Part shown: positions 1 through 64,000 of the stretch, piece after piece | How the letters are laid out: each line of letters begins with the position of its first letter | Numbering within the stretch: the first letter of the stretch is position 1 | Source: a virus | DNA: 64,000 nucleotides | Direction: 5' to 3' (one strand) | UHGV virus genome: UHGV-0214148 | The notes under the pieces: generated by a model | What the model was told of the DNA's origin: nothing | The model's database searches: none | What the model saw: only the letters and a program-made list of their open reading frames with translations | Translations under genes and position numbers: made by a program

Positions 1-252
1 AAAAGATGAGATCAGTAAGATCACACCGCCTAACGTACGAGGTACGCGTAAGGCTTCGAAACGTCGGCAGTAAGAGCGTACACAATACTCGGAACCTAAG
101 ATAACGATTTCGCAGTATTCTGAACGAATCGGTAGTAATTGAGAAACGAGTTTATCGCACGTTTCTTTGTTGTCTTCTAATAACCCGCCACTGAGAATAT
201 AATTGACAATGTTCTCAGGTGCCGATGTGTTCGCGATTTTATTTTCCATCAT
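1..252 (-). CDS. hypothetical protein, partial (start codon at 252, runs off left edge)
   Basis: Open frame without stops from ATG at 252 to position 1; its ATG overlaps the stop of the upstream gene (TAATG). Confidence 0.5.
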   Translation of the reverse strand, partial: MMENKIANTSAPENIVNYILSGGLLEDNKETCDKLVSQLLPIRSEYCEIVILGSEYCVRSYCRRFEALRVPRTLGGVILLISSF

Positions 253-650
253 TAAACTCCTATTGTGATCTCCGTAATGTGCATTCTTCGCATCTCACGG
301 GTCATTCTCTCCATTGCTCGTTGACACTCGAATAAATTGTCGTAGTATTTCTGGGCGGTAACATTGAATAAAACTCGACCATCTTTCAATTGTTTAGCAG
401 CGACTCTTATAGTTTCCGATTCAAACAACCGACCGCCTCCCCTGCCAACCTTAACCATAACGTCACGAATAGTAACGTTTATAAGTTCACCGTTAGGGGA
501 AGTCACAACCTCCGTATACCAGTCACCTTCTTTAACGACATATTGTACTCTTTTACCACACAGCCAGTTTTTAACTTTCCCGTTAACAAACAGTTGGGCT
601 TTTAATGACAAACGCCTTTTTAAGTAAAATAAACGCATCATGTAAATCAC
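252..650 (-). CDS. hypothetical protein (132 aa)
   Basis: ORF track; same strand and tight spacing with neighbours. Confidence 0.6.
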   Translation of the reverse strand: MIYMMRLFYLKRRLSLKAQLFVNGKVKNWLCGKRVQYVVKEGDWYTEVVTSPNGELINVTIRDVMVKVGRGGGRLFESETIRVAAKQLKDGRVLFNVTAQKYYDNLFECQRAMERMTREMRRMHITEITIGV

Positions 651-684
651 CTTATCTCCCTCGGCGTTCCCGAGGGAGAGCTAA

Positions 685-966
685 TCACAGTTTCTCTTCT
701 ATTGTATCTAATCGAACTAACGCATCGTGACTGACTTTACGTGCATGTCCAATCGTACTGCCTAAAGCTTTTGTTGTTGGGTCTAAGGTATTCAGACGGT
801 GATACTGATAATCGATATCCCGTATACAACGCGCCTGTTGTTTTACCATCCGAATTAATTGTCGTTTGGTTTGACGATTGTTACTAAGTTCCTGCCGTAA
901 CCGTGCGTTTTCTTTATAAAGCTCCTGTTGACGTGAGTTAATTAATCCCAACAACCAATCTAACAT
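685..966 (-). CDS. hypothetical protein (93 aa), charged/Q-rich and probably helical
   Basis: ORF track; tightly packed with flanking genes. Confidence 0.6.
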   Translation of the reverse strand: MLDWLLGLINSRQQELYKENARLRQELSNNRQTKRQLIRMVKQQARCIRDIDYQYHRLNTLDPTTKALGSTIGHARKVSHDALVRLDTIEEKL

Positions 967-968
967 TT

Positions 969-1484
969 TTACCCCCGGTGCAAGAAAATACGGTTAGTGT
1001 TTTCGAATTTCGGTTCCGTCCACTCTAGTTCCCAGTAAGCCTGGTTAATATCGCGAGACGTAAGTTTCAAATTCGAAACGCCGGGGATATCGATCTGTTG
1101 CAGTAAATTAATAATCGTCATCAGCTCTTTACGAGGACGGTTCCAGATAACTTCAAGATATTCCTTTAGGCGTTCTGGGTAAGCGACAGGACGAATATAA
1201 ACTAACCCAGAAGGATACTCAATTGCTGAGGGCGTTCTTGGCACTAACCAAACCCAGTCTTTTAATAGCGGTCCTGGGTGATAGTTGGAGAGTTGGGTAA
1301 GCGCGTTTGCGACCGAACAGCAACGGAAGTAGGTGATATCCCAATCGCGTTCATGACAATTTCGCGCAACGATAACTTTTAAACGGTCAATAGGTTTACC
1401 GTCGATGGTCGTAACACCAGGTTGATTCGCCAGAATCTGACGTTCACGTTTAGTGTAAAGATTCATGTTAATATTTACTGACAT
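969..1484 (-). CDS. hypothetical protein (171 aa)
   Basis: ORF with AAAGGAG RBS 7 nt upstream of ATG. Confidence 0.8.
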   Translation of the reverse strand: MSVNINMNLYTKRERQILANQPGVTTIDGKPIDRLKVIVARNCHERDWDITYFRCCSVANALTQLSNYHPGPLLKDWVWLVPRTPSAIEYPSGLVYIRPVAYPERLKEYLEVIWNRPRKELMTIINLLQQIDIPGVSNLKLTSRDINQAYWELEWTEPKFENTNRIFLHRG

Positions 1485-1510
1485 TTAATGCTCCTTTAGG
1501 TAAATGGTGT

Positions 1511-1519
1511 GGGGGGGGG
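1511..1519. repeat. homopolymeric G9 tract (intergenic, upstream of RBS of 969..1484)
   Basis: Read directly from sequence. Confidence 0.95.
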
Positions 1520-1533
1520 TAGTTAATGCTTCG

Positions 1534-2376
1534 TTATTTAAGATTCTGAATTTCTCTCATCTCGTTACAAAACTTATCAAACAACTGGGCGTATTTGTCA
1601 ATGTGATTTTCGAACTCCCCAAAAAGGTGGCGTGAAAGGCGTTCGCTGACTTCCTTTTCGTATTTCTCGAGAAGTTGTTTAAAATATTCACTGTCTCTCT
1701 TAATTTTCTTCACATGGGATTCCAAAACTTTAAGAATCCATGATTCGTTTCTGATCAAGAGATTCAAATTACCTTCAAGATATTTGCTTTGATAAATCAT
1801 AAATTCGCGGCCTTCGAGTTCATCTTTCACGCGTCGGATAAACTCGCCAGCATTGGCTTCGCTAATATCTTCAACTGTAAATACCAGAACATTTTCTCCC
1901 TCTATGTCTTCCAATAGTTGATTTAAAAGAACACGATAGCTAGTATATTCATAGTTCACCCTAAGTACGTTGTTTTCAACCAGATAAGTGAATTTGTCGC
2001 TGTAAAAAAGGTATAATATCGATCCAATTTTACCTGCTTGTTTGGGGGTAAGCGGAATCTCGTCTGTGAAGTAAGCGACGTCTTTTGCGGTGGGCTTGTC
2101 TTTTAGCCTACAAGTCATTTGATCGGGTATTTCTTGCCCTTTAGGCATCTCAACAGGCCGTACCAAAATATCCATAACTGCACTAATGAGCTTGTTAGAG
2201 AAATCGACCTCGCCTTCTACCCAGAAAATATTAAATGTTTCCGATTTAACTTTATAGTAAAAGGTGTACGTTTTTTGTAACTCAGCGATTTCCTTAATTT
2301 GTTCTTCTGTGGGGATAGGGGAGATCTTAAACCTGCTGATGACTTTTTCTTCTTCGGTGAGTTCGAACTGTAACAT
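1534..2376 (-). CDS. hypothetical protein (280 aa)
   Basis: Long ORF in operon-like minus-strand arrangement. Confidence 0.8.
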   Translation of the reverse strand: MLQFELTEEEKVISRFKISPIPTEEQIKEIAELQKTYTFYYKVKSETFNIFWVEGEVDFSNKLISAVMDILVRPVEMPKGQEIPDQMTCRLKDKPTAKDVAYFTDEIPLTPKQAGKIGSILYLFYSDKFTYLVENNVLRVNYEYTSYRVLLNQLLEDIEGENVLVFTVEDISEANAGEFIRRVKDELEGREFMIYQSKYLEGNLNLLIRNESWILKVLESHVKKIKRDSEYFKQLLEKYEKEVSERLSRHLFGEFENHIDKYAQLFDKFCNEMREIQNLK

Positions 2377-2387
2377 GTTATAGTTCC

Positions 2388-2831
2388 TTAAATCATACCT
2401 GGGAATTCGAAATCGATTTTATCTAAAAGTTTGTAGTCGTCTTTTAGTTGAAGCATTAGTGTATTCTTAAACAGTTCAAGTGAACCGATAAAGTAAGCCG
2501 TATAGCAGCTACCACGAACAGAAGAGGAAAGACCCAAGTCTCTTAAACACTGTTTCAAGATTTCATGTTCTTCAGCGGTACCGAAAAGTTGGAAATTGAT
2601 AACGGTAATCTGTTTATTAATGATTGCCGATAACCATTCTTTAATTCTTCTCGTGGTTATACGTTCTTTGAAATCACTAGCTTCTGGCAACCAGGTAATG
2701 TGAACGAACGGTGCATCGTAATCCACGAGAACTTTTTGCTGCCAACGTACTTGCATCAAACCACGAATACGGTTTGCTAACGTTTCAGAATCACAAAGTA
2801 ACATAATGCCGTTAGTAGTATTTGGTTTCAT
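2388..2831 (-). CDS. hypothetical protein (147 aa)
   Basis: ORF track; 4-nt overlap with upstream gene. Confidence 0.75.
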   Translation of the reverse strand: MKPNTTNGIMLLCDSETLANRIRGLMQVRWQQKVLVDYDAPFVHITWLPEASDFKERITTRRIKEWLSAIINKQITVINFQLFGTAEEHEILKQCLRDLGLSSSVRGSCYTAYFIGSLELFKNTLMLQLKDDYKLLDKIDFEFPGMI

Positions 2832-3679
2832 AATTGCCCTTCCTTCTTAATGTAATCTTCAACCAACTTATCAAACACGATTTTTATTTTCTCGCGTTCA
2901 TCTTCATTCAATTCACCAGAACAGGTTAGCCCATTTATCTTTCCGTACCGTAATTCCAACACATATTTCAACCGATGACGTAAGGCTTGTTCAAAATGCG
3001 TCGGGATATAGATCGGTTCGAAGTTGTGTAATAAAGTAAAATTGTCTTCGGTGTGTTTAGGGGGTTCGAATTTTACTTTATCTAAGATAGTAAGCCAACG
3101 GTGTCTGTCGACTAACCGATCGTCCCAATAAACCGGTTTTGTCTTAGAGGGAGTAAGTGTGTTGTAGTTACTGGAATCAGAGACACGGAAATTTGCCGTG
3201 ACATAAGTCTTCGAGAGTAACGAGAGAAGACAAATCGTACCTTCTTCAGAGAAACTTAAACCCTCGTCGAGTACGTCTTTAGCTTTCTTGAAGTAGTCCT
3301 CAATATAGTCTTCAGCAATTGGTTGAATTTCTACCTCCATACAGCTAATTTGGGGCCCGTCTATCCGTAAAGGAATTTTTAGTTCAGCAATATATTGCCT
3401 ATCCGATGTATAAGCTCGCGTAATAATAGGGTACGTAACAGGCTTAGCTAAATGACGATATTCGCCATCGCTAATGACTGAGAGACGTCCAAAGCCATCT
3501 TTATTCGATTTTGAAAAACTGTAAAGGTCTTTTAGATACTCCAGATACTGGTCATCCGTCATTTCATCGGTATCAAATTCACGAATGTAAAGTTGATTAA
3601 AAGATCCCTTTGTTTGTTCGTAGTAATAACCAGGGTCCCTATTTGCTAGAATGTGCGGGAGATAATACGGGTGATACAT
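2828..3679 (-). CDS. hypothetical protein (283 aa)
   Basis: ORF with AAAGGAGG RBS; preceded by conserved promoter-like motif and a terminator. Confidence 0.85.
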   Translation of the reverse strand: MYHPYYLPHILANRDPGYYYEQTKGSFNQLYIREFDTDEMTDDQYLEYLKDLYSFSKSNKDGFGRLSVISDGEYRHLAKPVTYPIITRAYTSDRQYIAELKIPLRIDGPQISCMEVEIQPIAEDYIEDYFKKAKDVLDEGLSFSEEGTICLLSLLSKTYVTANFRVSDSSNYNTLTPSKTKPVYWDDRLVDRHRWLTILDKVKFEPPKHTEDNFTLLHNFEPIYIPTHFEQALRHRLKYVLELRYGKINGLTCSGELNEDEREKIKIVFDKLVEDYIKKEGQL

Positions 3680-3723
3680 CTAATCCTCCTTTAGGCTATA
3701 ACTAATGGAGTGAACGTAAATTT

Positions 3724-3760
3724 CACTCTCTCCTAGGTAATATATATCTGAGAAAAAATA
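3724..3760 (-). promoter_or_regulatory. conserved promoter-like motif copy 1
   Basis: Minus-strand consensus TATTTTTTCTCAGATATATATTACCTAGGTGAGAG about 45 nt upstream of the ATG, directly after a terminator. Confidence 0.5.
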
Positions 3761-3796
3761 TAAAAACCGTAGGATGGACTAAGTCCATCCTACGGT
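3750..3796 (-). terminator. intrinsic terminator after tailspike gene
   Basis: Hairpin CCGTAGGATGGACT-AA-GTCCATCCTACGG followed by T-run on minus strand. Confidence 0.7.
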
Positions 3797-3801
3797 TTAA
3801 A

Positions 3802-5922
3802 TTAAATAACTACCCAGCTTTTGCCATCGGAACCAATCTGCATTAGCGTAATACTTTCATTGGTCTCAATGGGTTTGGCAAGACCTTCCGTCCCACTCTT
3901 TGGAGTGATGAGAACGTTTGAGTTTTCCGGTTTAACGATGATCTTACCAGCCTTATTTGCCACGATCTGTATATTTCTACCCACACTATATTCTAGATCA
4001 GGAATAGTAAGTTGGCCGCCACGGTTGGTGGCTGGGAAATACACATAAGACGACACATCTTCCTCAGATAACACTATACCACCAGAATCACGATTGACCG
4101 AGATCTCAAACTTAGAAATATCGATATCGTAGGCAGTAACTTTCGTAATATCTGTCAGAACCAATTCGTTCAAATCGGTATTAGCTGGACTGTTCGCCAG
4201 ATCAAACGGAGTGCCATTCTTGCCGTCAAGCACAGGTGTGACTTTGATTTTATTGTCACCCGGATAAATGATTTCAAGCGTATGCCAGTTATTATCGTAT
4301 GCACCAAAAGTTCCTAATTGCGCATTCTGCTTTTTATGATGCATCAGATAAAGATTCGTAGCGTCGGTCTGTAAGAAAAAAGACATTAGGTACGGGTTCG
4401 TCTTAGCCACACCAGCGTCAGCAAGTGTAGTACCAGAAGGTAGGTCGGACGCGGAAATACGCCAATAAAGTCCTAATCCGAAACGATCTGCTGCTAAATC
4501 ACCTTTTAGTCTAAAAGTAACGGTCAGACGTCCACCGTAACGTATCATGTCCGCAGCAGTCGCCATTGACTTAGTTACATTCCAAGGTTTCATCGTTACA
4601 GCCTTTCTTAATTCGACGAAATGCCCGTTTCCATCCTCAGTTTTTTGCACGGTTACGTTACAATCAACGATATTGTTCCAACCTTGCCCTTTCAGGGAAC
4701 CATCTCCACGACGACCGTTATAACCAACAGACTCTACTAATGGGGTATAGCTTCTTACCACATTCATATTGTCTTTGGAGCTCTTAGTGTCGTTCTTCGT
4801 CAGGAACATTGCACCAATCGCTGTTCTTGATAATATCTCGGCAGCTATTCTCTCTGAGATAATACCGCGTCGTGCCCAAGAACTGAAATGACTATTCCTT
4901 TCTGCAGACGTCCAGTTATCAGAACTACGGGAGGCAGCACCGTAATAGGCAGCACCAGTGATATTAGGATCGTCAGTGGGATCATTAGTCGGAACATGTT
5001 GGCCATTATCGTCGTACATGAATGGAACAAAAAAGATATTTTTTTGTTCGTTGTTACGATAATTACCGTATATGGTTTCATATTGAGCAGGATATTTTTC
5101 CTTCCAATAATAGGTAGTGTCCCCACAGATCCATGGTACTTCGGCGGTGGCGTACTCGGGCATCTGAGAGAGATGGTCAGAGAGATCAGTTCGGAAACGC
5201 TCTACCATTGCGTTAAATAACGCTGGTTGTTGTGCGTATTGTACTTTAGTCAGATCATACTCTCCCTGCATCCACACTACAGCCAAGAGTTTATTTTTAG
5301 GATTAACTTCCAGGGCTTTTTTGGTCCGGCTAACTAAATCTTTATAAAGCGGTTTGTCCACCCCCCATACCGATGACGCCGCAGAGGCTCCTGTGGCTTC
5401 ATCGAAGGTACCTTCTGCACCACCCGTGAAAGCAGAACCGCCGCGTGCGCAGGGTACTAGTAAGATACCGGCGTTCTTAGGAATATACGGGAGAAGACGC
5501 TTCGCGATATGAAGACCTTGACCCACACATCCGTATTCACCTTTGTCTAAATTGGCATTGGGATGCGAGTATTTGGACATATCTTGCACGTCGTGCAGAC
5601 AGTGATCCGCTGGAATGACGTCGTTATATTTACAATCAGCCCCATTAGGCGTTACCTTCGCACGGCGCGCCATCTGTTTAATTCGCGGATCGGGAGCGTC
5701 CAACGTCGCCGGTAGAGGCAACCCTTCACCATAACTCATCGCATTAGATTGCCCGGCTATAGGAATCACGAAGTAATACTCCGGCTCCGTCGTGCCCTGA
5801 AGTTTTGCAATATCAATTTTATATTCTTTTTCTTCCTTAGAAAGAAGAACTAACGCACCTTTGAGATCGCCAGAGAAATTGTCGAGTTCATGGATACGTT
5901 TCTTTCCAATTGGCTGACTCAT
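3802..5922 (-). CDS. tailspike / tail fibre protein with carbohydrate esterase (SGNH/SASA-like, GQSN motif) domain
   Basis: N-terminal about 35 aa is similar to the N-terminus of the 1479-aa fibre (shared anchor domain). Motif IPIAGQSNAMSYGEG resembles the catalytic GQSNM block of sialate-O-acetylesterase-type SGNH hydrolases found in esterase tailspikes. Confidence 0.6.
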   Translation of the reverse strand: MSQPIGKKRIHELDNFSGDLKGALVLLSKEEKEYKIDIAKLQGTTEPEYYFVIPIAGQSNAMSYGEGLPLPATLDAPDPRIKQMARRAKVTPNGADCKYNDVIPADHCLHDVQDMSKYSHPNANLDKGEYGCVGQGLHIAKRLLPYIPKNAGILLVPCARGGSAFTGGAEGTFDEATGASAASSVWGVDKPLYKDLVSRTKKALEVNPKNKLLAVVWMQGEYDLTKVQYAQQPALFNAMVERFRTDLSDHLSQMPEYATAEVPWICGDTTYYWKEKYPAQYETIYGNYRNNEQKNIFFVPFMYDDNGQHVPTNDPTDDPNITGAAYYGAASRSSDNWTSAERNSHFSSWARRGIISERIAAEILSRTAIGAMFLTKNDTKSSKDNMNVVRSYTPLVESVGYNGRRGDGSLKGQGWNNIVDCNVTVQKTEDGNGHFVELRKAVTMKPWNVTKSMATAADMIRYGGRLTVTFRLKGDLAADRFGLGLYWRISASDLPSGTTLADAGVAKTNPYLMSFFLQTDATNLYLMHHKKQNAQLGTFGAYDNNWHTLEIIYPGDNKIKVTPVLDGKNGTPFDLANSPANTDLNELVLTDITKVTAYDIDISKFEISVNRDSGGIVLSEEDVSSYVYFPATNRGGQLTIPDLEYSVGRNIQIVANKAGKIIVKPENSNVLITPKSGTEGLAKPIETNESITLMQIGSDGKSWVVI

Positions 5923-5925
5923 CTA

Positions 5926-6438
5926 CTACTCTCCAAAAGTTAAGATTTTATTGTCAAACGTCAACACGACAGAATCATCACCGATGCCACACGGTGTTTC
6001 ATCTGGGCCGAAAACCACCACGGAGAACTGTCCTTTATAAGCGATGGAATTTGGAGCGATGCTAAGCGTTACCGCGTCTTTACCTACCGTGAACGACTGG
6101 TCGGTTAAATCGTCGGTTTGTAAGTTAGCACCACAAACGGCATTGACGGATTCGATAAGATCGTGTGCATTAAACCCTTCACCTATTACTTTTACCAGAA
6201 TAGGTTGTTGGTTTAACCACCGCTCTGCGGTTAAACGGTTGTAGTAGATTTGCAACGTTCTGTTTCCAGGACGTTTAATCTTTACAATGGCAGTGGAGTC
6301 ACGATCCATTTCATCACTGGTTTTTACGTCACTGACTTCAACCTCGTTCTCTTGCAAGTCAAGTTGGAGGTCATGGTTAACCAGTGAAATAACCATGTTA
6401 AGTGAAGTTAGTGATAAATCTGGTGTGAATTTTTCCAC
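5926..6438 (-). CDS. tail-fibre-associated protein, paralog of 12527..13087 (GTG start)
   Basis: GTG start with AGGAGG RBS; clear similarity to 12527..13087 (PDLSL...LVNHD..., YY.RL.A...L...PIL, N..D....VN..CG.NLQ..DL); sits immediately upstream of a fibre gene. Confidence 0.7.
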   Translation of the reverse strand: MEKFTPDLSLTSLNMVISLVNHDLQLDLQENEVEVSDVKTSDEMDRDSTAIVKIKRPGNRTLQIYYNRLTAERWLNQQPILVKVIGEGFNAHDLIESVNAVCGANLQTDDLTDQSFTVGKDAVTLSIAPNSIAYKGQFSVVVFGPDETPCGIGDDSVVLTFDNKILTFGE

Positions 6439-6492
6439 GTATGTTTACCTCCTAAGGTTGGGGGTCATAAAATATTGACTAAAAAACATTCA

Positions 6493-6501
6493 CCCCCCCC
6501 C
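6493..6501. repeat. homopolymeric C9 tract (G9 on coding strand), intergenic between adhesin paralog and fibre-associated gene
   Basis: Read directly from sequence. Confidence 0.95.
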
Positions 6502-6535
6502 ACGATTATTTTCAACCGCTTTCAGTTGAAAATAA

Positions 6536-6979
6536 TTAGCTAATTCTCAAATCACGCAGTGCGCCTGTCGATTTCATCGCGTTTTGGAACGCGCCACTGA
6601 TGTTATTAGTCCAGTAATAATGCTGTCCGTTAATAACCTGCTGATAGGTCAGTGCGCAGGTGTTACCACCTAAATTTACGGTAATGTTAGAGGCTCTGCC
6701 TCCTTGTAAGTAAACCGCTAAAGTAGGCTTTGCGTTGGCAACTATCGTCGTTAACTGTAACTCAATACCTACTAAAGTTCCCACCCCGCAGTTACCCGCG
6801 TTTTGAATGGTTCCCTGATTTTTCTGGTTTAACGGCCAGCTTGGTCCTACCGCGCCCCATTTCTTACCTAAAGAATCGCTATATGCAGCGGTTGCAATTT
6901 TACAGCCCATAGATCTTCCCACCATTTGACTCATCATAAAAGGTCTACCCAATCCTAATTTACTACCAGCAGCGCTCAT
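6536..6979 (-). CDS. gp38-like tail-fibre adhesin paralog; annotated from internal ATG, true start probably ATG at 7044 disrupted by G10 tract
   Basis: Paralog of 7298..7843. Upstream ATG (7044..7042) with AGGAG RBS is followed by G10 then TAA; one extra G restores a 22-aa extension MGGGVTGSWVGSSAKNETGEQW that matches the N-terminus of the paralog. Confidence 0.6.
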   Translation of the reverse strand: MSAAGSKLGLGRPFMMSQMVGRSMGCKIATAAYSDSLGKKWGAVGPSWPLNQKNQGTIQNAGNCGVGTLVGIELQLTTIVANAKPTLAVYLQGGRASNITVNLGGNTCALTYQQVINGQHYYWTNNISGAFQNAMKSTGALRDLRIS

Positions 6980-7032
6980 CCATTGTTCGCCCGTTTCGTT
7001 CTTAGCCGAAGAACCGACCCACGAACCGGTTA

Positions 7033-7042
7033 CCCCCCCCCC
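7033..7042. repeat. homopolymeric C10 tract (G10 on coding strand) immediately after an ATG with AGGAG RBS; frameshifts the adhesin paralog N-terminus
   Basis: Read directly; minus strand AGGAGatcgcgATG-G9-TAA. Confidence 0.95.
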
Positions 7043-7056
7043 ATCGCGATCTCCTG

Positions 7057-7287
7057 TTAAGATTTTCTACATGTTATTGAATCGAAAGCACCACGCCCAA
7101 CCCAACGCCAATTATAATGATGATCAGCTTTATAAAGTGTGTATCTGCCCTGCTTTTTTACGTCGAAAATATTGATCGTAGTCTCTTCATTACCCAGCTT
7201 AGCTGTGCCGTAACATACAGGTTCGGGTAGTTGTTGACATCCACTTACTGTAAGCAATGCGAAACCCAGTAAAACTTTTCTTAACAT
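7057..7287 (-). CDS. small lipoprotein (76 aa; signal peptide with lipobox LTVSGC)
   Basis: N-terminal MLRKVLLGFALLTVSGC is a typical signal peptidase II substrate; located between the two adhesin paralogs. Confidence 0.65.
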   Translation of the reverse strand: MLRKVLLGFALLTVSGCQQLPEPVCYGTAKLGNEETTINIFDVKKQGRYTLYKADHHYNWRWVGRGAFDSITCRKS

Positions 7288-7297
7288 CTTTCTGTCC

Positions 7298-7843
7298 TTA
7301 GACTACACTTATTGAAATTGTTGCACCGTTCTGATTAAATAACCAGTTGGTTGCCGTCTTAGCCTCATAGCGCCGGACGCCGTTACTGTAAGAGTACGGT
7401 AGAAAAGTAATCTTCGTTCCGTTAAACGAAAGCGTAATATTCTGATTTGGTCCATTAGTTAGGGCCATGTAGATAATACCAGTATTTTGTACTTGGCTAA
7501 GATGTGTGACGCTACAACCCAAGATCGAACCTGACACCGAACCGGCCGCATTTTGTGTTTGCACACGATTCGATACTGTAGAACCAGCACCCGTTGTTGT
7601 AGAGTTGTTCGAATACCCCCCATACGTATTTGTAATAGGAACCCACTGCGTGTTCGTAGCCTGCACCAAAACAACATAGGTTGATCGGCCTACAACGAGT
7701 TTAAGATCCTCTACGCTACGCCCGACCATCTGCGACATGTTAAATGGTGTGCTCAGTTTAAGCTTATTACCTGCCACACTCATCCACTCCTGACCGGTTA
7801 CTGCCTTTGCTGAGCTTCCAACCCAGCCGGATGCTACCCCCAT
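7298..7843 (-). CDS. gp38-like tail-fibre tip adhesin (181 aa)
   Basis: N-terminus MGVASGWVGSSAKAVTGQEWMSVAG...MSQMVGRS resembles, from memory, the conserved fibre-attachment N-terminus of T2-type gp38 adhesins; directly downstream of the long fibre gene, as in T-even 37-38 order. Confidence 0.55.
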   Translation of the reverse strand: MGVASGWVGSSAKAVTGQEWMSVAGNKLKLSTPFNMSQMVGRSVEDLKLVVGRSTYVVLVQATNTQWVPITNTYGGYSNNSTTTGAGSTVSNRVQTQNAAGSVSGSILGCSVTHLSQVQNTGIIYMALTNGPNQNITLSFNGTKITFLPYSYSNGVRRYEAKTATNWLFNQNGATISISVV

Positions 7844-7884
7844 AAATCCTCCAAACTAAAATAGGGGGATTACTCCCCCTATCT

Positions 7885-10800
7885 TTAATTCCCCTTGAGT
7901 TCTTTAAGCTCTTGGCGAAGAGTTTTCATGCCTTCTACTAACAACGCAATAACACCATTGTAATTTAGACGTAAACGTTTTTCGCCTGAAATGGCATCAT
8001 CATCCTCAGACACAAGCTCAGGTAACGCTTCTAGAGCGTCCTGAGCAATTAGACCTACAGAAGTCTGCCAGCCGTCGTCAGGATGCTGAATTTCGTACAA
8101 ATAACCGGTTAGTAACTCTAACCGATCCAAAGCCTTATCCAGCTTCACCAGATTACGTTTGTTACGACGGTCAGAACGAATCTGTACGTCGTTAAACGAA
8201 CCGTTACCGTTGCCAGTAACGTTATGTCCAAAGTTTACTTGGCCGTTAGAATTATTAAAAGACAACGGGCGTAATCCGTTCCAGGAACCCGCTGCGGCTT
8301 GTCCGGCGTCGGTTACTAAGAAATAGGTATTGGCACCGTCGTTACGTAAAATAAAACCGTAGGTACCGTAAGCGATTCGAAAATCAGGGTATTTAGTGGC
8401 CAATTTACCATTAACGGTTAAATCACCGCCTACAGTACCGCCCCCTGACGGTAACGCGCCCACTTCCGCAGCAGTTGGCTTGTTTCTCGTATTGTAAGCA
8501 CGACGCCAGCCTGGTGAGTATCCATCGCCGTTAAATACGTAGATAAACTCCGCATTAGTGAGTGCTCCGCCGACGCTCGTCGTTGTGGCGGTCGTTATAC
8601 GGATCGTGTAGTTGTTTGTGCTGTTGCCGTTACTAATGACTTCTATAACGGCCCCAGCTAACGGAATGACACCACAACCCGTCTCGCTGTGAGGTATGGA
8701 CGCACTGGCGGCATAAGCCCACGCACAGCGAGCAACCCACGATCTTGTGGTAAATGCGCCGTTATTTTTCAATAACGTCACTAGCTGTGCTGTAGTTATT
8801 GCACCGCCATTAGCGCCAGTTTCTAACCAACCACTAGGTGATGCCGGACAACCTATTTCGGCTGGCCCTAACGATATATTTCTAGTGCCATCAAACGCAA
8901 TACCATTGATGGTTCTTGCGGTTTGCAACTTTGTTGCCGTGGCTGCGTTTCCGGTGGTCGACTGATTCCCTGTTTGGTTTACTCCAGGTAAGTTGATGTC
9001 TTTAGTACCATCAAAAGCTACGCCACCTATATTTCGCGCAGTCTGGAGCTTAGTCGCAGTCGCAGCATTCCCCGTCGTCGATTGGTTACCGGTTTGGTTC
9101 ACACCGGGCAGACTAATGTCTTGCGAACCATCAAAGTTAATACCACCGATCTTACGTGGCGTTTGTAACTTAGTAGCGGTCGCTGCATTACCTGTCGTAT
9201 TCTGGTTACCTTGCTGGTTAACCCCCGGTAAATTGATATCCCCAGTACCGTCAAAGGTAACGCCCCCGATTCTGCGAGCAGTTTTCAGTTTCGTCGCGGT
9301 AGCAGCGTTACCAGTAGTATCTTGATTACCGGTGGTATTTACACCAGGAATACTATCACGGGCAGTATAAACTTGTGCCCAATCTGACCACGGCGCATCC
9401 GCTGTATCGCGTCGACTACGAATATAAACGGGTGCGTGCGCACCACTCGTGCCCGACCAACCGATTAACAGTTCACCTTCACCTAGCGCAGTAGAACCGC
9501 CCAAATGCAGCAAGTTACCATAAGCGGTCGGATAACCGTTATTGTAAACTTCGTACATCTGAATACCGGGTGTACCTTTGTTTGAACCGGTTAGTGCAGT
9601 AACCCGACCACGACCTACCAGGGTGTTGATATTGATGTCAGCAGAACCATCGAATCTCACACCGTTAATATTTCTGGCAGTTTGAAGTTTAGTGGCTGTC
9701 CCGGCATTACCCGTGGTGTTTTGATTACCCTGTTGGTTAACACCTGGGAGGTTAATATCAGCACTACCGTCGAAAGCGACTCCACCAATTCTACGTGCCG
9801 TCTTTAATTTCGTTGCGGTTGAAGCATTGCCTGTTAACTCGCCTGCTAACCCTTTTGCAAAGGTCTGTTTTTCTGCCCAGGTGTGTGCTGCATTCAATAC
9901 AGGCATCTGTCGTGGTGTAATCGTACGACTACCTTTCTCACCAGCGATACGTACTGCAAAGAATCGATAGTTGGCAGTAGACACCGTACTACGCCAAACC
10001 AACATACTCCGGCCTGATGTAGCGCCATCTGATGGACCAACCAGAATGCTAACTAAGTTACCGTCAATAACACCCCAATCCATTCCCGTAGGAATGTTTT
10101 TCATGGTGTTAAGCGGCGTACAGATTAACTCACCCGGTTTAAAGTCATAGGTTTGCCAGTCTAAAGGATCAACATTCGCACGTTCACCGCCGATACCTAA
10201 TACCAGCGGAAGCGAATACGATGTGAAAACCTCACGCCAATCGCTCCAAGCGTTACCCGTACGGATACGTTGGAATTTACGACCTTTAGTTTCTGTACCC
10301 GTACCGTATGTAGTATAATTCTGTTCGACCCCTGTACCGTCTAAGCGTAAGGTAACTTCACAAACGCCTAATATGGTTTCACCAGAAGAACCGGTAAGTG
10401 GACCGTTAGTTGCTTCACCAGTGACACTGAAACGTCCCGGTTTAACGAGATCGTTAAAATTGGCTTTAAAGAAAGCACCGTCAGTCTGATAACCAACCTG
10501 AATCCAATCTTCCCATTGCGGGTTTGATGAATCCCACGTTGCGGTCAAACCACGAACATACATCGTACCACGACGTGTGGTGTATCGCTGCAACCGTCCG
10601 AAAAGACCACCTTCCATTACTTCTAGTACGCCTTGCGCACCGCCACCTTCTTCAGGGTAATGTCTGCTAAAAACAGCCAGCGAACTGCTTGAGTTTCGCC
10701 AGTTACCCATATGCTCAGCGCCACCCAAACTGTTCAAGTCTATAGCGGTAGATAATGGACGTACACCAGTAGTTACCATTCTCCACGGCGACCAGGGTCC

Positions 10801-12324
10801 ATTGGCACCATTCCACTCGCCACTCAGCATACGGTTGTACACGTTACCATTACGACAGGTAAAACGCTGTGCACCACTGTAATTACCGGCTTTATACACT
10901 TCCAGATAACCGACTGCACCGTCTTCTGGGAAATGTTTTGCCATCGACGCATTGGTTGACGTCGACTTAGCCCACGTTCCTGTGTAATTGGCATCAGGAG
11001 CAAATGTGTTAATATCAGCATCTACAGGCATTTCGCCACGGAAACGTAGATAGGTGTCAGGAGACAGACCGATATTGCGAGCAAACGTTTCTTTATCTGG
11101 GATATCAGCGCCGTTAGAGTTTTTCTGTAACGCGCCATTCGCTTTATCTACAGTGGCTTTTAATCCCAAGAAATTGATGATATCCGCAGTTGACCCTTTC
11201 GCTAACAAGGATCTGGCCGTTTCTGTAAAATCCGTTAATCCGACTTTATTACTGCCAGTGAAATACATGAGTTTATTTGCCGCTGTGGTGACTGCGGCAA
11301 TGGCGGTGAGCAACGGACTGAGAGGTTGTTTCTGCGCAAGTTCCCCAGTAATCGTTGTTGCGAAGTTAGGGTCATTACCTAACGCCTCAGCTAATTCCGC
11401 TAAGGTATTTAACGTCTCGGGTGAAGAACCAACCAGTTCCGCAATCGCGTCACGCACCCAGGCCGTTGTGGAGATGCTCGTGTCGTTCGAGTCCTTCGGG
11501 GGTGTTGGGGATGACGGTTTACCCGTAAAATTCGGCGAATGTTTATTGGCTTTTAACTGTAATTCGTCATTCAGCTGTTTAACCGTGGACGGTGTGGCGG
11601 CCTCAGTCACGGATTCGCTAGTCAGTGTATCGTTAAGTTTAACGATACCTTTACCGGTCGTACTAGCGTCGATTAAGCCCTGCGCAGCGATTTTCTCCGC
11701 ACGTAAGGCAGCTGACTCCGAGCGTGTTGCTGCGCCTTCTGAACTTTCTTTATCTTTCGCGACCTGTGCAGCAATCTTCTCCACTGCGCCCTTACTGGCC
11801 TCAACTGAAGCCGCAGTATTCTCGACACCGGTAGCCGTCTGTTGGACTTGTCCGGCCTGTTGCGTAACCGTTTCTGCTTTCTTAGTTACATCAGCCGCTG
11901 CAGCCGTCACCGATTGTTCGCTTGTAGCGACAGCTTGAGCTTTCTCATTTACCGACTGTAATACAGTATCTACGGCAGTTTTCGCGGCTAAAACTTCAGC
12001 GTGTTTTTTGTTAACCTCAGCAGTTTTAGTGGCAACGGTTCCCGCTTGCTCGCTAACGGTGGAAGCTAACGTGTCAGTTTGTTGCTTCGCGGTTTCTGCT
12101 AAGTCTTTTGCTTGTGTGGCTTCTGTTGCAGACTGTTGTGATTTGGCCGCAGCCGTTTGTGCGTCAGCAACCGCGTTTCTGACGGTGTCAATATCCGCAA
12201 CAATCTCGCGGACAGGTAACTGATAATCCCTTTCGTCTTTCGAAAAAAGTAAAACGCCTTCACCGATATCCCCGGTGTATGGACGTAAATCGTGTAAACG
12301 AATTTTCTTTACCGCTTTAGCCAT
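7885..12324 (-). CDS. long tail fibre protein (1479 aa) with tandem fibre repeats and C-terminal intramolecular chaperone (peptidase S74-like) domain
   Basis: About 6 tandem repeats of the type TATKLQTAR-IGGV-FDG--DI-LPGVNQ-GNQ-TTGNAA; C-terminal ...SDRRNKRNLVKLDKALDRLELLTGYLYE... resembles the auto-cleaving chaperone domain of T5 pb1 and endosialidases; N-terminal coiled-coil and anchor region. Confidence 0.8.
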   Translation of the reverse strand: MAKAVKKIRLHDLRPYTGDIGEGVLLFSKDERDYQLPVREIVADIDTVRNAVADAQTAAAKSQQSATEATQAKDLAETAKQQTDTLASTVSEQAGTVATKTAEVNKKHAEVLAAKTAVDTVLQSVNEKAQAVATSEQSVTAAAADVTKKAETVTQQAGQVQQTATGVENTAASVEASKGAVEKIAAQVAKDKESSEGAATRSESAALRAEKIAAQGLIDASTTGKGIVKLNDTLTSESVTEAATPSTVKQLNDELQLKANKHSPNFTGKPSSPTPPKDSNDTSISTTAWVRDAIAELVGSSPETLNTLAELAEALGNDPNFATTITGELAQKQPLSPLLTAIAAVTTAANKLMYFTGSNKVGLTDFTETARSLLAKGSTADIINFLGLKATVDKANGALQKNSNGADIPDKETFARNIGLSPDTYLRFRGEMPVDADINTFAPDANYTGTWAKSTSTNASMAKHFPEDGAVGYLEVYKAGNYSGAQRFTCRNGNVYNRMLSGEWNGANGPWSPWRMVTTGVRPLSTAIDLNSLGGAEHMGNWRNSSSSLAVFSRHYPEEGGGAQGVLEVMEGGLFGRLQRYTTRRGTMYVRGLTATWDSSNPQWEDWIQVGYQTDGAFFKANFNDLVKPGRFSVTGEATNGPLTGSSGETILGVCEVTLRLDGTGVEQNYTTYGTGTETKGRKFQRIRTGNAWSDWREVFTSYSLPLVLGIGGERANVDPLDWQTYDFKPGELICTPLNTMKNIPTGMDWGVIDGNLVSILVGPSDGATSGRSMLVWRSTVSTANYRFFAVRIAGEKGSRTITPRQMPVLNAAHTWAEKQTFAKGLAGELTGNASTATKLKTARRIGGVAFDGSADINLPGVNQQGNQNTTGNAGTATKLQTARNINGVRFDGSADININTLVGRGRVTALTGSNKGTPGIQMYEVYNNGYPTAYGNLLHLGGSTALGEGELLIGWSGTSGAHAPVYIRSRRDTADAPWSDWAQVYTARDSIPGVNTTGNQDTTGNAATATKLKTARRIGGVTFDGTGDINLPGVNQQGNQNTTGNAATATKLQTPRKIGGINFDGSQDISLPGVNQTGNQSTTGNAATATKLQTARNIGGVAFDGTKDINLPGVNQTGNQSTTGNAATATKLQTARTINGIAFDGTRNISLGPAEIGCPASPSGWLETGANGGAITTAQLVTLLKNNGAFTTRSWVARCAWAYAASASIPHSETGCGVIPLAGAVIEVISNGNSTNNYTIRITTATTTSVGGALTNAEFIYVFNGDGYSPGWRRAYNTRNKPTAAEVGALPSGGGTVGGDLTVNGKLATKYPDFRIAYGTYGFILRNDGANTYFLVTDAGQAAAGSWNGLRPLSFNNSNGQVNFGHNVTGNGNGSFNDVQIRSDRRNKRNLVKLDKALDRLELLTGYLYEIQHPDDGWQTSVGLIAQDALEALPELVSEDDDAISGEKRLRLNYNGVIALLVEGMKTLRQELKELKGN
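8780..9850 (-). repeat. in-frame tandem coding repeats (~35 aa units) within the long tail fibre gene
   Basis: Repeated peptide motif visible in translation; also generates spurious antisense ORFs 8747..8965 and 8993..9325. Confidence 0.7.
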
Positions 12325-12526
12325 GATATTTAATTCTCTATCGGGAGCTAAAAGATCTGAGGAAGTGTTTTACCCCTCAACATTTTTATAAGCGGATTAT
12401 TATACTGGTTTTAATCCATCATCTTCTAACGTGAAAGTGATGCCCAACTCCGCGCTTCATGATTTGGGATTGTTAAGTTTTGATAAAAGTTTGCTTTGAC
12501 CTCCATTACCGGTAAAACGGTCAAGT

Positions 12527-13087
12527 TCATGTAGCCGGGTTTTCTTCAGCTGTGTCGTCATCTGGAACCTCAAAGGTAAGAACGGCATCATCACCAATAC
12601 AGAAGATCGCATCATCTTCGTTTGCTAATGCTCGTTCGGTTGTATCGAATAACGTTACCATAAACGCATTCATCCACGCAGGAGAATCGTCAGCAACGTT
12701 AACAGCAATGGGTTCGTTACCTAAGGTGATATCTGCAGCACGTAAATCTTCGGGTTGTAAGTTCGTTCCGCAGAATTCATTTACAACACCTAAAATGTCA
12801 CGAAGGTTGTCTTCAGTACCGTCTAACGAAATCAAAATAGGTTCAGACGCTAACACTTCGTCCGCATCCAAACGGTCGTAATAAACAACCACAGAAGCAC
12901 CATCAGGTTTCCTGATTTTTGTAATCTCTGTCAGTGTGTTACGACGCGAAGTGGTCGGGGACGGGTTTGCCATAGTGTTGCTAATACGGATTTCGTTTAG
13001 AGACAACCGTGAACCGTTATCGTGGTTGATTAAAGCGACCACTAATTCGGCTGAGGCCAGACTTAAATCAGGTACGTAAGTAGTCAC
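12527..13087 (-). CDS. tail-fibre-associated protein, paralog of 5926..6438 (GTG start at 13087)
   Basis: ORF track start at 13153 would translate a terminator hairpin; GTG at 13087 with GGGAGG RBS gives an N-terminus (MTTYVPDLSL) that aligns with the paralog's MEKFTPDLSL. Confidence 0.7.
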   Translation of the reverse strand: MTTYVPDLSLASAELVVALINHDNGSRLSLNEIRISNTMANPSPTTSRRNTLTEITKIRKPDGASVVVYYDRLDADEVLASEPILISLDGTEDNLRDILGVVNEFCGTNLQPEDLRAADITLGNEPIAVNVADDSPAWMNAFMVTLFDTTERALANEDDAIFCIGDDAVLTFEVPDDDTAEENPAT

Positions 13088-13100
13088 TAAAACCTCCCAG

Positions 13101-13145
13101 ATCAAAAAAATAAAAACACCTACCGCCCATAGAATCGGGCGGTAG
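13101..13145 (-). terminator. intrinsic terminator (hairpin CTACCGCCC...GGGCGGTAG + T-run)
   Basis: Stem-loop plus TTTTTATTTTTTT on minus strand; mistranslated as N-terminus in ORF track. Confidence 0.6.
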
Positions 13146-13173
13146 ACAGTCATTTTACAGCTAAAAAATCAAA

Positions 13174-13548
13174 TCAGTCCGTTAATTCTCCACACAACTC
13201 GACGTCAATACCGAACATCAATCCCACCTCTTGAAGCTTGTTCGCCAATAAGTGGCGATGACAAAACTTACCTGGCGGACAATAACACATCAAAACCAAA
13301 TCTTCGTGTCTAAGTAATGACACTAAAGTTTCGGCGTCGGTATCTAACAGTCGTTCGAGTTTGTACAAATACTTTATCGTGTACTCGCGTTCAGCAGCTG
13401 CATCCTTTGCAGAGTTTTTATACGCCATTAAGAAATCCCAGTCGGGGGCGAGTTCCTTTCGCCCCGACTTCACAGTGATATCCACTACGTGAAACCCTTT
13501 CTGCTTAGCTAACCGCCACTTAGCGAGTTGTAACGTCCAGATACGCAT
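13174..13548 (-). CDS. hypothetical protein, DUF488-like (C-x-C...C-H-R motif)
   Basis: Motif LVLMCYCPPGKFCHRHLLA matches from memory the conserved cysteine/CHR block of DUF488; not verified. Confidence 0.4.
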   Translation of the reverse strand: MRIWTLQLAKWRLAKQKGFHVVDITVKSGRKELAPDWDFLMAYKNSAKDAAAEREYTIKYLYKLERLLDTDAETLVSLLRHEDLVLMCYCPPGKFCHRHLLANKLQEVGLMFGIDVELCGELTD

Positions 13549-13745
13549 TAGGAACGAGTCTGCGATTCAGCCATCAACGCACAACTTTTCACAGCCTGTG
13601 CATGAAGCTCTGTACCAGGTGTGTAATCCTTTATACAATCCTGATACAATTCGCTTTTCTTTTCTAAAACACGATTGTCGCACTCGGCACTTGCTAGTGC
13701 CCCAGCGATAAGGATAAAAGCTACAATCGGTAACCAAATCTTCAT
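13548..13745 (-). CDS. small secreted protein (65 aa; cleavable signal peptide ALASA|E)
   Basis: Hydrophobic N-terminus with AxA site; periplasmic part paralogous to 13742..13969 (LY.-C...., .VK-C motifs). Confidence 0.55.
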   Translation of the reverse strand: MKIWLPIVAFILIAGALASAECDNRVLEKKSELYQDCIKDYTPGTELHAQAVKSCALMAESQTRS

Positions 13746-13969
13746 CGGCCATCTCCCATTAGTTTAGCATGTTCTGTGCACGCCTTTACCAATTCGCTGT
13801 AACGCGGATCGTCTACGGTCTTTCCTGACATACACTCACGATAAAGGCTTTCTTTGCGCGAGTCATCTGACACACGGACATAAAACATCAGCATCGTCAC
13901 AACCAGCACGGTTGAAACAATCGCTGAGATGATGTATCCATTAGCTCTTTTCATCGTATAAAACACCAT
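13742..13969 (-). CDS. small membrane-anchored protein (75 aa), paralog of 13548..13745
   Basis: N-terminal TM segment; ATGA overlap with neighbour. Confidence 0.55.
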   Translation of the reverse strand: MVFYTMKRANGYIISAIVSTVLVVTMLMFYVRVSDDSRKESLYRECMSGKTVDDPRYSELVKACTEHAKLMGDGR

Positions 13970-14472
13970 GGTTCTGGATAAAACCCTGTAAGTAAATCAA
14001 CGTAAAAACTATGTAAATTTGTTAGTGTTATAACGCACCCTAACAAATCATGCTCAGTATGGTGATAAATCACTACAGATGTTTCTGATACTCGTTTAAC
14101 ATGTATATGGCCCACGTCTTTAATGCTCTGATACAATCGTCCGAAATCGACCGTACCGACAGCATCAGATGAATCCGTAACCGAGTACCGTATACGTGGA
14201 GTCTCATTATTTACTAACGAAAGAAATTTCTCCACACTTTCAGCATGGATTTGTTCCATAAAGGATAAGTGTGGGAACACTTCTTTACGTAACGCGCTGC
14301 TTGAAATCTTAGCAAAAACCTGACGTTCCGTTAAGCGCATTAACTCGCCTAATCTTTTCAAGTCTTTGTTATAGTTCAGAAAAGCAACCACCTTTTCATC
14401 GTGCGTAATAGGCGGCCATTCGACCGCCTTTGCCCGACGTTGCTTAAACCAACTCGCGAGTCGCGCTATCAC
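13951..14472 (-). CDS. hypothetical protein (173 aa)
   Basis: ORF track; operon packing. Confidence 0.7.
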   Translation of the reverse strand: MIARLASWFKQRRAKAVEWPPITHDEKVVAFLNYNKDLKRLGELMRLTERQVFAKISSSALRKEVFPHLSFMEQIHAESVEKFLSLVNNETPRIRYSVTDSSDAVGTVDFGRLYQSIKDVGHIHVKRVSETSVVIYHHTEHDLLGCVITLTNLHSFYVDLLTGFYPEPWCFIR

Positions 14473-14474
14473 GC

Positions 14475-15167
14475 TTAGTAATCCTCTTCCTGATTCACTA
14501 CCGATTGGATACGGGATGCGACTTCGTTAGTGTCCAGGTCAGTTTCGTCTACCTTATCCACAAGTTTCTGTACTTTACGTACATGTGATTCGGTAATATC
14601 AAAACGACCACGATCGGCTAACAACAACGTTACCATGTCCTTACGTGTAACCATCAGTTCTTCTTCAGGTAAGTGTAAGGATTTGTCTAACAGACCCGAA
14701 TGCATGAAGTTTTCCAGTAAGCGTTCTTCCCCCTGGTCGAAATCATAACGTTCGTTAGGTGCAGCAACGAAAGCATAACCGAAGTAGTTTTCTTCCGTCT
14801 CACGTAGCGACTTGATGATTTTGTCACCGTGTTGACAGAAATCACTTAACGTGTAGTCGTCAAGCGTTGCCACGACGGTTTCTGCTTGCACACCATTATC
14901 TGTTTCGTACAGATGCGCAACCCACAGTTTCCAGTTACGTGGCTCGTCAAACAAACCACCGATTAACATATCGGTAGCCGCCATGCGCATACGCGGTGAC
15001 GTTGTAAACTGGAAACCACGACCTGCGTACGGACCGATAGGACGAATAGAGCTACCGACGAAAGTAATGCGGTTTAGCGCATTTTCAGCAATGGTGTGCG
15101 CAGTACGGTTAGCAGCGGCTTTCGGATTATACTTTTTGTTACGCGGTTTCTTTTGTTTGGTAGCCAT
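14475..15167 (-). CDS. hypothetical protein (230 aa)
   Basis: ORF track. Confidence 0.75.
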   Translation of the reverse strand: MATKQKKPRNKKYNPKAAANRTAHTIAENALNRITFVGSSIRPIGPYAGRGFQFTTSPRMRMAATDMLIGGLFDEPRNWKLWVAHLYETDNGVQAETVVATLDDYTLSDFCQHGDKIIKSLRETEENYFGYAFVAAPNERYDFDQGEERLLENFMHSGLLDKSLHLPEEELMVTRKDMVTLLLADRGRFDITESHVRKVQKLVDKVDETDLDTNEVASRIQSVVNQEEDY

Positions 15168-15649
15168 TATTTATTCTCAACTAATACTGTGTGAAATGCT
15201 TTGTAAAGAGCTTGACGTGTCTCAATTAACGCGGGACGATTAATCAAGCACATGTATCCAATTTTCCAAGACCAGTAAGAAGTGTCGTCGGTATTTAACC
15301 CGTAATCAGGTTCAAGATATACCAAATCCGTGTATGCATCTGGTATATAAAGACGACACAAACTAAGATTCCAGAAATTCGGTAAATCCGATTTTGCAAG
15401 TTCAGTCATAACCTGCATTGGAATCTGACTTCCAATAGCGTCTGTTGCAAAAACGATATGCAGATTTCCAGGTGACTTAGAATACATACCGTGACCTTCA
15501 CAACTCCACATTGTCGCCAAGTGTGGATGGTCGTTGATTAGCTTGCAGGTGTCACGAACACCTTTTTCAATATAGCCGTTTTTAACTGCAAACTGACTAC
15601 GCTCTTTAAATGATGCTAGTCTTTCTGCATCAACAGAAAATTGATTCAT
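15167..15649 (-). CDS. hypothetical protein (160 aa)
   Basis: ORF track; start overlaps upstream stop. Confidence 0.75.
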   Translation of the reverse strand: MNQFSVDAERLASFKERSQFAVKNGYIEKGVRDTCKLINDHPHLATMWSCEGHGMYSKSPGNLHIVFATDAIGSQIPMQVMTELAKSDLPNFWNLSLCRLYIPDAYTDLVYLEPDYGLNTDDTSYWSWKIGYMCLINRPALIETRQALYKAFHTVLVENK

Positions 15650-16110
15650 GTTGGGTTCTTCCCTAAAATTATCTCACGCATTTCCAGGTAGGTGTCAAAC
15701 GGCACCACGGTGTCTTTATAACGTAGCGTTACGTAGGTTACAAAATGTTGGGGTGCCAGGAAAGGACGTTTTGGTGACCCGTCGTGATTGTAATACTGCT
15801 TCGGACGATATTTGTTGAAAATGTCTTCCCGTGGGAATAATGATTTCTGAATAACCACTTCCCAACGGTGCGGCGTTTCCAAGAGCCCAATACGGATCAG
15901 CATACCATCTACCCACCGGCTCATGTTTTCGGTTAATACGAAACTGACGTGGTGATGTTGTACCTCTGCTAACGCGACTTCGGGTTCTTTATCCAGTCGC
16001 ATTAATACCGCAAACAGTGGGCGATAATCAGAATCGTACAAGTCACGGAAAGCAGTTTTCTCACGCTGTTTAAACAACTCAACAATTTCTTTAGATTCGA
16101 AGTAATTCAT
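15646..16110 (-). CDS. hypothetical protein (154 aa; start revised to ATG at 16110, ATGA overlap with upstream stop)
   Basis: ORF track start at 16152 would overlap upstream gene by 46 nt; ATG at 16110 gives classic ATGA coupling. Confidence 0.7.
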   Translation of the reverse strand: MNYFESKEIVELFKQREKTAFRDLYDSDYRPLFAVLMRLDKEPEVALAEVQHHHVSFVLTENMSRWVDGMLIRIGLLETPHRWEVVIQKSLFPREDIFNKYRPKQYYNHDGSPKRPFLAPQHFVTYVTLRYKDTVVPFDTYLEMREIILGKNPT

Positions 16111-16502
16111 TTTGAAATCCCCAATTCGTAAGTAACTAAATCGAACAAACACATTTCCAGCATCGCTTGATACAATGTGTGTTCCCCATTACCCACAAAA
16201 CCATTGTTCAACATTTTATACGTATCTACCCCAAACATCGTCTTTACGTCTATAGGACGTTTTTCGAGAATACGTAATAGCGATATTTCCATTACAATCC
16301 AATAAGCAGGCTCAACCTTAATTCTGAATAACGGATTGATTTTACTTATTGTTTTATCCCAAATATTAAACCAGCGAACCCATTCTGTGCTATTCTGGGG
16401 TTTACGCAATCTAAGACGCGTATACGGTGAGTTGTTATATTGGTCGATAAATGTCTTAATGACATCAGCTTTTCTTGACATTATACCTATTATTGCGGTC
16501 AT
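16107..16502 (-). CDS. hypothetical protein (131 aa)
   Basis: ORF track. Confidence 0.7.
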   Translation of the reverse strand: MTAIIGIMSRKADVIKTFIDQYNNSPYTRLRLRKPQNSTEWVRWFNIWDKTISKINPLFRIKVEPAYWIVMEISLLRILEKRPIDVKTMFGVDTYKMLNNGFVGNGEHTLYQAMLEMCLFDLVTYELGISK

Positions 16503-16548
16503 CTCTATATTCTCCTAATCATTAAAATAGCCGCAGTTGTAAAAAAGA

Positions 16549-17070
16549 CTACGGGTTAAAAGGTAGCGGCTTGCAATCCCGCTTTTTCATCTCCTCTACT
16601 AACTCAGGTAATGTACACCAGCGTTTAAATTGGTTGTTAGCTTTAAAGTGGCTGAGAATCTCCTCAATGCGCTCAATAGACCACTTCCCTTTCCCTACGT
16701 TGTCTAGATCCTTACGTACCGATAGCGTCTCAATGGTAAACGCTAACTCTGAACTATCCGAGTGGTCGTACAACAATCTTACTGGTGTTGGTTGGTGTAG
16801 CGTAACACGCCACCCTGCCTCTTTAGCCCAATAGACGTCTTTAATTCGACCGCTGACGTCAATTACGGAACTGATATAAGTCCAATCGCTATCCAATTTG
16901 TTCTTTTCGGCGGTTAATGCATCTTCTAATCGTAAGGAGTTAGGGGACGGAATCCACCAACCGTACTTACCGTAATAATCGTCTATTACAGTAATACCTT
17001 CGTAATACAAATATTGTGTTTTTGTATTAACGAATATTTCATCGCCAATTAAAACCACGTTTATCTTCAT
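16549..17070 (-). CDS. hypothetical protein (173 aa)
   Basis: ORF track. Confidence 0.75.
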   Translation of the reverse strand: MKINVVLIGDEIFVNTKTQYLYYEGITVIDDYYGKYGWWIPSPNSLRLEDALTAEKNKLDSDWTYISSVIDVSGRIKDVYWAKEAGWRVTLHQPTPVRLLYDHSDSSELAFTIETLSVRKDLDNVGKGKWSIERIEEILSHFKANNQFKRWCTLPELVEEMKKRDCKPLPFNP

Positions 17071-17558
17071 CGTAAGTGCTTCCTGTAAAACAAGTCATAG
17101 GTGGTCGAGCTAGATGGATCAATAGAACCTACCAATGGCATAATTTTCTTTTCTGATATTCCAGTTGCCCAAGCAGCTCGCGCAAAACCTCCGCCAGAAC
17201 CCGTTGTCCAAACCGCATTTTTATTTATTACAAACGTTTTAAACTTATCTGCTACTAATGTCAGCCAATGTGTTTCTTTAGCCGTAAAAATGACGATTTG
17301 ATCGTATATTCGCTCTTTTTCGATAAGATCCGCAAGCAAGGGCTCAACCTTCTTACGTTTATCCTCGTCTAAATATTCTTCTATAGCAGCGGTAATCGAC
17401 ATTTTCCAAAACTCGGTGTCCAGTACACGTTCGCCCGTGTAGAAAACAAACTTGTTTTTGTGTTTATGCAGTTTGGGCAATTCTTTAACCGTACCAGCAT
17501 AATCCACAAGTCGGTCAGCTAAAATGTAATCCTTTGTTACCAATACCGTTGTCATCAC
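17067..17558 (-). CDS. hypothetical protein (163 aa)
   Basis: ORF track; 4-nt overlap with downstream gene. Confidence 0.75.
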   Translation of the reverse strand: MMTTVLVTKDYILADRLVDYAGTVKELPKLHKHKNKFVFYTGERVLDTEFWKMSITAAIEEYLDEDKRKKVEPLLADLIEKERIYDQIVIFTAKETHWLTLVADKFKTFVINKNAVWTTGSGGGFARAAWATGISEKKIMPLVGSIDPSSSTTYDLFYRKHLR

Positions 17559-17564
17559 ACACCT

Positions 17565-17606
17565 CGAAGAAAAATAAAAGTACCCTCTCTCCTAACGGAG
17601 AGAGGG
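17565..17606 (-). terminator. intrinsic terminator (CCCTCTCTCC-TAAC-GGAGAGAGGG)
   Basis: 10-bp GC-rich stem then T-run on minus strand. Confidence 0.7.
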
Positions 17607-17613
17607 GCACTGC

Positions 17614-17883
17614 TTAAATCTTACGGCTGCTACCGTAGCAGCCACGACCGGCTGTCGTTTTCGCAGCACTGACAGGCGCTAACGCAACCATCGTACCATC
17701 GTCCTTAACAATCTGTAAGTTACCTGCGCGAACCAGACCTTTAAAGGTAATCTTCACGCCCTTACGTAAACTCTTCACATTGAAACCGTCGAGTTTGAGT
17801 GTTTTGATTTTCTCAGGTTTACCTTCTTCGTAATAAGAAAGTACATTACCTGCACGTTTTTCAACAATATAGATCTTAGCCAT
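17614..17883 (-). CDS. hypothetical small basic protein (89 aa), own promoter-like motif and terminator
   Basis: Flanked by promoter-like motif (17914..17947) and terminator (17565..17606). Confidence 0.7.
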   Translation of the reverse strand: MAKIYIVEKRAGNVLSYYEEGKPEKIKTLKLDGFNVKSLRKGVKITFKGLVRAGNLQIVKDDGTMVALAPVSAAKTTAGRGCYGSSRKI

Positions 17884-17913
17884 TTTAGATTACTCCATTT
17901 AGTTAAGTGAGAA

Positions 17914-17947
17914 TTCTCACATAGATGAAATATATCTTAAATTTTTT
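17914..17947 (-). promoter_or_regulatory. promoter-like motif copy 5 (degenerate; contains 14-bp palindrome GTGAGAATTCTCAC)
   Basis: AAGATATATTTCATCTATGTGAGAATTCTCAC upstream of 17614..17883. Confidence 0.4.
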
Positions 17948-17956
17948 AGACAGCCA

Positions 17957-18265
17957 TTAACATAGCGCAATATTAACCGACTTACCAGGCAGCGGGAAAT
18001 GCTGAAGTTCTATCGATAGAAGTTTCCTGTCAATAGTCAGTATTTCATCAACGTTGGGTGTAAGGCGGAACACAGTGCGCGGTAACGTGAAAGGCACGTT
18101 CGTTGAACAGTTTTTTAACAGTAACTGATCCTGAGGATAGTCAATTTCTACCACCCTCCCAATTACCCAACGTTCGTGAACCTCACCACCTAGCGGTGCA
18201 GTTAGTGCCCGTTGCAAGCGCTGTAAATTCGTTTCGTCGGTATTAGTGTGGTTTTGGTTCGACAT
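17957..18265 (-). CDS. hypothetical protein (start revised to ATG 18265)
   Basis: ORF track start 18376 overlaps upstream gene by 134 nt; internal ATG at 18265 has a GGGGA RBS. Confidence 0.5.
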   Translation of the reverse strand: MSNQNHTNTDETNLQRLQRALTAPLGGEVHERWVIGRVVEIDYPQDQLLLKNCSTNVPFTLPRTVFRLTPNVDEILTIDRKLLSIELQHFPLPGKSVNIALC

Positions 18266-18560
18266 AGATTTCCCCAAACACGTATGCGGTTCCGGCTTCA
18301 TTTGTCGGTTTAGCAACGCACCACTTCCATTCTTTAGTTTCAGGGTTTTGCCAGGACAACAAAAGAGAACCCTCACAGATTTCAGAGGTATCGACCTCAG
18401 GGTGGAACAGCATGAATTCGTTTTCGTTGTCGTCCACTACGACGAATTGACCTTCTTCTACCCTTTCGAACTTAGCAACACCTACTACAGTTGCTGGCTC
18501 GCCAACAGTAAATACCATTTCTTGTTTTGGTAAATCACGGTGAATCGCACTTAACCACAT
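18243..18560 (-). CDS. hypothetical protein (105 aa)
   Basis: ORF track. Confidence 0.65.
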   Translation of the reverse strand: MWLSAIHRDLPKQEMVFTVGEPATVVGVAKFERVEEGQFVVVDDNENEFMLFHPEVDTSEICEGSLLLSWQNPETKEWKWCVAKPTNEAGTAYVFGEIYVEPKPH

Positions 18561-18611
18561 TTAGCTGTTCCTCAATTAATTTTGTTTACGTGTGCATAAT
18601 TAGACACGAAA

Positions 18612-18652
18612 CCGTAAAAATAAATACTCCCTCTCTCCAAACGGAGAGAGGG
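18612..18652 (-). terminator. intrinsic terminator (CCCTCTCTCC-AAAC-GGAGAGAGGG)
   Basis: Same stem sequence as 17565..17606. Confidence 0.7.
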
Positions 18653-18657
18653 TAAGT

Positions 18658-19164
18658 TTACAGTACGTTTTCTTCGCGATCGTCTACTAAAATCGAAGTA
18701 ATCACATAACGCGCTAAGCGACTGCGTGCTTCTTCCGTTTCTTCTTCAGAAGGTAACTGTTCGCCCGCAGGTGCACACAACGTTAGCCCAGATTCACGAA
18801 GCTGCTCGGTATAGTCTTCCACAGCGCTGTCGAACGTACCACGAATACCTGCTACCGCATCCATAATTTCGTCGTTCGGAATAATGGATTCTTTTAGCAC
18901 GGCGTGAGCATCCGTAGGCTCCACCATTTGCAGGTTCTGTTCTACCAGCAACGCCTGTTTCGCTAAGCTGTCGGTGATAAAGCAAGATAGAATCTTTTCG
19001 AAATCGTCTAACGAGAATTCGGAGTCTTCAGATGCCCCGGTAATCAATTGCCCGTAGCGATTAAAGAATTCTTTACAACGCGTTTCGTAGTCAGCTTCTA
19101 AGTCGCGAACACCGAGATCAAAATCGTGCTGCTCAAGCTGATTAAAATCCAGAGTCTCTTTCAT
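18658..19164 (-). CDS. hypothetical highly acidic protein (168 aa)
   Basis: Strong excess of D/E over K/R; isolated between two terminators. Confidence 0.75.
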   Translation of the reverse strand: MKETLDFNQLEQHDFDLGVRDLEADYETRCKEFFNRYGQLITGASEDSEFSLDDFEKILSCFITDSLAKQALLVEQNLQMVEPTDAHAVLKESIIPNDEIMDAVAGIRGTFDSAVEDYTEQLRESGLTLCAPAGEQLPSEEETEEARSRLARYVITSILVDDREENVL

Positions 19165-19202
19165 CTCTAAGTCTCCAGTTAAGAGGTCATATTACCTGCT
19201 GG

Positions 19203-19430
19203 TTAGAGTGCCAACGTTAACCCGGTATGGGTTTCTACTGAACCAACACCGTCACGCGCTTTTGCTTTGGCGATGAGTTTGTCAATTACACGTTGATGAC
19301 TGCGAGTAATATCTTTACCTGGATAACCGATAATCAGCACGTTCTCAGCATTAATAACCGCCGAGAACTCGTTATCACCTGCAACATAAGCAATCTTTTT
19401 GTCTTTGGTTACAATACGTTTGATTTCCAT
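19203..19430 (-). CDS. hypothetical protein (75 aa)
   Basis: ORF track. Confidence 0.6.
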   Translation of the reverse strand: MEIKRIVTKDKKIAYVAGDNEFSAVINAENVLIIGYPGKDITRSHQRVIDKLIAKAKARDGVGSVETHTGLTLAL

Positions 19431-19439
19431 TCAATGTCC

Positions 19440-20213
19440 TTAAAAGATAAAATGACCAGTTAATGCTTCTGCTTCAACACCAGGCATCGATGGAGGTGCT
19501 GAATATGGAAAAGTAAGACGCACGGTTGCGCCCTTTAAATACGCAATACGGTAGTACGTGGTCAAGAGCGCATTCCCGTAAGTACAATCGTTATAGAAGA
19601 AACCTTCGGTGGCAAACGTCTTTTCGTTGATTTTCGAATAGACTAAGATACCTTCAACTTTACCATCTTTACGGCAGCACAAACCTTCTGCTGCACCAAT
19701 CGCTAACAATTCCAGGCAGCGCGTATCCAAATTGACATTAACCACCTTAGTGATCGTAATCGTTTCTTCTAACGTTAGAGATTCAATATCATCTACATCA
19801 GGCAAATCGGTGCGAACTTCAGGTTTTTCAGTAAACGTCAGCTCATAATCGATGAACGACGGCTGCATACGCAAGAACGCCATTAACTGATCGCGACGTT
19901 TTAGGTCATTGGCAGGGTATGTGACATCAAACACCTCTACATTTAACAAACGTTTGAGTTGTGCGAAATTAATTTTCTTCTTCGCAAACACAACGATTGC
20001 CGACATGTAGAAAATCTTACCATCGGCGCGACCGGAGAAGACACATTGCAGCTGATTCGTGTTCGAAAGAATGATAAAGGTCGGATCTTCAGATTCGCGA
20101 ATGATGTCTTTTTCTATCAACCCTTTTCGTAGACGGGTTAGCGAAACTATTCTACCGCCCACACCAATTGCTAAATGGTCATTACGATAATCGTCAATAT
20201 CCACTATACGCAT
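19440..20213 (-). CDS. hypothetical protein (257 aa)
   Basis: ORF track; start/stop overlap with Dam gene. Confidence 0.75.
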   Translation of the reverse strand: MRIVDIDDYRNDHLAIGVGGRIVSLTRLRKGLIEKDIIRESEDPTFIILSNTNQLQCVFSGRADGKIFYMSAIVVFAKKKINFAQLKRLLNVEVFDVTYPANDLKRRDQLMAFLRMQPSFIDYELTFTEKPEVRTDLPDVDDIESLTLEETITITKVVNVNLDTRCLELLAIGAAEGLCCRKDGKVEGILVYSKINEKTFATEGFFYNDCTYGNALLTTYYRIAYLKGATVRLTFPYSAPPSMPGVEAEALTGHFIF

Positions 20214-21028
20214 TAGAGCACTCCCAGTAATTCAGTCACTGTTTTCCGAGCGGCACCAGACGCACCCATATAGCGACCGACCTCAATACTGCGCCACTCA
20301 AAACCGTAATAAATTTCTCGGGTGAGTAGGGTGTCTGCATTTGACAGCACGACGCTGTTGCCACGTCCCACCTGCTGCTGTAGTAACTTGGCTAATTCAC
20401 GATGATCCGTTTGTGAGAATTCTTTACGGTGGTATTGCGCGTGTTTCGCGGTATCCGATAACGGAATATAAGGAGGATCAGCATAAATCACGGCATCTTC
20501 AGGTGTCCGTGCTAATACAGAACGAAAGTCCTCACAAACAATTTCTAGATACTCAACTTCTGCGCAACGTTTAGCCCAATCCCGAATTTCTTCTAATGGA
20601 TAATAAACGCCATTCGGGTAACGTCCAAACGGAACATTGAACCCACCACTACTGTTATAGCGACACATCCCGTTATAACCGTGACGCATTAAGTATAAAA
20701 ACATTGCAGCACGTTCAACTTCGGTCATCGTTTTACCGCTATTAAACAGTTCACGACGTTCCATATACTTTACAGTGGTATTGCCGTCTAAGAACAACGG
20801 TTGCGATGCAGCGATCAGTTCTTCAGGCTGTTCACGCGCAACACAAAGTAAGCGTATCAAATCGGGGTTAGAATCCGATAGAATATACCGGCTGTAATTC
20901 GTATTTAGGAAAACAGACCCTGCGCCCACAAACGGTTCTACAAAGGTTGAACGTTTAGGTAAGACCTTTTGTAATTCACCCAAAACGCGTGTTTTCCCAC
21001 CCATCCATTTAATTATCGGTTTCCGCAT
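20213..21028 (-). CDS. dam: DNA adenine methyltransferase (Dam family, N6-A MTase)
   Basis: KWMGGK N-terminus, FVGAGSV SAM-binding motif, DPPY catalytic motif; collinear similarity to E. coli Dam. Confidence 0.88.
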   Translation of the reverse strand: MRKPIIKWMGGKTRVLGELQKVLPKRSTFVEPFVGAGSVFLNTNYSRYILSDSNPDLIRLLCVAREQPEELIAASQPLFLDGNTTVKYMERRELFNSGKTMTEVERAAMFLYLMRHGYNGMCRYNSSGGFNVPFGRYPNGVYYPLEEIRDWAKRCAEVEYLEIVCEDFRSVLARTPEDAVIYADPPYIPLSDTAKHAQYHRKEFSQTDHRELAKLLQQQVGRGNSVVLSNADTLLTREIYYGFEWRSIEVGRYMGASGAARKTVTELLGVL

Positions 21029-22007
21029 TATATCCGCCTTGTAACGATGACACTTCGTCGACTAACACCAATTTGACATGATTTTTCTGACGCTCCCAAC
21101 TGACGACGTTTTCGTCACGCACTAAAACAAATTCGTATTCGTAGGGGCGAAATTTAAATAATTCGACGGCCAGGTGCCTGAATGCAGGGTTGTTATTGAA
21201 ACACCCTATTTCTAATGGTGCCGCTGTTGTCGATGCAATTTGTAGAGCACGATACAATAAAGTCCGTCCGATACCACGACCCCGATGTGTCTCACTTACC
21301 GCAATGGCTTTTAATTCACACTCGTTAAGATTACGCAATTTAACTTGCACCGCGCCCACAATATCGTTGCCGTCCATCCAAACGTAGGTGTGGTGGTTGA
21401 CGTGGCGTACTAACTCCACCAACGTTTCGACTTGTGGCATGATTTGACGTGAGCGACTCACAGGGTCAGCGTTGATGTTTTCAACGACACTCGTACCCAA
21501 AAGCAACATAAGCTGTTCACGTTGTGCGGCAGTTAACTCTTTATAAAAATCGCCGGAAATGTTCTTCACGTTTGTTGGTAGAGCGATATCCAACAACGAG
21601 CGTGTACCTAAGCGATACGTAGTGTGGGTGTGTCTAAATCCTAAGTCATTAAGCTCAGCGATTTCTTCTACACCACTGGCGATTCGATTAAGGTACGTAA
21701 AACCGGTATAGTCGAGTACCAGTAGCAGGTTCAGTTTGTTCAAACAACCCGGTACAATTTCATGCATATACAAGCAGTGTAACGTTGGGTCGCCGTAAAT
21801 GTGTTTTGTGATGATAAACCCTTGGATTGTTTTTCCTTTTTGTAAAGAGAACGTATTCAGTTCACTATTGCACAACGCCTCACGAATCACAGCACCGTTA
21901 GGGCCCGATAAACATGCCTGAAGTTGAGGGTTGCGAATATCTCTACGTGCTAACCGACCTACTGTTAAATCCGTGGCGGTATGTTTTATAATCTTCATAA
22001 AAGCCAT
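21009..22007 (-). CDS. two-domain protein with C-terminal GNAT acetyltransferase fold
   Basis: C-terminal motif IAVSETHRGRGIGRTLLYRAL is a canonical acetyl-CoA binding motif A; 20-nt overlap with dam start. Confidence 0.7.
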   Translation of the reverse strand: MAFMKIIKHTATDLTVGRLARRDIRNPQLQACLSGPNGAVIREALCNSELNTFSLQKGKTIQGFIITKHIYGDPTLHCLYMHEIVPGCLNKLNLLLVLDYTGFTYLNRIASGVEEIAELNDLGFRHTHTTYRLGTRSLLDIALPTNVKNISGDFYKELTAAQREQLMLLLGTSVVENINADPVSRSRQIMPQVETLVELVRHVNHHTYVWMDGNDIVGAVQVKLRNLNECELKAIAVSETHRGRGIGRTLLYRALQIASTTAAPLEIGCFNNNPAFRHLAVELFKFRPYEYEFVLVRDENVVSWERQKNHVKLVLVDEVSSLQGGYNAETDN

Positions 22008-22049
22008 GTTAATTACTCCTTAAAAGGTCGTCTCAAAACAATACGCTAA

Positions 22050-22089
22050 AGTTGTAAAAACAAAAAAGAAAGGGGAACCGAAGTTCCCC
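22050..22089 (-). terminator. intrinsic terminator (GGGGAAC-CGAA-GTTCCCC)
   Basis: Hairpin + T-run on minus strand. Confidence 0.65.
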
Positions 22090-22101
22090 AATTATTAAAC
22101 A

Positions 22102-22773
22102 TCATGCAGAAGGGGCAGAGTTTGTAAAAGCAAGATTGGGTGTCAAGCCAGCTTTCCCTAATTTTTCATACAGGTAATTGAAAAATCTGAGATGGGCGTC
22201 GTAGTGGCCAGCCGCTACTCGCTGGCCGTAAACTTCTACCAAGTCAGGCGAAAACTTAATATGGCAGTTTTGTCTAGAGAACAAAGGTTGTTGCACCCCA
22301 CCCTTAATTAAGATGCGATACTTTTTACCGTCGTCTGTTACGGCGTGAAGAATATTTGTACTGAAATGGAAATAGATAGAAGGGTTAAAACACAACCAGG
22401 TGGCGGCATTGATTAGTAAGTCAGCTAACTTAACAGCGATTTTGTCAAGTTCAGGCCCTTCAAACTTATGCATTAACCGCAGAAGAATTTCAGTAATAAC
22501 CGTGCCTGTAAGTAATTTGTCTCTATTAAGACCAGGTGCAACCGCCAAAACATCACCATTATAAGTGCAGACAAGTGTGAATAAGTTGAAAGGCTGGTCT
22601 TGATAAAGTTCGAAAACCAGGTCAGTATACGGGCTAAAAGTTAAGAATTTCACCCCGAGTATTTCATTAACGCAGGGTAAAAGCTCAACTTTCACAGGCG
22701 GTTGAGCTTCGTTAACTTTAGTCTCGTTCTTTACAGCTTCTTCAATTACGGTTTTACCAATTTTCGGTGGCAT
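22102..22773 (-). CDS. hypothetical protein (223 aa)
   Basis: ORF track. Confidence 0.7.
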   Translation of the reverse strand: MPPKIGKTVIEEAVKNETKVNEAQPPVKVELLPCVNEILGVKFLTFSPYTDLVFELYQDQPFNLFTLVCTYNGDVLAVAPGLNRDKLLTGTVITEILLRLMHKFEGPELDKIAVKLADLLINAATWLCFNPSIYFHFSTNILHAVTDDGKKYRILIKGGVQQPLFSRQNCHIKFSPDLVEVYGQRVAAGHYDAHLRFFNYLYEKLGKAGLTPNLAFTNSAPSA

Positions 22774-22794
22774 GATAATACTCCTTCAGGTTGA

Positions 22795-23154
22795 TTAGTG
22801 TGTTGCGGCGTTAGTGATAAAACGCACATTCTTCGTGGTGCGTTTAATGGACGTGTTTGCAACGTAGTCCAACGCGGACTCTACGTGAACGGTTACTGAG
22901 CAACGACCCTTAACGGAATTAAAACTAATCTGGTATTTCAGACGAATCGCATCAGCAACTTTCATCATAATCGGCAAACTTAAACGTTCTGAGTGATCGT
23001 TCTTAATAGACGAGATAACGGGTTGTGAAACTTTCGCAAGCTGGGCAAGTTCACGCTGAGTAATGTCTTTTGTGGTCAAATGACGAATTACGTAAGACAA
23101 GTGAAGACCGAATTTACGCTTTGCCAGAATGATGGAATTGTGATTGTAAGCCAT
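22795..23154 (-). CDS. putative HTH DNA-binding regulator (119 aa)
   Basis: Segment ITQRELAQLAKVSQPVISSIKN resembles an XRE-type helix-turn-helix; follows a promoter-like motif copy. Confidence 0.5.
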   Translation of the reverse strand: MAYNHNSIILAKRKFGLHLSYVIRHLTTKDITQRELAQLAKVSQPVISSIKNDHSERLSLPIMMKVADAIRLKYQISFNSVKGRCSVTVHVESALDYVANTSIKRTTKNVRFITNAATH

Positions 23155-23203
23155 TGTAAATACTCCTTTAGGTTAACAAGTCGGTGTAAAGAGTTAATCA
23201 TAA

Positions 23204-23238
23204 CTCTCACCTAGGTAATATATATCTGAGAAAAAATA
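23204..23238 (-). promoter_or_regulatory. conserved promoter-like motif copy 2
   Basis: Near-identical to copy 1; upstream of HTH gene. Confidence 0.5.
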
Positions 23239-23268
23239 AAATATAGGTACCACCGTTGGGTGGTACCT
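23231..23268 (-). terminator. intrinsic terminator after tmk
   Basis: AGGTACCACC-GTTG-GGTGGTACCT + T-run. Confidence 0.65.
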
Positions 23269-23274
23269 AAGCGG

Positions 23275-23898
23275 TTAGTTTGCTAAAATGTGCGTAACAA
23301 TCTCAGCGGCTTTCAAACGGTAATCGTCATTCTGCGTTACTGGTAATAATGCGTGAAGACAACCACCTTCTGTTAAGATGTGATGCGCGAAACGATAATG
23401 GTCGCGTAAGCCATCCCAAGATTGGTTGTCCTTTAGGTACTTAACCGTAAGTACCTCATCGTCCCAATTCTTACCTTGTTCTTCTACACGTTTCTTAAAT
23501 CGCGCTAACGCTGTTGGGTAATCAACATCTGTCCAAATATAAAGGTCTGGCGTGTGGAAATGACGAGTTAGCTTACGTTGGAAAACTACGTCCTTGCCAT
23601 CTGTCCCCTGATAAACAATCGTTGAAGGGCAAAAACGATCGAAAATAACGACATCGTACTCGTCAACAACATGGTCTAACGTGTGAAGGAAGTCATCACA
23701 CATTGCTTCAGCAATTTTTGTTTTCGAAGCAGACTGTACAACCAAGCTACGTGCACGAATACCCGCCTCGGTTTCAGACGTCGGATGGTTCCGAATACAC
23801 ACTTTTAATCCTGCGGACTCCAACATCGCTTTTACCATTTTACACAATGTTGATTTCCCAGAAAAATCAGGACCATCAATAGACACTGTCTTAAGCAT
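23275..23898 (-). CDS. tmk: thymidylate (dTMP) kinase
   Basis: P-loop GPDFSGKST; DRF..ST.VYQG block equivalent to Tmk DRH..S..AYQG. Confidence 0.75.
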   Translation of the reverse strand: MLKTVSIDGPDFSGKSTLCKMVKAMLESAGLKVCIRNHPTSETEAGIRARSLVVQSASKTKIAEAMCDDFLHTLDHVVDEYDVVIFDRFCPSTIVYQGTDGKDVVFQRKLTRHFHTPDLYIWTDVDYPTALARFKKRVEEQGKNWDDEVLTVKYLKDNQSWDGLRDHYRFAHHILTEGGCLHALLPVTQNDDYRLKAAEIVTHILAN

Positions 23899-23932
23899 TA
23901 TTGTTTTACCTTTTTACGCACGTTAAGTGAAA

Positions 23933-23960
23933 CCTCTCACAATGAGAGTAACAGTTGTAA
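23933..23960 (-). promoter_or_regulatory. promoter-like motif copy 6 (weak; shares GTGAGAG core)
   Basis: Upstream of tmk at similar spacing. Confidence 0.3.
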
Positions 23961-23964
23961 TAAT

Positions 23965-24006
23965 TTACAATAAAAAAAGAAACCCGCCCCTACCGTTAAG
24001 TAGGGG
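23965..24006 (-). terminator. intrinsic terminator
   Basis: CCCCTAC-loop-GTAGGGG + T-run. Confidence 0.65.
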
Positions 24007-24013
24007 TAAGGTT

Positions 24014-24619
24014 TTATTGGTGATCAACAATCGGATCACTCCACACTTCTGACGTTTGTGGTGCGGTGAGGTTAGCAGCCTGTGCAGATGTTACGCACAG
24101 CAAGACTAACCCTTGTTTAGCAAGATAATGTTGCATTCTTGCAGCCTGCACAGCGGTGTCCACAATAACGAGCTCAGCGCCACGTAGAAGCGTTAGAGCC
24201 GCTTGACCCTCTTGCGGTGTGGTTAAGGCATCACTGTCGTCCAGAATGCGTTTAAGGCGGTTATACGCCAGCCCAGTTACATTACTTCGACCTGCACGAA
24301 GATCGACAACCATATCGTTGTATTCCCCCACCACTTGTTGCGTCGAATTGGGATAAAATCGAAACGCGGCACGGCGGCGTTTACGACGCACCTCAGAAAT
24401 CGCGCGTTGTAAAACCAGTAAAACGTATTTCGGTGCCGCTTCGCTATTCGGACGACGCATCTTAGCTAAACGTGCAGCTAAATCCAAAATTTTCGTTAAG
24501 GGATAGCGGTGTTTAAACCCGTCACGTTCGATAGTAACGCCACGCTTAGGCAACTTGCCCGTTTTGTTGATATACGATACTGTAATCAATAGTAATGAAT
24601 CGAGAATCATCTCTGACAT
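24014..24619 (-). CDS. hypothetical protein (201 aa)
   Basis: ORF track. Confidence 0.7.
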   Translation of the reverse strand: MSEMILDSLLLITVSYINKTGKLPKRGVTIERDGFKHRYPLTKILDLAARLAKMRRPNSEAAPKYVLLVLQRAISEVRRKRRRAAFRFYPNSTQQVVGEYNDMVVDLRAGRSNVTGLAYNRLKRILDDSDALTTPQEGQAALTLLRGAELVIVDTAVQAARMQHYLAKQGLVLLCVTSAQAANLTAPQTSEVWSDPIVDHQ

Positions 24620-24633
24620 TACAAGGCCCTCTC

Positions 24634-25005
24634 TTAGAACCCCTCAAGAACAGCTTTCACAAATTCATAAACCGTGCGTCGGTGTTCTTCAAGCGGATAA
24701 ACAAACTTAGAATAATCGTTGTTCCAGACAACCGGATAGAGGTCGCCGTCACAACTTAAATAGCTCTTACGAACCATGTAATAATCTAAACCTACACGGA
24801 AGTTTAACGACAGGCTCCCGTGTTTACTACAAACGTGTAGCTGGAGCGATTTCACACCGTCATGGGTCGGCGATTCAATCGTTTCCGCATACAATACATC
24901 CGAACACTGTTCTATAGTGCTAACGACATCTCTGAGGTTGTTGTCCGCATCGATGGTCGCTTTTCGGAGAGCGTCGGTGTATTGCTGAAGTTCTCGATAG
25001 AACAT
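24634..25005 (-). CDS. hypothetical protein (123 aa)
   Basis: ATG with AGGAG RBS; overlaps the 3' end of 24912..25544 by 94 nt in another frame. Confidence 0.6.
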   Translation of the reverse strand: MFYRELQQYTDALRKATIDADNNLRDVVSTIEQCSDVLYAETIESPTHDGVKSLQLHVCSKHGSLSLNFRVGLDYYMVRKSYLSCDGDLYPVVWNNDYSKFVYPLEEHRRTVYEFVKAVLEGF

Positions 25006-25544
25006 CCTGCTAATCTCCTGTCTCTACCGTATGGCAGAGGAAATGCTTTGTGTTCAAATTCTGCAACGACATACGCAGGATAGAACAAAAGGTATTTATA
25101 GAACGTAGCTAACGTAACGTCTTTCGGGGTGGCTAAGAAGTAATTAAGATCGGGGTTGTCTGGAAAAGCAAAATGCAACCCTGTGTATACCTGACCTTTG
25201 TACTCCCCATTAAAGGGCGTCACTGCACATCGTGGACGTGTTGGTTCGACGTGTAACCAACGACTCCCTACGTGATAAACACCACGTACCGCCGCGTTTC
25301 GTGTTTTACCCAAATAACGGCAACGGATATTCTTTTCCCACGCAGCACGTTGGGTGGGTGAACCCAGAGAAACAAACCGCGTTAAAGCTTCAGGTGTAAA
25401 GTAATCAAAAATGCCCGTCGGTAAATACCAGCACGCCTTATCGATTCGTACCACTCTCCAACCAGGACGAAAACCCACAGCGTAACGCTCTACACCAAAA
25501 GTATATCTAGACCCGTCGTGAAACGGTACGAATCTTGCAGCCAT
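24912..25544 (-). CDS. hypothetical protein (210 aa; 3' end overlaps next gene, possible frameshift or true overlap)
   Basis: ORF track. Confidence 0.6.
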   Translation of the reverse strand: MAARFVPFHDGSRYTFGVERYAVGFRPGWRVVRIDKACWYLPTGIFDYFTPEALTRFVSLGSPTQRAAWEKNIRCRYLGKTRNAAVRGVYHVGSRWLHVEPTRPRCAVTPFNGEYKGQVYTGLHFAFPDNPDLNYFLATPKDVTLATFYKYLLFYPAYVVAEFEHKAFPLPYGRDRRLAGCSIENFSNTPTLSEKRPSMRTTTSEMSLAL

Positions 25545-25545
25545 T

Positions 25546-26013
25546 TTAGATTTCCTTTATCATTTCCCTGCATTCAGTACGGAATCCCATTTTCTCATAC
25601 AAGGAGATAGCTTTAACGTTGTTGTCTAACACATCCAAACTCATCCAACCACAACCTTTGGACTTTCCATATTCACGGACTTTGTCCATAAGTGCACGAC
25701 CCACCCCTTGAGAACGCGCTTCGGGAATCACGTAGTAGTTCCCAATATAAACAAATGTGTCCTTCGAGCAAGAACCCATTGAAAAGGTCATAATTCCCAG
25801 AAGTTGTTCGTTGTCATCCACGGCACACGCACAGAGATAATCTTGGGGCCAGATCTCTTCTAAGTGTTCAATTGGGTTGAACGTGTCGCGTCCGGTTAAC
25901 TGACTAATACGCACTTTCTCTTCTGCGAACAACATGTTGTGCAGTTTGAGTACCTGGTCGCCGTATAACTTTCCGTATTTACTGTCGGGTTTGAGAATAA
26001 TAGTGATACGCAT
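25546..26013 (-). CDS. GNAT family N-acetyltransferase
   Basis: Motif A VIPEARSQGVGRALM and C-terminal NNVKAISLYEKMGF. Confidence 0.75.
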   Translation of the reverse strand: MRITIILKPDSKYGKLYGDQVLKLHNMLFAEEKVRISQLTGRDTFNPIEHLEEIWPQDYLCACAVDDNEQLLGIMTFSMGSCSKDTFVYIGNYYVIPEARSQGVGRALMDKVREYGKSKGCGWMSLDVLDNNVKAISLYEKMGFRTECREMIKEI

Positions 26014-27146
26014 TATTTAACCTCAATCAGTGACAACCTGCACCACTCCAGTAACCCTTCCGCAACGCGCACTAACGAGGTAGTAAACGCATCTTCTAAA
26101 CGCAGTGCGTTTTTATAACGTACGGTAGCGTCGCGTAACTCCCGCCCTTCAAGCGACTTAAGTTCCTTACGCATACGCTGAATCTCATCATAAATTCCTG
26201 TATACCCAACACTACGTCGTTTCGCACCACGCTGACGTAACGCTCGGATAATGTTTCTAACGGCGTCGAGTGCTGAACCGATTTCGTGCAAGTTTAGAGA
26301 TTTGATTGTGTGGCCAAAATCACCATCGCGAGCAATCGCCCATTCAATCTTACCGCTGTCGTGTTCAACGACCACCACGTTACCTGGCCACGGATATGCC
26401 TTCACCGTTTTAAACGGATCGATAATACCGAACAGCCCTGCGCTTCGTTTAATCGCCCAGTTCGTTGACCGGCCCACTTTCTCCAAACCGCTCTCGGTAA
26501 CTTTCTTGCTCTTACCGATTAACGTACGTGTTTTAACGGTATACTCGTTGACCATCGCATCCATTGCACTCAGGTTCTTACTGAACTCAATACATGCTTT
26601 TACGTTAGGCTTGTCTTCTAAACAAACTTTGGTTGTCCAACTTCCCGTGTCACAGTCAACCGGTTCTAAAGTGTCCTTGATACCGAGTAAACTTAAACGT
26701 GCTTCTAACTTCTGTAGCTTGCGCTCTAACGACGATGCTTTGGACGTCGCTTCTTTCAGTTCATTAATAACTTCTTTACCGGCGGCTTCCGCGAAGTCGA
26801 TGAAACGTAAGGCCAGCTGCTTAGAATGTTTACCTGCGAATTTTCCAGACGCTTTGGCTCCTGCCACTGCTGCTTTTCCAGCAACGCGTCCAACTCCCTT
26901 AACCGCTCTGCCGGTCGCACGCGCGACCGCTTTACCTACCCCTGCGTAAGGCTCGGTGTCCGCAACAAATTGCGCGCGTTCCATCATCGCTGCGGACTCC
27001 AACGCAACGTGGACATCATCTAAAGCCCACCGTTTTCGGATAGCGACAACCGCTGGATAATTGTCTTTAACATTAAGCGATTCTAACGCGACCAATCGAT
27101 CGTAGTCATCGCAAAGGACTTCTAAATCGGAATCTAATGTTGACAT
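26013..27146 (-). CDS. hypothetical protein (377 aa) with Ala/Gly/Lys-rich segment
   Basis: ORF track. Confidence 0.75.
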   Translation of the reverse strand: MSTLDSDLEVLCDDYDRLVALESLNVKDNYPAVVAIRKRWALDDVHVALESAAMMERAQFVADTEPYAGVGKAVARATGRAVKGVGRVAGKAAVAGAKASGKFAGKHSKQLALRFIDFAEAAGKEVINELKEATSKASSLERKLQKLEARLSLLGIKDTLEPVDCDTGSWTTKVCLEDKPNVKACIEFSKNLSAMDAMVNEYTVKTRTLIGKSKKVTESGLEKVGRSTNWAIKRSAGLFGIIDPFKTVKAYPWPGNVVVVEHDSGKIEWAIARDGDFGHTIKSLNLHEIGSALDAVRNIIRALRQRGAKRRSVGYTGIYDEIQRMRKELKSLEGRELRDATVRYKNALRLEDAFTTSLVRVAEGLLEWCRLSLIEVK

Positions 27147-27196
27147 CCTTTACCCCATTTTAAGCTAAAGCGGGGAGAAGCCCGCCCTGACTAACT

Positions 27197-27745
27197 TCAT
27201 AATAAGCGTAGGTCTTCTAACCACTTAGATGCATCCGTAACATGATAATAACAAGGGATGTTCAGTGACTGTGCGTAGCGAACACCCATCGCCGTACCCC
27301 CTTTTGGATTTCCCTTTTTATCATGCTCGGCGTAATAATAGACGGCGTCTACATGATCGTCCAAAGAATCACCGGATACAATATTTAAGTTTCGTCCATG
27401 CAACGCCCAAGCTATTTCCGATAGCTTATCAGGATTAGGGTGAAGCGATGCCACAATCCCACGATAACGGACGTCTTGTGGAATAACGCGAAAATCCACA
27501 TTCGGATGTAACTTACGTAACCACAACTTACGTTCGTCAGGCAAATAACAAATATGTGGACCTGGTTCAGTACGTGCTAACATAAACTGTAATTGGTCTG
27601 GTCCTTTGTAACAACCGCCTGACCGCGTTTCGATACTGTGCTGTTTATTACGAAGAATTTTGAACCCACGTTGCAACACATCCAACATTTCTTGCATCGT
27701 GTCTTCGGGCGTTTCTCGAGAACCAATAATAGCAATTTTATACAT
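27197..27745 (-). CDS. hypothetical protein, possibly DprA/SLOG-like Rossmann fold
   Basis: N-terminal KIAIIGSRE resembles the GSR motif of DprA/Smf-type domains; weak. Confidence 0.35.
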   Translation of the reverse strand: MYKIAIIGSRETPEDTMQEMLDVLQRGFKILRNKQHSIETRSGGCYKGPDQLQFMLARTEPGPHICYLPDERKLWLRKLHPNVDFRVIPQDVRYRGIVASLHPNPDKLSEIAWALHGRNLNIVSGDSLDDHVDAVYYYAEHDKKGNPKGGTAMGVRYAQSLNIPCYYHVTDASKWLEDLRLL

Positions 27746-27769
27746 TTGTCACCTCCATACTGAAGTTGT

Positions 27770-27817
27770 GAAGTGAAAAAAAAAGAAAGCAGGAGAGAAC
27801 CCTGAAAAGGTTCTCTC
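27770..27817 (-). terminator. intrinsic terminator
   Basis: GGAGAGAACC-CTGAAAA-GGTTCTCTCC + T-run. Confidence 0.7.
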
Positions 27818-27832
27818 CTATCGGTGATGTTA

Positions 27833-28471
27833 TCACGCTTCTAAACCACTTAAAACGACGGTCTCGAGTAACGCTTTGCCCATCCAGACGTCCAACTCAC
27901 CATCTAAGCCCCCTAAAGGACGTTTATTCAGTTCGTTGTTGTAATTAAGTCCGTCAAGGGTTTTATTCGTAATAATTTGCCCAATATGAAGCGGTAGAAT
28001 AAATCGATTTCGTGCGCTATAAATAAACGAATCACATTCGTAAATTACCACATAGCGTTCGAGATCCTCATCATACTCAACGTGACACTGCGAGCCCGTG
28101 TCCCATGCACGTGACAAAACCATACCACGGTCTTGACACATCTTCTCCACCGACACTTTCGCGGACTCTGCCCATTTATCGTAATTTTTAGGTTGGCCGT
28201 TTTCGAAATCGAACCAATCCAGATACTTACCGGGAATATCAAGAAAGTCGTTCAATTGAAGTTTCGTGTAAGATATCATCACCGCGTCGTTAATATCATT
28301 GCGGTTAGTTAACTTTACTCGATACCGACCTTCCGGTGTGGGTGCGCCTATTAAAGAAACATCCACTTTCTCAGCCGAAAGCTTTTTACGTACACTGCCG
28401 CTATTACAGTAACTAACGAGGTTGAGTAAGTTCTGTCTATGACCAACTTCAAAATCAATTACAAAAGACAT
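27833..28471 (-). CDS. hypothetical protein (start revised to ATG 28471 with GGAG RBS)
   Basis: ORF track start is GTG at 28495 overlapping upstream stop; ATG at 28471 has a better RBS. Confidence 0.7.
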   Translation of the reverse strand: MSFVIDFEVGHRQNLLNLVSYCNSGSVRKKLSAEKVDVSLIGAPTPEGRYRVKLTNRNDINDAVMISYTKLQLNDFLDIPGKYLDWFDFENGQPKNYDKWAESAKVSVEKMCQDRGMVLSRAWDTGSQCHVEYDEDLERYVVIYECDSFIYSARNRFILPLHIGQIITNKTLDGLNYNNELNKRPLGGLDGELDVWMGKALLETVVLSGLEA

Positions 28472-28494
28472 ACAAACTCCGCGGGGGTTAATCA

Positions 28495-28887
28495 CTAATA
28501 CCCGTATAATGGGTACCGTGCGGTGATCTCATCACCAACATAGAAAGTTAAACGTTGAACATTAATACTTTTATTTGCGTAGGGTACAGTTTCTAACGTT
28601 ACCTTTACACTGGCAGAACAACTACCCGGATCAACAAACTGATATGTACGCCGTTTGATGTTTACCAAATAGTAGCCGCCTGCCGGGCACAATTCGGTTT
28701 TACCGTAATTTACCGTGGCGAACTCATCGTTTTGAACTGCAACAACTGGCTGGTCGGTAGATTTAAAAACGACGGGTTTATCGCCCGGCACTGTAGGTTC
28801 AAAACGACTAATATCGTGCGGTTTAAATTCCGCGAACGCGGAAAATGAAAGTAACGTTAGAAATAGGGTAATGACAGTTCGTTTCAT
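28495..28887 (-). CDS. secreted protein (130 aa; N-terminal signal peptide)
   Basis: MKRTVITLFLTLLSFSAFA signal peptide. Confidence 0.7.
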   Translation of the reverse strand: MKRTVITLFLTLLSFSAFAEFKPHDISRFEPTVPGDKPVVFKSTDQPVVAVQNDEFATVNYGKTELCPAGGYYLVNIKRRTYQFVDPGSCSASVKVTLETVPYANKSINVQRLTFYVGDEITARYPLYGY

Positions 28888-29363
28888 CGGTCTACCTCAT
28901 CAAGATGATCGCGTAGCCATGGCATCGACTCTAAGCGCGGAATCATATTCCGTGTGTTCGGCGAAAACCATAGCGCTTCACGATATTTCTTTTTGAAACG
29001 TTCCCAGTGATACGAGAAAGGTTTGGGTGTAAAACCGCGCTCTTTTAGCACCTCCTCCCAAACCAAGTCTTTAATAAAATCGTCCACTAAAATTAATACC
29101 AACACTTTCCATTTACTGCGTCGGTAGTGCCGTGTAAAAGATTTGCGGAGATCAGAAAAGTCCTCTCGACGACGAGAACGTACTGCTGGAGTTGCCTTCT
29201 CTTTAAATTGCGAACAAGGATTATGTTGTAGTATCGTTACAGGAACTCCCCGAACACGGCCTGTACGTAAATCAACCTCGTGTGCGGGGATAACTTCAAC
29301 GCAACGTAACACTTTTGCTTTATTGCCTTCCAAGCACCGCGTCTCATATTCGACACGAATCAT
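28884..29363 (-). CDS. hypothetical basic protein (159 aa)
   Basis: ORF track. Confidence 0.7.
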   Translation of the reverse strand: MIRVEYETRCLEGNKAKVLRCVEVIPAHEVDLRTGRVRGVPVTILQHNPCSQFKEKATPAVRSRRREDFSDLRKSFTRHYRRSKWKVLVLILVDDFIKDLVWEEVLKERGFTPKPFSYHWERFKKKYREALWFSPNTRNMIPRLESMPWLRDHLDEVDR

Positions 29364-29382
29364 TTTGGGCTCTCAACTGTTT

Positions 29383-29859
29383 CTAATAAATCTTATCCGC
29401 AACAGAGAGAAAGATGGGGGTGTTTTCAATAAAATCCACCAAATATCCTTCTTCCGGCGGGGCGTATGACGAATCAACGTTACTGTTCGTCATACGAAAA
29501 TACCGACGGGAGTCACTGGCAATAAACCATCGGTCTATTTGGAAGCCTTTTTTGGAAAAGAAACACAACCCGTCTATGTTTGAGGGATGGACACGACACA
29601 TCACCATTTGACGATCTGAATTAAGTTGAACGTATTTCAGTAAAAAGGAACCTACGCCGCTACGACGAGAACCTTCGGCCACTACCAGATAGATAAGATT
29701 CCCCGGTTCCCAGATTGCAACCCCATGTGTAATATCGTCTTCAACAGCCAACGTGATTCTAACTGGCGTTTCCCGAATCGAATTTAAGTCGTTGACGTAT
29801 TCACGTAATTCAGGAAATTTAGCGGAAATTTTGTCTTCGGTAATATCTAACTGCTGCAT
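29383..29859 (-). CDS. GNAT family N-acetyltransferase
   Basis: Motif VVAEGSRRSGVGSFLL and FFSKKGF. Confidence 0.7.
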   Translation of the reverse strand: MQQLDITEDKISAKFPELREYVNDLNSIRETPVRITLAVEDDITHGVAIWEPGNLIYLVVAEGSRRSGVGSFLLKYVQLNSDRQMVMCRVHPSNIDGLCFFSKKGFQIDRWFIASDSRRYFRMTNSNVDSSYAPPEEGYLVDFIENTPIFLSVADKIY

Positions 29860-30539
29860 TATTGTTCCCCTATCGATAAAACGTTTTTAACAAATTCATC
29901 CCACGTGGTGTTCCCACCAGAAGTAAATAAACTGCTAAGTGGAACGTTTCGATGCTGTGGAATAATCGCATCGAGTTTCGTTACTGGAACTTCGGCCCAT
30001 AAAGCCCAACCGTACAACCCCTCCACTGTTTTTCTCTCACCACGTAGGGATGGCACCCACCAGGTAAACTGTATGAATCTTTTACCGCGACAGATTTTAA
30101 GGCTGGTAGTAAAACCGTGGTCTAACATCCGAACGTCGTCAAACTTACAATTAATCGAGAAAAGACCATAACGGGCAAGTAATCTCCTTATCTGTAACAT
30201 TAGGTCGTTTTGGTATTTGTTCAGTGTGGCAATGTCTACAAAAACCTGTCCCTTCCCAACCCCAAACCCTTTCTTTTCTAAATGCTCCGCTATTAACGCA
30301 GACGTACTCCCCTCTACACCCGGACAATCTAGACTGCCGGATAAAGGTACTGCACGATAATAGCGATGGAGCGTCTCTTGAAAAGCCGCCGTAAGAATTT
30401 TTTCCTCTTTAACGAAATCAACAATTTCCCCATTAGAGGTGACCAGCGGTCCAACCTTCAGGTCCTGAATAGGTATCAGTAACGTTCTGGTCATTAAGCG
30501 TAATGGTTCCACAATAGCACTCCTTCTTTTAAGTCTCAC
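29859..30539 (-). CDS. hypothetical protein (226 aa)
   Basis: ORF track. Confidence 0.7.
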   Translation of the reverse strand: MRLKRRSAIVEPLRLMTRTLLIPIQDLKVGPLVTSNGEIVDFVKEEKILTAAFQETLHRYYRAVPLSGSLDCPGVEGSTSALIAEHLEKKGFGVGKGQVFVDIATLNKYQNDLMLQIRRLLARYGLFSINCKFDDVRMLDHGFTTSLKICRGKRFIQFTWWVPSLRGERKTVEGLYGWALWAEVPVTKLDAIIPQHRNVPLSSLFTSGGNTTWDEFVKNVLSIGEQ

Positions 30540-30554
30540 AGTATGTTTAAAAAT

Positions 30555-30597
30555 TGTAAAAATAAAAAGAAGTAACCTCTACCCGAAGGTAGAGGTT
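30555..30597 (-). terminator. intrinsic terminator
   Basis: AACCTCTACC-CGAA-GGTAGAGGTT + T-run. Confidence 0.65.
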
Positions 30598-30601
30598 AAT
30601 G

Positions 30602-31180
30602 TTATTTCGTTGTTGGGCTTTCCGTCTTCGACTTAAGCTGGCCTGATTTCTCAAGCTTCTTCTCAACAACTTTTGTGGCTATCTCAAGAGACTTATAAGC
30701 CAACGTTTTAATCGGCCAAGTCGCAAAAACAACCAACGCAAAGAACGGTACCAACGTCACAATCAGAACATCTAAACTGTCTTCTGGAAAATGTTGATGC
30801 GTGTCATAACCCAGGAAACCGGTTACAACAACCGTCGCTAACGTCAGGAGGGCAATAATGAACTTCTGGGGAGCGGATAATTTCGGCCATAAGGTTAGCA
30901 TGGTTTCTTTGCTAATCTCATCCCCTAGAGATTCCACAGCGTCAGTTGCCTGCTGATGGAATTGTTCTGACAGTTTGCCTAAGTTATCGATTAGCGTCGG
31001 GCGTAAGTCGGAAAGAATCTTTGTTCCAGAACGGGTGACGTCAACGTCGACGTCATCCCCATACGCCGCTTTCAAGAGTTTCGTTAACTGTTCAGACTGT
31101 TCTTTACTTAACTTTCTGTTTCCAGCTTGGATCAATAAGTCAAGTATTTCAGTGGGTAGTGCTTGTGTGCTCGGTTCCAT
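30602..31180 (-). CDS. membrane protein (two predicted TM helices)
   Basis: Hydrophobic segments FIIALLTLATVVVTGFLGY and VLIVTLVPFFALVVFATW. Confidence 0.7.
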   Translation of the reverse strand: MEPSTQALPTEILDLLIQAGNRKLSKEQSEQLTKLLKAAYGDDVDVDVTRSGTKILSDLRPTLIDNLGKLSEQFHQQATDAVESLGDEISKETMLTLWPKLSAPQKFIIALLTLATVVVTGFLGYDTHQHFPEDSLDVLIVTLVPFFALVVFATWPIKTLAYKSLEIATKVVEKKLEKSGQLKSKTESPTTK

Positions 31181-31824
31181 TATCGTTTTCTCCGACGCCT
31201 TCTCCGCCTGGAGGTCTTAGTCGACTTTTGTTTAGGCGGTAGCAGGCTGTTTAAGTTTAACAGATTTACCCTGACGAAAATATTTCCCACCGCCACAGCA
31301 TCAATACTGTGCTCATCTAACGTTGTAATATCAAACAAAGCATGTTCGCGGTAGAGCTTGGTCACGGCCCGAAACATATCGGTTTTATCCGTCCCCTTCG
31401 CTTCCACCCCAACGAATGATTTTACAATGATAGGATTGAAGCCGTGTAAAATTTTCTCCGGGTAAACGTCCCACAAAGTACGTCGCAACATTAATTGTAG
31501 TTCGACACCAGATTCATAAGCGGAGAGTTTTGCTCTCCGCATAAACGGTGTCTCTGTTGCAACGAAAGTTGGGCAGGCAATCCGAAGAAATTCACGGTAA
31601 CAAGCTTCGAGCTTAACTAAACGATCGTCACGCTTACCGACACACTCTGCAAACGCATTTGGATGCGTTGGGTCTAATACATGCATGGTATCAGCCCAAA
31701 CCACTTCGGCTTGATCGCTGCCGTATTCCCAATCCAATACTGCCATACCAAGATGGCTCGTACCGGGGTCTATTGCCGCGATTCTTACCATCTTATCTGG
31801 AAGTCTCGGCTCGGGTATCAACAT
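31180..31824 (-). CDS. RuvC-like Holliday junction resolvase with poly-Arg C-terminal tail
   Basis: IDPGTSHLGMAV, ATETPF, KSFVGVEAKGTDKTDMFRAV and DEHSIDAVAVGN blocks are collinear with RuvC catalytic motifs; C-terminal RRRRRRRKR encoded by mixed Arg codons. Confidence 0.65.
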   Translation of the reverse strand: MLIPEPRLPDKMVRIAAIDPGTSHLGMAVLDWEYGSDQAEVVWADTMHVLDPTHPNAFAECVGKRDDRLVKLEACYREFLRIACPTFVATETPFMRRAKLSAYESGVELQLMLRRTLWDVYPEKILHGFNPIIVKSFVGVEAKGTDKTDMFRAVTKLYREHALFDITTLDEHSIDAVAVGNIFVRVNLLNLNSLLPPKQKSTKTSRRRRRRRKR

Positions 31825-32711
31825 CAGTTAGCTGTCCCCAGGAAGAACGGTGCAGGTTGTCCGATACGAATGGTCAAAGACAATTTGTCATTCGTCTGTG
31901 CCAGGTTGGTAAACATCGAAATATAGTACAGCGCTTGAACACCGATCGCCTCGTTATAGCTGAATTTAGACCCAGTTGCAGAGTCCCCGGACGCGACCTG
32001 GTCTAACCCTGAACAGAGTGCCAGTTCAGAGATAATTGAACTACGCGGGCTACCACGCATAATGCTCGTTACGTTCATATATTCCTGAACATCAAAGTCT
32101 GTCCACGGAATAACCAGGTCAGCACCCGATTCGACATAACGACCATCTGGAATTGCAACGGTACCATCGTCGTCGTAATCGTAGTCCGGCAATACCTTCG
32201 GTACGGGGTTTAATTCCGTGTCTGTGTACACAAAGTCTTCGACGGTCTCAACACCGTTCTCACGCCTGATATCGTAATCGGTGGTTTTTACAGCGCGCAT
32301 GTCGATGCGTTTTAAATAATACGCCCAGTATTCGCGTTTGTTAAACGTTTCCAAAGTACGAAAAGCGTAGTTCTTACGTTGTTCGTCAGACAGATCATTG
32401 TCTTTTGTACGCAGGACAAACGGAACGCGGGAAAACATCCCGGAAGCAATAGGTTCTTTACCTACAGGCACAACGTCAGCCACCACATCAGAGGTGTCGA
32501 CCATATGGCCACGGTTGCCAATTGCCATGTACTGCAAATGAGGACGCGCTTTACCGTCCGGCACTGGTGTTTGCATGAGTTTATAGAACTCATTCAGTGT
32601 GGATTTTTGCGGGTATTGCACGTCAGCACCGGTAATTAATGCGGTAGCCAAACGCATCGCATTAAGCGTTACCGTCGAGAGTTTACCGTCGTAAACTTTG
32701 ACATTAGACAT
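31824..32711 (-). CDS. hypothetical protein (295 aa)
   Basis: ORF track. Confidence 0.75.
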   Translation of the reverse strand: MSNVKVYDGKLSTVTLNAMRLATALITGADVQYPQKSTLNEFYKLMQTPVPDGKARPHLQYMAIGNRGHMVDTSDVVADVVPVGKEPIASGMFSRVPFVLRTKDNDLSDEQRKNYAFRTLETFNKREYWAYYLKRIDMRAVKTTDYDIRRENGVETVEDFVYTDTELNPVPKVLPDYDYDDDGTVAIPDGRYVESGADLVIPWTDFDVQEYMNVTSIMRGSPRSSIISELALCSGLDQVASGDSATGSKFSYNEAIGVQALYYISMFTNLAQTNDKLSLTIRIGQPAPFFLGTAN

Positions 32712-33231
32712 TGATTAATTCTCCTGGGCGGAACCCATCCAACGCTAATTTCGTCACAAGAGACGCCAATTTGCGTGGGGTGGAATCAGTAAATACGACC
32801 GGAATCGTTCCTTTAAAAGACAAATGATTCGGGACGAGACGAACATCATAAGAATCCAGCTCCTCTGAAATCGGCTCAATCATAATGTCGTCAGCACGCA
32901 GGTCAATCCCTGTTTGTGCAACGATATAATCAGCCAACTCCTCGCTGGACGTTACTGCGCCTTTCGGTACACTCACCGGTTCATCGGCCAGGAACGTTGC
33001 CAAATCAACGCGAGTTAAAATGAATTCCTGGTTACCGACAACGCCGTTACGGAAGACGGCAGCAACCTTTGATTCTAGTCCGTAACGTTGACGTTCTGCT
33101 AAAGTTAGTGGTTGAACGCCGTTTGCGTTAAACTCGATGTTATCAGCAGTATAGGATAGACTAAATACGTAGTTAATCCGGTCTACTAAAATTTGTTTAG
33201 GTGCTTTCGTTAAATCGACACGATATGCCAT
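32704..33231 (-). CDS. hypothetical protein (175 aa)
   Basis: ORF track. Confidence 0.75.
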   Translation of the reverse strand: MAYRVDLTKAPKQILVDRINYVFSLSYTADNIEFNANGVQPLTLAERQRYGLESKVAAVFRNGVVGNQEFILTRVDLATFLADEPVSVPKGAVTSSEELADYIVAQTGIDLRADDIMIEPISEELDSYDVRLVPNHLSFKGTIPVVFTDSTPRKLASLVTKLALDGFRPGELINV

Positions 33232-33238
33232 GATTCTC

Positions 33239-35422
33239 TCACTTAGGTAGCTGGTCTAACGTAAACCCTTCGAGATCGTTAATTTTCACCTGTTCGTTTA
33301 ACGCCCAGTCGTCAAGTGAAGACTTGACCTTAACAATCCCGGTGGTCGGTTCATTAATATCCACCACGACTTGCTGATTCACTCTCACACGGATACCCAT
33401 GTAAATGTTCATCCGTAGTTTGATGTGTTGCGGCATGGACAGTTCTTTAATCACCGGCGCTGCGGGAAGCACTTTGTCCGTCGTCATGTATTGGTGTCGC
33501 GTAACTGACTGTACGCCTAAGAGAGGTTCAATAATGGTAACTGTACCCTCCCCACTCATAGGGATATCCCCTAAGATTGGACAAAGCGGGTCCATAACGT
33601 CGTAAGAATCTGACCCCATCCGCGCAGCAAAATGTACGGTATACGACGAAAGCGTGGTCATTAATCGGACCATCGCGCGCTGTATTTCAGATTGCGAAAT
33701 TGTTGCACGCGTTTCAAGGTTTGTTGCGGTGTTCAATGCATCGACTGCAATATCTTGCCACGTCTCTGCAGAGACCAACGTATAGTCTAGCCCAAAGGTC
33801 TTAAAGAACTCGTCGTAGTTACGATACTTTAACTTTAAATCACAGCGATAATCACGATAATGGTAATCGAACAACATTAAGCCCGCAGCACGATCGGGAA
33901 TCTTACGGCGGTTTTGGCTGTAACGCCAACGGCGTCGCTTCTGTAAGATAATTTCATTAACCGTATCGTAAAGTTCGTCGGCACTGAGAATGGTCCCGAC
34001 TACCTCGGTGTGGGTGTCGGTATAGTAGTTAATCAGCGCATCGAAACGATGTTCCCAACTCGGGATAAGATGTTGTTCCATTTCATCGAAGGGCACCCAA
34101 CGTTTAATCAACACATCAAAAACGTTAAATACGGGGATTTCTTCAAGGGCAACATCGGAGTAACCTTTATACGCCGCGTACAGAAACAGTGCCAACAGTT
34201 CTTTCGAACTTAACTTTAATGTATCGCCGTTCGTTGGGTTAAGAATCTCATGGTAGATGCTGTATTTTCCCTTCGCTACCAAATGTACCCATTCATTAAA
34301 GAGGTTATGTGTGTATTCAAAACGCTCAATAGCTTCTGGGTCAACGGCGGTTACTTCTACGAGTTTCGTCGTTAAGTTGGGGTATTGTGTCAGACTCAGT
34401 CGTGTGTCTAAGTCTTCTTGGTACTCTGGTTCGTACGCCGGGTTGTTATACGCTAACCCCACCTCTTTTTGGATTATGTCCGTAGTGGTAACAATATCCA
34501 AATCGCGTCCAGAGTCTTTCTCTGTGTAGTTTAAAGATTGCTGATAACCGATAGGCAACGGTGTTAAGGTTGAATCGTCATCATCTTTCGGCTCGTGAAT
34601 CTGCTGCGCAACATTATACCCAACCGCAGGCATTCCCCAGCCTGTCAGTAGCGCATCGATTTGCCAGTCGAAGATCTCCTCTTTCCCTGAGTTACGTTCC
34701 CAGTATCGAATATTTCGATAAAGAATGAATTTTTGTTTCTGAGTCAGGTACGGCATAAACTCATGCAGTTCCTGGTGCGAAGCTAAAAATTCGGTAACGA
34801 AGAAAGAGTGTGTTTCTGTCGTATGCTGTAAAGAAGAACGAATATAACCAATTATGCCCGGTAGCTGCGGAAACAACATGCAGTAGAAAGCTAACACAAA
34901 CGCATCGTTGTGGACCTTCCAACCCTCAGCCATGTAACGGACGTGGGCTGCACGAATTCTCGCTTCCAGTCGGCTAATCAATGACGTCTCTTGTGATTCT
35001 ACTAACGAACTGTCGTAGTACAAAATAGAACAATCGTCTACACGTAACGCGTAATTTAAATCGATTGGCGTAAAGACGCCGCGAATATAAACCGCGTATT
35101 CGGGATAAGTTGCGATCAACGCCTCGATATACTCGACATTCGAACGAAAAACGTTAGAGGTCTTTTTATGACGGGACAGGTTGGCTGTCGTTAATTCTAT
35201 CTGCTCTTGCGTGTCGAGCGACGTGATGTAAATGGGTTTATCCATTTCGTGACGTTGTCCTGCTAAATGCAGGTAGTATCGCCACGTACTACGGTTATCG
35301 GAAACGAAACCGCCGTTCTCGGTTATTGCCAGATTCATCTGTTGTGCGATTGATTCTGATTTAATAATCAGCGATTTCGCCAACGCGATGTTCTGATCAC
35401 GAAATATGTTAAATCTCTGCAT
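33239..35422 (-). CDS. hypothetical large protein (start revised to ATG 35422)
   Basis: ORF track uses TTG at 35434; ATG at 35422 (MQRFNIF) is more likely. Divergent from plus-strand gene only 11 nt away. Confidence 0.8.
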   Translation of the reverse strand: MQRFNIFRDQNIALAKSLIIKSESIAQQMNLAITENGGFVSDNRSTWRYYLHLAGQRHEMDKPIYITSLDTQEQIELTTANLSRHKKTSNVFRSNVEYIEALIATYPEYAVYIRGVFTPIDLNYALRVDDCSILYYDSSLVESQETSLISRLEARIRAAHVRYMAEGWKVHNDAFVLAFYCMLFPQLPGIIGYIRSSLQHTTETHSFFVTEFLASHQELHEFMPYLTQKQKFILYRNIRYWERNSGKEEIFDWQIDALLTGWGMPAVGYNVAQQIHEPKDDDDSTLTPLPIGYQQSLNYTEKDSGRDLDIVTTTDIIQKEVGLAYNNPAYEPEYQEDLDTRLSLTQYPNLTTKLVEVTAVDPEAIERFEYTHNLFNEWVHLVAKGKYSIYHEILNPTNGDTLKLSSKELLALFLYAAYKGYSDVALEEIPVFNVFDVLIKRWVPFDEMEQHLIPSWEHRFDALINYYTDTHTEVVGTILSADELYDTVNEIILQKRRRWRYSQNRRKIPDRAAGLMLFDYHYRDYRCDLKLKYRNYDEFFKTFGLDYTLVSAETWQDIAVDALNTATNLETRATISQSEIQRAMVRLMTTLSSYTVHFAARMGSDSYDVMDPLCPILGDIPMSGEGTVTIIEPLLGVQSVTRHQYMTTDKVLPAAPVIKELSMPQHIKLRMNIYMGIRVRVNQQVVVDINEPTTGIVKVKSSLDDWALNEQVKINDLEGFTLDQLPK

Positions 35423-35433
35423 CGGAGACCCCA

Positions 35434-38151
35434 ATGGACGATATTAGTAAATTAACGGGCGACCCCGCCGTAGCTGCAATTCTTCGTAAAACTACGGGCC
35501 CAGCACCCCAGCAACAACGCGGTACGCGTAGCGAGGGTGGTTCTACGCCAACACGTCAGGAACTTGCAGGAATTGTAAGTTCGCGTATTCGTACTATCAA
35601 AAATGCGGAACGTATCTTTGATGCGTTACCTGAACTCGAAACGATTGTTACCATTGCAACTTCGAGCTTGCTGTCGACAAAAGACTTAATCAACACCACG
35701 TTGATTTACGACAACATCGCAGACATTCCAATTGACTTACGTAATGACCTACTGACACCAACGCGTGATTATCATGATAACGTACGTCAATTACCTAAGA
35801 AATTATATCAGTGGATTTACGACGCGTTAAAAACAAAAGGCGCAAGTCCAGTGATGATAATCTCGGACAACGGTTTTGACCAGTTGTTCGGTTTAGACGC
35901 CAAAGTCGCTACCGAATCCGTACGTCGTTCTCAAGCTGCCTATTTCGAAGAACAGCTCGGTATTCTCGGTCCAATCAACGGGCAAGATGACGGGCAACGG
36001 GTGGGTGTGGAATCTATTCTGAGTCGTGTCCGTGGGCCTGTTAAAGGACCACAATCACTGAAAATCAATTTCAGTAACCATGATAAGATGTTCTCAGATA
36101 AGTTCGAAATGGACATCTCGATCACCGACAACCCACGTATCACGTTACTACCCCATGCTTATCGTCGAATCGCTCATGAGAACGCACGTACTGGTCTCTA
36201 CGGCCAATTAGAGCAAGCCGCATATGAAAAGCCTGCCACACCGACAGGTGCTACGCCGTATGAAGTTAATCAACAGTTTAACGACCGTCAGCGTGACGCG
36301 GCTGAAAAAGGCTTCATTAACTTAGGCGATCTGAACGAAGCGTACAAAGGTACACCAAAAACTCAGACTTATGGCGATATTCCGATTATTTCGATGAATG
36401 AAAACAACCAAATCGAATATTTCGAATGCCTATTGCCTGCTGAGTCTACCGCACCGTTGGTTATCGGCGACGACGTTCGTAACCCTATTGGGTTTCTGAC
36501 CATTATTGACGATATGGGTAACTTCATCAACTCACGTTCTTCACTTTACGGGGACGCGAACTTTATGAACTACCTTAATAACGACGGCATGACGGACAGT
36601 ATTATCAACCGCTCTAATTTGGGTTTGGGTAATACCTCTCGTATAACGCCAGAGATCGCCAACCGTTTAAGTGCCCGTTGTAGCGAGATTGCTGAGAACG
36701 AATTTACCCGTGCGTTAAGCCAGGCATTGGGTGGAGCTGAAATCAGCATGAAAATTACCGAAACTTTCGGTCGTATTCTGCTGGCACGTCACCTCGCAAA
36801 ACGTCACACACAGGTTGTCTATATCCCGGTTAATAACTTGTGCTACTTTGCAACGGACTTTAACGAAGATGGTATTGGGGTGTCTATCACTGAACGTTCC
36901 TTTATCATTTCTACGGTCAGGATGGCGCTGTTGTTCGCAACGATGAACTCTTCAGTGTTGAACTCAGCACGTCACATGCAATACGACATCGAGTTATCGC
37001 CGGACGATATGAACGGTCAGAAAACGGTTGACCAGGTTAAATCAGATATCCTTAACTCCTATAACCGTCGTTTACCGATGTGGGGTGATATCAATGACGC
37101 TTGGTCGATGGGGGCTAATGCCGGGATTGCATTTAACGTGACGGGTAATGAATACTACGCCAGTCATAAAGTGTCCGTTTCGGACACAACGCCTGAGTAT
37201 AAAGTGCCCGATCAACAAATCGATGAAAACTTACTCCGTCGTACTTGTCACATCGCGTGTGTAGACCCGGATCTTGTTTTGACGCCGGAAAACCTGGAAT
37301 TTGCTTCGCAGATTTATTCCAAGTCACTGCTGGTCACTCAGCAAATCGTGAAGAAACAAGAAATTCTGTCTACGCCGTTAACACGCTACGTGACAAACAG
37401 TTTGCAAGCCTCTCCTAAATTACAAGCAGAGTTGGTTCGTATTATTGTTGAATATATTCGCAATCAAAATCCTAATGTAACAGGTGAAGACTTGACCAAA
37501 CAAACGTCGGAGTATCTGGCGAAGTTCATCAACGGTATGAAGGTCACTTTACCACCACCAGACACATCAGCTTCTTCTTCACAAGCGGATCTGTTTGATA
37601 AACGCTATGAGTTCATTGAGAAACTGGCGGATCTGGTTGTTACCGACGATATTTCGAATATGCTTCAGAATGAAGGTATCGAAATGCAGCCTGATGATCT
37701 CAAGACGATGATTAAATCGTTCTATACGCGTAACTGGCTGCGTAATCAAGGCATCGAAACCGATCTGTTTGATTTGATCTACGACGAAGATAAACGTGGT
37801 GAAAACGTCAAGATGATTTCTGATGAAATCGCAGCAGCATCGAAGACGCTGATTCAGTTAGCTAAACGCACAACAGGTAAAGTTGAAACCTTAGCAAAAG
37901 CGGCTGATTTGAATCCTGAGGACGCCAATAACTTCGGCGGGGGTAGCGACTTCGGTGGCGGCTCTGAAGACGACGGTGGCTTAGGGGGCGATGAGGACTT
38001 AGGTGGTGACGATATGGGCGGTGATGAAGACTTGGACATGTCTGATGATGAAACGACGGAAACCGATACGACAACGGAAGAAGACGTTTCTGCTGAAGAC
38101 ACAGACGAGACGGATACCGGTACAGACGACAACGCCGATGAAACTCTCTAA
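35434..38151 (+). CDS. large protein (905 aa) with Gly/Asp/Glu-rich acidic C-terminal tail
   Basis: GGAG RBS; long ORF; followed by bidirectional terminator. Confidence 0.85.
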   Translation: MDDISKLTGDPAVAAILRKTTGPAPQQQRGTRSEGGSTPTRQELAGIVSSRIRTIKNAERIFDALPELETIVTIATSSLLSTKDLINTTLIYDNIADIPIDLRNDLLTPTRDYHDNVRQLPKKLYQWIYDALKTKGASPVMIISDNGFDQLFGLDAKVATESVRRSQAAYFEEQLGILGPINGQDDGQRVGVESILSRVRGPVKGPQSLKINFSNHDKMFSDKFEMDISITDNPRITLLPHAYRRIAHENARTGLYGQLEQAAYEKPATPTGATPYEVNQQFNDRQRDAAEKGFINLGDLNEAYKGTPKTQTYGDIPIISMNENNQIEYFECLLPAESTAPLVIGDDVRNPIGFLTIIDDMGNFINSRSSLYGDANFMNYLNNDGMTDSIINRSNLGLGNTSRITPEIANRLSARCSEIAENEFTRALSQALGGAEISMKITETFGRILLARHLAKRHTQVVYIPVNNLCYFATDFNEDGIGVSITERSFIISTVRMALLFATMNSSVLNSARHMQYDIELSPDDMNGQKTVDQVKSDILNSYNRRLPMWGDINDAWSMGANAGIAFNVTGNEYYASHKVSVSDTTPEYKVPDQQIDENLLRRTCHIACVDPDLVLTPENLEFASQIYSKSLLVTQQIVKKQEILSTPLTRYVTNSLQASPKLQAELVRIIVEYIRNQNPNVTGEDLTKQTSEYLAKFINGMKVTLPPPDTSASSSQADLFDKRYEFIEKLADLVVTDDISNMLQNEGIEMQPDDLKTMIKSFYTRNWLRNQGIETDLFDLIYDEDKRGENVKMISDEIAAASKTLIQLAKRTTGKVETLAKAADLNPEDANNFGGGSDFGGGSEDDGGLGGDEDLGGDDMGGDEDLDMSDDETTETDTTTEEDVSAEDTDETDTGTDDNADETL

Positions 38152-38154
38152 ATA

Positions 38155-38220
38155 GCAAAAAAAAAATAATTCGAGCTTACTCCGACCCTTCTGGGGTCGG
38201 AGTGGCTTTTCTTTTTTTTT
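38155..38220. terminator. bidirectional intrinsic terminator between convergent genes
   Basis: A10-hairpin(CTCCGACCC...GGGTCGGAG)-T-rich run. Confidence 0.75.
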
Positions 38221-38520
38221 TCACCACGCTATCTCGTCTTTCTTAATAGCAAGGTCCAGCATCACTCCTATTGCTAAGGGATCGTTATCGTACGCCGTCA
38301 GTTTCGCTAACAGTTCCGACTGACCTGATTTCTTGACGGCTTTCAGTAACTCATTACGTGCATTATAGTAGATAAGCCAGTATCTACCGTGATTGATTTT
38401 GGTGTTTGAATGCTCTAATAAGTAGCGATTAAACTCCATGGTTGCTTTGGTTTCAGGTAACTCAAAACGAAAACGTGGGCTACGTTCGTAGTCTACATTA
38501 ATAACGACATATTTAATCAT
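38221..38520 (-). CDS. hypothetical protein (99 aa)
   Basis: ORF with GAGG RBS. Confidence 0.7.
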   Translation of the reverse strand: MIKYVVINVDYERSPRFRFELPETKATMEFNRYLLEHSNTKINHGRYWLIYYNARNELLKAVKKSGQSELLAKLTAYDNDPLAIGVMLDLAIKKDEIAW

Positions 38521-38559
38521 TTCCTCATTCCCTCACTATAGTGGGCGGCTATAATAAAT

Positions 38560-38597
38560 TGGGGAATAAAAATAAAGGAGGAGAGCCGAAGCTCTCC
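38560..38597 (-). terminator. intrinsic terminator
   Basis: GGAGAGC-CGAA-GCTCTCC + T-run. Confidence 0.6.
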
Positions 38598-38607
38598 TGT
38601 GGGGCGA

Positions 38608-38856
38608 TTAGACAATAGCGGCAATACGTTCTTCTAACAACAACTTCTCTGCGGCCATTACCTCCAGTTCCGCAGTGATCAGTTTCACTTGGCGATCGTC
38701 AATGAAAATTGGGCGTTTTTCAATGAACTGTTCGCGTTCGTGCATCCGAACTTGGAGTTGGTATAACTCCAGATTAAGCTGTTGCTTTAAACGAGCGGCG
38801 GTATCAATCTCCTTTAACTCAATTTTTGTATTACTGTAATCAACATAGGCTGCCAT
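38608..38856 (-). CDS. hypothetical coiled-coil protein (82 aa)
   Basis: ORF track. Confidence 0.7.
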   Translation of the reverse strand: MAAYVDYSNTKIELKEIDTAARLKQQLNLELYQLQVRMHEREQFIEKRPIFIDDRQVKLITAELEVMAAEKLLLEERIAAIV

Positions 38857-38900
38857 GATACTGTCCTGTGGTGTCTATAGATTAGGGGGCACGAAGCCCC

Positions 38901-40541
38901 TTAGTAACGCACCGGTGCGGTAATTTCACCATTGCTAAGCAGTGTATAGGATGCCGACGGGGTAGCCAGCTTCACAATAGCTTCAGGTGCGCGTTGGTTA
39001 ATTGCTTCATAGATACCGACAATAGGTTCAAACGCATTACCGAAGGAGGAAATCTCTACGATATTGCGACCTTTTGCAGACGGGTAATCCGCAGGCAGCT
39101 GAATGGTGTAAGTTACACGGCAAATTTCAATAGCACGATCGTTAGATTTCAGACGGAAGTGCAGCTTACGAACAGAACGTGCAACCAGCAAGCACAGTTC
39201 GCGGAAGAAATCCGCAGCCGTGGTTACGCCATTTTCACCGATAGTGCGCGGGAACAGCGTGTCACGGAAGTATTCGAGATCGCTTAAGTTACAATCGAAT
39301 TGTACAAATTTCGTACCTGGAATTCCTTTACCGTAGTTTGTCGCAACAGCAATCGCGTTATGAACCAAAACAGTGAGCGTTGCGTTAAACTGCTGACAGA
39401 ACTCCACACAGCTTTGTTTCAGTGTATCCGGCTCCTCTGCCTGAGTATTGAAATATTGCAGTAGGCGCTCAGACATTTTACGGATGCGGAACACCTCATC
39501 GATCGTACGCTTCAGCATTTCTTCAGGATCGTCAATATCGCGAATATCTTCGATACCATCGATTGCCTGGCGGGTGGCAGTATAAAATTCTTGAAGGTAA
39601 GTTTTGCTCGAATCCGTACTCACCATCGGGAACAATTTATACTCGCTTTCGGTTTTCACCATCACATCCGCTTCATCATAAACGCAATAATCGACGTCTT
39701 CATTATCGATGATTTCGTCAACCTTTTCTGACCAATTGTGATGGCTAGAATACGGTGAATTTTTGATGCGTTCATTGAGTTCTTTCGGCGTAAGAATATT
39801 TTTCTTAATCTGTTCTCTAAGTTCGTGATCTAAATAGTCTTCCACAATTTCCACCCGGAAATGATCGATGATAGGTTTATTGTAACGTTCGACAAGTTCT
39901 TCGATAGTTTTCTCGTCGAGCTCACGCGGCTTGTTAGCTTCCACCATAGACTGCGAAACAGTCGGTTTAGGCTGTGCCTGTTGCACGGGTTGCTGTGCAG
40001 GCTGGCCGAAGTTACCTTGCGGTTGCGCTGTTTGCTTCTGTGCCGCTGTGCGCGGATCGTAAGTTGACATTGGGATAGAACCCCCTTGTACCGCTGGTGC
40101 TGGTTGTGGACTACCATAGCCGCTGCCTGGGAAGCTAGACGCTGGCATCGCTAAGCTCGGAGACCCACCCATTGCTGGGCCACCAAAAGTGCTCGATTGC
40201 GCCATAAGCTGTTTAGCTTGTACCGCATACTGATTTGCCGTACGGAATTCCTGTTCCAGCTGGCTGTGAATACGCGGGTCCAGTGGCTGCATACCACGCC
40301 CCAGTAAGTCACTATACAGCGTCGATTTAAAAGTTGCCAGAATCGCCGATGCAGTTTCGTTATCTGGACGACGGTTGTATACAAACCACGTGGCGACGGT
40401 AACGGCATTATCCATGTATTTGTCGTCATTCAATCCAGCAGCACGTGCTTGATTACAAAGATACGATAAAAGTTCATCACGACCACTGGAGATCGTGCTA
40501 TAGATGTGGTTACGAATTACGTCTTTATTGACAGTTGCCAT
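38901..40541 (-). CDS. hypothetical protein (546 aa) with Q/P/G-rich low-complexity linker
   Basis: ORF track. Confidence 0.8.
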   Translation of the reverse strand: MATVNKDVIRNHIYSTISSGRDELLSYLCNQARAAGLNDDKYMDNAVTVATWFVYNRRPDNETASAILATFKSTLYSDLLGRGMQPLDPRIHSQLEQEFRTANQYAVQAKQLMAQSSTFGGPAMGGSPSLAMPASSFPGSGYGSPQPAPAVQGGSIPMSTYDPRTAAQKQTAQPQGNFGQPAQQPVQQAQPKPTVSQSMVEANKPRELDEKTIEELVERYNKPIIDHFRVEIVEDYLDHELREQIKKNILTPKELNERIKNSPYSSHHNWSEKVDEIIDNEDVDYCVYDEADVMVKTESEYKLFPMVSTDSSKTYLQEFYTATRQAIDGIEDIRDIDDPEEMLKRTIDEVFRIRKMSERLLQYFNTQAEEPDTLKQSCVEFCQQFNATLTVLVHNAIAVATNYGKGIPGTKFVQFDCNLSDLEYFRDTLFPRTIGENGVTTAADFFRELCLLVARSVRKLHFRLKSNDRAIEICRVTYTIQLPADYPSAKGRNIVEISSFGNAFEPIVGIYEAINQRAPEAIVKLATPSASYTLLSNGEITAPVRY

Positions 40542-40580
40542 TATTATACTCCTGTTACGTCTTTTCTATAATTTAATTCG

Positions 40581-42356
40581 TTAACGGCCAATCTTCGCAA
40601 TGTCTTCTTCGGTTGCTTGGATCAACTCGTTGAGTTTTGGATTACGTACCATCACCAGTTGGGTGTTCGTCTTCATATACGGATTGAGAATACCCGATTT
40701 AAACGGTGATGATTTCGGAATGTAATACACGTTACCACATTCCAGATGAGATGCAGAGGCATGTTTTGTCCGGTCATTAAGGTTAACCGTCTTACCGCCC
40801 TTGCTGTTACGTTTGGATTCTGTTTCTGTCTGGCTGATAGCATGGGTTGAAACCCCCAGCACCATAGACTCGGTAGAAGCGTTGAAATAACTTACACCGC
40901 CATTGCCGGTAATGTTGCGTAATACCAGGCTAGTTACAATGTCTTTATTCAACGCGCTGCGTATCATGTTCGCACAAGACTCCGGTGTTCGATTTTCCGT
41001 TTGTCCCAAGTGGAAACGAATCGCTGCGATGGTAGGCGTAAAGCCACGCTCACCCAATAACAGGTAATCTGTTACGGTCAGACGTTTTCCATACATTGAC
41101 GGAATATCACCTTGTTTCGTAAGGCGCGTTCTCACCATCAACTTCGTCGCGTACCAGAAGAAATCAAACATATCCATATCGTCCGGGATATCGGGATCTG
41201 ACATCATTAACTCACCACGGAATGTTGAGTTAACGTAGCGTTCGCACTCCGTATAGTGTTTCGTCATGCTGTGTGCCAGTTCAATATCGGACGGTTTAAG
41301 TCCAACAATACTTCTCCCCAAAATCTCCCGCCAAATTGCGGAGGAATTCAGGTTTACAACATCGTCCTCCATTGCAAGTTCGTTAATCGCGGTAAACAAC
41401 GGCGGTAAAGGAACAACGTTGCCGTTTTTAATCGCTTGCTTTCCGCAATAATAGTGCGCTGCTTTAAAGAATGCAGAAATCGCCACGAGTAATAAGTGCT
41501 CGTTTTGATCCCATCCCGCTTTATCGAGATTTGGTAAAGCCTCTGCAGGAACCGTCACTACGTACATAATCGACCGATTATGTTTAGGCTCACCTGAACT
41601 GATTACTACTTTTTTATCGAGATCGATTTCAGGTACTTTGAATGCAGGATATATCTCCACATCCACGCCAGTATAACGTTTGATGGCTTCCTTAAATCCA
41701 TAACGCCCGAATAGCCAGTACATTAACGGCTTTTCGTCCGTGTCAGGATGTGTGGCGTTTTTGGCTTTAAACAAATTGTTTGTTCCGGGCAAGAACAACT
41801 CTTCTTTCTTCCCATTCACTAAAATCCGTACCGGGTGCTTACAGAATTTTAATGACGCTTTACGTTTAAAGTCAAAATTAACAAACACCCCGCCGTGCTC
41901 ACGACAGATACCCGGCTGATGAATAACAGGTGCAACATGATACGTTGTTCCGTAATAGTTCATCAACCCACCACGACGAATGAAAGGCAAGTTAATCGGT
42001 CTTGAGATTGGTCTTGAGTCTCCAGGAATACGGAACGACGACATGACCATATACGCATCGGTATTAGCGATTGACATCACACCACGACGCTTATCCATCC
42101 TGCTGCTCTCTGAACGAGACAGCTTATAGATAAAAGTTTCGAACGGCGACATTAAACGAACACCCAACACGGCCAAGCCTTCAGGAACACGAGGGTTCTC
42201 TACAGGATGGTAATCTAGCTCACGTTTCAAGATACGATGTACACGATCGTGAATACCATCTTTGGCTTGTGTATAACCGACTCCTTCCGCAATCGCACGG
42301 TTAAAGGGTACTATTTTACCACTCTCTTTAAGCTTTTTGATTGCATCTTTAAACAC
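40581..42356 (-). CDS. hypothetical protein (591 aa)
   Basis: ORF track. Confidence 0.8.
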   Translation of the reverse strand: MFKDAIKKLKESGKIVPFNRAIAEGVGYTQAKDGIHDRVHRILKRELDYHPVENPRVPEGLAVLGVRLMSPFETFIYKLSRSESSRMDKRRGVMSIANTDAYMVMSSFRIPGDSRPISRPINLPFIRRGGLMNYYGTTYHVAPVIHQPGICREHGGVFVNFDFKRKASLKFCKHPVRILVNGKKEELFLPGTNNLFKAKNATHPDTDEKPLMYWLFGRYGFKEAIKRYTGVDVEIYPAFKVPEIDLDKKVVISSGEPKHNRSIMYVVTVPAEALPNLDKAGWDQNEHLLLVAISAFFKAAHYYCGKQAIKNGNVVPLPPLFTAINELAMEDDVVNLNSSAIWREILGRSIVGLKPSDIELAHSMTKHYTECERYVNSTFRGELMMSDPDIPDDMDMFDFFWYATKLMVRTRLTKQGDIPSMYGKRLTVTDYLLLGERGFTPTIAAIRFHLGQTENRTPESCANMIRSALNKDIVTSLVLRNITGNGGVSYFNASTESMVLGVSTHAISQTETESKRNSKGGKTVNLNDRTKHASASHLECGNVYYIPKSSPFKSGILNPYMKTNTQLVMVRNPKLNELIQATEEDIAKIGR

Positions 42357-42366
42357 GCCATGCTCC

Positions 42367-43377
42367 TTACGTTAGCATCCCTATAAATGCGACACCCGCC
42401 GCCAAATACGCAGGGACAGATTTAAATAGGTCTGAGCCGTCCTTACGAATGTAAGAACGCGTCTCGTAGAATTCTTTACGCGCCTCAGCCCGTGACTTCG
42501 CTTCCAATTCCTGTTGCTTGAATGCTAAAGTCAATCGCTCCTTTTCTAAAGCCATGCTCTGTAGTTGTTTCTTGTGTTCCAATTCTAACTTGTCTTTTGC
42601 CGAATCCAAGCTTTCTAATTTTTCTTTGTACTGCTCCTCTAAACGTTGCTTAATCTCAAAGAGGCCGGGAACTGCTTCTTGCCATCGAAACGCGTCTGCC
42701 GCTGCCTCATCCTTAAATAATCTAAACGGTGAAGTAATGTCGTCAAATTCAAAATGAATCATTCGACTGCCTTCCACCCTCGTTCCACCTCCTATTATCA
42801 TGTAAACGCCCGGTTCATAATAGCGTGACGTTATTGGTTCGATTTTCATTTTCGTACCGTAGAAACGTAGCCACCGATAATTGTCAGGCTCGTCGTAGCG
42901 CTGCACAACAACAACACCCAATGTAAATTCAGTGCGCTCACCTCCAGGGCGCATAGTTGGGGGTTTACTATCTAAGCGTATCGGTGTTGTTGAGAAAGCA
43001 AAGCCTAACTGCTTTAGTACAACCAAATCTCCTCGCAGCAACGCACCAACGTCGTTTACTGCATACTCTAACGTTACCTCCCCTTTTTCTTTCAATTGGT
43101 CGCAAAAGCGAGAAAACTGTTTTCCCGGCATCAGTTCAGCAAACCCATTGAGATTCGCGCATCTTCCGTATGATTGATACGTCACGTAAACGATAACCCC
43201 ATGCTCATCAGCGGGGTTTTTCGAAGCATTTAAAATAAAGCTACCGCCACTGGTTTCAGTGACGTGGATAGGCACGCCAGTGTTATTTTCAAACGTAACA
43301 AGTTTCCTCAATCCAGACGTTTGACATAACGAGCGTTCAGAGATACTGGGCACCACATCAATATCAAGACGTTTCAT
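42367..43377 (-). CDS. hypothetical protein (336 aa) with C-terminal coiled coil
   Basis: ORF track; promoter-like motif about 90 nt upstream with a 16-codon leader ORF. Confidence 0.75.
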   Translation of the reverse strand: MKRLDIDVVPSISERSLCQTSGLRKLVTFENNTGVPIHVTETSGGSFILNASKNPADEHGVIVYVTYQSYGRCANLNGFAELMPGKQFSRFCDQLKEKGEVTLEYAVNDVGALLRGDLVVLKQLGFAFSTTPIRLDSKPPTMRPGGERTEFTLGVVVVQRYDEPDNYRWLRFYGTKMKIEPITSRYYEPGVYMIIGGGTRVEGSRMIHFEFDDITSPFRLFKDEAAADAFRWQEAVPGLFEIKQRLEEQYKEKLESLDSAKDKLELEHKKQLQSMALEKERLTLAFKQQELEAKSRAEARKEFYETRSYIRKDGSDLFKSVPAYLAAGVAFIGMLT

Positions 43378-43465
43378 GGGAACCCAAGCTAAATTTTAAT
43401 GATGACACATATCTTTAGTTTAAACTGTATTTTTTCCATACATACTCCTTTAAAACCAACTGGCC

Positions 43466-43500
43466 GTCTCCCTTTAATAATATCTATCCAAAAAATAATA
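43466..43500 (-). promoter_or_regulatory. promoter-like motif copy 7 (degenerate, ends ...TATTAAAGGGAGAC)
   Basis: GGATAGATATTATTAAAGGGAGACG following the capsid-gene terminator. Confidence 0.4.
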
Positions 43501-43552
43501 GAAAGAAAAAAAAATAAAAGGTCTAAGCCCCGAAGGGCTTAGACTCTTTTTA
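43495..43552. terminator. strong bidirectional terminator downstream of 764-aa virion gene
   Basis: A-run-GTCTAAGCCC-CGAA-GGGCTTAGAC-TCTTTTT. Confidence 0.75.
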
Positions 43553-43559
43553 AGCAAGA

Positions 43560-45854
43560 TTACTTACCAGCAGCAGCTTTGCCTTCGCCAGCAACGTTAC
43601 CTGCTACACCACCTTCGGTTTGTTTCTGACCGTTCTGTTCAACAGAAACATTGTAAGCCAGTTTTTCTTCAACCAGTTTGGTGATGCCTTTAACCCAGAT
43701 CAGACCAGTGATCGGGCAGTGGCAGATGTGCGCGTTACGCGGCTGTACGGCCAGCTCTTTAGAGGTAGAACCGTTACGCTGAATGTTGATGTTGGTAACC
43801 ATGATCGGAGACCAGAAGTGGTTACCCCAGTTCAGCACGTTGTAGGAACCATCGTCCGCAGTCGGAACTTTCAGGAACCATTGCAGACGACGAGTCCAGG
43901 AACCGTCAGCTGCGTTGTAGATACGCCAGCGGTCATCGTTGGTGGTGATCACTTCGTATTCGTAGCGATCGCCCAGCAGACGTTGGTCGCCCTGTACCAG
44001 CAGCAGCATAGATGCAGTCGGTTCGTCAGTTGCAATAACAACTTTCGGCAGAATGTCCGGATCGGCAGTGTACAGACGCAGCGCAGGAATGAAGCGAGAT
44101 TCCTGGATAGCCTGAGTTACCTGATTACCGATACGCTGTACCAGGCCCTGACGAGCGTTGATCAGTGCATCTTTGGTATCCAGGGACTGTACAACTTCAT
44201 CAACGTTGTAGTCAGACTCTTTGAACCACGGAGCAACCCAGTGACGGCCCAGACCACGAATGGCCGGTTTGTCCCACGGAGTGATCATGCTTGCAGCAGC
44301 GTTACGTACCGCTTCGGTGTAAGACAGCGTCTGAGTGATAGCCAGCTGTTCGTTACGGATGTTAACTGCGGAAATCAGGTCGTCCAGACGTTCGGTATCG
44401 TCGTATTCAACGCCAACCGGAGACTTGGTCAGGATCGGAGAACCGTATTGCAGTTTGTAGTTTTCTTGTTCCCAGATTGGGTCAAGCAGCAGACCCTGGG
44501 TACGACGGTTTTCGTTGGTACGAGTACCATCGAAGCGCCAGCCCATCAGTTCAAGTTTCAGACCGTCCAGGATAACTTTGCCGGTACCAGATTTGGTATC
44601 AACTTTGTTACCGGTAGCGTCGTACAGACCTTCGATTTCCAGTTTGTGACCAGCGATGTCAACTTTACCACCGAACTGACCGGTAGTGAACAGAGACATG
44701 TTGATGGTGATCACATAACGCAGGGTGTAGGAGTTCTGTTCCAGTGATTTCAGTGCCGGAATAGCTTCGCCTTTCCAGTCGGTGGTTTTCGCATTCAGAG
44801 AGAACGCAGTACGACGGAATTGCAGTACCAGCTCACGGCCATCACCTTCAGCAGGACGCTGGAAGGTTGCGAACTGCATGTCACGAACGTGCAGTTTGAT
44901 GAATTTACCTGCTTTCGCTTCTTCGGTCGGTTTACGTACGGAAATCAGCAGGCTGCCCAGAGCACAACCCGGTGCGATTTCATCAGTTTCGTCGTAACCT
45001 TCCTGAACGATACCCGGATGCGCAGACAGCTGGAACAGGTTCAGAGTGTCTTTAGCAAAGCTCAGGTAGTTAGTCGGGTACGGAGGTACACGACCCAGGC
45101 GAACAGATTCGTTCGGTACCAGTTCTTCGCTTACGAAGTATTCAGCGTTTTCACCGGTTTCCATTACGTAAGGAACGATGTTGATCGCTTCGTCCTGAAG
45201 AACGGTGTGGTCAGTCAGCGCTTCGTGCAGGTTACGACGATGATCTTCAACAACGTCTTTGGTCAGTAACGCGTGCATGACACCACGAGAAACGGTGGTC
45301 ACTTTGGTACGTACGGTAATACCAACATCGTTGGTGTCAACGGTGATGGTCGGGAACAGAGTCTCAGCAAAACGAGACTGAGTTTCCAGAGCACGTACGT
45401 TCAGCGTCCAGGTCAGACCCAGGTTTTTGTCGTAATCTTTGTTGGTGTAGTATTCCTGAGCAACAACCATACGCTCTTTGCCCCAGTCGCCGTTACCAGC
45501 TTGGGAACCAGGAATCGCAACGTCCAGGTTAAAACGGCTATGGAATTCTGGCTTAGCGTATTCTTGCGCTACTTTTTCTTGCAGGTCCATACCGTGACCA
45601 GCAGCACCCAGAATCATTGCAGAAGCAACTTCCGCAGCGTGGGACATTTTCTTACCGCCAGCAAACGCGTTTGCGTAGTGCTGTGCAGCATCGTCACGCA
45701 GGGTACCAAAAACTTTCGTGTTGCTACGTACAGACTCACCAGCAACGATGGTGTTCCACATTTCGCCAGCACTGTTGTTACTAATGACGCTTTGTACCAG
45801 CGAGTTACCAGCTTGTACGAGTTTCTCCAGATTAGAGATTCGGGTATCTTTCAT
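43560..45854 (-). CDS. highly expressed major virion protein candidate (764 aa; possibly major capsid protein)
   Basis: E. coli-optimal codon usage (CTG, CGT, GGT, AAC, GAA) contrasting with neighbours; strong bidirectional terminator immediately downstream. Function inferred only from size and expression signature. Confidence 0.85.
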   Translation of the reverse strand: MKDTRISNLEKLVQAGNSLVQSVISNNSAGEMWNTIVAGESVRSNTKVFGTLRDDAAQHYANAFAGGKKMSHAAEVASAMILGAAGHGMDLQEKVAQEYAKPEFHSRFNLDVAIPGSQAGNGDWGKERMVVAQEYYTNKDYDKNLGLTWTLNVRALETQSRFAETLFPTITVDTNDVGITVRTKVTTVSRGVMHALLTKDVVEDHRRNLHEALTDHTVLQDEAINIVPYVMETGENAEYFVSEELVPNESVRLGRVPPYPTNYLSFAKDTLNLFQLSAHPGIVQEGYDETDEIAPGCALGSLLISVRKPTEEAKAGKFIKLHVRDMQFATFQRPAEGDGRELVLQFRRTAFSLNAKTTDWKGEAIPALKSLEQNSYTLRYVITINMSLFTTGQFGGKVDIAGHKLEIEGLYDATGNKVDTKSGTGKVILDGLKLELMGWRFDGTRTNENRRTQGLLLDPIWEQENYKLQYGSPILTKSPVGVEYDDTERLDDLISAVNIRNEQLAITQTLSYTEAVRNAAASMITPWDKPAIRGLGRHWVAPWFKESDYNVDEVVQSLDTKDALINARQGLVQRIGNQVTQAIQESRFIPALRLYTADPDILPKVVIATDEPTASMLLLVQGDQRLLGDRYEYEVITTNDDRWRIYNAADGSWTRRLQWFLKVPTADDGSYNVLNWGNHFWSPIMVTNINIQRNGSTSKELAVQPRNAHICHCPITGLIWVKGITKLVEEKLAYNVSVEQNGQKQTEGGVAGNVAGEGKAAAGK

Positions 45855-45866
45855 TTGTTTAATACC

Positions 45867-46391
45867 TTAATGAGATAAATGACATGCGTATAATTGCGTC
45901 AGCACTTCGTTAGCGGCAAACTGCGTTGAGGTACTGAAGCAGTCATCCACGACGCGAGTCTTGGTACGCATATATTTAAAAAGTTCTGCGCAGAACATCT
46001 TTTTCGCAGCGTGGTCTTCACCCGAAGAAAAACCCGAACCGGACTTCGCTTCTGCAAATGACGCCACAATCGTATCACCACGTTGAGTAAACACCCAACG
46101 TACGCGACAAGGAATTGTTTCCCCATATAAATCGTCAAGGGAAACCTTTTCGCCTGATTCGACCAGACGTAACACCTGATCATAATATTTACCTGGAAGC
46201 ACAGGCGGAGCCATCAGTGCTTTATAAATAGCAGAACGACTTACTTCAGGTAAGATAATAGAACTGAAACCATTCGGACAGTCATATAACCAGTTAAAGA
46301 ACCCTGCCTGGAGCAATTCTATACTTTTAACGGCAGCGCCTTTATCTATGTTAGGTTGAACTTCCCACGGTGGACTAAAACGAATTTGCAT
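45867..46391 (-). CDS. hypothetical protein (174 aa)
   Basis: ORF track; 12 nt upstream of the 764-aa gene. Confidence 0.7.
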   Translation of the reverse strand: MQIRFSPPWEVQPNIDKGAAVKSIELLQAGFFNWLYDCPNGFSSIILPEVSRSAIYKALMAPPVLPGKYYDQVLRLVESGEKVSLDDLYGETIPCRVRWVFTQRGDTIVASFAEAKSGSGFSSGEDHAAKKMFCAELFKYMRTKTRVVDDCFSTSTQFAANEVLTQLYACHLSH

Positions 46392-46404
46392 TTAAGGATG
46401 CTCC

Positions 46405-47967
46405 ATGAATAACAAAATGATGTTGATAACCGCCTTAGCCACATTATACGCTGAAAGTCTTCTGACCGATCCTGAAAAGGACCACGACATCATAAGAAAA
46501 GTGCTGTTAGAGGCTAAGCTTCCTGATTACGCAGAAGAAGGTGACGAACGTGCCGCCCTCGTCGAAATCAAGGATATCATCACATCCATCATAGACGGCG
46601 GTATGCCTTACGACCACACAAACGTCATGAAACGTTTGAAACTGGCCACTACGCAAATACGTCCTCTATACGATACGATTACCAAATTCCTGGAAGATGA
46701 TATTCCAGAAGAACCAGAAGCACGCATCGAGCATCTTAATCGCCAAGTAGCACAATACTACTTTCAGTTACGTCAAGCTATTCAAGGCGTACAACTGAAA
46801 CAAAAATTGGGTCGTACGTTAGGCGCACTGAACGGCACTGAAACGCGTGTTGATTTACAAACGGCGCTCAACGACCTTAAGGATACCTTATCCACGTTCA
46901 GTGAACGCTCTCATAATAAGATTCCTTCTCTGGTAGGGGAATTGATTACTGACAATAAAGCACCCTTCGTACATGTATTCGACTCTATCAGTAAGAAAGC
47001 GGCAGGGAACGGGTTGCGTACGGGGTGGAAAGCAATTAACCAAATGCTTGGCTGTAACAAAGGGATCACTGAAGAACTCTGGCTGATGCCTGCTCTCCCC
47101 TTTAACTGTAAGTCATTATTCAGTTTATTGCTCTCTATTAGCATTCCTGTATTCAACACCCCAGAAAAGGTGATGGCAAATGTTAAAGGTGACTTACAAC
47201 CGGTTATTCTGGATTTAAGTTTAGAAAACGAATTAGATGTTAACTTGGCTTACGCGTATCAAGCACTTTACGGACACTTTGAAGGTACAGCTCCGGTAAT
47301 GGTTGCACCTGAAACGGCAACTGACGAAGAAAAAGCGCTACACAATGCACAAATGTCAGATTACCTCTGTAGTAAAATGCGGGCAAACGGTTGGGAGTAT
47401 ATTTTCCAAAAACACACAAACTCCGATTTTAAAATTCACTATTTGAATGATTTGATTTTAGATTTAAAACGTCGAGGTTATCATGTAGCTGGAATACGCG
47501 GAGACTATTTCGGTACTATCAGCAAAGCAGGACACGGTAACGGTATTGCGGGTAGTGACATTAAAGAAATTTATCGTATCGCGCGAAACATCCAAGTGGT
47601 ACGTAATCGTGGTTTCCTCTTAGCACCACACCAAATCTCACCAGAAGGCAAAAAATTAAAAGCACTCGACCCAGCAAGTTTCTGTAAGAGCTTACCTGGT
47701 CGTGGTCTTTACGACAACTGCTCTAGCTTAGACAACGAAGCTGACGGTGAGATGTATTTTAACAAACGTGTCGTCAGCGGACACAGCTATTTAGAAGTAC
47801 AACGCGGTAAACACCGTACCATTATTGACACCAAAGAAGCTTATCATTATACTGTAATACCTTTCCGCGATGTTGGCATTTTGCCATGGGATTGTGATAA
47901 AGAAGAAACTGTAACAGCCTCGTCGATTAACGTATTTACCGGCGGCATGGGTGACGAACTCTTTTGA
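46405..47967 (+). CDS. hypothetical protein (520 aa)
   Basis: Plus-strand ORF followed by plus-oriented terminators. Confidence 0.8.
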   Translation: MNNKMMLITALATLYAESLLTDPEKDHDIIRKVLLEAKLPDYAEEGDERAALVEIKDIITSIIDGGMPYDHTNVMKRLKLATTQIRPLYDTITKFLEDDIPEEPEARIEHLNRQVAQYYFQLRQAIQGVQLKQKLGRTLGALNGTETRVDLQTALNDLKDTLSTFSERSHNKIPSLVGELITDNKAPFVHVFDSISKKAAGNGLRTGWKAINQMLGCNKGITEELWLMPALPFNCKSLFSLLLSISIPVFNTPEKVMANVKGDLQPVILDLSLENELDVNLAYAYQALYGHFEGTAPVMVAPETATDEEKALHNAQMSDYLCSKMRANGWEYIFQKHTNSDFKIHYLNDLILDLKRRGYHVAGIRGDYFGTISKAGHGNGIAGSDIKEIYRIARNIQVVRNRGFLLAPHQISPEGKKLKALDPASFCKSLPGRGLYDNCSSLDNEADGEMYFNKRVVSGHSYLEVQRGKHRTIIDTKEAYHYTVIPFRDVGILPWDCDKEETVTASSINVFTGGMGDELF

Positions 47968-48070
47968 GTCTGGGGAGCTTCGGCTCCCCCTATAACCCCT
48001 TATGCGTCTCGGAAAGCAAAAAAAAACAGAAGACTATTAATTATGAATGGAAAACAACTACCGAACTAAG

Positions 48071-48100
48071 CAGGGGGTGGTAGCAACACCCCCTTTATTA
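48071..48100 (+). terminator. plus-strand terminator after 46405..47967
   Basis: GGGGGTGGT...ACCCCC + TTTATTA. Confidence 0.6.
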
Positions 48101-48109
48101 GTTAGTAAC

Positions 48110-48271
48110 TTATCTCCTTACAGGTGGTTGGTGAACATTGTGGTTGTTAACCGTTTTCGGTGCCGCAACGAGGCCGAGACGAACATATTCGTCCATGCGT
48201 TGGTTAAACTGAATTTGTTTCTCACGATTTCGCATCGCGGTATTGAACATCTGTATTTGATATTCGTTCAT
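48110..48271 (-). CDS. small protein S1 (53 aa), member of tandem small-gene array
   Basis: ATG with AAAGG RBS; weak similarity (Q-x-x-x-L-G motif) to S2/S3; below the ORF-track size cutoff. Confidence 0.45.
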   Translation of the reverse strand: MNEYQIQMFNTAMRNREKQIQFNQRMDEYVRLGLVAAPKTVNNHNVHQPPVRR

Positions 48272-48332
48272 TTTTCATTACCTTTCGTAATGTTGTAAAA
48301 ACGTCAACAACTTTATGTGTTGACACCGTACA

Positions 48333-48420
48333 GTAGAGACTGTTCCACCAGTCTCTACTGCTTTAACTTCTCTTTGGAAAAGTTAAAGCTAAGAAAAGGG
48401 GTGGTGAAGCACCCTTTTTT
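48333..48420. other. structured intergenic unit U1: variable 10-bp hairpin + conserved 31-nt box + terminator-like hairpin
   Basis: GTAGAGACTG-TTCCAC-CAGTCTCTAC, then TGCTTTAACTTCTCTTTGGAAAAGTTAAAGC, then GGGTG hairpin + T6. Confidence 0.6.
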
Positions 48421-48492
48421 ATACCTACGACCACCATCTCGGCAGGTTACTGTACGAGGAGGAGGGGCGCTGACACGCCCCTCCTTTATTTG

Positions 48493-48666
48493 TTAGTAGT
48501 GTTCACTCCTCTTTTCAGTGAATATCTGCGTGAAACGGTTGGTAGACGGTTTTAACCGTTTATCCATGCCGAGCTGACTATACTTGTAGATACGTTGCTG
48601 TAAATTGGTCTTTGCTGCACTCTGTTCTGCAAGCATTTTGTCAGTAAAGTAGTAACCATTGTTCAT
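48493..48666 (-). CDS. small protein S2 (57 aa), paralog of S3
   Basis: ATG with AGAGGG RBS; aligns with S3 (AEQ...QLG..KRLK.S.N....QIFTE.RS..Y). Confidence 0.55.
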   Translation of the reverse strand: MNNGYYFTDKMLAEQSAAKTNLQQRIYKYSQLGMDKRLKPSTNRFTQIFTEKRSEHY

Positions 48667-48728
48667 GGTAAGCCCTCTTTGTAGGGTGATTAAAGAAATC
48701 CACTACGGAAACGTGGTGGTGCTGTAAA

Positions 48729-48828
48729 GGGTACGCTGGTGCTACAGCGTACCCTGCTTTAACTTCTCTTTCGAAAAGTTAAAGCTATGTAAAGGGGTGT
48801 GACAGCACCCCTTTATTTTATTTAGTAG
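48729..48828. other. structured intergenic unit U2 (same architecture)
   Basis: GGGTACGCTG-GTGCTA-CAGCGTACCC + conserved box + terminator hairpin. Confidence 0.6.
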
Positions 48829-48992
48829 TTACTTCTCCTTTCGGTGAAGATCTGTACTCGAGGATTGTTAGAGGCTTTAAGCCTTTTATTTAATCCGAGT
48901 TGTTGAACCTCTCTTAGTCGTTCATTAAACCTCGCTTGTTCTGCATAGCTGTTTGAGATAGAAGTAAAGATACGTGTATTGTTGTTAGTCAT
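48822..48992 (-). CDS. small protein S3 (56 aa), paralog of S2
   Basis: ATG with GAGG RBS; conserved with S2 at protein level. Confidence 0.55.
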   Translation of the reverse strand: MTNNNTRIFTSISNSYAEQARFNERLREVQQLGLNKRLKASNNPRVQIFTERRSNY

Positions 48993-49020
48993 GTTAAAAC
49001 CTCACACGAGTTGGGGATTA

Positions 49021-49140
49021 AGCTATTACGTACCGGTAATAGCGACAAGTAGGGACTGTATAGGCAGTCCCTACTGCTTTAACTTCTCTTTCGAAAAGAT
49101 AAAGCGCCTATGGGGAGTGTTGGCGCATTCCCCCTTTAGG
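49021..49140. other. structured intergenic unit U3 (same architecture, preceded by 22-bp palindrome)
   Basis: GTAGGGACTG-TATAGG-CAGTCCCTAC (compensatory change relative to U1) + conserved box + hairpin. Confidence 0.6.
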
Positions 49141-49153
49141 TTGTTACCCCCTC

Positions 49154-49282
49154 TCAACTACCGACTGGGTGTTTCTTGGGTTGTGTTAACGTTGGTTGCG
49201 CTATTTCACTAACCCTTCGTTGAAATTCGAGCTGTTTTACGGACAACTCGTTTAACCGTCGAAACAACAGTTCATGTTTCAT
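49154..49282 (-). CDS. small protein S4 (42 aa)
   Basis: ATG with AGGAG RBS at 9-nt spacing. Confidence 0.5.
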   Translation of the reverse strand: MKHELLFRRLNELSVKQLEFQRRVSEIAQPTLTQPKKHPVGS

Positions 49283-49358
49283 GAACTTATCTCCTATGTT
49301 GAATTTGCGAAAATAAATAAAGTGTACCCCTAATCCCGAAAAGGATTAGGGGTTGCTT

Positions 49359-50174
49359 TTATTTAGTCGCTACGTATTGAACATGACCACATTCCTTACA
49401 TTGCACGTTGGCTTTCGGGATTGTCAGGCCGGTTAAAGGAACACGTATTTGGTACTGTGCTCCACATTCTTCACAAACAAAATCGTATTCTGGATAGACA
49501 CGACCTTTTAATTTCTCTTCTTTCCTTAGTGTGCCTGCTAAGAACAGCATCGCACCTAACGCTTCATTAATCTGCTGTTCCCATTCTCCGTCTAACGGGT
49601 AAGCGAACGCACGAGTCAACGTTTCCACCATCTCTGGAGCATTACTTACATAAACGTGTTTCAGTTCAAACTCAACACGCTGTAAGCCAAACAATACGCG
49701 CGCTGTTACTGTAACGTTATCTAATGTTTGTGCAAACACAACAGGATTATCGTCACCGTACATTGCGAATAACGCAGCACGTTCGTATTCGATATCACTC
49801 CACTCGATTAGTTCTACAGATTTAATCTCTTCCGCAATCGCTGCATTACCGAACGTTTCATGTTCCAATAATCCGACGATAACTTCATTCAACGATTTCA
49901 ATTGCTGTAAACGAATCACAGGATCGGTGTTCACGATAAGCAAACGATGCATTCTGGATTTCAACCAGTTAATCGTTCCTTCTACACCACCCCCAAACGA
50001 GCAGATGCTTATCACTTCAGGTTCGCGAAGGATAAGAGTGGATTTTCCTGCTGCCGTACTCAAGTAGAGTTTAAAAGACTTATCGCTGGACTCTACAACG
50101 ATGGCAATGTCTTCAGTTGGAACGAAGTTTTCATTGCTCAGTCCACGCGGAAAATAATCTTTAATGGTAATCAT
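49359..50174 (-). CDS. hypothetical protein with C-terminal zinc ribbon (CxxC-16-CxxC)
   Basis: CEECG...CKECG at the C-terminus. Confidence 0.75.
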   Translation of the reverse strand: MITIKDYFPRGLSNENFVPTEDIAIVVESSDKSFKLYLSTAAGKSTLILREPEVISICSFGGGVEGTINWLKSRMHRLLIVNTDPVIRLQQLKSLNEVIVGLLEHETFGNAAIAEEIKSVELIEWSDIEYERAALFAMYGDDNPVVFAQTLDNVTVTARVLFGLQRVEFELKHVYVSNAPEMVETLTRAFAYPLDGEWEQQINEALGAMLFLAGTLRKEEKLKGRVYPEYDFVCEECGAQYQIRVPLTGLTIPKANVQCKECGHVQYVATK

Positions 50175-50190
50175 CTTTTATGCTCCAATT

Positions 50191-50223
50191 AATAAAAAAA
50201 TTAAGGGCACCCGAAGGTGCCTT
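50191..50223 (-). terminator. intrinsic terminator after small lipoprotein gene
   Basis: AGGGCACC-CGAA-GGTGCCTT + T-run. Confidence 0.6.
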
Positions 50224-50228
50224 ATACA

Positions 50229-50372
50229 TTAACCACGACCAGTGCACTGTGCAACGGAATTACCGTTGTCGATGCAAGTGTCGTAGCCTTTGTCGATGTC
50301 CAGATACAGGCAACCCAGAACAACAGCGATAACAACAGCGAAGATAGCTTTTTTGTGTTTTACAGAAATCAT
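50229..50372 (-). CDS. small putative lipoprotein / membrane peptide (47 aa)
   Basis: MISVKHKKAIFAVVIAVVLGC... with lipobox-like VLGC; own promoter-like motif (50418..50443) and terminator (50191..50223); below ORF-track cutoff. Confidence 0.55.
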   Translation of the reverse strand: MISVKHKKAIFAVVIAVVLGCLYLDIDKGYDTCIDNGNSVAQCTGRG

Positions 50373-50417
50373 GATATAACTCCTAATTAAGTATTCGATA
50401 AATGAGTATTACGTAAA

Positions 50418-50443
50418 CTCTCACCTAGGTAATATATATCTGA
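50418..50443 (-). promoter_or_regulatory. conserved promoter-like motif copy 3
   Basis: Core CAGATATATATTACCTAGGTGAGAG upstream of small lipoprotein gene. Confidence 0.5.
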
Positions 50444-50559
50444 AATCTTTTTGAATCCATATACCCTCTAGAACGCTCTAAAACGCATTCTGACGCAATT
50501 TTCTTTTTAAAGGGTAATTAGTCGTCTTAGCGGTTAAATGACTTCTGCGTGTCGTTTAG

Positions 50560-50602
50560 GAATAAATAAAAGGTATTCCCGTTACCCATAGAGGTAACGG
50601 GA
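50560..50602 (-). terminator. intrinsic terminator
   Basis: TCCCGTTACC-loop-GGTAACGGGA + T-run. Confidence 0.6.
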
Positions 50603-50607
50603 AGTTT

Positions 50608-51414
50608 TTACAGACCTTGCATCTTATCCATTACAGCGATTTCAGGATCGTTAATGCCCGTCTTCGAAGAAATCATAAAGCGCTTATCGCTAATAGCTTC
50701 TACAGATTCGCGAATAAACAATGACTTTTCTTCCGCAACAGGGAGAATAGAATCGTTATCCTGCGGACCCACAAGCTGACAACTGAATGGCACATAGCTG
50801 TTGAAAGTCACATAAGGACCTAACTGCAAGACCGGATACACTTCATTAAAGTTATTTGATGTACCGCTGTCTGTAGAAATCACAGAATAGCGCACCACCG
50901 CACGAACCGCTGTTGTGTATTCAGGATCGCGGGCTTCACCCACCACGGTAAAACGAAACGCATTGAAGTCGTAGTCTTCCGACTCACTAAAGTGTGAAGG
51001 GAGAATACGTTCAATATACTGAGGATAGGTTTCTTGTTGCCCTGGAACAACCGCTGCAGCTAATTTCTGAGCATAGAAGTAACAATAAGCAAAGCCGTAT
51101 TGCGCTTCTAAAGCACCAGACACCACGGCGGTTGTGATCGCGTGCAGGAACAACAAATGGCCTAACGTCCCTTTTTCTTCGATTGGTAATAAGCGACAAT
51201 TCTGTACACCGTCTACGGTATAAATAACAGAAATCGTTTTGTCAGCACTGGACGCCATGATGTAGTCCAACTGGCGTTGTTCGCCACCAGGAATAACATT
51301 AAGGCAACGTTCTAACAACTTCGACGGTTTCGAAAAATTCTCTTCTTCGAACTTGTCGATTTGAATTAACGTTTGGCCAGACATTCTGAAAGTAAGTAGA
51401 TTACTCATTAACAA
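50608..51414 (-). CDS. hypothetical protein (268 aa)
   Basis: ORF track. Confidence 0.75.
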   Translation of the reverse strand: MLMSNLLTFRMSGQTLIQIDKFEEENFSKPSKLLERCLNVIPGGEQRQLDYIMASSADKTISVIYTVDGVQNCRLLPIEEKGTLGHLLFLHAITTAVVSGALEAQYGFAYCYFYAQKLAAAVVPGQQETYPQYIERILPSHFSESEDYDFNAFRFTVVGEARDPEYTTAVRAVVRYSVISTDSGTSNNFNEVYPVLQLGPYVTFNSYVPFSCQLVGPQDNDSILPVAEEKSLFIRESVEAISDKRFMISSKTGINDPEIAVMDKMQGL

Positions 51415-51440
51415 ATCCTTTAGGTTACGGACGACATAAT

Positions 51441-52760
51441 TTACGTAGCGGTTGTAAATTTTTCATTAGTCAACCACAACGTCAATTGACTAATGGTATT
51501 AAATTGTGGGGACGCCATCGAACCACCGTCAACGGCAGCTTGGAAAACTTCACCAACCAACGTCCCATAACGAGTGTATACACCGTAATTATTCGCATAC
51601 AGATATTTTACTGCCATACCCGGCTGCAATAAACCGTACGCTGAACGGTTCCAGGTCGTTGCGGTCAGTGTCCCTCTGGCGGCAGCCAACTTAGAACGAC
51701 GAGGCTTATCCGTGTCGCTGAAGTGCTCGTTTGGATCAATAGGTGCATTAACAACACCGCCGGGGTACTGTGTAGGGTCTGCTGCCGAAACAAACGAATC
51801 TGACGTCGTTGCTGAAACGTCGCCTGGAGAGAAAGAACTTGCACGTCCATCTAAGGCACGGATTGAACCCACACGGTAACCTGTTCCCTGATTTAACGCG
51901 AGGGCGTCTTTGTCTTCGAAGGTGTGAACATCGCCACCGCAAATCAGATAAATGACGTCACCTGCAATGTGACACGTTTTATCTAAATAGGCAACTTTCT
52001 CTCTTGGAAGGTTAATTACCACCAGTTTCTTTTTTGCCGAAGAGAATTTCTTAGAATCCCACGGTTGAAAGATATGCCAACGGTGTTTATACAAGAAGAC
52101 ACCTAATCCTTGACTATACACACCGTAGCGGTTCTGAATGAAATCGAAAACCGAAAGAAAACTTTGCGAATCGGGAATCAAAATGTCACGATAAGGCTGT
52201 TGTTCTTCTTCCTCGTATTCCACACCAACCAACTGACCTTCTGGTGCATCCCCGGTAGGTAACGTATCGGCAAGTAATGCACGAACGACACTTAATCCAT
52301 CGGTTTCGTGGTAAATCCCTCCTACCTGACGACAACGAAGGAACCACATCGATTCGTCCATCAGTTCCAACGTTACCACGCCCAACCCTTTTTGGTCAGA
52401 TTCACCCAAAAACATTGTAGGTGATTCCATATCAGGATCGTGGTTGTTAACCACAATTCCTCGGTAGTTCAGTTGCGCAATGGTTTTCTTGTTCATTGTC
52501 CGCATCAGGATTTTAACTGATAAATCCCCTTCTGCCGATGACGTAAGAATACGTTGCTGGCTCAGTGGAATCACCACACTGAGGTGCGTGATGGTCGTTA
52601 AATCCTGAGCGAAATTACTGGCATGGATTATCGACATGGTTTTGTAAACGTCAATCGTCACCCCACGGACCGTGATAAGGGGTACGTAGTCGATGGCCGG
52701 TAATCCCGCCGCTTGTGCAATGTGCACGTTTGCTATGTTCTGTAACCGACCAAACGACAT
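51441..52760 (-). CDS. hypothetical protein (439 aa)
   Basis: ORF track. Confidence 0.8.
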   Translation of the reverse strand: MSFGRLQNIANVHIAQAAGLPAIDYVPLITVRGVTIDVYKTMSIIHASNFAQDLTTITHLSVVIPLSQQRILTSSAEGDLSVKILMRTMNKKTIAQLNYRGIVVNNHDPDMESPTMFLGESDQKGLGVVTLELMDESMWFLRCRQVGGIYHETDGLSVVRALLADTLPTGDAPEGQLVGVEYEEEEQQPYRDILIPDSQSFLSVFDFIQNRYGVYSQGLGVFLYKHRWHIFQPWDSKKFSSAKKKLVVINLPREKVAYLDKTCHIAGDVIYLICGGDVHTFEDKDALALNQGTGYRVGSIRALDGRASSFSPGDVSATTSDSFVSAADPTQYPGGVVNAPIDPNEHFSDTDKPRRSKLAAARGTLTATTWNRSAYGLLQPGMAVKYLYANNYGVYTRYGTLVGEVFQAAVDGGSMASPQFNTISQLTLWLTNEKFTTAT

Positions 52761-53299
52761 TACAGAATTCCTCCACGTCTACGGTATATCTGTTCAATAC
52801 GGTGCATAATCGTATCGTTGAACTGATGCCGCTCTGTTTCCAATCGGACTTCGCCAAATAACGCTTGTACGGAAACCGCCATTGTTACTTCGGGTTTCTT
52901 AAAGTAACCGTAACGGTTCGCTACCGGGAACAGTTTACGCGCTAACGCATTAAACTGACGCAAGCCCTCCATAGGGACTTTACGTGTTGTCAGGTGTGGG
53001 GTCTGCATGTAATTTAGCCAATCAGCTAAGTGTTCCATGATATACCCGTACACGATGATCCCGTCATGTGGGTCGTGGACGTCTAACGCCGCGCCAGATT
53101 CTGCATAAACCGCAACTTCGAAAGGTCGCATGTATACAGTCTTTTTATTGAGCAGTATCGCGCGTGCTTTTTTCTCGTCTTCCGGTAAGAACAACCCATG
53201 TTCCTGAGACATGTACGTTGAAATCGTCGTCCATTCAGGGACACGCCATCCCACCCACTTGTGAAACAGCATAAATGCTGCGCTACGTTTTTCAGCCAC
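52760..53299 (-). CDS. hypothetical protein (start revised to GTG 53299 with GAGGGA RBS)
   Basis: ORF track start 53401 overlaps upstream gene by 100 nt. Confidence 0.6.
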   Translation of the reverse strand: MAEKRSAAFMLFHKWVGWRVPEWTTISTYMSQEHGLFLPEDEKKARAILLNKKTVYMRPFEVAVYAESGAALDVHDPHDGIIVYGYIMEHLADWLNYMQTPHLTTRKVPMEGLRQFNALARKLFPVANRYGYFKKPEVTMAVSVQALFGEVRLETERHQFNDTIMHRIEQIYRRRGGIL

Positions 53300-53300
53300 G

Positions 53301-54671
53301 TTAATCCCTCGCATACCGTAACAACAAATACACCATCGGAATGTAATAGAATTGCGCATCCTTCGGCAAACGGTAAACTTCTTCAAACAACCGTAATGCA
53401 ATTACCGTTGACAGTGGGCGTTTATTCAGATAGAGATATAAACCGTATTCTAATAACGAACTGTACGAGCCCTCGTAGAACGTTGGGCTTAACAAATACG
53501 GTTCGTAAGTCAGTGGTAGAAATGCAGGGATTGATTCGCCTTCATTACCCCGATAGTTCTCCACTTCAACCGGTTCAAACTCCGTCCACTTCGGCCACTG
53601 TCCAGGGAAACGTTGCGCCATCCCATAGCCCGGTTTTAATTCATCGGTAAAGAATCGGGTATCCGAAATTAATGACCAGGTCACAGAATTCCGATGCTGC
53701 ATCGTACGGAAGGTTTTTACCTGCCAGACACTGGAATCACGTTTATAATCCGCTAAGAACGTTGGCGATTGATTTAACAACGCTGTCCAGACCGTTTCAA
53801 TATCTTCCACACGCATTGGTGGGTGCGGATAGATTTGAATATCTTTACCGACAGTCCGTAAACCTACAGAACGTACAAACTGTGCTAAGAACACGTCGTA
53901 GTACGCGCGACTACGCAGCCCATCGCTGTGCCGATCGTGCGGGAAAAGCAACGTTGCCGTTTCCCCATCGTAAAACCGTTTTACGTAAGTCTGTTCAATA
54001 TCCGCAATCGCATCAACAACCTTCAAAAACGCACGGTATTCTTTCGGTGTCAGTAACGTATCACCGCCCGTCCAGGCACGTTCAGAAACGTAATAATACT
54101 CACGGACCGTACAACGGCGAATGGTTTCTGCAACTTCTGGATCAACTTCAAACAGCAGCGTATATTCAATGTTATACGTTGCAATTTTGTTATTGGACAT
54201 CCGCACGACGTTCGTGACATTGAACAACGCGAACCGTCCGTCTCCAATCGGGGCAACAAAAAAACACCCTTCGTTGGGAATCACCGAGTTCGCCATTGTT
54301 GCGGCACCGGACATGGTGAACGTTTTGTTTGTCGTGTCCTGAGAACGATCTAACGGTGTAGTAACCCGCAATTCTAACCCGATGATTTTCTCTACTTGCT
54401 GGTCAGGCGTAAGTACCTTCGAATCGAAGAATTTCTTCGCGTCGTTACGCCCTTTCAGGAAATTAAAGAAATCCACTGTCCAGGAAGACCCTTCCAGGTA
54501 CTTCATCAGGTACTGTTTCGGTATACGCTCTAAATCCGTCACCGTTGTACGTGTCGGTTGTGTCACCACGTTCGTGGTTTCTTTCACACCGTCTTGTGGT
54601 TTATTCAACTCAGGGATCGGGCGTTCCACCGGTTCGAAAGAAGACGGTTTATCACGCTTCGCTTTGAGCAT
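53301..54671 (-). CDS. hypothetical protein (456 aa)
   Basis: ORF track. Confidence 0.8.
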   Translation of the reverse strand: MLKAKRDKPSSFEPVERPIPELNKPQDGVKETTNVVTQPTRTTVTDLERIPKQYLMKYLEGSSWTVDFFNFLKGRNDAKKFFDSKVLTPDQQVEKIIGLELRVTTPLDRSQDTTNKTFTMSGAATMANSVIPNEGCFFVAPIGDGRFALFNVTNVVRMSNNKIATYNIEYTLLFEVDPEVAETIRRCTVREYYYVSERAWTGGDTLLTPKEYRAFLKVVDAIADIEQTYVKRFYDGETATLLFPHDRHSDGLRSRAYYDVFLAQFVRSVGLRTVGKDIQIYPHPPMRVEDIETVWTALLNQSPTFLADYKRDSSVWQVKTFRTMQHRNSVTWSLISDTRFFTDELKPGYGMAQRFPGQWPKWTEFEPVEVENYRGNEGESIPAFLPLTYEPYLLSPTFYEGSYSSLLEYGLYLYLNKRPLSTVIALRLFEEVYRLPKDAQFYYIPMVYLLLRYARD

Positions 54672-56160
54672 TCTCTGTTCCTCGCATGGTAATAATGGTC
54701 GAGTTCAGCACCGTCAATAACACACGGGCTTCTACGTTCGGAATCAGTTTATTAATGTCATCGATAACACTCGGCGGTAACACCGGCTTATCCCACCACC
54801 AATCAGGAACGTCCCATTTCGGGAACAACCACTCAATTAATACTTTCGCTGCCTGTGGATATAACTGTAATGGCCAGAGGTTCATTCCACGCCAGTCAAA
54901 CATGACCGATTCGGTTAAGTAATAACCCTTATTTACTTTCAGGTCACGACCTTTAAGCGAAAACGTATTTCCTTCCCAATGGTAGAAACGCGGTTCGATA
55001 ATCTGTCCCTCTTCGAACAACTCGATACGGAAAACACCCGTCTGTCCTGTCGGGTCGATCGCACGACAATGTTCGATATACGGTAGCAACGCTTCGTTCC
55101 ATTCGTAAGGTAAATCTTCCGTAGACATCACCTTCGGCGATAACATGTTGTCCGGTTCAAAAACAACATCTGTACCGAAAATCGGTAAGAGTTTATCTTT
55201 AAGCGGGGAGTGCGTACGATGGAACTGTTCCGTGGGAGATAACAAATACGGGAGACGAATATACTGACGAGTTTCGTTAATCCACCAGGTTGAATCGAGA
55301 TTCTTCTGTTGTGGATGGCGGTAAACTAACTCCTCGTTAGATACCCACGGAGGATCTATCTCCGGCCAATATTCATCGGGCAGTGGTGTCTGATTGATGA
55401 TATACGGATACGATACCACAATCTCTTCAGGGCGCTGATAAGAGAAACGGATAACGAACGTTGCTTCCCAGTGGTTTTCATCTTTATCCCAAGCCGGTGT
55501 TTGAACGTCATATACCGTTTCTAAACGCGTAGGTGCGTAACGTACCGCAATGGTTTCCTGCCCCCCGGCAACATTGGCTGCACGAAATACGTCGGGCGTA
55601 AAATACGCTTTCAAATAAGCTTTAAAATCGTCAAACGTCGGTACTCGTGTTCCTGCAGCAACGTAGCAGGCATTCAACAACTTTAACGCGGGTTTAGGGA
55701 TATAATAGAACGCTTCTGACTCTGTCATGGTCGAATAACGGCCCATGTCCACTAATGAGTCTAAACGGTTCGTCCAGCGCAATAACTCATCACGTGAGGC
55801 ACTGGTACGTCGTAACGTTACTGTTACGTTATACATCGTTCTAACGGGCCAGGCGCGTACCTGATCGACACGGTTCTCAAAGAAGTACGGTTCAGCCTGC
55901 TGACCAACCTGACGATTGATTCTGGCCCACTCATCGCGTTCTTCTTCTACTTCAACGTAAACCTTTTCAGGTGAACTGTACTCTACTTCAGTACCGTCAC
56001 CTAAAGTAGAATCCGGTTGATGGGCGCTATTGAATTCATCGAGGAAAACAACCGCTGCTGTATCAATACCAGACTCATTAAGTACACGTTGTATAACGCC
56101 ATCGATTATTGGTTTGCGAATGGTCGCGTCTAACGACGGAATTTCAAAATACTGTTGCAT
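54652..56160 (-). CDS. hypothetical protein (502 aa)
   Basis: ORF track. Confidence 0.8.
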   Translation of the reverse strand: MQQYFEIPSLDATIRKPIIDGVIQRVLNESGIDTAAVVFLDEFNSAHQPDSTLGDGTEVEYSSPEKVYVEVEEERDEWARINRQVGQQAEPYFFENRVDQVRAWPVRTMYNVTVTLRRTSASRDELLRWTNRLDSLVDMGRYSTMTESEAFYYIPKPALKLLNACYVAAGTRVPTFDDFKAYLKAYFTPDVFRAANVAGGQETIAVRYAPTRLETVYDVQTPAWDKDENHWEATFVIRFSYQRPEEIVVSYPYIINQTPLPDEYWPEIDPPWVSNEELVYRHPQQKNLDSTWWINETRQYIRLPYLLSPTEQFHRTHSPLKDKLLPIFGTDVVFEPDNMLSPKVMSTEDLPYEWNEALLPYIEHCRAIDPTGQTGVFRIELFEEGQIIEPRFYHWEGNTFSLKGRDLKVNKGYYLTESVMFDWRGMNLWPLQLYPQAAKVLIEWLFPKWDVPDWWWDKPVLPPSVIDDINKLIPNVEARVLLTVLNSTIITMRGTENAQSEA

Positions 56161-56250
56161 TGGCTTGTTCCTTCGTTATAGTCATATCACAGGCGCGAAA
56201 TGAAAAAAAAAATAAAAGGGAACCGAAGCCCCCTTTTACGTTTAACCTGC

Positions 56251-56547
56251 CTATAACAGATAAGGTATACCTTCAAAGATAATCTCATCGTTAGCGAAGC
56301 CAACAGACGCTTCCTCACCCCCAGAGGTGGTTGCCCAAATCTCTGCCGCAAAACGCTGGTTGTTAATCAACAGCCCACGGTTGTTTTCGAACAACACTAT
56401 CAAGATCAACCTGACGCTTTTCTCTTGATGTAAACGGCGTATAAACGCGTGCTTTACAGGAGAAGGATACCAGGTGAAGCGCGCTATTTTCCCTTTCGCA
56501 ACTCTACCTAAAAAGAGCTTTTCTAAGGTTACAAACTCAGTGCCCAT
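56251..56547 (-). CDS. hypothetical protein (start revised to ATG 56547)
   Basis: ORF track start 56583 overlaps DHFR by 47 nt. Confidence 0.5.
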   Translation of the reverse strand: MGTEFVTLEKLFLGRVAKGKIARFTWYPSPVKHAFIRRLHQEKSVRLILIVLFENNRGLLINNQRFAAEIWATTSGGEEASVGFANDEIIFEGIPYLL

Positions 56548-57073
56548 CTCTTTTCCAAATCTGATAATGCCAACGCGGAACATCGCTATCCGGTTTGGAA
56601 GCGTGCGTTAAGTTATAAACCAGTCTAAACGTGTTACGATCGATTTCAGGAAAGAACGCATCCGCACCATCGACTTTAACTTCTACGCGTGACAAGTAAA
56701 TCTTATCCACGTAAGGTAACGCCTGATGGTAAATTTCTGCACCACCGATAATAAAGATTTCTTTAGGATAACCCTTTTTCTCAACCTCAGTTTTGAGGAA
56801 CTCAATAATCGAACCCATTTCACCCTTAAGGTTAAGCACCCCATCGATTTCGGGCACACCACCAGGTCTTCTCGTCAACACGACATGGTGACGATTAGGC
56901 AGGGGTTTATGCCCTAACGATTCCCATGTCTTGCTTCCCATCACGATAACCTTACCTGATGTAAGTGCCTTAAAATTCTTTAAGTCATCGGGAATACGCC
57001 ACGGTAATTTATTGTCTTTCCCAATTTCGTTATTCAACCCAGCAGCAGCTATCATCGAAACTGTAATTGTCAT
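56537..57073 (-). CDS. folA: dihydrofolate reductase
   Basis: MIAAAGLNNEIGKDNKLPW...VMGSKTWESLG...IGGAEIY matches the DHFR signature; true start is ATG at 57073 with GGAG RBS (ORF-track N-terminal extension rejected). Confidence 0.88.
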   Translation of the reverse strand: MTITVSMIAAAGLNNEIGKDNKLPWRIPDDLKNFKALTSGKVIVMGSKTWESLGHKPLPNRHHVVLTRRPGGVPEIDGVLNLKGEMGSIIEFLKTEVEKKGYPKEIFIIGGAEIYHQALPYVDKIYLSRVEVKVDGADAFFPEIDRNTFRLVYNLTHASKPDSDVPRWHYQIWKRDGH

Positions 57074-57375
57074 TTCTTTATCTCCAGTGAGCCTCTTAAA
57101 TGGCGTATAAAATCTTTTCGGGTATACCGACTCGTTTTGTACTGATCGGCTAAATGGTAAACGGTAACGTACCGCCCTTTGGCTTCCATATGCAAATGCG
57201 TTATATTGCCATCGTTCGTAGGGAGTGGTCTGATCAGAGGAATCATCAAATCCCCATTCCAACCAGGTTCATTAAGTCTCGGTATCAGTAATCGAATGTC
57301 TAGCCGTTTTACGCAGTACACCACATTACTTTCCGGCAACTTAACAACACATATCGCATCGGCTTTGAGTTTCAT
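57070..57375 (-). CDS. hypothetical protein (101 aa)
   Basis: ATGA overlap with DHFR start. Confidence 0.65.
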   Translation of the reverse strand: MKLKADAICVVKLPESNVVYCVKRLDIRLLIPRLNEPGWNGDLMIPLIRPLPTNDGNITHLHMEAKGRYVTVYHLADQYKTSRYTRKDFIRHLRGSLEIKK

Positions 57376-57377
57376 TT

Positions 57378-57977
57378 TTAACCTTCCTGGTATTGTCTAA
57401 TTCCGTAATCAGGTAGAATGTTTTCTACTGTGTTTTTCGGTACAACTGAAAGCTGGTTGTATAAATTCAACAAATCTTCACGCAGTAACTTCTGCTCGAT
57501 ATCAAGTTTATAACAAGCCAGTTCTTTTTCTAGCGGTTTAAGTAACACAACGCGTGTTTGAAAACCGTCAATAGGCTCAGGAACACGATAACCACGACGA
57601 CGGTAAAAGGTTTCCAGCTTCGAATAATCGCGAATGTATGTTTTCGTCAGTGTGGAATAACCTGCGTCTAACATAAACTTGTAGAACGGACGTAAAGCAA
57701 TGAAACGATCGTATTCCAGGTGTTCTGGAATATAGAATTCGTAATTGTTGTAAGTGAGCGTGGAGAGTTGAGAACCATTACAATGCGCACAGTTAATAAA
57801 AATAGCCAGTCCAATCATTACCGGACGTGGGACGATAAGGGTTTTATCGCCAAACCGAATACGAAAGATTTCCTGCTGTAAACTGGTTTCAGATACAACT
57901 TCAGCGTCTAAAATATTAAATTTGTTCATTTCTATTCTCCTAAAGGTCGAAAAAATAAAGCCCTCCGTAGAGGGCAT
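57378..57977 (-). CDS. hypothetical protein (199 aa)
   Basis: ORF track. Confidence 0.75.
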   Translation of the reverse strand: MPSTEGFIFSTFRRIEMNKFNILDAEVVSETSLQQEIFRIRFGDKTLIVPRPVMIGLAIFINCAHCNGSQLSTLTYNNYEFYIPEHLEYDRFIALRPFYKFMLDAGYSTLTKTYIRDYSKLETFYRRRGYRVPEPIDGFQTRVVLLKPLEKELACYKLDIEQKLLREDLLNLYNQLSVVPKNTVENILPDYGIRQYQEG

Positions 57978-57982
57978 TCTGA

Positions 57983-58624
57983 TTATAGAGCTTCGAAGAA
58001 ACGATCTACCGCCTGCGCAGCGGTAAGGTTAATCTGAATGAAAGTGCTTTCCTGTTCTGTTTCTTCGCTTGCTACCAGCGGGAGCAGCTTAAAGCCATCA
58101 CCTACTTCCAATACGCGCTCCACGATACGCGGTATGTCATTTAATCCAGATAGTGAACTGGTGACATCATCCATACGCATCTCGGCCGCATCATTCGCAA
58201 TACTGCAAACCAACTCTTCATTCGTAGGTTCAACAATACGAAAGTAGATAACGGTCGTAAAGAACTTATTCTCGCCTTCACAGATAGCAACATGCGAATC
58301 TTCAAAAGAGTAATATTTCACACCATCAAAAGTTCTGGTAACAACCGGGGTGTTGACATCTTTAAGCAAGCTGTTTAAAAGGGTCTGTGGCAAACGGCTC
58401 TGAATTTCTGTTTTATACACAAATTCACGTCGACCAACCTTCAGCACCTCTTCATCAAGACCCTTACAGCCAGCGTCTATAGCCCTTGCTAACCAAATCG
58501 AAATTGCAATAACTTCGGCTTGATACAACGATAAGACTCTTGCGTTTGGTGCCGCCATTACGAGTTTGTCGCCTTCAACAGAAAAGGCACATTCACAGAA
58601 GTCAGCTAAATTGTAACGTGTCAT
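57983..58624 (-). CDS. hypothetical protein (213 aa)
   Basis: ORF track; promoter-like motif upstream. Confidence 0.75.
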   Translation of the reverse strand: MTRYNLADFCECAFSVEGDKLVMAAPNARVLSLYQAEVIAISIWLARAIDAGCKGLDEEVLKVGRREFVYKTEIQSRLPQTLLNSLLKDVNTPVVTRTFDGVKYYSFEDSHVAICEGENKFFTTVIYFRIVEPTNEELVCSIANDAAEMRMDDVTSSLSGLNDIPRIVERVLEVGDGFKLLPLVASEETEQESTFIQINLTAAQAVDRFFEAL

Positions 58625-58673
58625 GATAATTCTCCTAAACGTAATAAACAGGTCGTTAAAAGATTACATTGTA

Positions 58674-58700
58674 ATCTCACTAAGGTAATATCTATCTGAG
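58674..58700 (-). promoter_or_regulatory. conserved promoter-like motif copy 4 (degenerate)
   Basis: CTCAGATAGATATTACCTTAGTGAGAT upstream of 57983..58624. Confidence 0.45.
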
Positions 58701-58714
58701 ATTATTTTTAATGC

Positions 58715-58760
58715 GAAAAAAAAAAGAAAGGGGAGAACCACCCCATTACAGGGTGGTTCT
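58715..58760 (-). terminator. intrinsic terminator after paralog A virion gene
   Basis: AGAACCACCC-CATTACA-GGGTGGTTCT + T10. Confidence 0.65.
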
Positions 58761-58779
58761 CTTACTAAACAATCAGGGA

Positions 58780-60069
58780 TTATTTAGATTTTTCGTAAGC
58801 AGCGATACCTGCGGAGATATAGCCGTTCAGACCGCCAGCCAGATGTTTCTGAGTAGAGGCAATAACTTTCTCGCCCAGAGACACTGCCTGGTTAATGCTG
58901 TTGATGTAACGACGTGCGGTACGTACAGATTCGGTCAGTTCCGGTTTTTCGTCGATCTTCACGCTGTCGATTTCTTTCAGCAGCTTCTCAATCTGCTGAC
59001 TGAATTTCTCGCGAGCCTGTTCGGTCTTACGATATTCCAGAACGTTCTTCTCAATCTGTTTACCCACTTCGTTGAAGAAGGCATTGGTCTTAGCCAGTTC
59101 GCTAACAGACGGAGTTTTAACGTTGGTTTCAGCACGGTTTTCAGCTTCCACGTAGCTGGAGCTAAAGCCGCCTTCTTCGTCATATTCCATCTTCAGCGCC
59201 ATGTTACCAAGTTTGAACTTGTTAACGTCTTCTTTGGCCAGAGCAGCGAAGTCTGCTTTCAGTTTATCAACTTTAGCGCCATCGCCTTTAACAACGTTAC
59301 CAACCAAATCCGTACCGTTGTTCAGGAAGCTCTGAACGTTACCACTGTAGTAGGTGGAAACGTGGTTCAGGATATTCTTCAGGCGCACCAGATCGTCACC
59401 AACGAATTTACCGTCGACGGACAGAGACTTGATGAAGCCACCAGAGATTTCATCTTTCTTCTGTTTGCCCAGCTTACGAATAGCTTCGTCGTATTTCTTA
59501 GAACGGGCCTGGATGGATTTACCCTGGTTGGAGAATTTCAGCCAACGATCTTTGATCTTACGGCCTTGTTCTTTCAGCCATTCCCAAATACGTTTCAGGA
59601 AGGCTTTAATGTCTTCCCACAGGGATTCACGAGCAACCTGACGACGGTTACGAGAACCGTAGGATTCGTGAGCAACAGAAGAACGGTGTTCGAAGTTCCA
59701 ACGAGAACGGATAGATTCCTGAGCAACGTCCAGCGCAGTCGCAGCGTCGTCCGGCATATCTTCTTCGGCGTCCATCGGTTCTTCACCGTCTTCGCCAGCA
59801 CCTTCACCGTCAGCAGCAGCCTGAGCTTCATCCAGAACTTCCAGCTGAGCATCAGTTTCGTCACCGTCTTCTGCCAGCAGTTCAGCGTCAGCGTCCAGGG
59901 CTTCGATCGGTTTGGTATCATGCTCGATATCGGCCAGAGTACCTTCAACAGATTCTGCTGGCAGTTCGATGCCGTCTGGAACTACAGTGGCAGTAGCTTC
60001 CATCGATTCACGAGCGGCGCGAGTTTTTGCGAAATTTGCCATTTTAAGCTTTTCCTCTAAGGGGAACAC
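58780..60069 (-). CDS. highly expressed virion-associated protein, paralog A (429 aa)
   Basis: Host-optimal codon usage; first 16 aa (MANFAKTRAARESMEA) identical to paralog B and C-terminus conserved (GLNGY..AGI.AY.KSK). Confidence 0.85.
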   Translation of the reverse strand: MFPLEEKLKMANFAKTRAARESMEATATVVPDGIELPAESVEGTLADIEHDTKPIEALDADAELLAEDGDETDAQLEVLDEAQAAADGEGAGEDGEEPMDAEEDMPDDAATALDVAQESIRSRWNFEHRSSVAHESYGSRNRRQVARESLWEDIKAFLKRIWEWLKEQGRKIKDRWLKFSNQGKSIQARSKKYDEAIRKLGKQKKDEISGGFIKSLSVDGKFVGDDLVRLKNILNHVSTYYSGNVQSFLNNGTDLVGNVVKGDGAKVDKLKADFAALAKEDVNKFKLGNMALKMEYDEEGGFSSSYVEAENRAETNVKTPSVSELAKTNAFFNEVGKQIEKNVLEYRKTEQAREKFSQQIEKLLKEIDSVKIDEKPELTESVRTARRYINSINQAVSLGEKVIASTQKHLAGGLNGYISAGIAAYEKSK

Positions 60070-60118
60070 GTCGTTCCCCTATTGATTTATTTCAAGAACT
60101 GTACGAGCGTAAGTCTAA

Positions 60119-61390
60119 TTATTTAGACTTTTTGTACGCGCCGATACCAGCACCCAGGTAACCGTTCAGACCGCTAATGACGGTGTTAGCTACGTAGCTA
60201 ACGGCACGGTTCAGGGTCTGGTAGTTCTTCACAGACTGATCAGCAGCTTGACGTGCATTACGCAGTCCTTCCCACTTACTCTCGTCTTTTTCGTTGTTCA
60301 GCGCGTTGGACGCTTTTTCAGCAGCCTGTTGCAGTTTCACGATTTCAGAATCGTAAGCACGGAAATCTTTCAGTACGGCTTCGAAGCCTTTACCGATTGC
60401 TTCCAGAGCAGATGCTGCGCCAGCCATTTCAGAAACAGACGGAGTAGCCACTTCTTTATCGTCAGAAGCGTCACCGGTGCTCATGAAAGCAATTGCGGTG
60501 AACTTGTGGCCGCCAGCCAGTTCTTTAGTACCAGCCTGAACGTAAGCGTTGCCCGGCAGTGCCAGCAGTTTAGACGCATCACCATTTTCAAAGTTCGGCA
60601 GAGAATGCAGTTTAGACGCTGCTTTACCAAACAGTTCTACCGGCTGATCGCCACGCATTGCTTTGAATGCGTCATCGTCACCTTTGGTAACAGCGGTCAC
60701 AGCTTCACCGGCTTGTTTTTCCAGTGCACCGATAGCACCTTTCGCTTTACCTGCGGTAACTTCTTTAGCGATGGCAATAGAGCCAGCAGCATCGAATTTA
60801 CCTTCGATGGACAGTTTGGTGATAAAGCCACCAGAAATGTTGTCTTTATCTTGTTTGCCCAGCTTGCGGATCATTTCCTGATATTTCTTCGCACGTTTCT
60901 GCGCGGTCTTACCGACGTTGAAATATTTCAGTTTCAGGTCTTTGATCTTCGCGATCACTTCTTTACAGAACTGAATGAAGCGCTCGTAAAGACCCTTCAG
61001 GGTTTCTTTCCAACCTTCCTGGGCAGCAGCAGTCATGCCACGACCACGGCGATAGGATTCGCGAGCCAGTTTAGTGCGCTCCAGGTTCCAACGACGTGCG
61101 ATGGATTCCTGTGCCACTTCGTGCAGGGCAACCGCTTCTTCCGGCATTTCTTCACCGTTAGCAACGGCTTCTTCCGCCTGTTCGATAGCGTCTTCAGTAC
61201 GCTCGGTATCGGCAGCCAGGGTTTCACCGTCGGTTTCCAGCTGATCGAGCTGACCGTCGATAGATGCTACGTCCGCAAGTTGGACGTCCAGGTTCTCTTC
61301 TGCCGGTTCAACGTTGCTGATACCGTCGATTACTTCATCGGCCGCTTCCATCGATTCACGAGCGGCGCGAGTTTTTGCGAAATTTGCCAT
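60119..61390 (-). CDS. highly expressed virion-associated protein, paralog B (423 aa)
   Basis: As paralog A. Confidence 0.85.
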   Translation of the reverse strand: MANFAKTRAARESMEAADEVIDGISNVEPAEENLDVQLADVASIDGQLDQLETDGETLAADTERTEDAIEQAEEAVANGEEMPEEAVALHEVAQESIARRWNLERTKLARESYRRGRGMTAAAQEGWKETLKGLYERFIQFCKEVIAKIKDLKLKYFNVGKTAQKRAKKYQEMIRKLGKQDKDNISGGFITKLSIEGKFDAAGSIAIAKEVTAGKAKGAIGALEKQAGEAVTAVTKGDDDAFKAMRGDQPVELFGKAASKLHSLPNFENGDASKLLALPGNAYVQAGTKELAGGHKFTAIAFMSTGDASDDKEVATPSVSEMAGAASALEAIGKGFEAVLKDFRAYDSEIVKLQQAAEKASNALNNEKDESKWEGLRNARQAADQSVKNYQTLNRAVSYVANTVISGLNGYLGAGIGAYKKSK

Positions 61391-61449
61391 TTCGTTTATT
61401 TCCTTTGGTTATATAACCCAATTACACGCCCCTAGAATGAGGGGCCCCC

Positions 61450-62010
61450 TTAGGGACGTGCGATTTTCAAAAACACTGCTAACGACGAGATCATGTCGGA
61501 CAACCCGTTCGGGCGCGTCATCCAGCGTGCCAGCAGTTCATGGTCTGCATAAGATAAAAGACGTTTGCTACACTCAACAGATTGGTGAGCGGAGCCCATA
61601 TTACGTACAGTACCTCGGCGACCAAACGCAGCAGCTAACAGACGCGAGCCTAATGCACCCGTCTGTTCAACATTCTTCGTGTTACGAACATCGTTCATAT
61701 ACGACGACAGCAAAGTCGACCACTGCCCTAACGTCACATTACGTCGCTTACCATCCAGCAGGAAGGCTACGCTTTCGTTATAAAACGTATTAAAGGTAAA
61801 TCCGACCTGCGGATATTCGTCATATAATACCTGCTGCAATGAGTCAGCAGCCATCAGACGAAAGTACGGTAAAATAACGGCGGCGGCTTCCAGTGTTTTG
61901 TGAATAACCTCGTCATCGTGTGTGTCGATTGGGTTTTTCGATAAAATCGACATGTAGGATTTAATGCGCTCTACAGCAACATTAAATTCTGGACTATCGT
62001 GCTCAAACAT
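61450..62010 (-). CDS. hypothetical protein (186 aa)
   Basis: ORF track. Confidence 0.75.
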   Translation of the reverse strand: MFEHDSPEFNVAVERIKSYMSILSKNPIDTHDDEVIHKTLEAAAVILPYFRLMAADSLQQVLYDEYPQVGFTFNTFYNESVAFLLDGKRRNVTLGQWSTLLSSYMNDVRNTKNVEQTGALGSRLLAAAFGRRGTVRNMGSAHQSVECSKRLLSYADHELLARWMTRPNGLSDMISSLAVFLKIARP

Positions 62011-62027
62011 TCGCCTCTCCTAACGGT

Positions 62028-62963
62028 TTACGCTAAACCGTATTTCTTTTCAAGACGCTCACGCTTGTGCTTGAGTTCCATCAGATGCTTTTCACTGATT
62101 TCAATCAGTTTCTCAATGTGGGCATCACCCTTACCTTCTGCGACTTGCTTTTTGTAAAGTAAGATACGCAGTTCCGCCGCTTTCGCCGCTTCTACACACT
62201 CGTCGTACTTATCCATCTGCCGTTCAGCGATATTCAAACGTACGCGCAATATCAGCGAGATTGGGAACGGTACACTGCTCATTCCCAGTGGGTCAACGGA
62301 GCTCGAACCGAACTGTTGCGCCAACTCACCGTAAGTTTCGTCGTTAAAGATCGCTTCAGGAATTTCCGCATAATCCGCTTTCAGTTTATTCAGCGGCGTT
62401 GCCAGCACACGGACAGCAATGCAGTAAGAAATAGAACGAGTATTGAGGTATTGAAGGTCATTCGGACCGACGCCTTTTACTTCAATATTCGAGCCTTCTA
62501 CGGCGGCTATTTCTTCTGCGGTTACGTAGTTAAGTAAGGTGGCACTGTAACCTGTAAAGAAGTCAATCAGGTCAAGCAGTCTGAGCACCGTTAATTTATT
62601 AAACGTCATTGAAGACGTGACTAACGCTTTACCAATGTCACGCGTAATACATTGGTCTAAGAAAGAACGCAATTGTAGCGTGTTTTCCATCGAGGCAACG
62701 ATGTATTCCAGCATCGAAGGATTACGGAGACCTTTGGCTTCCAGACCGGAATTCCGCAGGTATTTAACCAAATCATCCGACATGTCCTGCACCGTTTTCG
62801 ATTTAAACGGCTTGCCTTCTTTCGACGCTACCAGCTCTTGCAGAGACTGGAAACGCGGTAAAAGTTGTTCACCAATCGCATCACAGTTTGATGAGAGTTG
62901 GTTTTTCAAGTTTGTTGCTTCAAAGCTCGGCAACAACATAGCGAGCATATTCGGGATTGCCAT
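62028..62963 (-). CDS. hypothetical protein (311 aa)
   Basis: ORF track. Confidence 0.75.
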   Translation of the reverse strand: MAIPNMLAMLLPSFEATNLKNQLSSNCDAIGEQLLPRFQSLQELVASKEGKPFKSKTVQDMSDDLVKYLRNSGLEAKGLRNPSMLEYIVASMENTLQLRSFLDQCITRDIGKALVTSSMTFNKLTVLRLLDLIDFFTGYSATLLNYVTAEEIAAVEGSNIEVKGVGPNDLQYLNTRSISYCIAVRVLATPLNKLKADYAEIPEAIFNDETYGELAQQFGSSSVDPLGMSSVPFPISLILRVRLNIAERQMDKYDECVEAAKAAELRILLYKKQVAEGKGDAHIEKLIEISEKHLMELKHKRERLEKKYGLA

Positions 62964-62973
62964 GCCTTACCCC

Positions 62974-63999
62974 TTAAAGAACTGGCTGAGCGCCAGAGCG
63001 ATACGCTTCGATGATTTTATTTACATCGGCGCTACCAGACTTCGATTTACTAAAGTCAGATTTATCGAGTTCCTGAGAGCCGTTCTGACCACGGGTATAA
63101 ATAGTGACACGATTCCAGGTGGTGTCCACAACAACATAGTAGACGGTCAAGGTGTCTTTGAATACACGTTGACGGATATTGAAATCGTCGAATTCGCCAC
63201 CTAGCTGTGCGGTCAAACCGTCGATGGTGTCTTGAGAAACCACCATGACGGAAGATGCGTTATTGATAGACGGTGCCAGAGACAGCAAACCAGACAACCA
63301 GTTACCGTTCTTCTTCTCCATCATCTTACGGTAATAACCGGACTTATCGCGATAACGGTTCTTACGATATTCTTCTACCAGGTCGTTACAGAACGCGATG
63401 TCTTTTACGTAACTCAACGCACCAACACGTGCACGCAGCCAACGTTCCCAGAATGTTTTCGTCTGGTCACTGAACGCAATCAGCGTTTCAATTTGTTCGG
63501 TCGGTAAGGATTTCACATCCAAACGTAGGCGCATTGGGAGTTCGACTTTATTACCGTCACGTTCGAATGTTACTGAGAACATTTTCCCGTTGGACAACCC
63601 TTCTTGATCGAAAAGCAGTTTAATCGGTTCACCTTTCCCGCCACTGACCGAACCTTTTGATTCCTGGGCGACCCGTCGGGCAGATTCGCCGACTGCAATG
63701 CCGATTTTATCGTATGATGGTAAACCATAACGGGCAGATTCGCCGACTGCAAGCGCTGCTAAGCGGGAACCGCTGCGGACTGCGTTATCAAGTGCACTAC
63801 GACGTGTGCTGACCTGATCCAGGGTACCGATAATGTCAACATCCGGTACACCGGTTAACAGTGAGATAGCCGTTAATTGGTTTCCTGCCAGCAAAATTTG
63901 GATTTTCTCCAGAATTCCCGGAAGGTAATCTAAACCCAGCAGGCTTTGTTCGACTAAGGTAATGTGCTCGTTATAGAGCACTGAGTTAAATTCCTCCAT
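62974..63999 (-). CDS. hypothetical protein (341 aa) with internal 22-bp in-frame direct repeat
   Basis: ORF track; repeat cgggcagattcgccgactgcaa at 63677..63698 and 63731..63752. Confidence 0.8.
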   Translation of the reverse strand: MEEFNSVLYNEHITLVEQSLLGLDYLPGILEKIQILLAGNQLTAISLLTGVPDVDIIGTLDQVSTRRSALDNAVRSGSRLAALAVGESARYGLPSYDKIGIAVGESARRVAQESKGSVSGGKGEPIKLLFDQEGLSNGKMFSVTFERDGNKVELPMRLRLDVKSLPTEQIETLIAFSDQTKTFWERWLRARVGALSYVKDIAFCNDLVEEYRKNRYRDKSGYYRKMMEKKNGNWLSGLLSLAPSINNASSVMVVSQDTIDGLTAQLGGEFDDFNIRQRVFKDTLTVYYVVVDTTWNRVTIYTRGQNGSQELDKSDFSKSKSGSADVNKIIEAYRSGAQPVL

Positions 64000-64000
64000 C

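Follow-up and report, generated by a model that had tools for sequence, protein, structure and literature searches.

Introduction

PolyG tracts give rise to phase-variable expression of receptor-binding proteins (RBPs) in Campylobacter Fletchervirus phages, according to the work of Sorensen 2021 (Cell Rep 35:109214) as cited in PMC10579305 and PMC10877375. As far as that work is represented in the two citing articles, a G homopolymer in a host-recognition gene toggles the reading frame and the populations are mixed. The locus described here would resemble these tracts in both respects. It lies in the UHGV virus genome UHGV-0214148, in an analyzed stretch of 64,000 nucleotides that we call the window. 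It differs from the Fletchervirus tracts, as these are cited, in that the phage is a phiKZ/SPN3US-type jumbo phage with a human-gut Enterobacteriaceae host, and in that the tract is located at codons 2 to 4, on the start codon, where it would gate a small Gp38_N adhesin (adhesin B) beside a constitutive paralogue (adhesin A). Furthermore, the evidence presented here is comparative and comes from metagenome assemblies.

Contingency loci have also been reported in the enterobacterial phages T2 and T4 (Gomez, Barrick & Waters, bioRxiv 10.1101/2025.10.21.683753). The two loci characterised in that preprint are runs of A, namely 6 A in rIIA and a nine-base span in agt. Mutant frequencies of approximately 1e-4 to 1e-3 were obtained from read data, and repeats were found to be under-represented in coliphage tail-fibre genes (bioRxiv 10.1101/2025.10.21.683753). 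Like the tract analyzed here, these loci are simple-sequence repeats in genes of enterobacterial phages, with reversible slippage frameshifts for which a bet-hedging role was proposed. Here, however, the run comprises 7 to 11 G and belongs to an adhesin gene, and differing lengths dominate whole natural populations. A preliminary description of the locus had considered polyG-driven RBP variation to be unusual for an enterobacterial phage; this view needs updating in the light of the 2025 preprint, with the qualification that the loci characterised there consist of A and not of G. Our searches of open-access papers and preprints did not turn up a polyG-gated adhesin in any enterobacterial or jumbo phage. 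To our knowledge, experimental proof of homopolymer-slippage phase variation of phage RBPs exists only for Campylobacter phages.

The polyG and polyC contingency genes for surface structures of Campylobacter, Neisseria and Haemophilus share with this locus a homopolymer early in the ORF and a presumed slipped-strand mechanism. In contrast to them, the present tract is virus-borne and is replicated by phage machinery. Virions are built from the protein pool of the infected cell, so that a packaged genotype could here be uncoupled from the phenotype for one generation. Alternative RBPs within one phage lineage are also provided by the invertible G segment of Mu, the invertible C segment of P1 and the diversity-generating retroelement of Bordetella phage BPP-1, whereas the locus described here would operate by repeat slippage only, with no recombinase and no reverse transcriptase.

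At the protein level, the closest described systems are the gp38 adhesins of T2 and S16, which have the same N-terminal attachment domain and whose genes likewise closely follow the one for the long tail fibre. In T2/S16-type phages, Gp38_N fixes the adhesin to the fibre tip. Adhesin B differs from these proteins in that it has no glycine-rich GP38 domain but a beta-sandwich of approximately 125 residues without a solved relative. Moreover, unlike T-even gp37, the fibre encoded in the window ends in a Peptidase_S74 chaperone.

Results

A G10 run on the start codon separates the ATG from the adhesin B frame

The adhesin, Cor, fibre and DUF7941 genes and the three G/C tracts described below are on the minus strand of the window. 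Reading this strand, we found the Shine-Dalgarno sequence AGGAG (7051..7055) followed by a 6-nt spacer and an ATG at 7042..7044 (cttaaCAGGAGatcgcgATGGGGGGGGGGTAAccggttcgtgggtcgg). The stop codon TAA of the preceding Cor-like gene is located at 7057..7059, just 5' of the AGGAG. The third base of the ATG is the first G of the run, which, counted in this way, comprises ten G (7033..7042; C10 on the plus strand). The run directly adjoins a TAA at 7030..7032, which closes the frame of the ATG in the G10 (or G7) state. As written, this frame has only four codons, M-G-G-G-stop. Thus, the layout of AGGAG, ATG, G10 and TAA is present in the sequence as the preliminary description had it, and the G10 of the window corresponds to an off state.

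The frame that begins with the GTA at 7033 translates to VTGSWVGSSAKNETGEQWMSAAG and continues without interruption into ORF 6536..6979, with its stop at 6536. This adhesin B body (6536..7033) consists of 165 codons and the stop codon; its residues 1 to 40 correspond to Gp38_N, and the remainder is predicted to form a beta-sandwich. It is in frame with the ATG in runs of 5, 8 or 11 G only, so that a G10 run would be restored by the gain of one G or the loss of two. Indeed, the translation of 7033..6536 agrees with the earlier proposal that such changes fuse the ATG to ORF 6536..6979.

A scan of the adhesin B frame between the G run and the ATG at 6979 revealed no ATG, GTG or TTG. The first in-frame start codon past the tract is therefore the one at 6977..6979. 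Judged from the sequence, initiation at this codon would cost the restored G11 protein its first 22 residues, about half of Gp38_N.

Adhesin B has a Gp38_N domain and belongs to a tail-fibre module

A Pfam search detected Gp38_N (PF21721) in the restored adhesin B (E=6.8e-19, residues 4-42, above the curated cut-off) and in the neighbouring adhesin A (E=2.4e-20). Both proteins also matched the PHROG family phrog_1121, "tail fiber adhesin", and by tblastn the N-domain additionally matched T-even gp38 genes. The N-termini of adhesins A and B are 67% identical (29/43 residues, E=1e-16), in accordance with the previously noted alignment between the N-terminal extension and the product of 7298..7843. 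The glycine-rich C-terminal GP38 domain (PF05268), on the other hand, was not matched in adhesin A or B in the Pfam search. The designation "gp38-like adhesin paralog" used in the preliminary description is therefore appropriate for the N-terminal domain, on the basis of Gp38_N and phrog_1121, but does not extend to the C-terminal part.

An AlphaFold (AF2) monomer model of adhesin B, computed from nine sequences, had a mean pLDDT of 79. In this model, residues 44-165 form a confident beta-sandwich, and the N-terminal 40 residues are poorly defined. Neither a PDB sequence search nor Foldseek with the AF2 model identified a significant solved relative of the C-terminal domain. The adhesin B peptide GGGVTGSWVGSSAK could serve as a marker in virion mass spectrometry.

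The tail fibre gene (7885..12324, 1479 aa) encodes Phage_fiber_2, Gp34_trimer and a C-terminal Peptidase_S74 chaperone according to the domain search. Its product is presumed, from gene order, to be the carrier of the Gp38_N adhesins. Adhesin A (7298..7843, 181 aa), which matches phrog_1121 over its full length, is the paralogue that is always in frame; its start, ATGGGGGTA, contains a stable G5. Between the two adhesin genes is a gene for a Cor-type superinfection-exclusion lipoprotein of 76 aa (7057..7287) with the lipobox VSGC (phrog_1119, E=1.3e-25). Downstream of adhesin B, domain and PHROG searches revealed a gene for a DUF7941 virion structural protein (5926..6438) and a gene for a 706-aa SASA-esterase protein. 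The window shares the order of fibre followed by one or more adhesins with its jumbo-phage relatives and with SSU5-like phage-plasmids. In one close relative, the position of adhesin A is occupied by a classical GP38 of 261 aa (PF05268, E=7e-68).

Sequence relationships place the window in a phiKZ/SPN3US-type ("Seoul-like") jumbo phage of Enterobacteriaceae with a genome of approximately 225 kb. At the nucleotide level, the window is approximately 73% identical to Asesino, SPN3US-like and SEGD1 phages, and the orthologue of the window ORF 43560..45854 matches PhiKZ_MCP (PF25620). In other assemblies, the contigs measure 223-226 kb. Assemblies of Shigella, Salmonella and E. coli isolates include annotated members of the adhesin cluster on contigs of approximately 225 kb, and some relatives are deposited as Enterobacter ludwigii and E. 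coli "plasmids". This occurrence in isolate assemblies and among "plasmids" is in keeping with a description of "persistent Seoul-like jumbo phages" (bioRxiv 10.1101/2024.12.31.630880).

The long run is derived from a short in-frame G5

All homologues compared share the N-terminus MGV(A/T)SGWVGSSAK. Counted from the V after the tract, the invariant residues are V1, W5, V6, G7, S8, S9, A10, K11, T14, G15 and W18. At the adhesin B start, relatives mostly have G5 in frame (ATGGGGGTA), and otherwise ATGGC or ATGGGA. The SSU5-like phage-plasmids start with ATGGGGGTAACA, which also contains G5 in frame, and other jumbo relatives start with ATGGGGGTAGCG, ATGGCGGTT, ATGGCTGTA or ATGGGAGTA. Since the relatives have G5 or no run at all, the long run must have grown from the G5 of the codons Met-Gly-Val. 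In one IMG/VR contig of 224.8 kb, the start is ATGGGGGGGGTAGCG, with G8 in frame, and the flanks are near-identical to those of a G5 contig. Together, the invariant N-terminal motif of the homologues and the in-frame G5 of the relatives confirmed the earlier suggestion that the tract is located within an ancestral coding sequence.

In a small sample of genomes, runs of at least 8 G were present solely where another Gp38_N adhesin was encoded upstream; the single-adhesin genomes in this small sample had G5, ATGGCGG or ATGGGAG at the start. When the locus was compared to a phage collection by megablast, a single match of 135 nt to an SSU5-like record was obtained, and in a plasmid collection we found one 83% relative and the SSU5-like phage-plasmids. 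In JGI metagenome contigs, a pattern scan for the flanked tract gave no match. Complete E. coli genomes contained no member of the window-type A-Cor-B lineage and one G5 relative only.

The run length is polymorphic in near-identical phages

The same phage of approximately 225 kb was located in many human-gut metagenome assemblies by an exact-protein look-up with adhesin A, and is indexed in 179 blocks of the metagenome assembly collection. All run lengths given here are the consensus of short-read assemblies. Among 14 distinct samples, the adhesin B run comprised 7 G in one, 8 G in one, 9 G in four, 10 G in five and 11 G in three. In these metagenome assemblies, G8 and G11 are on states, and G7, G9 and G10 are off states. 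Correspondingly, the gene callers had predicted a Gp38_N protein of 168 aa (G8) or 169 aa (G11), each starting at the ATG equivalent to 7042..7044, or a 124-aa fragment.

Contigs were also counted by their exact product in two assembly resources, ENA and Logan. The commonest allele was in an off state in 54 contigs, in the G8 on state in 12 and in the G11 on state in 6, and no G5 or G14 form of it was present in this count. The allele of the window was detected in its G11 on form in one Logan contig.

These length differences were seen on near-identical backgrounds. In a 6.5-kb alignment of 11 copies, indels occurred only at G runs, besides a 120-nt difference in repeat number in the fibre gene. 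Over these 6.5 kb, ERZ28648449/SAMN26286073 and ERZ28647640/SAMN26286629 had 0 SNPs and runs of 8 and 9 G, respectively. Another pair with 1 SNP had 11 versus 9 G, and a pair with 2 SNPs had 10 versus 9 G. At the G5 of the adhesin A start, no indels were found in 21 loci.

Lengths other than G8 or G11 could be miscalls if the true run were always in frame. In line with this, G runs of at least 9 are error-prone, and one Logan contig terminates within a G run. The lengths at the adhesin B tract and at a second tract (6493..6501; see below) are weakly correlated (r=0.48, p=0.08). Furthermore, one sample showed +1 at three G runs when compared to its 0-SNP twin, including a change from G6 to G7 that splits the esterase gene. 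This simultaneous gain points to a possible technical component, and assembly noise may contribute to the length differences. However, we consider it very improbable that a sequencing or assembly artefact accounts for the polymorphism. The modal lengths are off states (10, then 9) and not in-frame ones, five lengths were seen, and in the 72 contigs counted in the two assembly resources the ratio of off to on was 3:1. Loci of 6.5 to 20 kb were free of coding indels save for the one 120-nt repeat difference, and their G5 runs were invariant. Finally, an independent IMG/VR contig carries the in-frame G8 grown from a G5 seed, and a RefSeq complete record has G10 at the second tract.

The body of adhesin B is intact and constrained

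The 165-codon body of adhesin B was intact in 15/15 sequences, regardless of the run state. Its dN/dS ranged from 0.11 to 0.14 in the tract-bearing lineage and from 0.07 to 0.36 in comparisons with tract-less orthologues. In the tract-bearing lineage, four alleles differed at 8 synonymous and 4 nonsynonymous variable sites (neutral ratio 1:3.5, P=0.0013). These substitution patterns indicate that adhesin B is under purifying selection and is not a decaying pseudogene.

Selection on the frame state was not visible in the on fractions. These were 4/14 and 18/73 (25-29%), no different from the neutral-frame expectation of 1/3, and thus do not directly point to selection for one state. Such values agree with a random frame, as expected if adhesin B were dispensable and redundant to adhesin A, with a run expanded by mutation pressure, a frame that drifts without adaptive bet-hedging and a gene heading for loss. 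The predominance of off states (54/72 contigs) would be in line with this neutral instability, as would the fact that long G runs arise from G5 seeds at several noncoding sites (the second and third tracts, see below). Further noncoding examples are a G10 in L056, where others have G5, and another G10 in L049. Nevertheless, neutral instability seems unlikely to us, because all 15 sequences have an intact body that is free of second lesions. The changes that occurred since the tract arose are skewed toward synonymous ones (8 versus 4, P=0.0013; dN/dS 0.1-0.2), and the run is uninterrupted in strains that are approximately 6% diverged in the flanking DNA.

In summary, run lengths of 7-11 G, the presence of both states, the near-identical backgrounds and an intact and constrained body lend comparative support to the stochastic on/off switch put forward in the preliminary description.

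Additional G/C runs in the window vary in length

The window contains three G/C runs of at least 9 nt, at 7033-7042, 6493-6501 and 1511-1519. Overlapping matches to G8 numbered 7, with 0.69 expected, and 0/100 dinucleotide-preserving shuffles reached 7. The G/C runs of at least 8 nt in the window are not due to chance.

The second variable tract is an intergenic G9 (6493..6501) that precedes the GTG start of the DUF7941 gene by 55 nt. Its length is 9-11 G in relatives, with G10 in a RefSeq complete E. coli "plasmid" record. The tract is predicted to pair in a hairpin with CCCCC..CCUU beside the Shine-Dalgarno sequence. The third variable tract is also intergenic, reads C9 on the coding strand (1511..1519) and is located upstream of the RBS of ORF 969..1484. 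It varies from C8 to C10 in one haplotype group and is absent (CACCACC) in others.

Seven A/T runs of 9-10 nt are present in the window. Each is the T-tail of a terminator with a GC hairpin, and they therefore represent a separate, ordinary feature. The T9/T10 tails vary among strains too, by one base or more; one of them varies by one base among strains that are 50-900 SNPs apart. This suggests that part of the homopolymer instability is generic. The idea that homopolymers simply mark generally poor sequence was rejected, since all A/T runs are terminator tails and, in the aligned loci, the coding indels are confined to the 120-nt fibre repeat.

With due reservation, we suggest that the host-recognition module of these gut jumbo phages might harbor a "phasome" of at least three length-polymorphic G/C runs within 6 kb. 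It would include the run at the adhesin B start and those preceding the DUF7941-esterase genes and ORF 969..1484. All three would have grown from a short seed and would be length-polymorphic in nature. We regard this extension to the whole module as doubtful.

Discussion

The comparative data make it probable that the G run is a slipped-strand contingency tract, which would gate the accessory adhesin B while the paralogue A encoded upstream is produced constitutively. The long fibre gene is followed by two small adhesin genes, the products of which have Gp38_N in common and unlike C-terminal domains. According to this model, slipped-strand mispairing during replication would often add or remove G. 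Runs of G5, G8 or G11 would lead to full adhesin B with one to three extra glycines. G7 or G10 would lead to a peptide of 3-4 residues, and G9 to a peptide of 13 residues. The lineage would in this way steadily yield mixed B-on and B-off genomes. In B-on infections, virion fibres may bear adhesin B besides, or in place of, adhesin A, presumably at the same fibre tip, and the presence of B on the fibre could alter the range of hosts to which the virion adsorbs. Since adhesin A is present in every state, off states would be tolerated in about three quarters of the natural assemblies.

Recoding could act instead of, or in addition to, switching at the DNA level; off genotypes would then still yield some full-length adhesin B, with the run length setting the dosage. 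This would involve slippage of the phage RNA polymerase on the G run or a -1 slip of the ribosome; in the latter case, the ribosome would move back by one base on G GGG GGG, with the TAA in the A site. The position of the stop codon directly after the run is suggestive in this respect, and the target frame is indeed -1 relative to the frame of the ATG. A -1 slip in the P site onto an identical GGG codon should be sterically trivial. In addition, the frame is seemingly neutral in the population, as would be expected if every length expressed some protein. However, the G9 state would require the opposite shift, and the best-documented cases of efficient transcriptional slippage involve A/T runs. 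Moreover, the polymorphism at the DNA level is demonstrated and is sufficient alone. We judge recoding to be quite improbable.

Slipped-strand switching of adhesin B, which the comparative data support well, would place this locus within an established kind, the polyG phase variation of phage RBPs. For coliphages, contingency loci are a recent proposal based on laboratory stocks. The present phage is an uncultured and widespread jumbo phage of human-gut Enterobacteriaceae, and its natural samples differ in whether an on or an off allele dominates. If confirmed, the switch would explain why, in about three quarters of the assemblies, annotation pipelines report adhesin B as a fragment only. Locking of the run with GGA/GGT codons would provide a simple, engineerable handle on how two adhesins might share one fibre. 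The tentative phasome, if true, would provide combinatorial virion-surface diversity during long carrier-state coexistence with Enterobacteriaceae of the human gut. Confirmation of the adhesin B switch itself would mean that phages in the gut hedge their bets on host range.

Additional G and C runs in the window

The first G tract, which is proposed to gate the Gp38_N protein adhesin B, is not the only variable run in this region. A second G run (G9; 6493-6501, minus strand) lies in the spacer between the adhesin B gene and the DUF7941 gene. Its length was 9 to 11 G in all close relatives examined, G10 in a RefSeq E. coli "plasmid", and G5 in the Enterobacter record; in length variability it equals the first tract. 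RNA folding at the second tract (z = -3.8) paired the G run with CCCCC..CCUU, which is located directly 5' of the downstream Shine-Dalgarno sequence. Given this predicted pairing, the length of the second tract might tune the expression of the next gene.

A third long run, C9, was found at 1511-1519 (minus strand), approximately 20 nt upstream of the ribosome binding site of ORF 969..1484. It ranged from C8 to C10 within one haplotype group, and the remaining groups had CACCACC instead. Furthermore, every A/T run of 9 to 10 nt in the window (at 27776, 38157, 38212, 43506, 48018, 56203, and 58716) is the T-tail of a GC-rich hairpin terminator. In the four tails covered by aligned strains, the length varied from 6 to 10. 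Homopolymers of length 8 were absent from the whole window, and the homopolymer length distribution is therefore bimodal.

A shorter run, G6 at 5361-5366 (minus strand; position 5478 of locus L044), is located within the esterase gene 3802..5922. In one assembly, which has 0 SNPs to another assembly, this run was G7, and the change breaks the gene for the 706-aa SASA esterase into products of 193 aa and 533 aa. This is either another frameshift-prone site or a miscalling of the G run in that sample.

Adhesin and fibre module

Between the two adhesin genes, we detected a gene for a Cor-type superinfection-exclusion lipoprotein (7057-7287, minus strand). In T1/phi80-type phages, Cor blocks FhuA. 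The position of the Cor gene, together with this activity, hints that Cor and the always in-frame paralogue, adhesin A, may have arrived jointly as one module, and that FhuA or a similar outer-membrane protein may be the target of adhesin A. In the fibre gene 7885..12324, the strains differ in repeat number, by 120 nt (40 aa), at approximately position 9108, inside the GNQ.TTGNAATATKLQTAR repeat region, so that the tail-fibre product has 1439 or 1479 aa.

The DNA for the N-terminal region of adhesin B (6887-7021) matches an SSU5-like adhesin gene (locus L002, 4001-4135) with 96% identity over 135 nt. The matching SSU5-like phage-plasmids, from E. coli O104:H4 and Shigella sonnei, are otherwise unrelated to the window, and the sequence identity thus points to a recent exchange of the attachment-domain module. 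SSU5-like phage-plasmids from isolate genomes have their own variable G run approximately 1.07 kb past the adhesin start. At position ~4074 of the retrieved loci, the run comprised 7 G in L021, 8 G in L023, L024, and L034, 9 G in L030, and 10 G in L026. The upstream flanks were identical across these six loci, the sequence 3' of the run differed in two of them, and at least one (L023) contained an IS1-like sequence approximately 0.9 kb beyond the run.

Relatives and the phage family

Close relatives of the window phage are deposited as circular 222-kb "plasmids" under Enterobacter ludwigii and E. coli (loci L001 and L071), and relatives are also present on contigs of approximately 225 kb in Shigella and Salmonella isolate assemblies. 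These records are consistent with a persistent carrier state of a virulent-type jumbo phage. At an intergenic AATAAA-G(n)-TG site (window position ~48094), we found G10 in locus L056, G5 in the window and eight others, and G4 in one. In lineage L049, a G10 run closes a hairpin at position 14925. In this phage family, short seeds seem to give rise repeatedly to long G runs.

Follow-up and report, generated by a model that had tools for sequence, protein, structure and literature searches.

Among the systems closest to the one described here, the lipoprotein Llp of phage T5 is made within 5 min of infection, from a gene whose tight linkage to pb5 has been described. It carries an acylated Cys1 and an essential C11–C58 disulphide that joins its N- and C-termini, and the rearrangement of the surface loops of FhuA brought about by Llp has been shown structurally (PDB 8A60 with FhuA; 7QJF for free Llp); its principal role has been proposed to be that of keeping progeny from adsorbing to debris. 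The Cor proteins of phi80, HK022, N15, ES18 and T1 all come from FhuA-dependent phages, and Cor- or Llp-like proteins occur in the BtuB-dependent Tempevirinae as well (PMC13164509). Rtp45 of phage Rtp is likewise a small accessory protein encoded beside a receptor-binding protein gene and blocks its receptor from the periplasmic side, but its target is LptD, unlike that of the FhuA-type Cor proteins (PMC12685063).

We have analysed a 64,000-nucleotide stretch of the virus genome UHGV-0214148 (hereafter the window), in which an initial annotation had noted a small lipoprotein gene inside a tail-fibre operon, between two adhesin paralogs, and had proposed that its product masks the phage receptor.

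The cor gene and its product

The 76-aa open reading frame claimed at 7057..7287 is present, and its strand, which had been left unstated, is minus. On the basis of the ORF and of homology it encodes the precursor of a Cor-family exclusion lipoprotein, and we therefore refer to it as cor. Its ATG (7287–7285) has a Shine–Dalgarno sequence, AAGGA, 7 nt ahead of it (7295..7299, minus strand, read directly from the sequence); this site overlaps the adhesin-1 stop codon. By sequence, the product of cor clearly belongs to the known Cor lipoproteins of phages, which inactivate an outer-membrane phage receptor of the host, classically FhuA, from the inside. It matches the NCBIfam equivalog NF047972, 'phage exclusion lipoprotein Cor', at 69 bits, where 31 is the cut-off (E=2.6e-19, positions 6–78 of the 78 of the profile), and PHROG_1119, 'Cor superinfection exclusion protein', with E=1.3e-25 (residues 6–75 against profile positions 6–76 of 78); no Pfam model matches the 76-aa product. 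The Cor protein itself is ordinary and a matter of routine annotation, being named by standard phage and NCBI models. The family is compact, with 14 representatives at E≤0.001 among 1.84 billion proteins, and a profile search returned 269 Cor clusters, named 'cor protein' or 'phage exclusion lipoprotein Cor' by their sources, from Escherichia, Enterobacter, Citrobacter, Klebsiella, Salmonella and relatives.

In tblastn comparisons the nearest Cor relatives were those of Stx2-converting phage 86 (Stx2-86), POCJ13 and phi296 (Sepvirinae; 61.5% identity) and of the phage-plasmid SSU5 (54%), all of them temperate phages of 57–103 kb, followed by those of N15 (44%) and of phi80, HK022 and mEp phages (40%), with about 27% for T1-like Cor. 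Like the Cor proteins of phi80, N15, HK022, mEp167, ES18 and T1, the protein falls under the curated family model, has a length (76 aa) within the family range of about 75–80 aa, a lipobox Cys, the conserved pair Cys25 and Cys73 and the NWRWV motif, and is encoded beside receptor-binding genes at the end of the tail module; it is, however, only 24–44% identical to them and belongs to a separate clade. All family-invariant residues are kept (Cys17, Pro23, Cys25, Gly32, Ile40, Trp62, Phe68 and Cys73), Trp60 and Trp62 being invariant or nearly so in the family, where the NWRWV of the window represents an NW(R/Q)W motif. In a neighbour-joining tree, the Cor proteins of the window, SSU5 and Stx2-86 form a clade whose sister group is the lambdoid FhuA clade; a T1-like FhuA Cor branches outside both. 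Identity between the window's clade and FhuA-validated lambdoid Cor proteins is only 35–42%, falling to 24% for a T1-like one, and the clade has features of its own, namely HHYNWRWVG instead of GYPFNWRWVS and a 3-residue deletion after the lipobox.

The signal peptide and lipobox occupy residues 1–17 (MLRK, VLLGFALLT and VSG-C; 7237..7287, minus strand, by the lipoprotein rule and a codon check), the codon of Cys17 lying at 7237–7239. The N-terminus reads MLRKVLLGFALLTVSGC and continues, from the Gln at mature position +2, with QQLPEPVCYG... It passes the lipoprotein rule (K or R within the first 7 residues, an uncharged h-region, V-S-G-C17 and Gln at +2), and Cys17 is invariant across 48 Cor homologues in the family alignments, so that the lipoprotein signal (LLTVSGC) reported earlier holds, although the pattern by itself is weak. 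Of the 147 ATG-initiated ORFs in the window with 50 aa or more, two satisfy the rule, including an antisense artefact, and the mean for shuffled sequence is 0.6 matches per window. A 63-aa antisense ORF at 6287–6478 (plus strand), within a DUF7941 gene, passes almost certainly by chance, from which it follows that a lipobox counts for little on its own; cor is certain as a gene because of its homology. Lol sorting follows an established rule for the residue at +2, and the lipobox together with the Gln at that position predicts that Cor would be sorted to the outer membrane.

Mature Cor has 60 aa (about 7.0 kDa) and cysteines at mature positions 1, 9 and 57, equivalent to those of the acylated Cys1 and of the disulphide of Llp. 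Structure prediction of the mature domain, which the initial annotation had put forward as a check, gave a compact folded all-beta domain and not a proline-rich extended peptide. This model agrees with the Llp fold, with a Foldseek match to Llp of only E=0.24. Sequence similarity to Llp, which the initial annotation had refrained from claiming, was not detected either, since a search of all PDB sequences (E≤10) with a profile built from 48 Cor proteins gave one spurious match only and Llp was not among the matches.

The fibre, adhesin and cor gene cluster

On the minus strand, common to all genes there, cor is preceded by a DUF7941 gene (12527–13153; domain search), the gene for a 1479-aa long tail fibre (7885..12324; Phage_fiber_2, Gp34_trimer and Peptidase_S74 domains) and adhesin 1, which encodes a 181-aa gp38-like tail-fibre adhesin (7298..7843; Gp38_N E=2.4e-20, PHROG_1121 E=6.9e-53). 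It is followed by adhesin 2, a second gp38-like adhesin gene that is out of frame in the window (6536..7044; frame analysis, Gp38_N and PHROG_1121), a second DUF7941 gene (5926–6438) and the gene for a 706-aa SASA-esterase fibre (3802–5922), the latter two identified by domain search. Only 10 nt separate adhesin 1 from cor and 12 nt cor from adhesin 2, whereas in ES18 and the T1-like phage JMPW2 cor lies on the strand opposite to the tail genes. In a consensus scan, the only strong terminator-like hairpins on the minus strand were found at 13148–13117 and 3798–3764. The second of these (3764..3798; 16 pairs followed by a T run, a pattern match only) probably ends the transcription unit of the fibre, adhesin and cor genes, and the position inside a tail-fibre operon that had been assigned to the lipoprotein gene is borne out by the hairpins, the short gaps and the shared strand. 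No sigma-70-like promoter was found upstream of cor on the minus strand; jumbo phages of this kind have polymerases of their own, whose promoters lie outside the scope of the scan. The gaps, the common strand and the lack of such a site indicate that cor would be co-transcribed with the structural genes, and early expression of the kind seen for T5 llp is not evident for cor, which lies within an operon of structural genes. The 41-nt gap between the long fibre and adhesin 1 contains a perfect G5/C5 hairpin (GGGGGAGTAATCCCCC; 7863–7880) without a good T run, which might act as an attenuator or in RNA processing, or have no role.

The description of cor as lying between two adhesin paralogs is correct insofar as the products of both neighbours have a Gp38_N docking domain and match PHROG_1121, but the receptor-binding C-termini are different alleles, and in BLASTP only 24 N-terminal residues of the two adhesins align (71% identity). 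[quoted passage not shown] A comparison of loci L004, L006, L098 and L100 with L007–L011 shows that its length is 1479 aa in some samples and 1439 aa in others, a difference of 40 residues that is probably due to the copy number of 'GNQxTTGNAxTATKLQTAR...' shaft repeat units. The second fibre (3802–5922) carries, besides the SASA esterase, DUF6645. The two fibres of the window have an N-terminus of about 40 residues in common with each other and with gp140 of Erwinia phage Asesino, and nothing else, and each is preceded by a DUF7941 gene, which suggests a duplicated slot for an adaptor plus an exchangeable fibre.

Adhesin 2 begins with a tract of 10 G (7033..7042, minus strand) that starts with the G of its ATG (7044–7042). 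In the window it reads M-G-G-G-stop, leaving a 147-aa internal ORF (6536–6979), and removal of 2 G restores a 168-aa adhesin; intact products of 168 or 169 aa are called in other assemblies of the same phage. Among 13 distinct metagenome assemblies, the tract had 8 G in two, 9 G in four, 10 G in six, as in the window, and 11 G in one, the gene being in frame only at 8 or 11 G. The flanks are near-identical between assemblies, with as few as 5 mismatches in 1.47 kb, and adhesin-2 relatives elsewhere start with MGVASGW and have no G tract. The tract has the appearance of a hypermutable switch that acts on a receptor-binding gene, which would make adhesin 2 a candidate phase-variable adhesin; another possibility is that the length differences are homopolymer assembly errors. 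Within adhesin 2, 135 bp (6887–7021) covering the conserved N-terminal docking part are 96% identical to phage-plasmid CMS-2020a. This is the only near-identical DNA match of the locus in the phage collection and could be a recombination footprint.

The adhesin partner of Cor

Adhesin 1 is 69% identical to gp22 of Stx2-86 and 50% identical to SSU5_022, with 46–67% in the C-terminal receptor-binding part. When 83 Cor loci were compared, the adhesin-1 allele was present upstream of cor in each of the 12 loci that have upstream sequence and a Cor sharing 54% identity or more with that of the window, and in none of the approximately 68 loci whose Cor is at most 44% identical. In place of that allele, the latter have the canonical phi80 gp22/gp23-like pair, and tblastn queries with phi80 gp22/gp23 and Stx2-86 gp27/gp28 matched 68–69 classical cor loci. 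With the same queries, no counterpart of the N15 gp22/gp23-like companions was found in the window's locus, the best matches in the window (E=0.002–0.05) being 30–40 kb away. These companions are a feature of the cassette and not of the Cor protein family. The relatives of adhesin 2 in Stx phage P13374 and in CMS-2020a (59–63% identity) are not followed by cor in either case. Because of the linkage in 12 of 12 close loci and the occurrence of adhesin-2 relatives without cor, adhesin 1 and Cor can be regarded as a co-inherited unit, and we infer that adhesin 1 is the cognate receptor-binding partner of Cor. The logic of tight linkage is the same as for T5 llp and pb5.

In Stx2-86 the order of fibre, adhesin and cor, the 12-nt gap and the upstream adhesin allele are all the same as in the window. 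SSU5 has two extra genes between adhesin and cor, where the window has none, and the window differs from SSU5 as well as from Stx2-86, POCJ13 and phi296 in having a second, poly-G-gated adhesin after cor. One gene between the adhesin and cor of SSU5, SSU5_024 (locus L001, 4112–4974), resembles gp28 of Stx2-86, the counterpart of a canonical companion gene, and gp27 and gp28 of Stx2-86 itself lie 3 kb downstream of cor (locus L002, 8432–9336). As judged from these gene matches, SSU5 is a case in which a gp38-like adhesin is combined with at least part of the extended cor cassette. The assignment of the partner is less clean in SSU5 and Stx2-86, because SSU5_024 and gp27/gp28 accompany cor there. 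A literature search yielded no receptor data for adhesins of the adhesin-1 type; SSU5 is said to be specific for the LPS core.

A jumbo phage as carrier

The rest of the window matches jumbo phages of approximately 240 kb, namely Erwinia phage Asesino (genus Erskinevirus) and SPN3US-like Salmonella phages, at about 75% identity on the nucleotide level, with no more than 26% of a 24-kb query aligned. Asesino has conserved backbone genes on both sides of the cassette but no counterpart of adhesin 1, cor or adhesin 2, and its fibre gene is matched by the long fibre over the first 38 aa only. Since the fibre body is a mosaic of coliphage modules and only about 40 N-terminal residues are Asesino-like, the host-recognition set has been transferred from temperate phages of enterobacteria to an N-terminal adaptor that is specific to the jumbo phage.

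The exact Cor protein was found in 158 blocks of a public assembly collection and is listed on 96 contigs, the longest of 225–227 kb; the carrier is hence a jumbo phage of about 225 kb, in contrast to the siphoviruses of 40–60 kb that are the classical carriers of Cor. Many of the contigs with identical Cor come from the metagenome assemblies VATA22-2 (VATA22-2_SAMN2628...), in addition to one other ENA assembly and Logan runs, and only four other Cor variants at 90% identity or more were found. The phage carrying this cor was not found in INPHARED, IMG/VR or the JGI metagenomes as searched. Proteins of the adhesin-2 cluster occur on contigs of about 225 kb from isolates whose assemblies NCBI labels as Shigella flexneri and Salmonella enterica, and these labels suggest an enterobacterial host. 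Cor-bearing phage records were all of 103 kb or less (among 60 of 83 and the best 60 of 156 matches), the best 80 of 405 IMG/VR Cor loci were on contigs of at most 87 kb, and no publication linking Cor to jumbo phages was found in a literature search. Among the collections inspected, the gene appears to be the first Cor-type exclusion gene in a jumbo phage.

Discussion

We consider it highly probable that cor encodes a Cor-type superinfection-exclusion lipoprotein with a receptor-masking pathway, and the receptor-masking role proposed in the initial annotation is supported, at the level of homology, by membership of the Cor family (NF047972, PHROG_1119). The precursor would be exported, cut by signal peptidase II and acylated at Cys17. 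The 60-residue all-beta domain, presumably held by a Cys9–Cys57 disulphide, would then bind the periplasmic face of the outer-membrane receptor of the phage and, by an allosteric mechanism, rearrange its surface loops such that the phage adhesin no longer binds. Adhesin 1, whose gp38-like gene ends 10 nt before cor, would be the cognate adhesin, and the two were acquired as one unit from temperate enterobacterial phages, along with the distal fibre modules. For a virulent jumbo phage, the benefit could lie in the exclusion of competitors that use the same receptor. Since cor lies in a structural-gene operon, one can also propose a second benefit, in that progeny would not be wasted on receptor-bearing debris and vesicles, and if cor is expressed late, keeping progeny off debris would be the main one. 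Blocking one receptor may be insufficient to exclude a phage with several fibres.

The receptor targeted by Cor is rather probably FhuA, which is the most economical choice because Cor proteins of FhuA phages lie on both sides of the window's clade in the tree. It is also possible, although we think it unlikely, that fold and periplasmic masking were retained while this Cor clade was retargeted to a non-FhuA receptor of adhesin 1, for example another TonB-dependent transporter such as BtuB. This clade stands apart and is invariably accompanied by a gp38-type adhesin and not by the gpJ-associated gp22/gp23-like genes of FhuA phages, and both the BtuB-dependent Tempevirinae with their Cor/Llp-like proteins and the unrelated exclusion protein Rtp45, which works likewise on LptD, provide precedents for other targets (PMC13164509, PMC12685063). 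In addition, known gp38 adhesins of T-even phages bind porins and not FhuA, and among 255 coliphages that were screened, FhuA was predicted as the receptor for siphoviruses only (10.64898/2026.04.02.716166). Against retargeting, the protein scores far above the cut-off of an equivalog-level Cor model, FhuA-specific members flank its clade on both sides, and no sequence-defined Cor member with a demonstrated non-FhuA target was found in a literature search.

That cor came along with the adhesin cassette as a mere passenger, with no role in a virulent jumbo phage because of ill-timed expression or a receptor mismatch, seems quite improbable to us. The cassette is clearly foreign to the backbone, no promoter of cor's own was detected and adhesin 2 next to it is in many cases out of frame, all of which would fit a passenger; yet cor has an intact reading frame and a good ribosome-binding site, every family-invariant residue is kept, the identical protein recurs on the 96 contigs from many samples with so few variants close to it, and T1 and T5, which are virulent as well, rely on the same device (PMC13164509; 10.64898/2026.03.26.714494). 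The outer-membrane subunit of a spanin, an Rz1-like lysis lipoprotein, would be the commonest kind of small phage lipoprotein and would agree with the small size and the lipobox. This reading is effectively refuted by the strong Cor homology, with no match to any spanin family, by the folded beta domain of the model, where an extended proline-rich peptide would be expected, and by the gene context, as no i-spanin, holin or endolysin adjoins cor and its neighbours are fibre and adhesin genes.

If cor is taken as an exclusion gene with adhesin 1 as its partner, a broader idea, which we put forward as doubtful, is that the two form a portable 'receptor key plus receptor lock' with which fibres of any tail type could use a TonB-dependent transporter such as FhuA, placed here beside a poly-G-switched adhesin 2 that would differ in specificity and has no such partner. 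If this were true, a contractile-tailed jumbo phage would be the carrier of a FhuA-type key/lock pair, and its virions would alternate between a Cor-protected and an unprotected receptor. That would amount to a bet-hedging host-range module of a type not described for enterobacterial jumbo phages.

What is new here is an unusual carrier and an unusual partner for the known Cor family, and the cassette is of more interest than the gene alone. The presence of Cor in a jumbo phage implies that this exclusion device is not limited to small siphoviruses and prophages, and a whole set of fibre, adhesin and exclusion genes is seen to move among temperate phages, phage-plasmids and a jumbo phage that is virulent. 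The strict linkage of adhesin 1 and Cor predicts that the receptor of this adhesin would be FhuA or a related transporter, a prediction that bears on the host range of a phage recurring in many metagenome samples.

Follow-up and report, generated by a model that had tools for sequence, protein, structure and literature searches.

A candidate polyamine acetyltransferase, probably carried in the phage head, within a conserved gene block of an SPN3US-like jumbo phage

The proteins of the jumbo phage SPN3US (Seoulvirus) have been cataloged in particles purified on two CsCl gradients (PMC10052503), and gp94, gp95 and gp97 were found as head proteins in every replicate of both wild-type and tailless particles (Table S2 there). 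A possible cleavage of gp94 at ALE-22 was reported (Table S6), and this protein was not counted in the abundant paralog family A (gp53, gp54; PMC5694885). For gp95, Table S2 lists ~41 PSM from wild-type virions against 32 from tailless heads, and its N-terminus was intact and uncleaved (Table S6). The word “acetyltransferase” is absent from four SPN3US head papers. Phage spermidine N-acetyltransferases were described by Li et al. (PNAS 2023, PMC9992855), a paper that does not mention packaging. In that study, two positional orthologs of gp95, phiEaH2 YP_007237670 and Caitlin YP_009292176, made N-acetylspermidine in E. coli delta-speG; gp95 made none in the same assay.

The window analyzed here is the whole 64,000-nucleotide stretch of the UHGV virus genome UHGV-0214148. 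It is a new relative of SPN3US, with ~45-60% identity between their proteins over most of the block described below, and its host is probably Salmonella. Positions 24,014 to 30,539 are a block of 11 genes that is conserved in the clade of SPN3US-like (phiKZ-related) jumbo phages. The open reading frames that an earlier note had listed for this region were all present at the same coordinates on the minus strand. The features, in the direction of transcription, were:

30573..30598, minus strand: intrinsic terminator (11-bp stem, 5 GC pairs, T-run), closing the upstream unit and forming the 5' boundary of unit 1
29859..30539, minus strand: divergent gene in the gp87 slot (phrog_8034, E=1.1e-11; 24% identity, to SPN3US only)
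29383..29859, minus strand: GNAT-2, ortholog of SPN3US gp88 (phrog_7861 “acetyltransferase”, 1.7e-70; PDB 7DQG “putative acetyltransferase”, 6.5e-61; 60% identity to gp88)
28884..29363, minus strand: gp89 homolog, basic, pI 9.9 (phrog_9187, 1.7e-64; 46-58% identity in six relatives)
28495..28887, minus strand: gp90 homolog, a small protein, secreted or periplasmic (Sec-type signal peptide, conserved C-terminal RYPLYGY, two invariant Cys)
27833..28495, minus strand: gp91 homolog, ortholog of an SPN3US tail protein (phrog_10571, 3.3e-60, matching from residue 9; synteny)
27790..27820, minus strand: strong intrinsic terminator (14-bp stem, 6 GC pairs, long T-run) between units 1 and 2
27197..27745, minus strand: single-domain SLOG Rossmann protein, nearest the DprA clade (conserved motifs IGSRET, SGGCxKGPDQ, LHGRNLxI and GGTAMGV)
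26013..27146, minus strand: SPN3US gp94 ortholog, an internal head protein of the phiKZ type (PF12699, Pfam 31.5 bits, cut-off 27; phrog_2497, 2.9e-74)
25546..26013, minus strand: GNAT-1, candidate SSAT-like polyamine acetyltransferase (Pfam Acetyltransf_1, E=1.3e-18, 67.8 bits, cut-off 20.7)
24912..25544, minus strand: gp96 homolog (phrog_9255, 9.9e-62; synteny)
24634..25005, minus strand: gp97 homolog, whose SPN3US ortholog is a small head protein of low copy number (phrog_8535, 4.2e-41)
24014..24619, minus strand: gp98 homolog, basic protein (phrog_8075, 7.9e-76)
23987..24006, minus strand: intrinsic terminator (hairpin and T-run), ending unit 2
21009..22007, minus strand: GNAT-3, outside the block, a 332-aa homolog of SPN3US gp104 whose GNAT domain is C-terminal (Acetyltransf_1, 1.6e-12; phrog_8663; 30% identity to gp104)

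The block follows SPN3US gp87-gp98 gene for gene, in the same order and with the same PHROG families. Six relatives were compared (SPN3US, Asesino, phiEaH2, Caitlin, Huxley and Wellington), representing Seoulvirus, Erskinevirus, Machinavirus and Wellingtonvirus, and in these four genera the order was kept for 10 of the 11 genes; the gp91 homolog was absent from Machinavirus. A fifth genus, Derbicusvirus, keeps the core (internal head protein, acetyltransferase, gp96, gp97, gp98 and Tmk). The flanks are also those of SPN3US and its relatives: RuvC and virion structural genes lie upstream, and on the downstream side come thymidylate kinase, an HTH gene, the 332-aa GNAT and Dam methylase. On these grounds the block is clade-conserved, and the description of it as an accessory cluster was abandoned. 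In gene content, the window has a 50-nt spacer where SPN3US has the small gp93 gene, nothing in the gp99 slot, and a highly divergent gene in that of gp87. The proteins of the block share no more than 24-60% identity with those of SPN3US and 30-68% with those of the other relatives, which suggests a new genus-level lineage.

Three strong minus-strand hairpin and T-run sites (30598-30573, 27820-27790 and 24006-23987) agree with the punctuation by terminators that had been noted earlier, and the block is thus two terminator-bounded transcription units. Terminator-like sites numbered 18 in the scanned region vs. 12.8 +/- 4.2 in shuffles, a modest excess. Unit 1 (~30539 to 27833) encodes the divergent protein, GNAT-2, the basic protein, the small Sec-exported protein and the tail protein. 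Unit 2 (27745 to 24014) begins with the DprA-like SLOG protein and continues as a putative head-internal “cargo” module, in the order internal head protein, GNAT-1, and the gp96, gp97 (small head protein) and gp98 (basic) homologs. No phiKZ-type promoter motif was found within the block, which fits non-early, virion-type genes. Immediately 3' of the terminator at 23987..24006 lies a variable slot; of six metagenomic variants that were compared, five had an additional ORFan of 204 aa there.

Two starts in unit 1 probably need revision, judging from the sequence. The reading frame at 29859..30539, which had no Pfam match, probably begins with the GTG at 30512, preceded by AAGGAG. For the gp91 homolog the probable start is an ATG at 28471, not the listed GTG at 28495, as indicated by 212-aa gene calls, an RBS, and the point at which the phrog_10571 match begins. 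SPN3US gp91 was seen in tailed particles only, with 41 PSM for wild-type virions against 0 for tailless heads (PMC10052503, Table S2). The signal peptide noted earlier at 28495-28887 was borne out as a Sec-type sequence (MKR followed by TVITLFLTLLSFSAFA, with predicted cleavage after AFA); it and the two Cys residues are conserved in 7 orthologs, and the protein has an all-beta fold to which no family could be assigned. In unit 2, the 3' end of the gp96 homolog overlaps the gp97 homolog by 94 nt, and one natural variant (L010) has a ~230-nt deletion in the former. SPN3US gp97 is classed as “Head” (12.7 PSM in wild-type virions, 11 in heads), and gp98 (~4 PSM) as non-virion (PMC10052503, Table S2).

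The high density of GNATs was upheld. GNAT-2, with the motif RRSGVG, scored 22.9 bits in Pfam (below the cut-off of 27), but its PHROG and PDB matches identify it; SPN3US gp88 matches PDB 7DQG over the aligned region and is absent from the virion proteome table, and gp104 was found in virion preparations at trace level and classed as non-virion (PMC10052503). The third GNAT lies at 21009-22007. The three are unrelated lineages (pairwise BLASTP E>0.1) and occupy the same positions in SPN3US as gp88, gp95 and gp104. A profile scan of all window ORFs yielded no fourth GNAT; one marginal match is a Gp38 adhesin by Pfam. As a separate observation, a poly-G tract outside the block appears to act as an on/off switch for a tail-fibre adhesin.

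The DprA/SLOG-like protein at 27197..27745 was likewise confirmed, and it has the SLOG fold. Its identity to bacterial DprA (PDB 3MAJ, 4LJK and 3UQZ) and to ShosA (8ZVA) is only 17-22%; unlike them it is a single 182-aa domain that lacks the SAM and C-terminal winged-helix domains, and neither Pfam PF02481 nor PADLOC matched it. It is possible, although doubtful, that the protein is not a DNA-binding recombination mediator at all, and instead binds or processes nucleotides (as a LOG-like hydrolase or a nucleotide-signal sponge) or mimics a DprA-like defence component such as ShosA.

The protein at 26013-27146 had been overlooked in the earlier note as a member of the phiKZ_IP family (PF12699). 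It is 59% identical to SPN3US gp94 and has an acidic N-terminal segment containing two protease-type sites, followed by a basic Ala/Gly/Lys-rich stretch. The two sites, both VALE|S (at E22 and E50), are the only AXE sites in the protein; ALE-22 is invariant in 7 orthologs and is the same site as that of gp94. The start codon of GNAT-1 overlaps the stop codon of this gene by 1 nt. Among the phages compared, this adjacency was seen only in the SPN3US-like clade and Derbicusvirus; in Phobos the two genes are still neighbors, with a GNAT that is down to ~30% identity.

GNAT-1 was confirmed by Pfam, and its sequence shows the acetyl-CoA motif RSQGVG. It is the positional ortholog of the phiEaH2 and Caitlin enzymes and of gp95, with identities of 49%, 45% and 47%, respectively; identity to any characterized ortholog is only 45-50%. 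Its best PDB sequence matches are human SSAT2 and polyamine/thialysine acetyltransferases. No curated equivalog model of the SpeG/PaiA type reached its cut-off, and the best NCBIfam match was RimI (2.1e-12), whose 47 bits fall far short of its cut-off, 86. The phiEaH2 and Caitlin enzymes, at 154-155 aa, also lie directly downstream of the internal head protein and share with GNAT-1 the elements VLDNN, RxxGxG and the Tyr of LY..GF. Asp130 (of VLDNN) is found in GNAT-1 and in the SAT-positive enzymes, whereas in the SAT-negative SPN3US branch this otherwise invariant residue is Gly (VLGNN); the correlation comprises two positives and one negative.

These data favor, at a probability of roughly 55%, a polyamine-acetylating, head-carried enzyme within the clade-conserved block. 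By analogy with the orthologs, GNAT-1 would be an SSAT-like, acetyl-CoA-dependent N-acetyltransferase acting on spermidine or a related polyamine, and most likely inactivates the spermidine of the host. It is probably carried inside the head: it would be taken up by the prohead without cleavage, at no more than tens of copies, with the internal head protein as a possible escort, a role suggested by adjacency, similar PSM counts and the lack of a cleaved targeting peptide in gp95. It may accompany the DNA and internal proteins into the cell, and therefore could acetylate the host's polyamines ahead of all phage gene expression, with a possible benefit to the phage. The orthologs divide the evidence, as activity was demonstrated in phiEaH2 and Caitlin and head location in SPN3US, and no single ortholog is known to be both packaged and SAT-active: the only one known to be packaged, gp95, is SAT-negative and of low abundance in virions (~41 PSM). 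Of the host takeover proposed earlier for the GNATs, this leaves a plausible case for GNAT-1 alone; the translation or defence factors named as targets gave way to spermidine, the substrate demonstrated for two orthologs in PMC9992855.

GNAT-1 may instead be a lysine or N-terminal protein acetyltransferase with polyamine acetylation as a side activity, which would act after injection on a host protein (e.g., RNA polymerase or a ribosomal protein; cf. phiKMV Rac and RimI), or on co-packaged phage proteins. This we consider unlikely, although it merits a hearing: the ortholog packaged in SPN3US is conserved although it produced no N-acetylspermidine (PMC9992855), RimI is the best NCBIfam match, and jumbo-phage GNATs were predicted to be Rac-like or ribosomal-protein-GNAT-like (PMC7824862). 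However, two orthologs demonstrably acetylated spermidine in vivo (PMC9992855), the PDB matches lean to SSAT, thialysine and polyamine enzymes, the RimI score is only 47 bits vs. 86, and no member of the family has a known protein substrate.

Less probable still is an ordinary cytoplasmic enzyme that tunes polyamine pools (e.g., for DNA packaging or charge balance), with its presence in SPN3US heads due to passive trapping rather than delivery. The scarcity of gp95 and its lack of a cleaved targeting peptide are compatible with this, as are the SPN3US authors' remark that low-PSM proteins can be trapped (PMC10052503) and the treatment of the orthologs as expressed enzymes in the polyamine study (PMC9992855). 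Nonetheless, gp95 satisfied those authors' virion definition (all replicates, average of at least 10 PSM), with 48-78% of its sequence covered and a ratio of 1.1 between heads and wild type, while the known non-virion thymidylate kinase gave ~3 PSM (PMC10052503); its gene also sits between two head-protein genes, in an order kept across five genera. The toxin-like function proposed earlier (TacT/AtaT-type tRNA acetyltransferases or mobile accessory host-killing genes) is very improbable: stand-alone GNATs of ~155-160 aa are of toxin size and three lie within 9 kb, but Pfam and PHROG revealed no adjacent antitoxin-like (RHH/HTH) gene, the neighbors being the internal head protein and clade-specific unknowns, PADLOC gave no match, the GNAT genes are fixed in position across genera, the gp88 ortholog matches a deposited PDB entry, and the available text of PMC9992855 reports expression of orthologs in E. 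coli for metabolite analysis with no mention of toxicity.

For the proposed head-carried polyamine acetyltransferase, phiKZ and T4 offer related systems. The phiKZ inner-body proteins (gp92-95, 97, 162 and 163) belong to the same Pfam family as the window's internal head protein, which is of a divergent, low-copy type, and also have N-terminal protease-type sites; they are proteolysed and packaged, and several were shown to be injected (bioRxiv 10.1101/2024.03.24.586471). In nucleus-forming phages the ejected material first resides inside a membrane-bound early-infection vesicle (same preprint), which could bar a packaged enzyme from cytosolic acetyl-CoA and polyamines. T4 Alt and IPI-III embody the same concept, being packed with the DNA, injected, and active before phage gene expression, and the prohead protease targets and processes them (PMC5694885). 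They have no sequence relationship to GNAT-1; Alt, an ADP-ribosyltransferase, has a capsid-targeting sequence that is cleaved off, whereas GNAT-1 is a GNAT whose SPN3US ortholog has no cleaved leader.

The features that the earlier note had listed between about 24014 and 30539 were all recovered and the observation was confirmed: both GNAT acetyltransferases, the signal-peptide protein and the strong terminators are present. Its list passed over one identity, since the gene at 26013-27146 had not been recognised as a phiKZ-type internal head protein. Every long ORF from 19 to 35 kb lies on the minus strand in tight packing, and two start codons in the block were corrected. The genes discussed below are as follows ("gpNN homolog" refers to SPN3US numbering).

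Genes of the block and the third GNAT gene
29383-29859, minus strand, GNAT#2 (gp88 homolog)
28495-28887, minus strand, small protein with a predicted Sec signal
27197-27745, minus strand, predicted SLOG-fold protein
26013-27146, minus strand, internal head protein (gp94 homolog)
25546-26013, minus strand, GNAT#1 (gp95 homolog)
21009-22007, minus strand, GNAT#3, outside the block

Strong intrinsic terminators (terminator scan)
30598-30573, minus strand
27820-27790, minus strand
24006-23987, minus strand

The block was found to correspond gene for gene to SPN3US gp87-gp98. Six relatives belonging to four genera (Seoulvirus, Erskinevirus, Machinavirus and Wellingtonvirus) keep ten of its 11 genes in this order, with identities of 36-68%; the exceptions are the divergent gp87 slot and the absence of gp91 from Machinavirus. 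A more distant Derbicusvirus phage, Phobos, keeps the internal head protein, the acetyltransferase (diverged to ca. 30% identity), a gp96-like gene, an overlapping gp97-like gene, a gp98-like gene and Tmk. The description "accessory cluster" was accordingly replaced by that of a clade-core block with head and tail components, the order of which is kept across genera. The finding is real; for the most part it adds new members to known gene families, in an arrangement that is itself known and conserved. The terminators cut the block into two transcription units, unit 1 (ca. 30539 to 27833) and unit 2 (27745 to 24014).

Megablast, a search for near-identical DNA, returned no match for the block among phage genomes, and relatives of the block were found only by distant DNA and protein searches. 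These searches grouped the window with SPN3US-like jumbo phages of Salmonella, Erwinia, Escherichia and Proteus, and the highest identities were ca. 59% (internal head protein) and 50% (GNAT#1). The index of a public assembly collection lists the exact GNAT#1 protein in 65 blocks. Relatives at 97% and 88% identity lie on contigs of 220 kb and 100 kb labelled Salmonella enterica. Among homologs of window proteins (P0045, P0046 and P0043), near-identical copies were located on 100-220-kb contigs with this label (serovars Wangata and Braenderup), and an Enterobacter quasiroggenkampii assembly holds a partial copy. These copies point to an enterobacterial host, and the phage may have been present in the bacterial cultures in a carrier state or as a contaminant. 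Because identity to known relatives is low and the contigs carry a Salmonella enterica label, the window probably derives from an uncultured or unrecognised Salmonella jumbo phage of a new genus-level lineage.

Several local differences were observed. The small gene present between the internal head protein and SLOG-fold genes in all six relatives (SPN3US gp93, ca. 90 aa) is absent from the window; at 27146-27197 it is replaced by a 50-nt spacer that includes a short GC hairpin (GCGGG...CCCGC). Directly 3' of the unit-2 terminator, a variable slot (23913-23937) holds a ca. 700-nt insert in five of six metagenomic variants (loci compared included L008 and L010-L013), and neither the window nor variant L009 has it; the insert encodes a 204-aa ORFan that matched neither Pfam nor PHROG. 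A 223-aa ORF (22102-22773), located between the genes for the HTH protein and GNAT#3, matched neither of these and was without homologs in the six relatives; it may be an ORFan specific to the lineage.

The gp96 and gp97 homologs share 94 nt (24912-25005); the overlap spans 40-94 nt in five relatives, with a constant frame offset. A programmed frameshift was considered and ruled out. No slippery heptamer is conserved, and the gp97 gene has its own RBS which, together with its ATG, sits within the poorly conserved C-terminal tail of gp96; for these reasons the arrangement is regarded as a plain overlap. In one natural variant (L010, 3576-3677, equivalent to window 25108-25438), ca. 330 nt of the gp96 homolog are exchanged for ca. 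100 nt, a change which suggests that gp96 is dispensable or may be an assembly artefact.

A 17-nt motif, TCAGATATATATTACCT (AGGTGAGAG), occurs in four intergenic minus-strand copies in the window, compared to 0.14 expected.

Copies of the TCAGATATATATTACCT motif (motif count)
3735-3751, minus strand
23213-23229, minus strand
50427-50443, minus strand
58683-58699, minus strand

It matches the predicted promoter of phiKZ and 201phi2-1, with its TATATTAC core (PMC7058600). One copy sits ahead of the HTH regulator gene (22795-23154), and there is none inside the block. We take a phiKZ-type promoter motif to be a mark of early genes, and its absence from the block fits non-early, virion-type genes. 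A second candidate promoter, TTTTACAACT after terminators, was rejected for want of enrichment (8 matches vs. 9.0 expected).

The product of 27197-27745 had been described as a possible DprA/SLOG-like Rossmann protein. The fold half of that description stood: the predicted structure has the Rossmann-like core of DprA and the SLOG fold common to the LOG, YpsA, MoCo-carrier and ThsA-SLOG domains. Membership by sequence profile did not stand, and the DprA label derives from the fold. There was no Pfam match at E<=0.1 (DNA_processg_A, PF02481, included), no NCBIfam match and no PDB sequence or profile match, such that only the predicted fold was informative; homologs are confined to the SPN3US-like phage clade. 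Many DprA proteins carry a SAM-like N-terminal domain and a winged-helix C-terminal domain. The window protein was modelled as a single alpha/beta domain of 182 aa, compared to 216-353 aa for DprA chains in the PDB, and has neither flanking domain; it was therefore classified with SLOG-fold proteins, as one resembling DprA, and outside the DprA family. Its nearly invariant G-S-R motif (G8-S9-R10) is the sole feature that hints at ssDNA binding or the loading of a RecA-family recombinase.

For 28495-28887, the proposed signal peptide was borne out: a textbook Sec pattern (MKR / TVITLFLTLLSFS / AFA|E) was read from the sequence, featuring a positively charged N-terminus, a hydrophobic core, an A-x-A signal-peptidase I site and no lipobox. 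The pattern and two invariant Cys residues are kept in seven orthologs, with no Cys before residue 67. The predicted fold is all-beta, with no assignable family. Its structural relatives in BFVD are exclusively uncharacterised proteins (ca. 126-135 aa) of this jumbo-phage group, from Erwinia phages Kwan, Wellington and Huxley (14-20% identity, TM ca. 0.5-0.57), a hint of a family of small beta-proteins made up of diverged paralogs. The window itself gave no detectable paralog.

Outside the block, a second Gp38-like tail-fibre adhesin gene (6536-6979) matches just the second half of the Gp38_N domain. Upstream of it, the minus strand reads ATG, nine more G's and TAA (M-G-G-G-stop; a C10 run at 7033-7042 on the plus strand). 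The tract was compared in ten independent ca. 225-kb metagenome scaffolds of the same phage, with the G of the ATG counted in its length.

Length of the poly-G tract in the window and ten scaffolds
G8: L015; in frame, 168-aa adhesin
G9: L021, L022, L024; out of frame
G10: window, L016, L017, L018, L023; out of frame
G11: L019, L020; in frame, 169-aa adhesin

Thus, three of the ten scaffolds (G8 or G11) encode a full Gp38_N adhesin, whose N-terminus parallels that of the intact adjoining adhesin, and seven (G9 or G10) are out of frame like the window. An intergenic tract at 6493-6501 also varies (9 to 11), and a further site is listed at 1511-1519. The pattern resembles phase variation of a receptor-binding protein through a hypermutable poly-G tract, with homopolymer length errors in assembly as the main caveat. 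Such variation is described for Campylobacter phages (Sorensen et al. 2021, cited in PMC10877375); a limited literature search turned up no jumbo-phage example.

The assignment of the gp94 homolog as an internal head protein was made by profile: it passes PF12699 (31.5 bits vs. a cut-off of 27, E=1.4e-7, residues 50-367) and matches phrog_2497, "internal head protein", at 2.9e-74. Members of the family are expected to lose an N-terminal propeptide to the prohead protease, which cuts at S/A/G-X-E (AXE in SPN3US). The protein has just two AXE motifs (VALE22|S and VALE50|S), both within its acidic N-terminal segment, after which comes a basic stretch rich in Ala, Gly and Lys, and ALE-22 is invariant across seven orthologs. 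For SPN3US gp94, cleavage is rated "possible" at ALE-22, ARE-51 or AME-60, and the N-terminus of gp95 is intact, with no protease site (PMC10052503 Table S6). Published proteomics of SPN3US particles purified on two CsCl gradients place several products of the corresponding genes in the virion.

Average PSM (proteomics counts) in wild-type virions and tailless heads of SPN3US, and published class (PMC10052503 Table S2)
gp94 (internal head protein): 48; 34; Head
gp95 (GNAT#1 ortholog): 41; 32; Head
gp97: 12.7; 11; Head
gp91: 41; 0; Tail
gp98: ca. 4; ca. 3; Non-virion
gp100 (thymidylate kinase): ca. 3; ca. 6; Non-virion
gp104: trace, 3 PSM in a 37-slice head experiment; non-virion

The same table does not contain gp88, gp89, gp90, gp92, gp93 or gp96. 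In phiKZ, PF12699 proteins are proteolysed, packaged and, by experiment, co-injected with the DNA into the early-infection vesicle (bioRxiv 10.1101/2024.03.24.586471). Injection has been shown only for these phiKZ proteins, whereas head location has been shown for SPN3US gp94, gp95 and gp97. Unit 2 is most likely the source of a set of cargo proteins inside the head, namely the PF12699 protein, GNAT#1 and the gp97 homolog, and GNAT#1 would most likely be packaged uncleaved and delivered with the DNA. The adjoining internal head protein may escort it, an idea that draws on the 1-nt overlap of the head-protein stop and the GNAT#1 start, their adjacency across five genera and the similar PSM counts.

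GNAT#1 passes the Pfam GNAT cut-offs (PF00583, 67.8 bits vs. 20.7; PF13508, 51.1 bits vs. 27). The acetyl-CoA pyrophosphate-binding motif of GNATs is R/Q-x-x-G-x-G/A, with a conserved Tyr in the next helix; in GNAT#1 these are R100-S-Q-G-V-G105 and Y139 (LYEKMGF), all invariant in seven orthologs. No NCBIfam model reached its cut-off (NF053587, SpmdActasePaiA, 25.3 bits vs. 250), so GNAT#1 was not classed as a SpeG/PaiA equivalog. Among PDB sequences it is best matched by human SSAT2, nourseothricin acetyltransferase and acetyltransferases for polyamines or thialysine.

Candidate phage spermidine N-acetyltransferases (SATs) were assayed by Li et al. by expression in E. coli delta-speG; N-acetylspermidine was made by the proteins of phiEaH2 (YP_007237670) and Caitlin (YP_009292176), and not by that of SPN3US (YP_009153389, gp95; PMC9992855). 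Both SAT-positive genes lie immediately downstream of an internal head protein gene, and their products were therefore treated as positional orthologs of GNAT#1, which is 49% identical to the phiEaH2 protein, 45% to that of Caitlin and 47% to that of SPN3US. At residue 130 (window ca. 25624-25626), VLDNN is found in the window lineage, Erskinevirus, Machinavirus and Wellingtonvirus, and VLGNN in the SPN3US branch (a survey of 14 sequences; the word-indexed homolog search gave seven proteins). Asp130 of GNAT#1 is shared with both SAT-positive enzymes, while the SAT-negative gp95 has Gly, and it aligns to the Asp of VLDWN in SSAT2. Across two positives and one negative, residue 130 would appear to track SAT activity. 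One indirect statement on hSSAT1 E152 was found for the aligned acidic residue, and is treated as a lead, not as evidence. GNAT#1 is most likely a polyamine acetyltransferase.

The boldest reading, to which we assign a probability of roughly 0.3, goes further: GNAT#1 would be a capsid-loaded polyamine N-acetyltransferase, escorted by the PF12699 protein and injected, that neutralises host spermidine within seconds, prior to transcription. A weak point of the most likely mechanism, a polyamine acetyltransferase delivered with the DNA, is that packaging and SAT activity come from different orthologs, the packaged one (SPN3US gp95) being SAT-negative. One main rival is that GNAT#1 acetylates protein. 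Were the polyamine reading true, the Asp-to-Gly change would mark the SPN3US branch as a lineage in which the packaged enzyme was retargeted to another substrate. A second weak point is that a membrane vesicle may enclose the ejected proteins and cut them off from acetyl-CoA and polyamines. The other main rival holds that GNAT#1 is passively trapped in the capsid. The suggestion that the GNATs are toxin-like is unsupported, as the adjacent genes have no RHH or antitoxin domain, such as would accompany a GNAT toxin of the TacT/AtaT type, and PADLOC defence models gave 0 matches among 10 proteins.

GNAT#2 lies below the Pfam cut-off (PF13508, 22.9 bits vs. 27), and matches PDB 7DQG, a "putative acetyltransferase" (6.5e-61, residues 4-155), and phrog_7861, "acetyltransferase" (1.7e-70). 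Its acetyl-CoA motif is R65-R-S-G-V-G70, with Phe in place of the usual Tyr (CFFSKKGF). It is 60% identical to SPN3US gp88, which the 7DQG sequence matches over the aligned region; no paper was found for 7DQG. GNAT#3 is a third GNAT domain. Recent paralogy of the three was rejected, as they have no pairwise similarity, and a marginal profile match to a fourth GNAT (7298-7843) proved to be a Gp38 adhesin.

This gene family has been met by two separate published lines of work, SPN3US virion proteomics (the head) and Erwinia-phage polyamine enzymology (spermidine). In the literature searched, neither refers to the other's result: the word "acetyltransferase" is absent from the SPN3US head papers, and the polyamine paper (PMC9992855) has no "capsid", "packaged", "ejected" or "head protein", and "virion" once in an unrelated sense. 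Taken together, they suggest that some nucleus-forming jumbo phages deliver a polyamine-modifying enzyme with their DNA, and the main value of the finding lies in this combined inference of a possibly capsid-delivered polyamine acetyltransferase. The authors of the polyamine study speculate that phage SATs would be useful if they acted early in infection (PMC9992855); virion delivery is the earliest timing possible. If the reading is true, possible gains include blunted polyamine-dependent nucleases or CRISPR adaptation, and a loosening of polyamine-condensed DNA as it leaves the early-infection vesicle. GNAT#1 would then be an injected effector that modifies a metabolite, a different logic from that of T4 Alt, which modifies proteins.

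Follow-up and report, generated by a model that had tools for sequence, protein, structure and literature searches.

Conserved divergent portal and helicase units in a phiKZ-like jumbo phage, with predicted promoters inside the neighbouring genes

The two divergent gene pairs studied here, separated by 11 and 13 nt, are best explained as a whole as conserved divergent units that phage RNA polymerases would transcribe from tiny promoters lying inside the open reading frame (ORF) of the neighbour, an explanation that we hold to be probable. The window, i.e. the whole 64,000-nucleotide stretch of virus genome analysed, yields gene identities, a conserved layout with conserved motifs, a fixation of rare codons and terminator modules, all of which are directly shown.

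Gene content and strand layout

Judged by its genes, the window is a phiKZ-like (chimallivirus-type) jumbo phage of the SPN3US/Asesino group: homologs of the major capsid protein, portal, gp128 and helicase are found in conserved synteny, and the DNA identity to this group is about 77%. The 727-aa protein aligns with the phiKZ-type gp128 from residue 4 (BLASTP, E=4e-85); its gene is the first of a long minus-strand structural operon, with a start conserved in 8 genomes. The portal, on the other side of junction 1 (J1), is 72% identical to SPN3US gp81, which was defined experimentally as the portal (PMC5694885). At junction 2 (J2) the replicative helicase gene diverges from a 174-aa gene. We infer that the portal gene and the helicase gene are each transcribed as a single-gene unit on the plus strand, against the direction of the structural operons around them. 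The gene listed in Table 1 as a polymerase subunit is syntenic with, and about 77% DNA-identical to, genes that carry the annotation “polymerase” or “RNA polymerase beta subunit” in relatives. In the junction region, screens against Rfam and for tRNAs found nothing.

The sequence-only reading had called the portal and helicase genes the only two on the plus strand, and this holds for the window: the rival 449-aa plus-strand ORF (58711-60060) has no family match, the minus-strand ORF that overlaps it encodes an internal head protein (E=4e-120), and four small plus-strand ORFs have no matches either.

Table 1. Coordinates of the genes, spacers and regulatory features around the two divergent junctions.
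Feature	Position	Strand	Remarks
727-aa virion protein gene	33239..35422	-	phrog_3222 matched 1-725; homolog of phiKZ gp128 and SPN3US “virion structural protein 9”
Candidate TATG start site for portal	35167..35170	+	264 nt upstream of portal ATG, within the gp128-homolog ORF
J1 spacer CGGAGACCCCA, 11 nt	35423..35433	both	GGAG = portal RBS (plus); GGGG(TCTCC) = gp128-homolog RBS (minus)
Portal gene, 905 aa	35434..38151	+	phrog_3004; homolog of SPN3US gp81 and phiKZ gp129
Portal codons 1-8	35434..35457		Near-invariant nucleotides; strongest synonymous-conservation peak of the portal gene
Bidirectional terminator module	38157..38221	both	A10 run, 13-bp GC hairpin 38177-38205, T-run; between portal stop and convergent minus-strand gene
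Putative non-virion RNA polymerase beta-like subunit gene, 591 aa	40581..42356	-	phiKZ gp123 homolog; from annotations of syntenic relatives
174-aa gene	45867..46391	-	phrog_8266 matched 1-174; directly upstream of major capsid gene 43560-45854
Predicted helicase promoter TTTTAACG-N14-TATG	46325..46350	+	Embedded in codons 14-23 of the 174-aa gene
J2 spacer TTAAGGATGCTCC, 13 nt	46392..46404	both	AAGGA = helicase RBS (plus); GGAG = 174-aa gene RBS (minus)
DnaB-like replicative helicase gene, 520 aa	46405..47967	+	phrog_3213 and Pfam PF20307 (E=2e-125); phiKZ gp118 homolog
Predicted late promoter of the 174-aa/capsid unit, ACTTTTCTTATGA	46489..46502	-	Inside helicase codons 29-33
Helicase terminator	47972..48004	+	Hairpin GGGGAGC-TTCG-GCTCCCC then TTATG, after helicase stop

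Start codons and spacers

Read from the sequence, the minus-strand CAT and the plus-strand ATG that bound the spacers lie at 35420-35422 and 35434-35436 for J1, where they enclose CGGAGACCCCA, and at 46389-46391 and 46405-46407 for J2, where they enclose TTAAGGATGCTCC. In each spacer two Shine-Dalgarno-like elements stand back to back, each at a normal spacing. The GGAGAC core of J1 is invariant in 9 genomes, and in EarlPhillipIV the spacer forms an explicit palindromic pair, GGAGAC-AA-CTCC; the pair of ribosome-binding sites (RBS) of J2 is conserved in 25 genomes. These start pairs (35422/35434 and 46391/46405), as first read from the letters, are real: besides the Shine-Dalgarno spacing, the PHROG profile matches of all four proteins run from residue 1-2 to the end, and the same start codons are annotated in 8 GenBank relatives. 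The sequence-only reading had itself named wrong start codons as what would refute it. Such a mis-assignment, with true intergenic regions that are longer, is highly improbable: a longer, TTG-initiated version of the minus-strand ORF does reach 35434, but 8 to 25 genomes share the ATG starts, the N-terminal peptides and the Shine-Dalgarno spacing, the profile matches and the gp128 alignment start at residues 1-2 and 4 respectively, and any internal start would cut off conserved N-terminal residues.

The median gap between tandem genes in the window is 14.5 nt, so that gaps of 11–13 nt are not unusual for this genome. What deserves mention is that two true divergent pairs are as tight as tandem genes. 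The relatives keep this tightness: divergent spacers measure 11–15 nt in SPN3US-like genera, those of a Vibrio phage and PCH45 have 24–49 nt, and the two of phiKZ have 35 and 139 nt.

Conservation of the layout

Both divergent pairs are present in all 11 isolates examined, including phiKZ-type phages, PCH45 and a Vibrio phage, and the helicase pair also in 17 metagenomic relatives (IMG/VR); the compared genomes are related and these counts are not independent. Even the portal of the Vibrio phage, only 31% identical, occupies the same place in the same orientation. From this comparison the divergent portal/helicase layout appears ancestral to the phiKZ-like family. The two plus-strand genes had been proposed to be later insertions, and as the sole genes on their strand, each with its own terminator, they do superficially resemble morons. 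But horizontally acquired cassettes in a minus-strand array are hardly credible here: portal and replicative helicase are both core genes, whose position and orientation do not change in any of the relatives examined, which include SPN3US-like genera, phiKZ, PCH45 and the Vibrio phage, and their composition is typical of the genome—GC of 0.459 and 0.429 compared with 0.449±0.028, GC3 likewise, and codon-usage r of 0.94 and 0.82 for a mean of 0.81. The proposal of later insertions thus falls.

A predicted helicase promoter inside the 174-aa gene

At J2, the predicted promoter of the helicase consists of the box TTTTAACG (46325-46332), 14 nucleotides of any sequence and TATG (46347-46350), with a transcription start site (TSS) predicted at G 46350, i.e. 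55 nt ahead of the ATG of the helicase. The positive control is TTTTTTACG-N14-TATG, found in 6 genomes in the intergenic DNA upstream of the gp122 homolog, and the helicase site equals it in architecture and spacing. The strict bipartite pattern has 2 matches in the window for 0.08 expected: one is the helicase site, the other precedes a gene by 35 nt, within an intergenic gap of 97 nt. A position weight matrix (PWM) trained on intergenic sites only finds 11 matches in the 64 kb, 5 of them being the training sites, for 1.8 expected; its sole plus-strand match is the helicase site. Orthologous matches occur 53–56 nt before the ATG in 7 of the 8 relatives, and in Wellington the box is kept with a 1-nt shift despite a V-to-S change in the protein. 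Moreover Ile codon 15 of the 174-aa gene, which lies in the TATG, is ATA in all genomes compared. The motif, TTTTTAC-R-N14-TRTG, has the features of a phiKZ-type middle-promoter box, i.e. a box ending in TAC/AAC some 19–26 nt upstream, and recurs intergenically. It is thus well supported, on comparative grounds, that the helicase is driven by its own promoter inside the 174-aa gene, at a start site that is predicted.

A predicted late promoter inside the helicase gene

On the opposite strand, the TATG at 46494-46491 predicts a TSS at 46491 for the 174-aa/capsid unit, 100 nt before the ATG at 46391. It is the nearest minus-strand TATG upstream of the 174-aa gene and is conserved in 7/7 aligned genomes and 17/17 IMG/VR loci. 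All 24 relatives with data keep this TATG, and a TATG in front of a late structural gene is what a phiKZ-type late promoter looks like. The helicase ORF pays for it with two invariant rare codons, ATA and AGA. An extended late motif common to the sites at 35170 and 46491, TTTTYTTATGA, did not recur in the window (1 hit, no enrichment) and was dropped as evidence.

TATG alone is known to be insufficient for promoter function in phiKZ. In the window TATG is the second most depleted tetranucleotide: on the antisense strand it occurs 76 times where 199 are expected (z=-8.3). The whole family shares this depletion. Conserved TATGs number just 9 in 15.7 kb on two strands. Two of the 9 precede the J2 genes, by 55 and 100 nt, and are oriented correctly for them. 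Ile is invariant in 93 columns, of which only 2 are all-ATA, and these are exactly the two J2 TATGs; the sole all-AGA column among 118 invariant Arg columns adjoins one of them. The idea of the sequence-only reading that the promoters lie within the coding sequence of the partner is well supported at J2, where cross-genome, rare-codon and motif evidence places both predicted sites in partner ORFs; at J1 no recognised promoter class was matched.

Conservation at the gp128-homolog/portal junction

At J1 the conservation is of another kind. Portal codons 1-8 have a synonymous identity of 0.85 (z=3.3), the top of 966 codons, and codons 1-15 reach 0.74 versus 0.49; the first 8 are thus constrained at the nucleotide level, probably because the gp128-homolog operon has its 5'UTR or promoter region there. 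Neither strand of J1 yielded a bipartite or AT-rich class promoter site, and the AT-rich promoter-like motif called class (a), TTCTCAGATATATATTACCTAGGTGAGAG, is found neither at J1 nor at J2. Within 600 nt upstream of the gp128 homolog, in the portal ORF, a minus-strand TATG is absent in 7 of the 8 genomes, and we do not class the promoter of that strand as phiKZ-type late for this reason. A phiKZ middle-like box on the minus strand, TTAATTTAC, was rejected: it is not conserved in Wellington or EarlPhillipIV and has no TRTG at the right spacing.

For the portal, the TATG at 35167-35170 is the only plus-strand one common to all 8 genomes within 600 nt upstream. It requires just a His CAT codon and a Lys, and 3 of the 43 invariant His columns are all-CAT, so that this coincidence lends little weight and the site is a weak candidate start. 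The closer TATG at 35405-35408, 26 nt before the portal ATG, was discarded as portal promoter: SPN3US has AATG there and four other genera have ATAT/TATA, and synonymous sites in the gp128-homolog codons around it vary freely.

One may ask whether the nucleotide conservation at the junctions reflects not promoters but translation initiation, through overlapping ribosome-binding regions and low mRNA structure. Each spacer does hold two Shine-Dalgarno elements, ribosome footprints would extend into the partner ORF, and the J1 block (35423-35457) directly adjoins the RBS and bears no recognisable promoter motif. Control genes, however, show no general 5' rise in synonymous conservation, and the J2 elements, lying 55–80 and 100 nt from the start codons, are outside any ribosome footprint, match the intergenic motif and are held by the rare ATA and AGA codons. 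As an account of the junctions translation is unlikely, while part of the conservation that flanks the spacers could come from ribosome binding.

Terminators and read-through

Beyond the portal stop, an A-run, a GC hairpin and a T-run between convergent genes form what we read as a bidirectional intrinsic terminator; the module is present in all 11 genomes, with differing stem sequences. After the helicase, the hairpin and TTATG are conserved in 9 genomes and agree with the published phiKZ terminator motif, a hairpin followed by TTAT (PMC10914365).

These modules bear on the suggestion that the plus-strand genes are expressed by long antisense read-through, or, in another form, that the gp128-homolog operon is reached by read-through across the portal. 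The J1 searches on either strand, which matched no promoter class, leave room for it; a transcript from the sole conserved TATG of the portal, 264 nt ahead of its ATG, would have a long 5'UTR lying antisense to the neighbour, and the minus-strand T-run starts about 10 nt after the 38177-38205 stem, so that termination may be leaky. Nevertheless, the A-run/hairpin/T-run module parts the portal from the upstream minus-strand genes in 11/11 genomes, the helicase has a well-supported predicted promoter 55 nt upstream, and neither plus-strand genes nor plus-strand promoter-like matches lie upstream to feed such transcription. We regard read-through as decidedly unlikely: a conserved terminator module ends each plus-strand gene, and the helicase has its own predicted promoter.

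Phage polymerases and minimal promoters

The explanation that we favour is that the phage's own multisubunit RNA polymerases would transcribe these genes. The 11–13 nt spacers hold only the two back-to-back ribosome-binding sites, and very small promoters could be written into a neighbour's coding sequence; the layout would be workable because phage RNA polymerase promoters are small enough to fit inside neighbouring genes. At J2 the helicase transcript would start at G 46350, inside the 174-aa gene, and the 174-aa/major-capsid transcript would start from a late-type TATG contained in the helicase gene, at minus-strand position 46491, so that the two mRNAs would share about 142 nt of complementary 5' sequence. 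The same logic would apply at J1, where the promoters are not placed. The actual start sites, the acting polymerase and the timing are what we infer in this scheme.

Host sigma-70 RNA polymerase, driving the divergent genes from promoters inside the ORFs, is a very unlikely substitute. Some sigma-70 matches exist in the region, for instance on the minus strand at 35600-35572 and 35830-35802, but their number (25) is that of shuffled sequence (25.8±4.4), phiKZ development is independent of host RNA polymerase (PMC4666361, PMC7598289), and this phage appears to encode a homologous polymerase subunit. The “unusual” regulation suggested for the plus-strand genes is thus retained only in the sense of own RNA polymerases with minimal promoters, already known for phiKZ.

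In phiKZ, late promoters consist of T(-3)ATG(+1) only, whereas middle promoters add AAanTTACc near -24 (PMC7598289, PMC4666361, PMC12809450), and GP123 binds the TATG element (PMC12809450). Such promoters are tiny: the TATG overlaps the start site, and the AT-rich box ending in TTAC, where there is one, lies some 20–25 nt upstream. The bipartite motif found here resembles the phiKZ middle promoters, some of which have a start-site TATG (e.g. P62M, P78M), by its AT-rich TAC/AAC box about 19–26 nt upstream of TATG and by its recurrence directly after terminators in intergenic DNA; it departs from them by a T-run in place of AAan (consensus TTTTTAC-R-N14-T(A/G)TG) and by the helicase copy being embedded in an ORF.

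The phiKZ 118/119 junction is close to J2: there too the helicase diverges from a gene of about 175 aa that has a YTATG upstream and is followed directly by the major capsid gene. In phiKZ the published p119L oligonucleotide falls within the gp118/gp119 spacer, 47 nt ahead of gene 119. P119L is in phiKZ an experimentally mapped, high-efficiency late promoter of the non-virion RNA polymerase (nvRNAP), whereas its counterpart here is predicted. Moreover the phiKZ spacer, of 139 nt, holds P119L, while here the spacer has 13 nt and the candidate TATG is found in the helicase ORF, at a distance of 100 nt. BLASTP and hhalign detected no homology between the 174-aa protein and gp119, so that the equivalence of the 46491 site with P119L is positional only.

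Late promoters of phage T4 consist of TATAAATA only and are used by a modified host RNA polymerase with gp55, gp33 and gp45. The likeness lies in a very short single element served by a specialised apparatus, which needs no intergenic space and can sit in a coding sequence; the sequence, its position relative to the start site and the polymerase (a phage multisubunit nvRNAP in the phiKZ-like family) are all different.

Excludon-type loci, for example in Listeria, are divergent genes with antisense-overlapping transcripts. The predicted 5' mRNA overlap at J2, about 142 nt over both RBSs, is alike and would in principle allow mutually exclusive expression; unlike in excludons, the overlap is predicted from sequence and the polymerase is phage-encoded. 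J2 might then act as an antisense or transcriptional-interference switch, in which the onset of capsid expression shuts down the helicase and couples the transition from replication to packaging, an extension that we offer tentatively and find rather unlikely. A strong late promoter (TSS about 46491, minus strand) would fire through the promoter and 5' region of the helicase (TSS about 46350, plus strand), the complementary 5' RNA would cover both ribosome-binding sites, and the coupling would have become tighter as the spacer shrank from the 139 nt of phiKZ to the 11–14 nt of SPN3US-like phages.

Implications for the phage family

The divergent layout is a conserved and explicable feature of a known phage family, and its novelty is modest. 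It provides concrete promoter predictions for the SPN3US/Erwinia jumbo-phage clade, for which we found no mapped TSSs in the literature. For the recoding or engineering of the portal, helicase and capsid-proximal genes, it matters that the promoter of the neighbour probably lies in the 5' end of these ORFs. The predictions are also relevant to the question, in phiKZ, of how a 4-bp TATG can specify promoters: few tetranucleotides are as depleted in the family as TATG, the TATGs predicted to be functional are held by otherwise avoided codons, and a T-rich box ending in TAC, at -20 to -26, accompanies one promoter class.

Two divergent gene pairs and their starts

The window belongs to a jumbo phage of the SPN3US/Asesino group, whose nearest isolates share ~77% DNA identity with it. 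At junction 1 a homolog of phiKZ gp128 faces the portal gene, the SPN3US counterpart of which, gp81, was defined as portal by experiment (PMC5694885); at junction 2 a 174-aa gene faces a replicative helicase gene. The 174-aa gene holds the position of phiKZ gene 119 but is a positional counterpart only, since homology of its protein with phiKZ gp119 was sought and none was detected.

The starts proposed by the sequence-only reading are correct: CAT at 35420-35422 and 46389-46391 are minus-strand ATGs, facing plus-strand ATGs at 35434 and 46405. All four are well supported: PHROG profile matches begin essentially at the first residue in 4/4 junction proteins, the GenBank records of eight relatives give identical starts, the alignment of the 727-aa protein with its phiKZ homolog begins at residue 4, and each spacer has a back-to-back pair of normally spaced Shine-Dalgarno-like elements. 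That portal and helicase are the only two plus-strand genes is also borne out, the other plus-strand ORFs being devoid of family matches: this holds for a 449-aa ORF (58711-60060), overlapped by a minus-strand ORF for an internal head protein (E=4e-120), and for four small ORFs for which matches were sought.

Features of the two junctions and related elements in the window
Feature	Position	Strand	Description
gp128 homolog, 727 aa	start 35422	-	E=4e-85
Portal, 905 aa	start 35434	+	phrog_3004; 72% identity with SPN3US gp81
Junction 1 spacer	between 35422 and 35434		11 nt, CGGAGACCCCA
Constrained block	35423-35457
Portal-side TATG	35167-35170
Hairpin 3' of portal	38177-38205		13-bp, GC
Putative GP123 homolog	40581-42356		beta-like subunit
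174-aa gene	45867-46391	-	directly upstream of major capsid gene
Helicase, 520 aa	start 46405	+	DnaB-like; PF20307, E=2e-125
Junction 2 spacer	between 46391 and 46405		13 nt, TTAAGGATGCTCC
Predicted helicase promoter	46325-46350	+	TTTTAACG-N14-TATG; inside codons 14-23 of 174-aa gene
Candidate capsid-unit promoter TATG	46494-46491	-	invariant block ACTTTTCTTATGA, helicase codons 29-33
Hairpin and TTATG 3' of helicase	47972-48004
Class (a) motif, 34-nt matches	5' ends 3754, 23232, 50446, 58702, 43494, 17942	-	TTCTCAGATATATATTACCTAGGTGAGAG
Palindromic element, 30 nt	48360-48389, 48756-48785, 49076-49105 (within 48300-49110)		GCTTTAACTTCTCTTTCGAAAAGTTAAAGC

Conservation of the layout

Both pairs are found, with order and orientation unchanged, in every relative examined, and the gap at junction 2 is 11-14 nt in 17/17 metagenomic relatives. 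The portal and helicase genes have GC content, GC3 and codon usage typical for the phage. Together these data indicate that the divergent layout is ancestral to the family and that the spacers were compressed in SPN3US-like lineages. The suggestion that the plus-strand genes are later insertions is thus wrong.

Gaps between the divergent starts in relatives (nt)
Genome	Junction 1	Junction 2
SPN3US	11	14
Asesino	11	14
Stratton	11	14
ChrisDB	15	13
Caitlin	15	13
Wellington	12	13
EarlPhillipIV	15	11
Vibrio phage (portal 31% identical)	26	29
Serratia phage PCH45	24	49
phiKZ-type genome (fnug)	35	139

Terminators

Expression of the plus-strand genes by antisense read-through had also been considered; the terminator modules following both genes argue against it. 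The portal stop is followed by an A10 run, a GC hairpin and a T-run abutting the stop of the convergent gene, a module kept in 11/11 genomes with differing stem sequences. The helicase stop is followed by a GC hairpin then TTATG in nine genomes (the window and orthologous loci L001-L005, L007, L009 and L010), in agreement with the terminator motif published for phiKZ, which combines a hairpin with TTAT (PMC10914365). This argues that portal and helicase would be independent transcription units. The motif 3' of helicase contains TATG, also the late start signal, and coupled termination and re-initiation at such sites is a possibility.

The gene-poor stretch downstream of helicase carries three copies (0-1 mismatch, 0 expected by chance) of a palindromic element, each directly 3' of a 12-bp GC hairpin and adjoining small minus-strand ORFs; possible roles are those of a repeated cassette (regulatory, terminator or promoter) or of a small-RNA unit. 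Elsewhere, runs of 9-10 C or G lie upstream of minus-strand genes in three intergenic regions (~1500-1515, ~6430-6440, ~7000-7010), and may be prone to slippage or stem from the assembly.

Promoter motifs

In phiKZ, late promoters consist of T(-3)ATG(+1) only, middle promoters have in addition AAanTTACc near -24, and the beta-like subunit GP123 binds the TATG, an essential element (PMC7598289, PMC4666361, PMC12809450); a putative homolog of GP123 is encoded in the window. The window and its relatives have two motif classes that recur in true intergenic DNA. The AT-rich, promoter-like class (a) is strongly conserved, its six strong copies being all intergenic, ~50-60 nt upstream of start codons, one of them before the operon that includes the beta-like polymerase subunit; probably this is the promoter class used early, by the virion RNA polymerase, in the SPN3US/Asesino clade. 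The bipartite class (b), TTTTTAC-R-N14-T(A/G)TG, lies directly 3' of terminators, and six genomes keep it before the gp122 homolog. In the stretch from the capsid-gene terminator to that homolog (43378-43559), the window and SPN3US have an extra class (a)-like element and a tiny ORF, of 16 aa in the window, and the TTTTTTACG-N14-TATG of other genomes is absent from the window.

Predicted promoters at junction 2

The strict bipartite pattern has 2 matches in 64 kb for 0.08 expected: one is the predicted helicase promoter, the other lies 35 nt before a gene, in an intergenic gap of 97 nt. The box-to-TATG spacing is the same in the helicase site and in the intergenic control upstream of the gp122 homolog. 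Trained on intergenic sites alone, a weight matrix finds 11 matches for 1.8 expected, 5 of the 11 being training sites, and the helicase site is its only plus-strand match. In relatives the orthologous site lies 53-56 nt before the helicase ATG; that of EarlPhillipIV is a perfect consensus, and Wellington keeps the site despite an amino-acid change.

On the minus strand, the candidate promoter of the 174-aa/capsid unit (the 174-aa and major capsid genes) is the nearest TATG upstream. On the opposite strand, each of the junction 2 TATGs is encoded by ATA, an Ile codon with 6-7% usage. Ten aligned genes have 93 columns of invariant Ile; just two of these are ATA in every genome, precisely those of both TATGs. 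Of 118 columns of invariant Arg a single one is AGA throughout, and it adjoins one of the two TATG sites. In general, conserved TATGs are scarce, with 9 in 15.7 kb on two strands.

The p119L oligonucleotide described in the literature matches phiKZ DNA in the gp118/gp119 spacer, 47 nt upstream of gene 119, so that junction 2 is the positional counterpart of the best-studied promoter locus of the phage-encoded nvRNAP. PCH45 has AATCTTATG within its 49-nt junction 2 spacer. In fnug a helicase-direction TATG (L006 982-985), preceded by the AT-rich TTGTTAAATTGTAC, occupies nt 41-44 of gene 119, the TATG in the 174-aa gene of the window being at nt 42-45; the phiKZ helicase promoter may thus be embedded in the neighbouring ORF even with a 139-nt spacer at hand.

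Junction 1

Neither class (a) nor class (b) motifs are present on either strand at junction 1. For portal, the only TATG common to all genomes lies 264 nt upstream; it requires only a His CAT codon and is not exceptional (3/43 invariant His columns). On the side of the gp128-homolog operon, a minus-strand TATG within 600 nt is absent in 7/8 genomes. The spacer packs ribosome-binding sites for both directions. In the whole 966-codon alignment, synonymous conservation is at its highest in portal codons 1-8 (z=3.3), whereas the first codons of the gp128 homolog are free to vary. By analogy with junction 2, we infer that the constrained block would serve the gp128-homolog operon as 5'UTR or promoter.

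The idea that promoters lie inside the partner ORF is hence supported at the level of prediction: motif, conservation and rare codons point to such sites at junction 2. One further reading, rather unlikely, is that antisense transcription and interference would form a switch between helicase and capsid expression.

Avoidance of TATG

Of the 256 tetranucleotides, only CTAG is more depleted than TATG in the window; the complement of TATG, CATA, ranks fourth, and GATC is likewise depleted. On the strand antisense to most genes 76 TATGs are observed for 199 expected (z=-8.3), on the sense strand 182 for 243 (z=-4.6), and the depletion is found in 8/8 relatives including the phiKZ-type locus (L001-L008; plus-strand motif ranks 1 to 11). 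Such depletion fits a role of TATG as polymerase start signal, with spurious copies removed, and makes the conserved antisense copies at junction 2 more notable; entangled with codon usage (ATA rarity), it is supporting and not decisive. Two further TATG sites are conserved in all aligned genomes: a minus-strand copy at 46912-46915, antisense at helicase nt 508, and the palindrome CATATG at 36221-36226 (portal nt 788), with TATG on both strands.

The tight divergent pairs are conserved within a known phage family, and the minimal promoters known for its RNA polymerases explain them. What is new here are the promoter predictions for an unmapped clade, the fixation of embedded TATGs through rare codons, and the TATG depletion.
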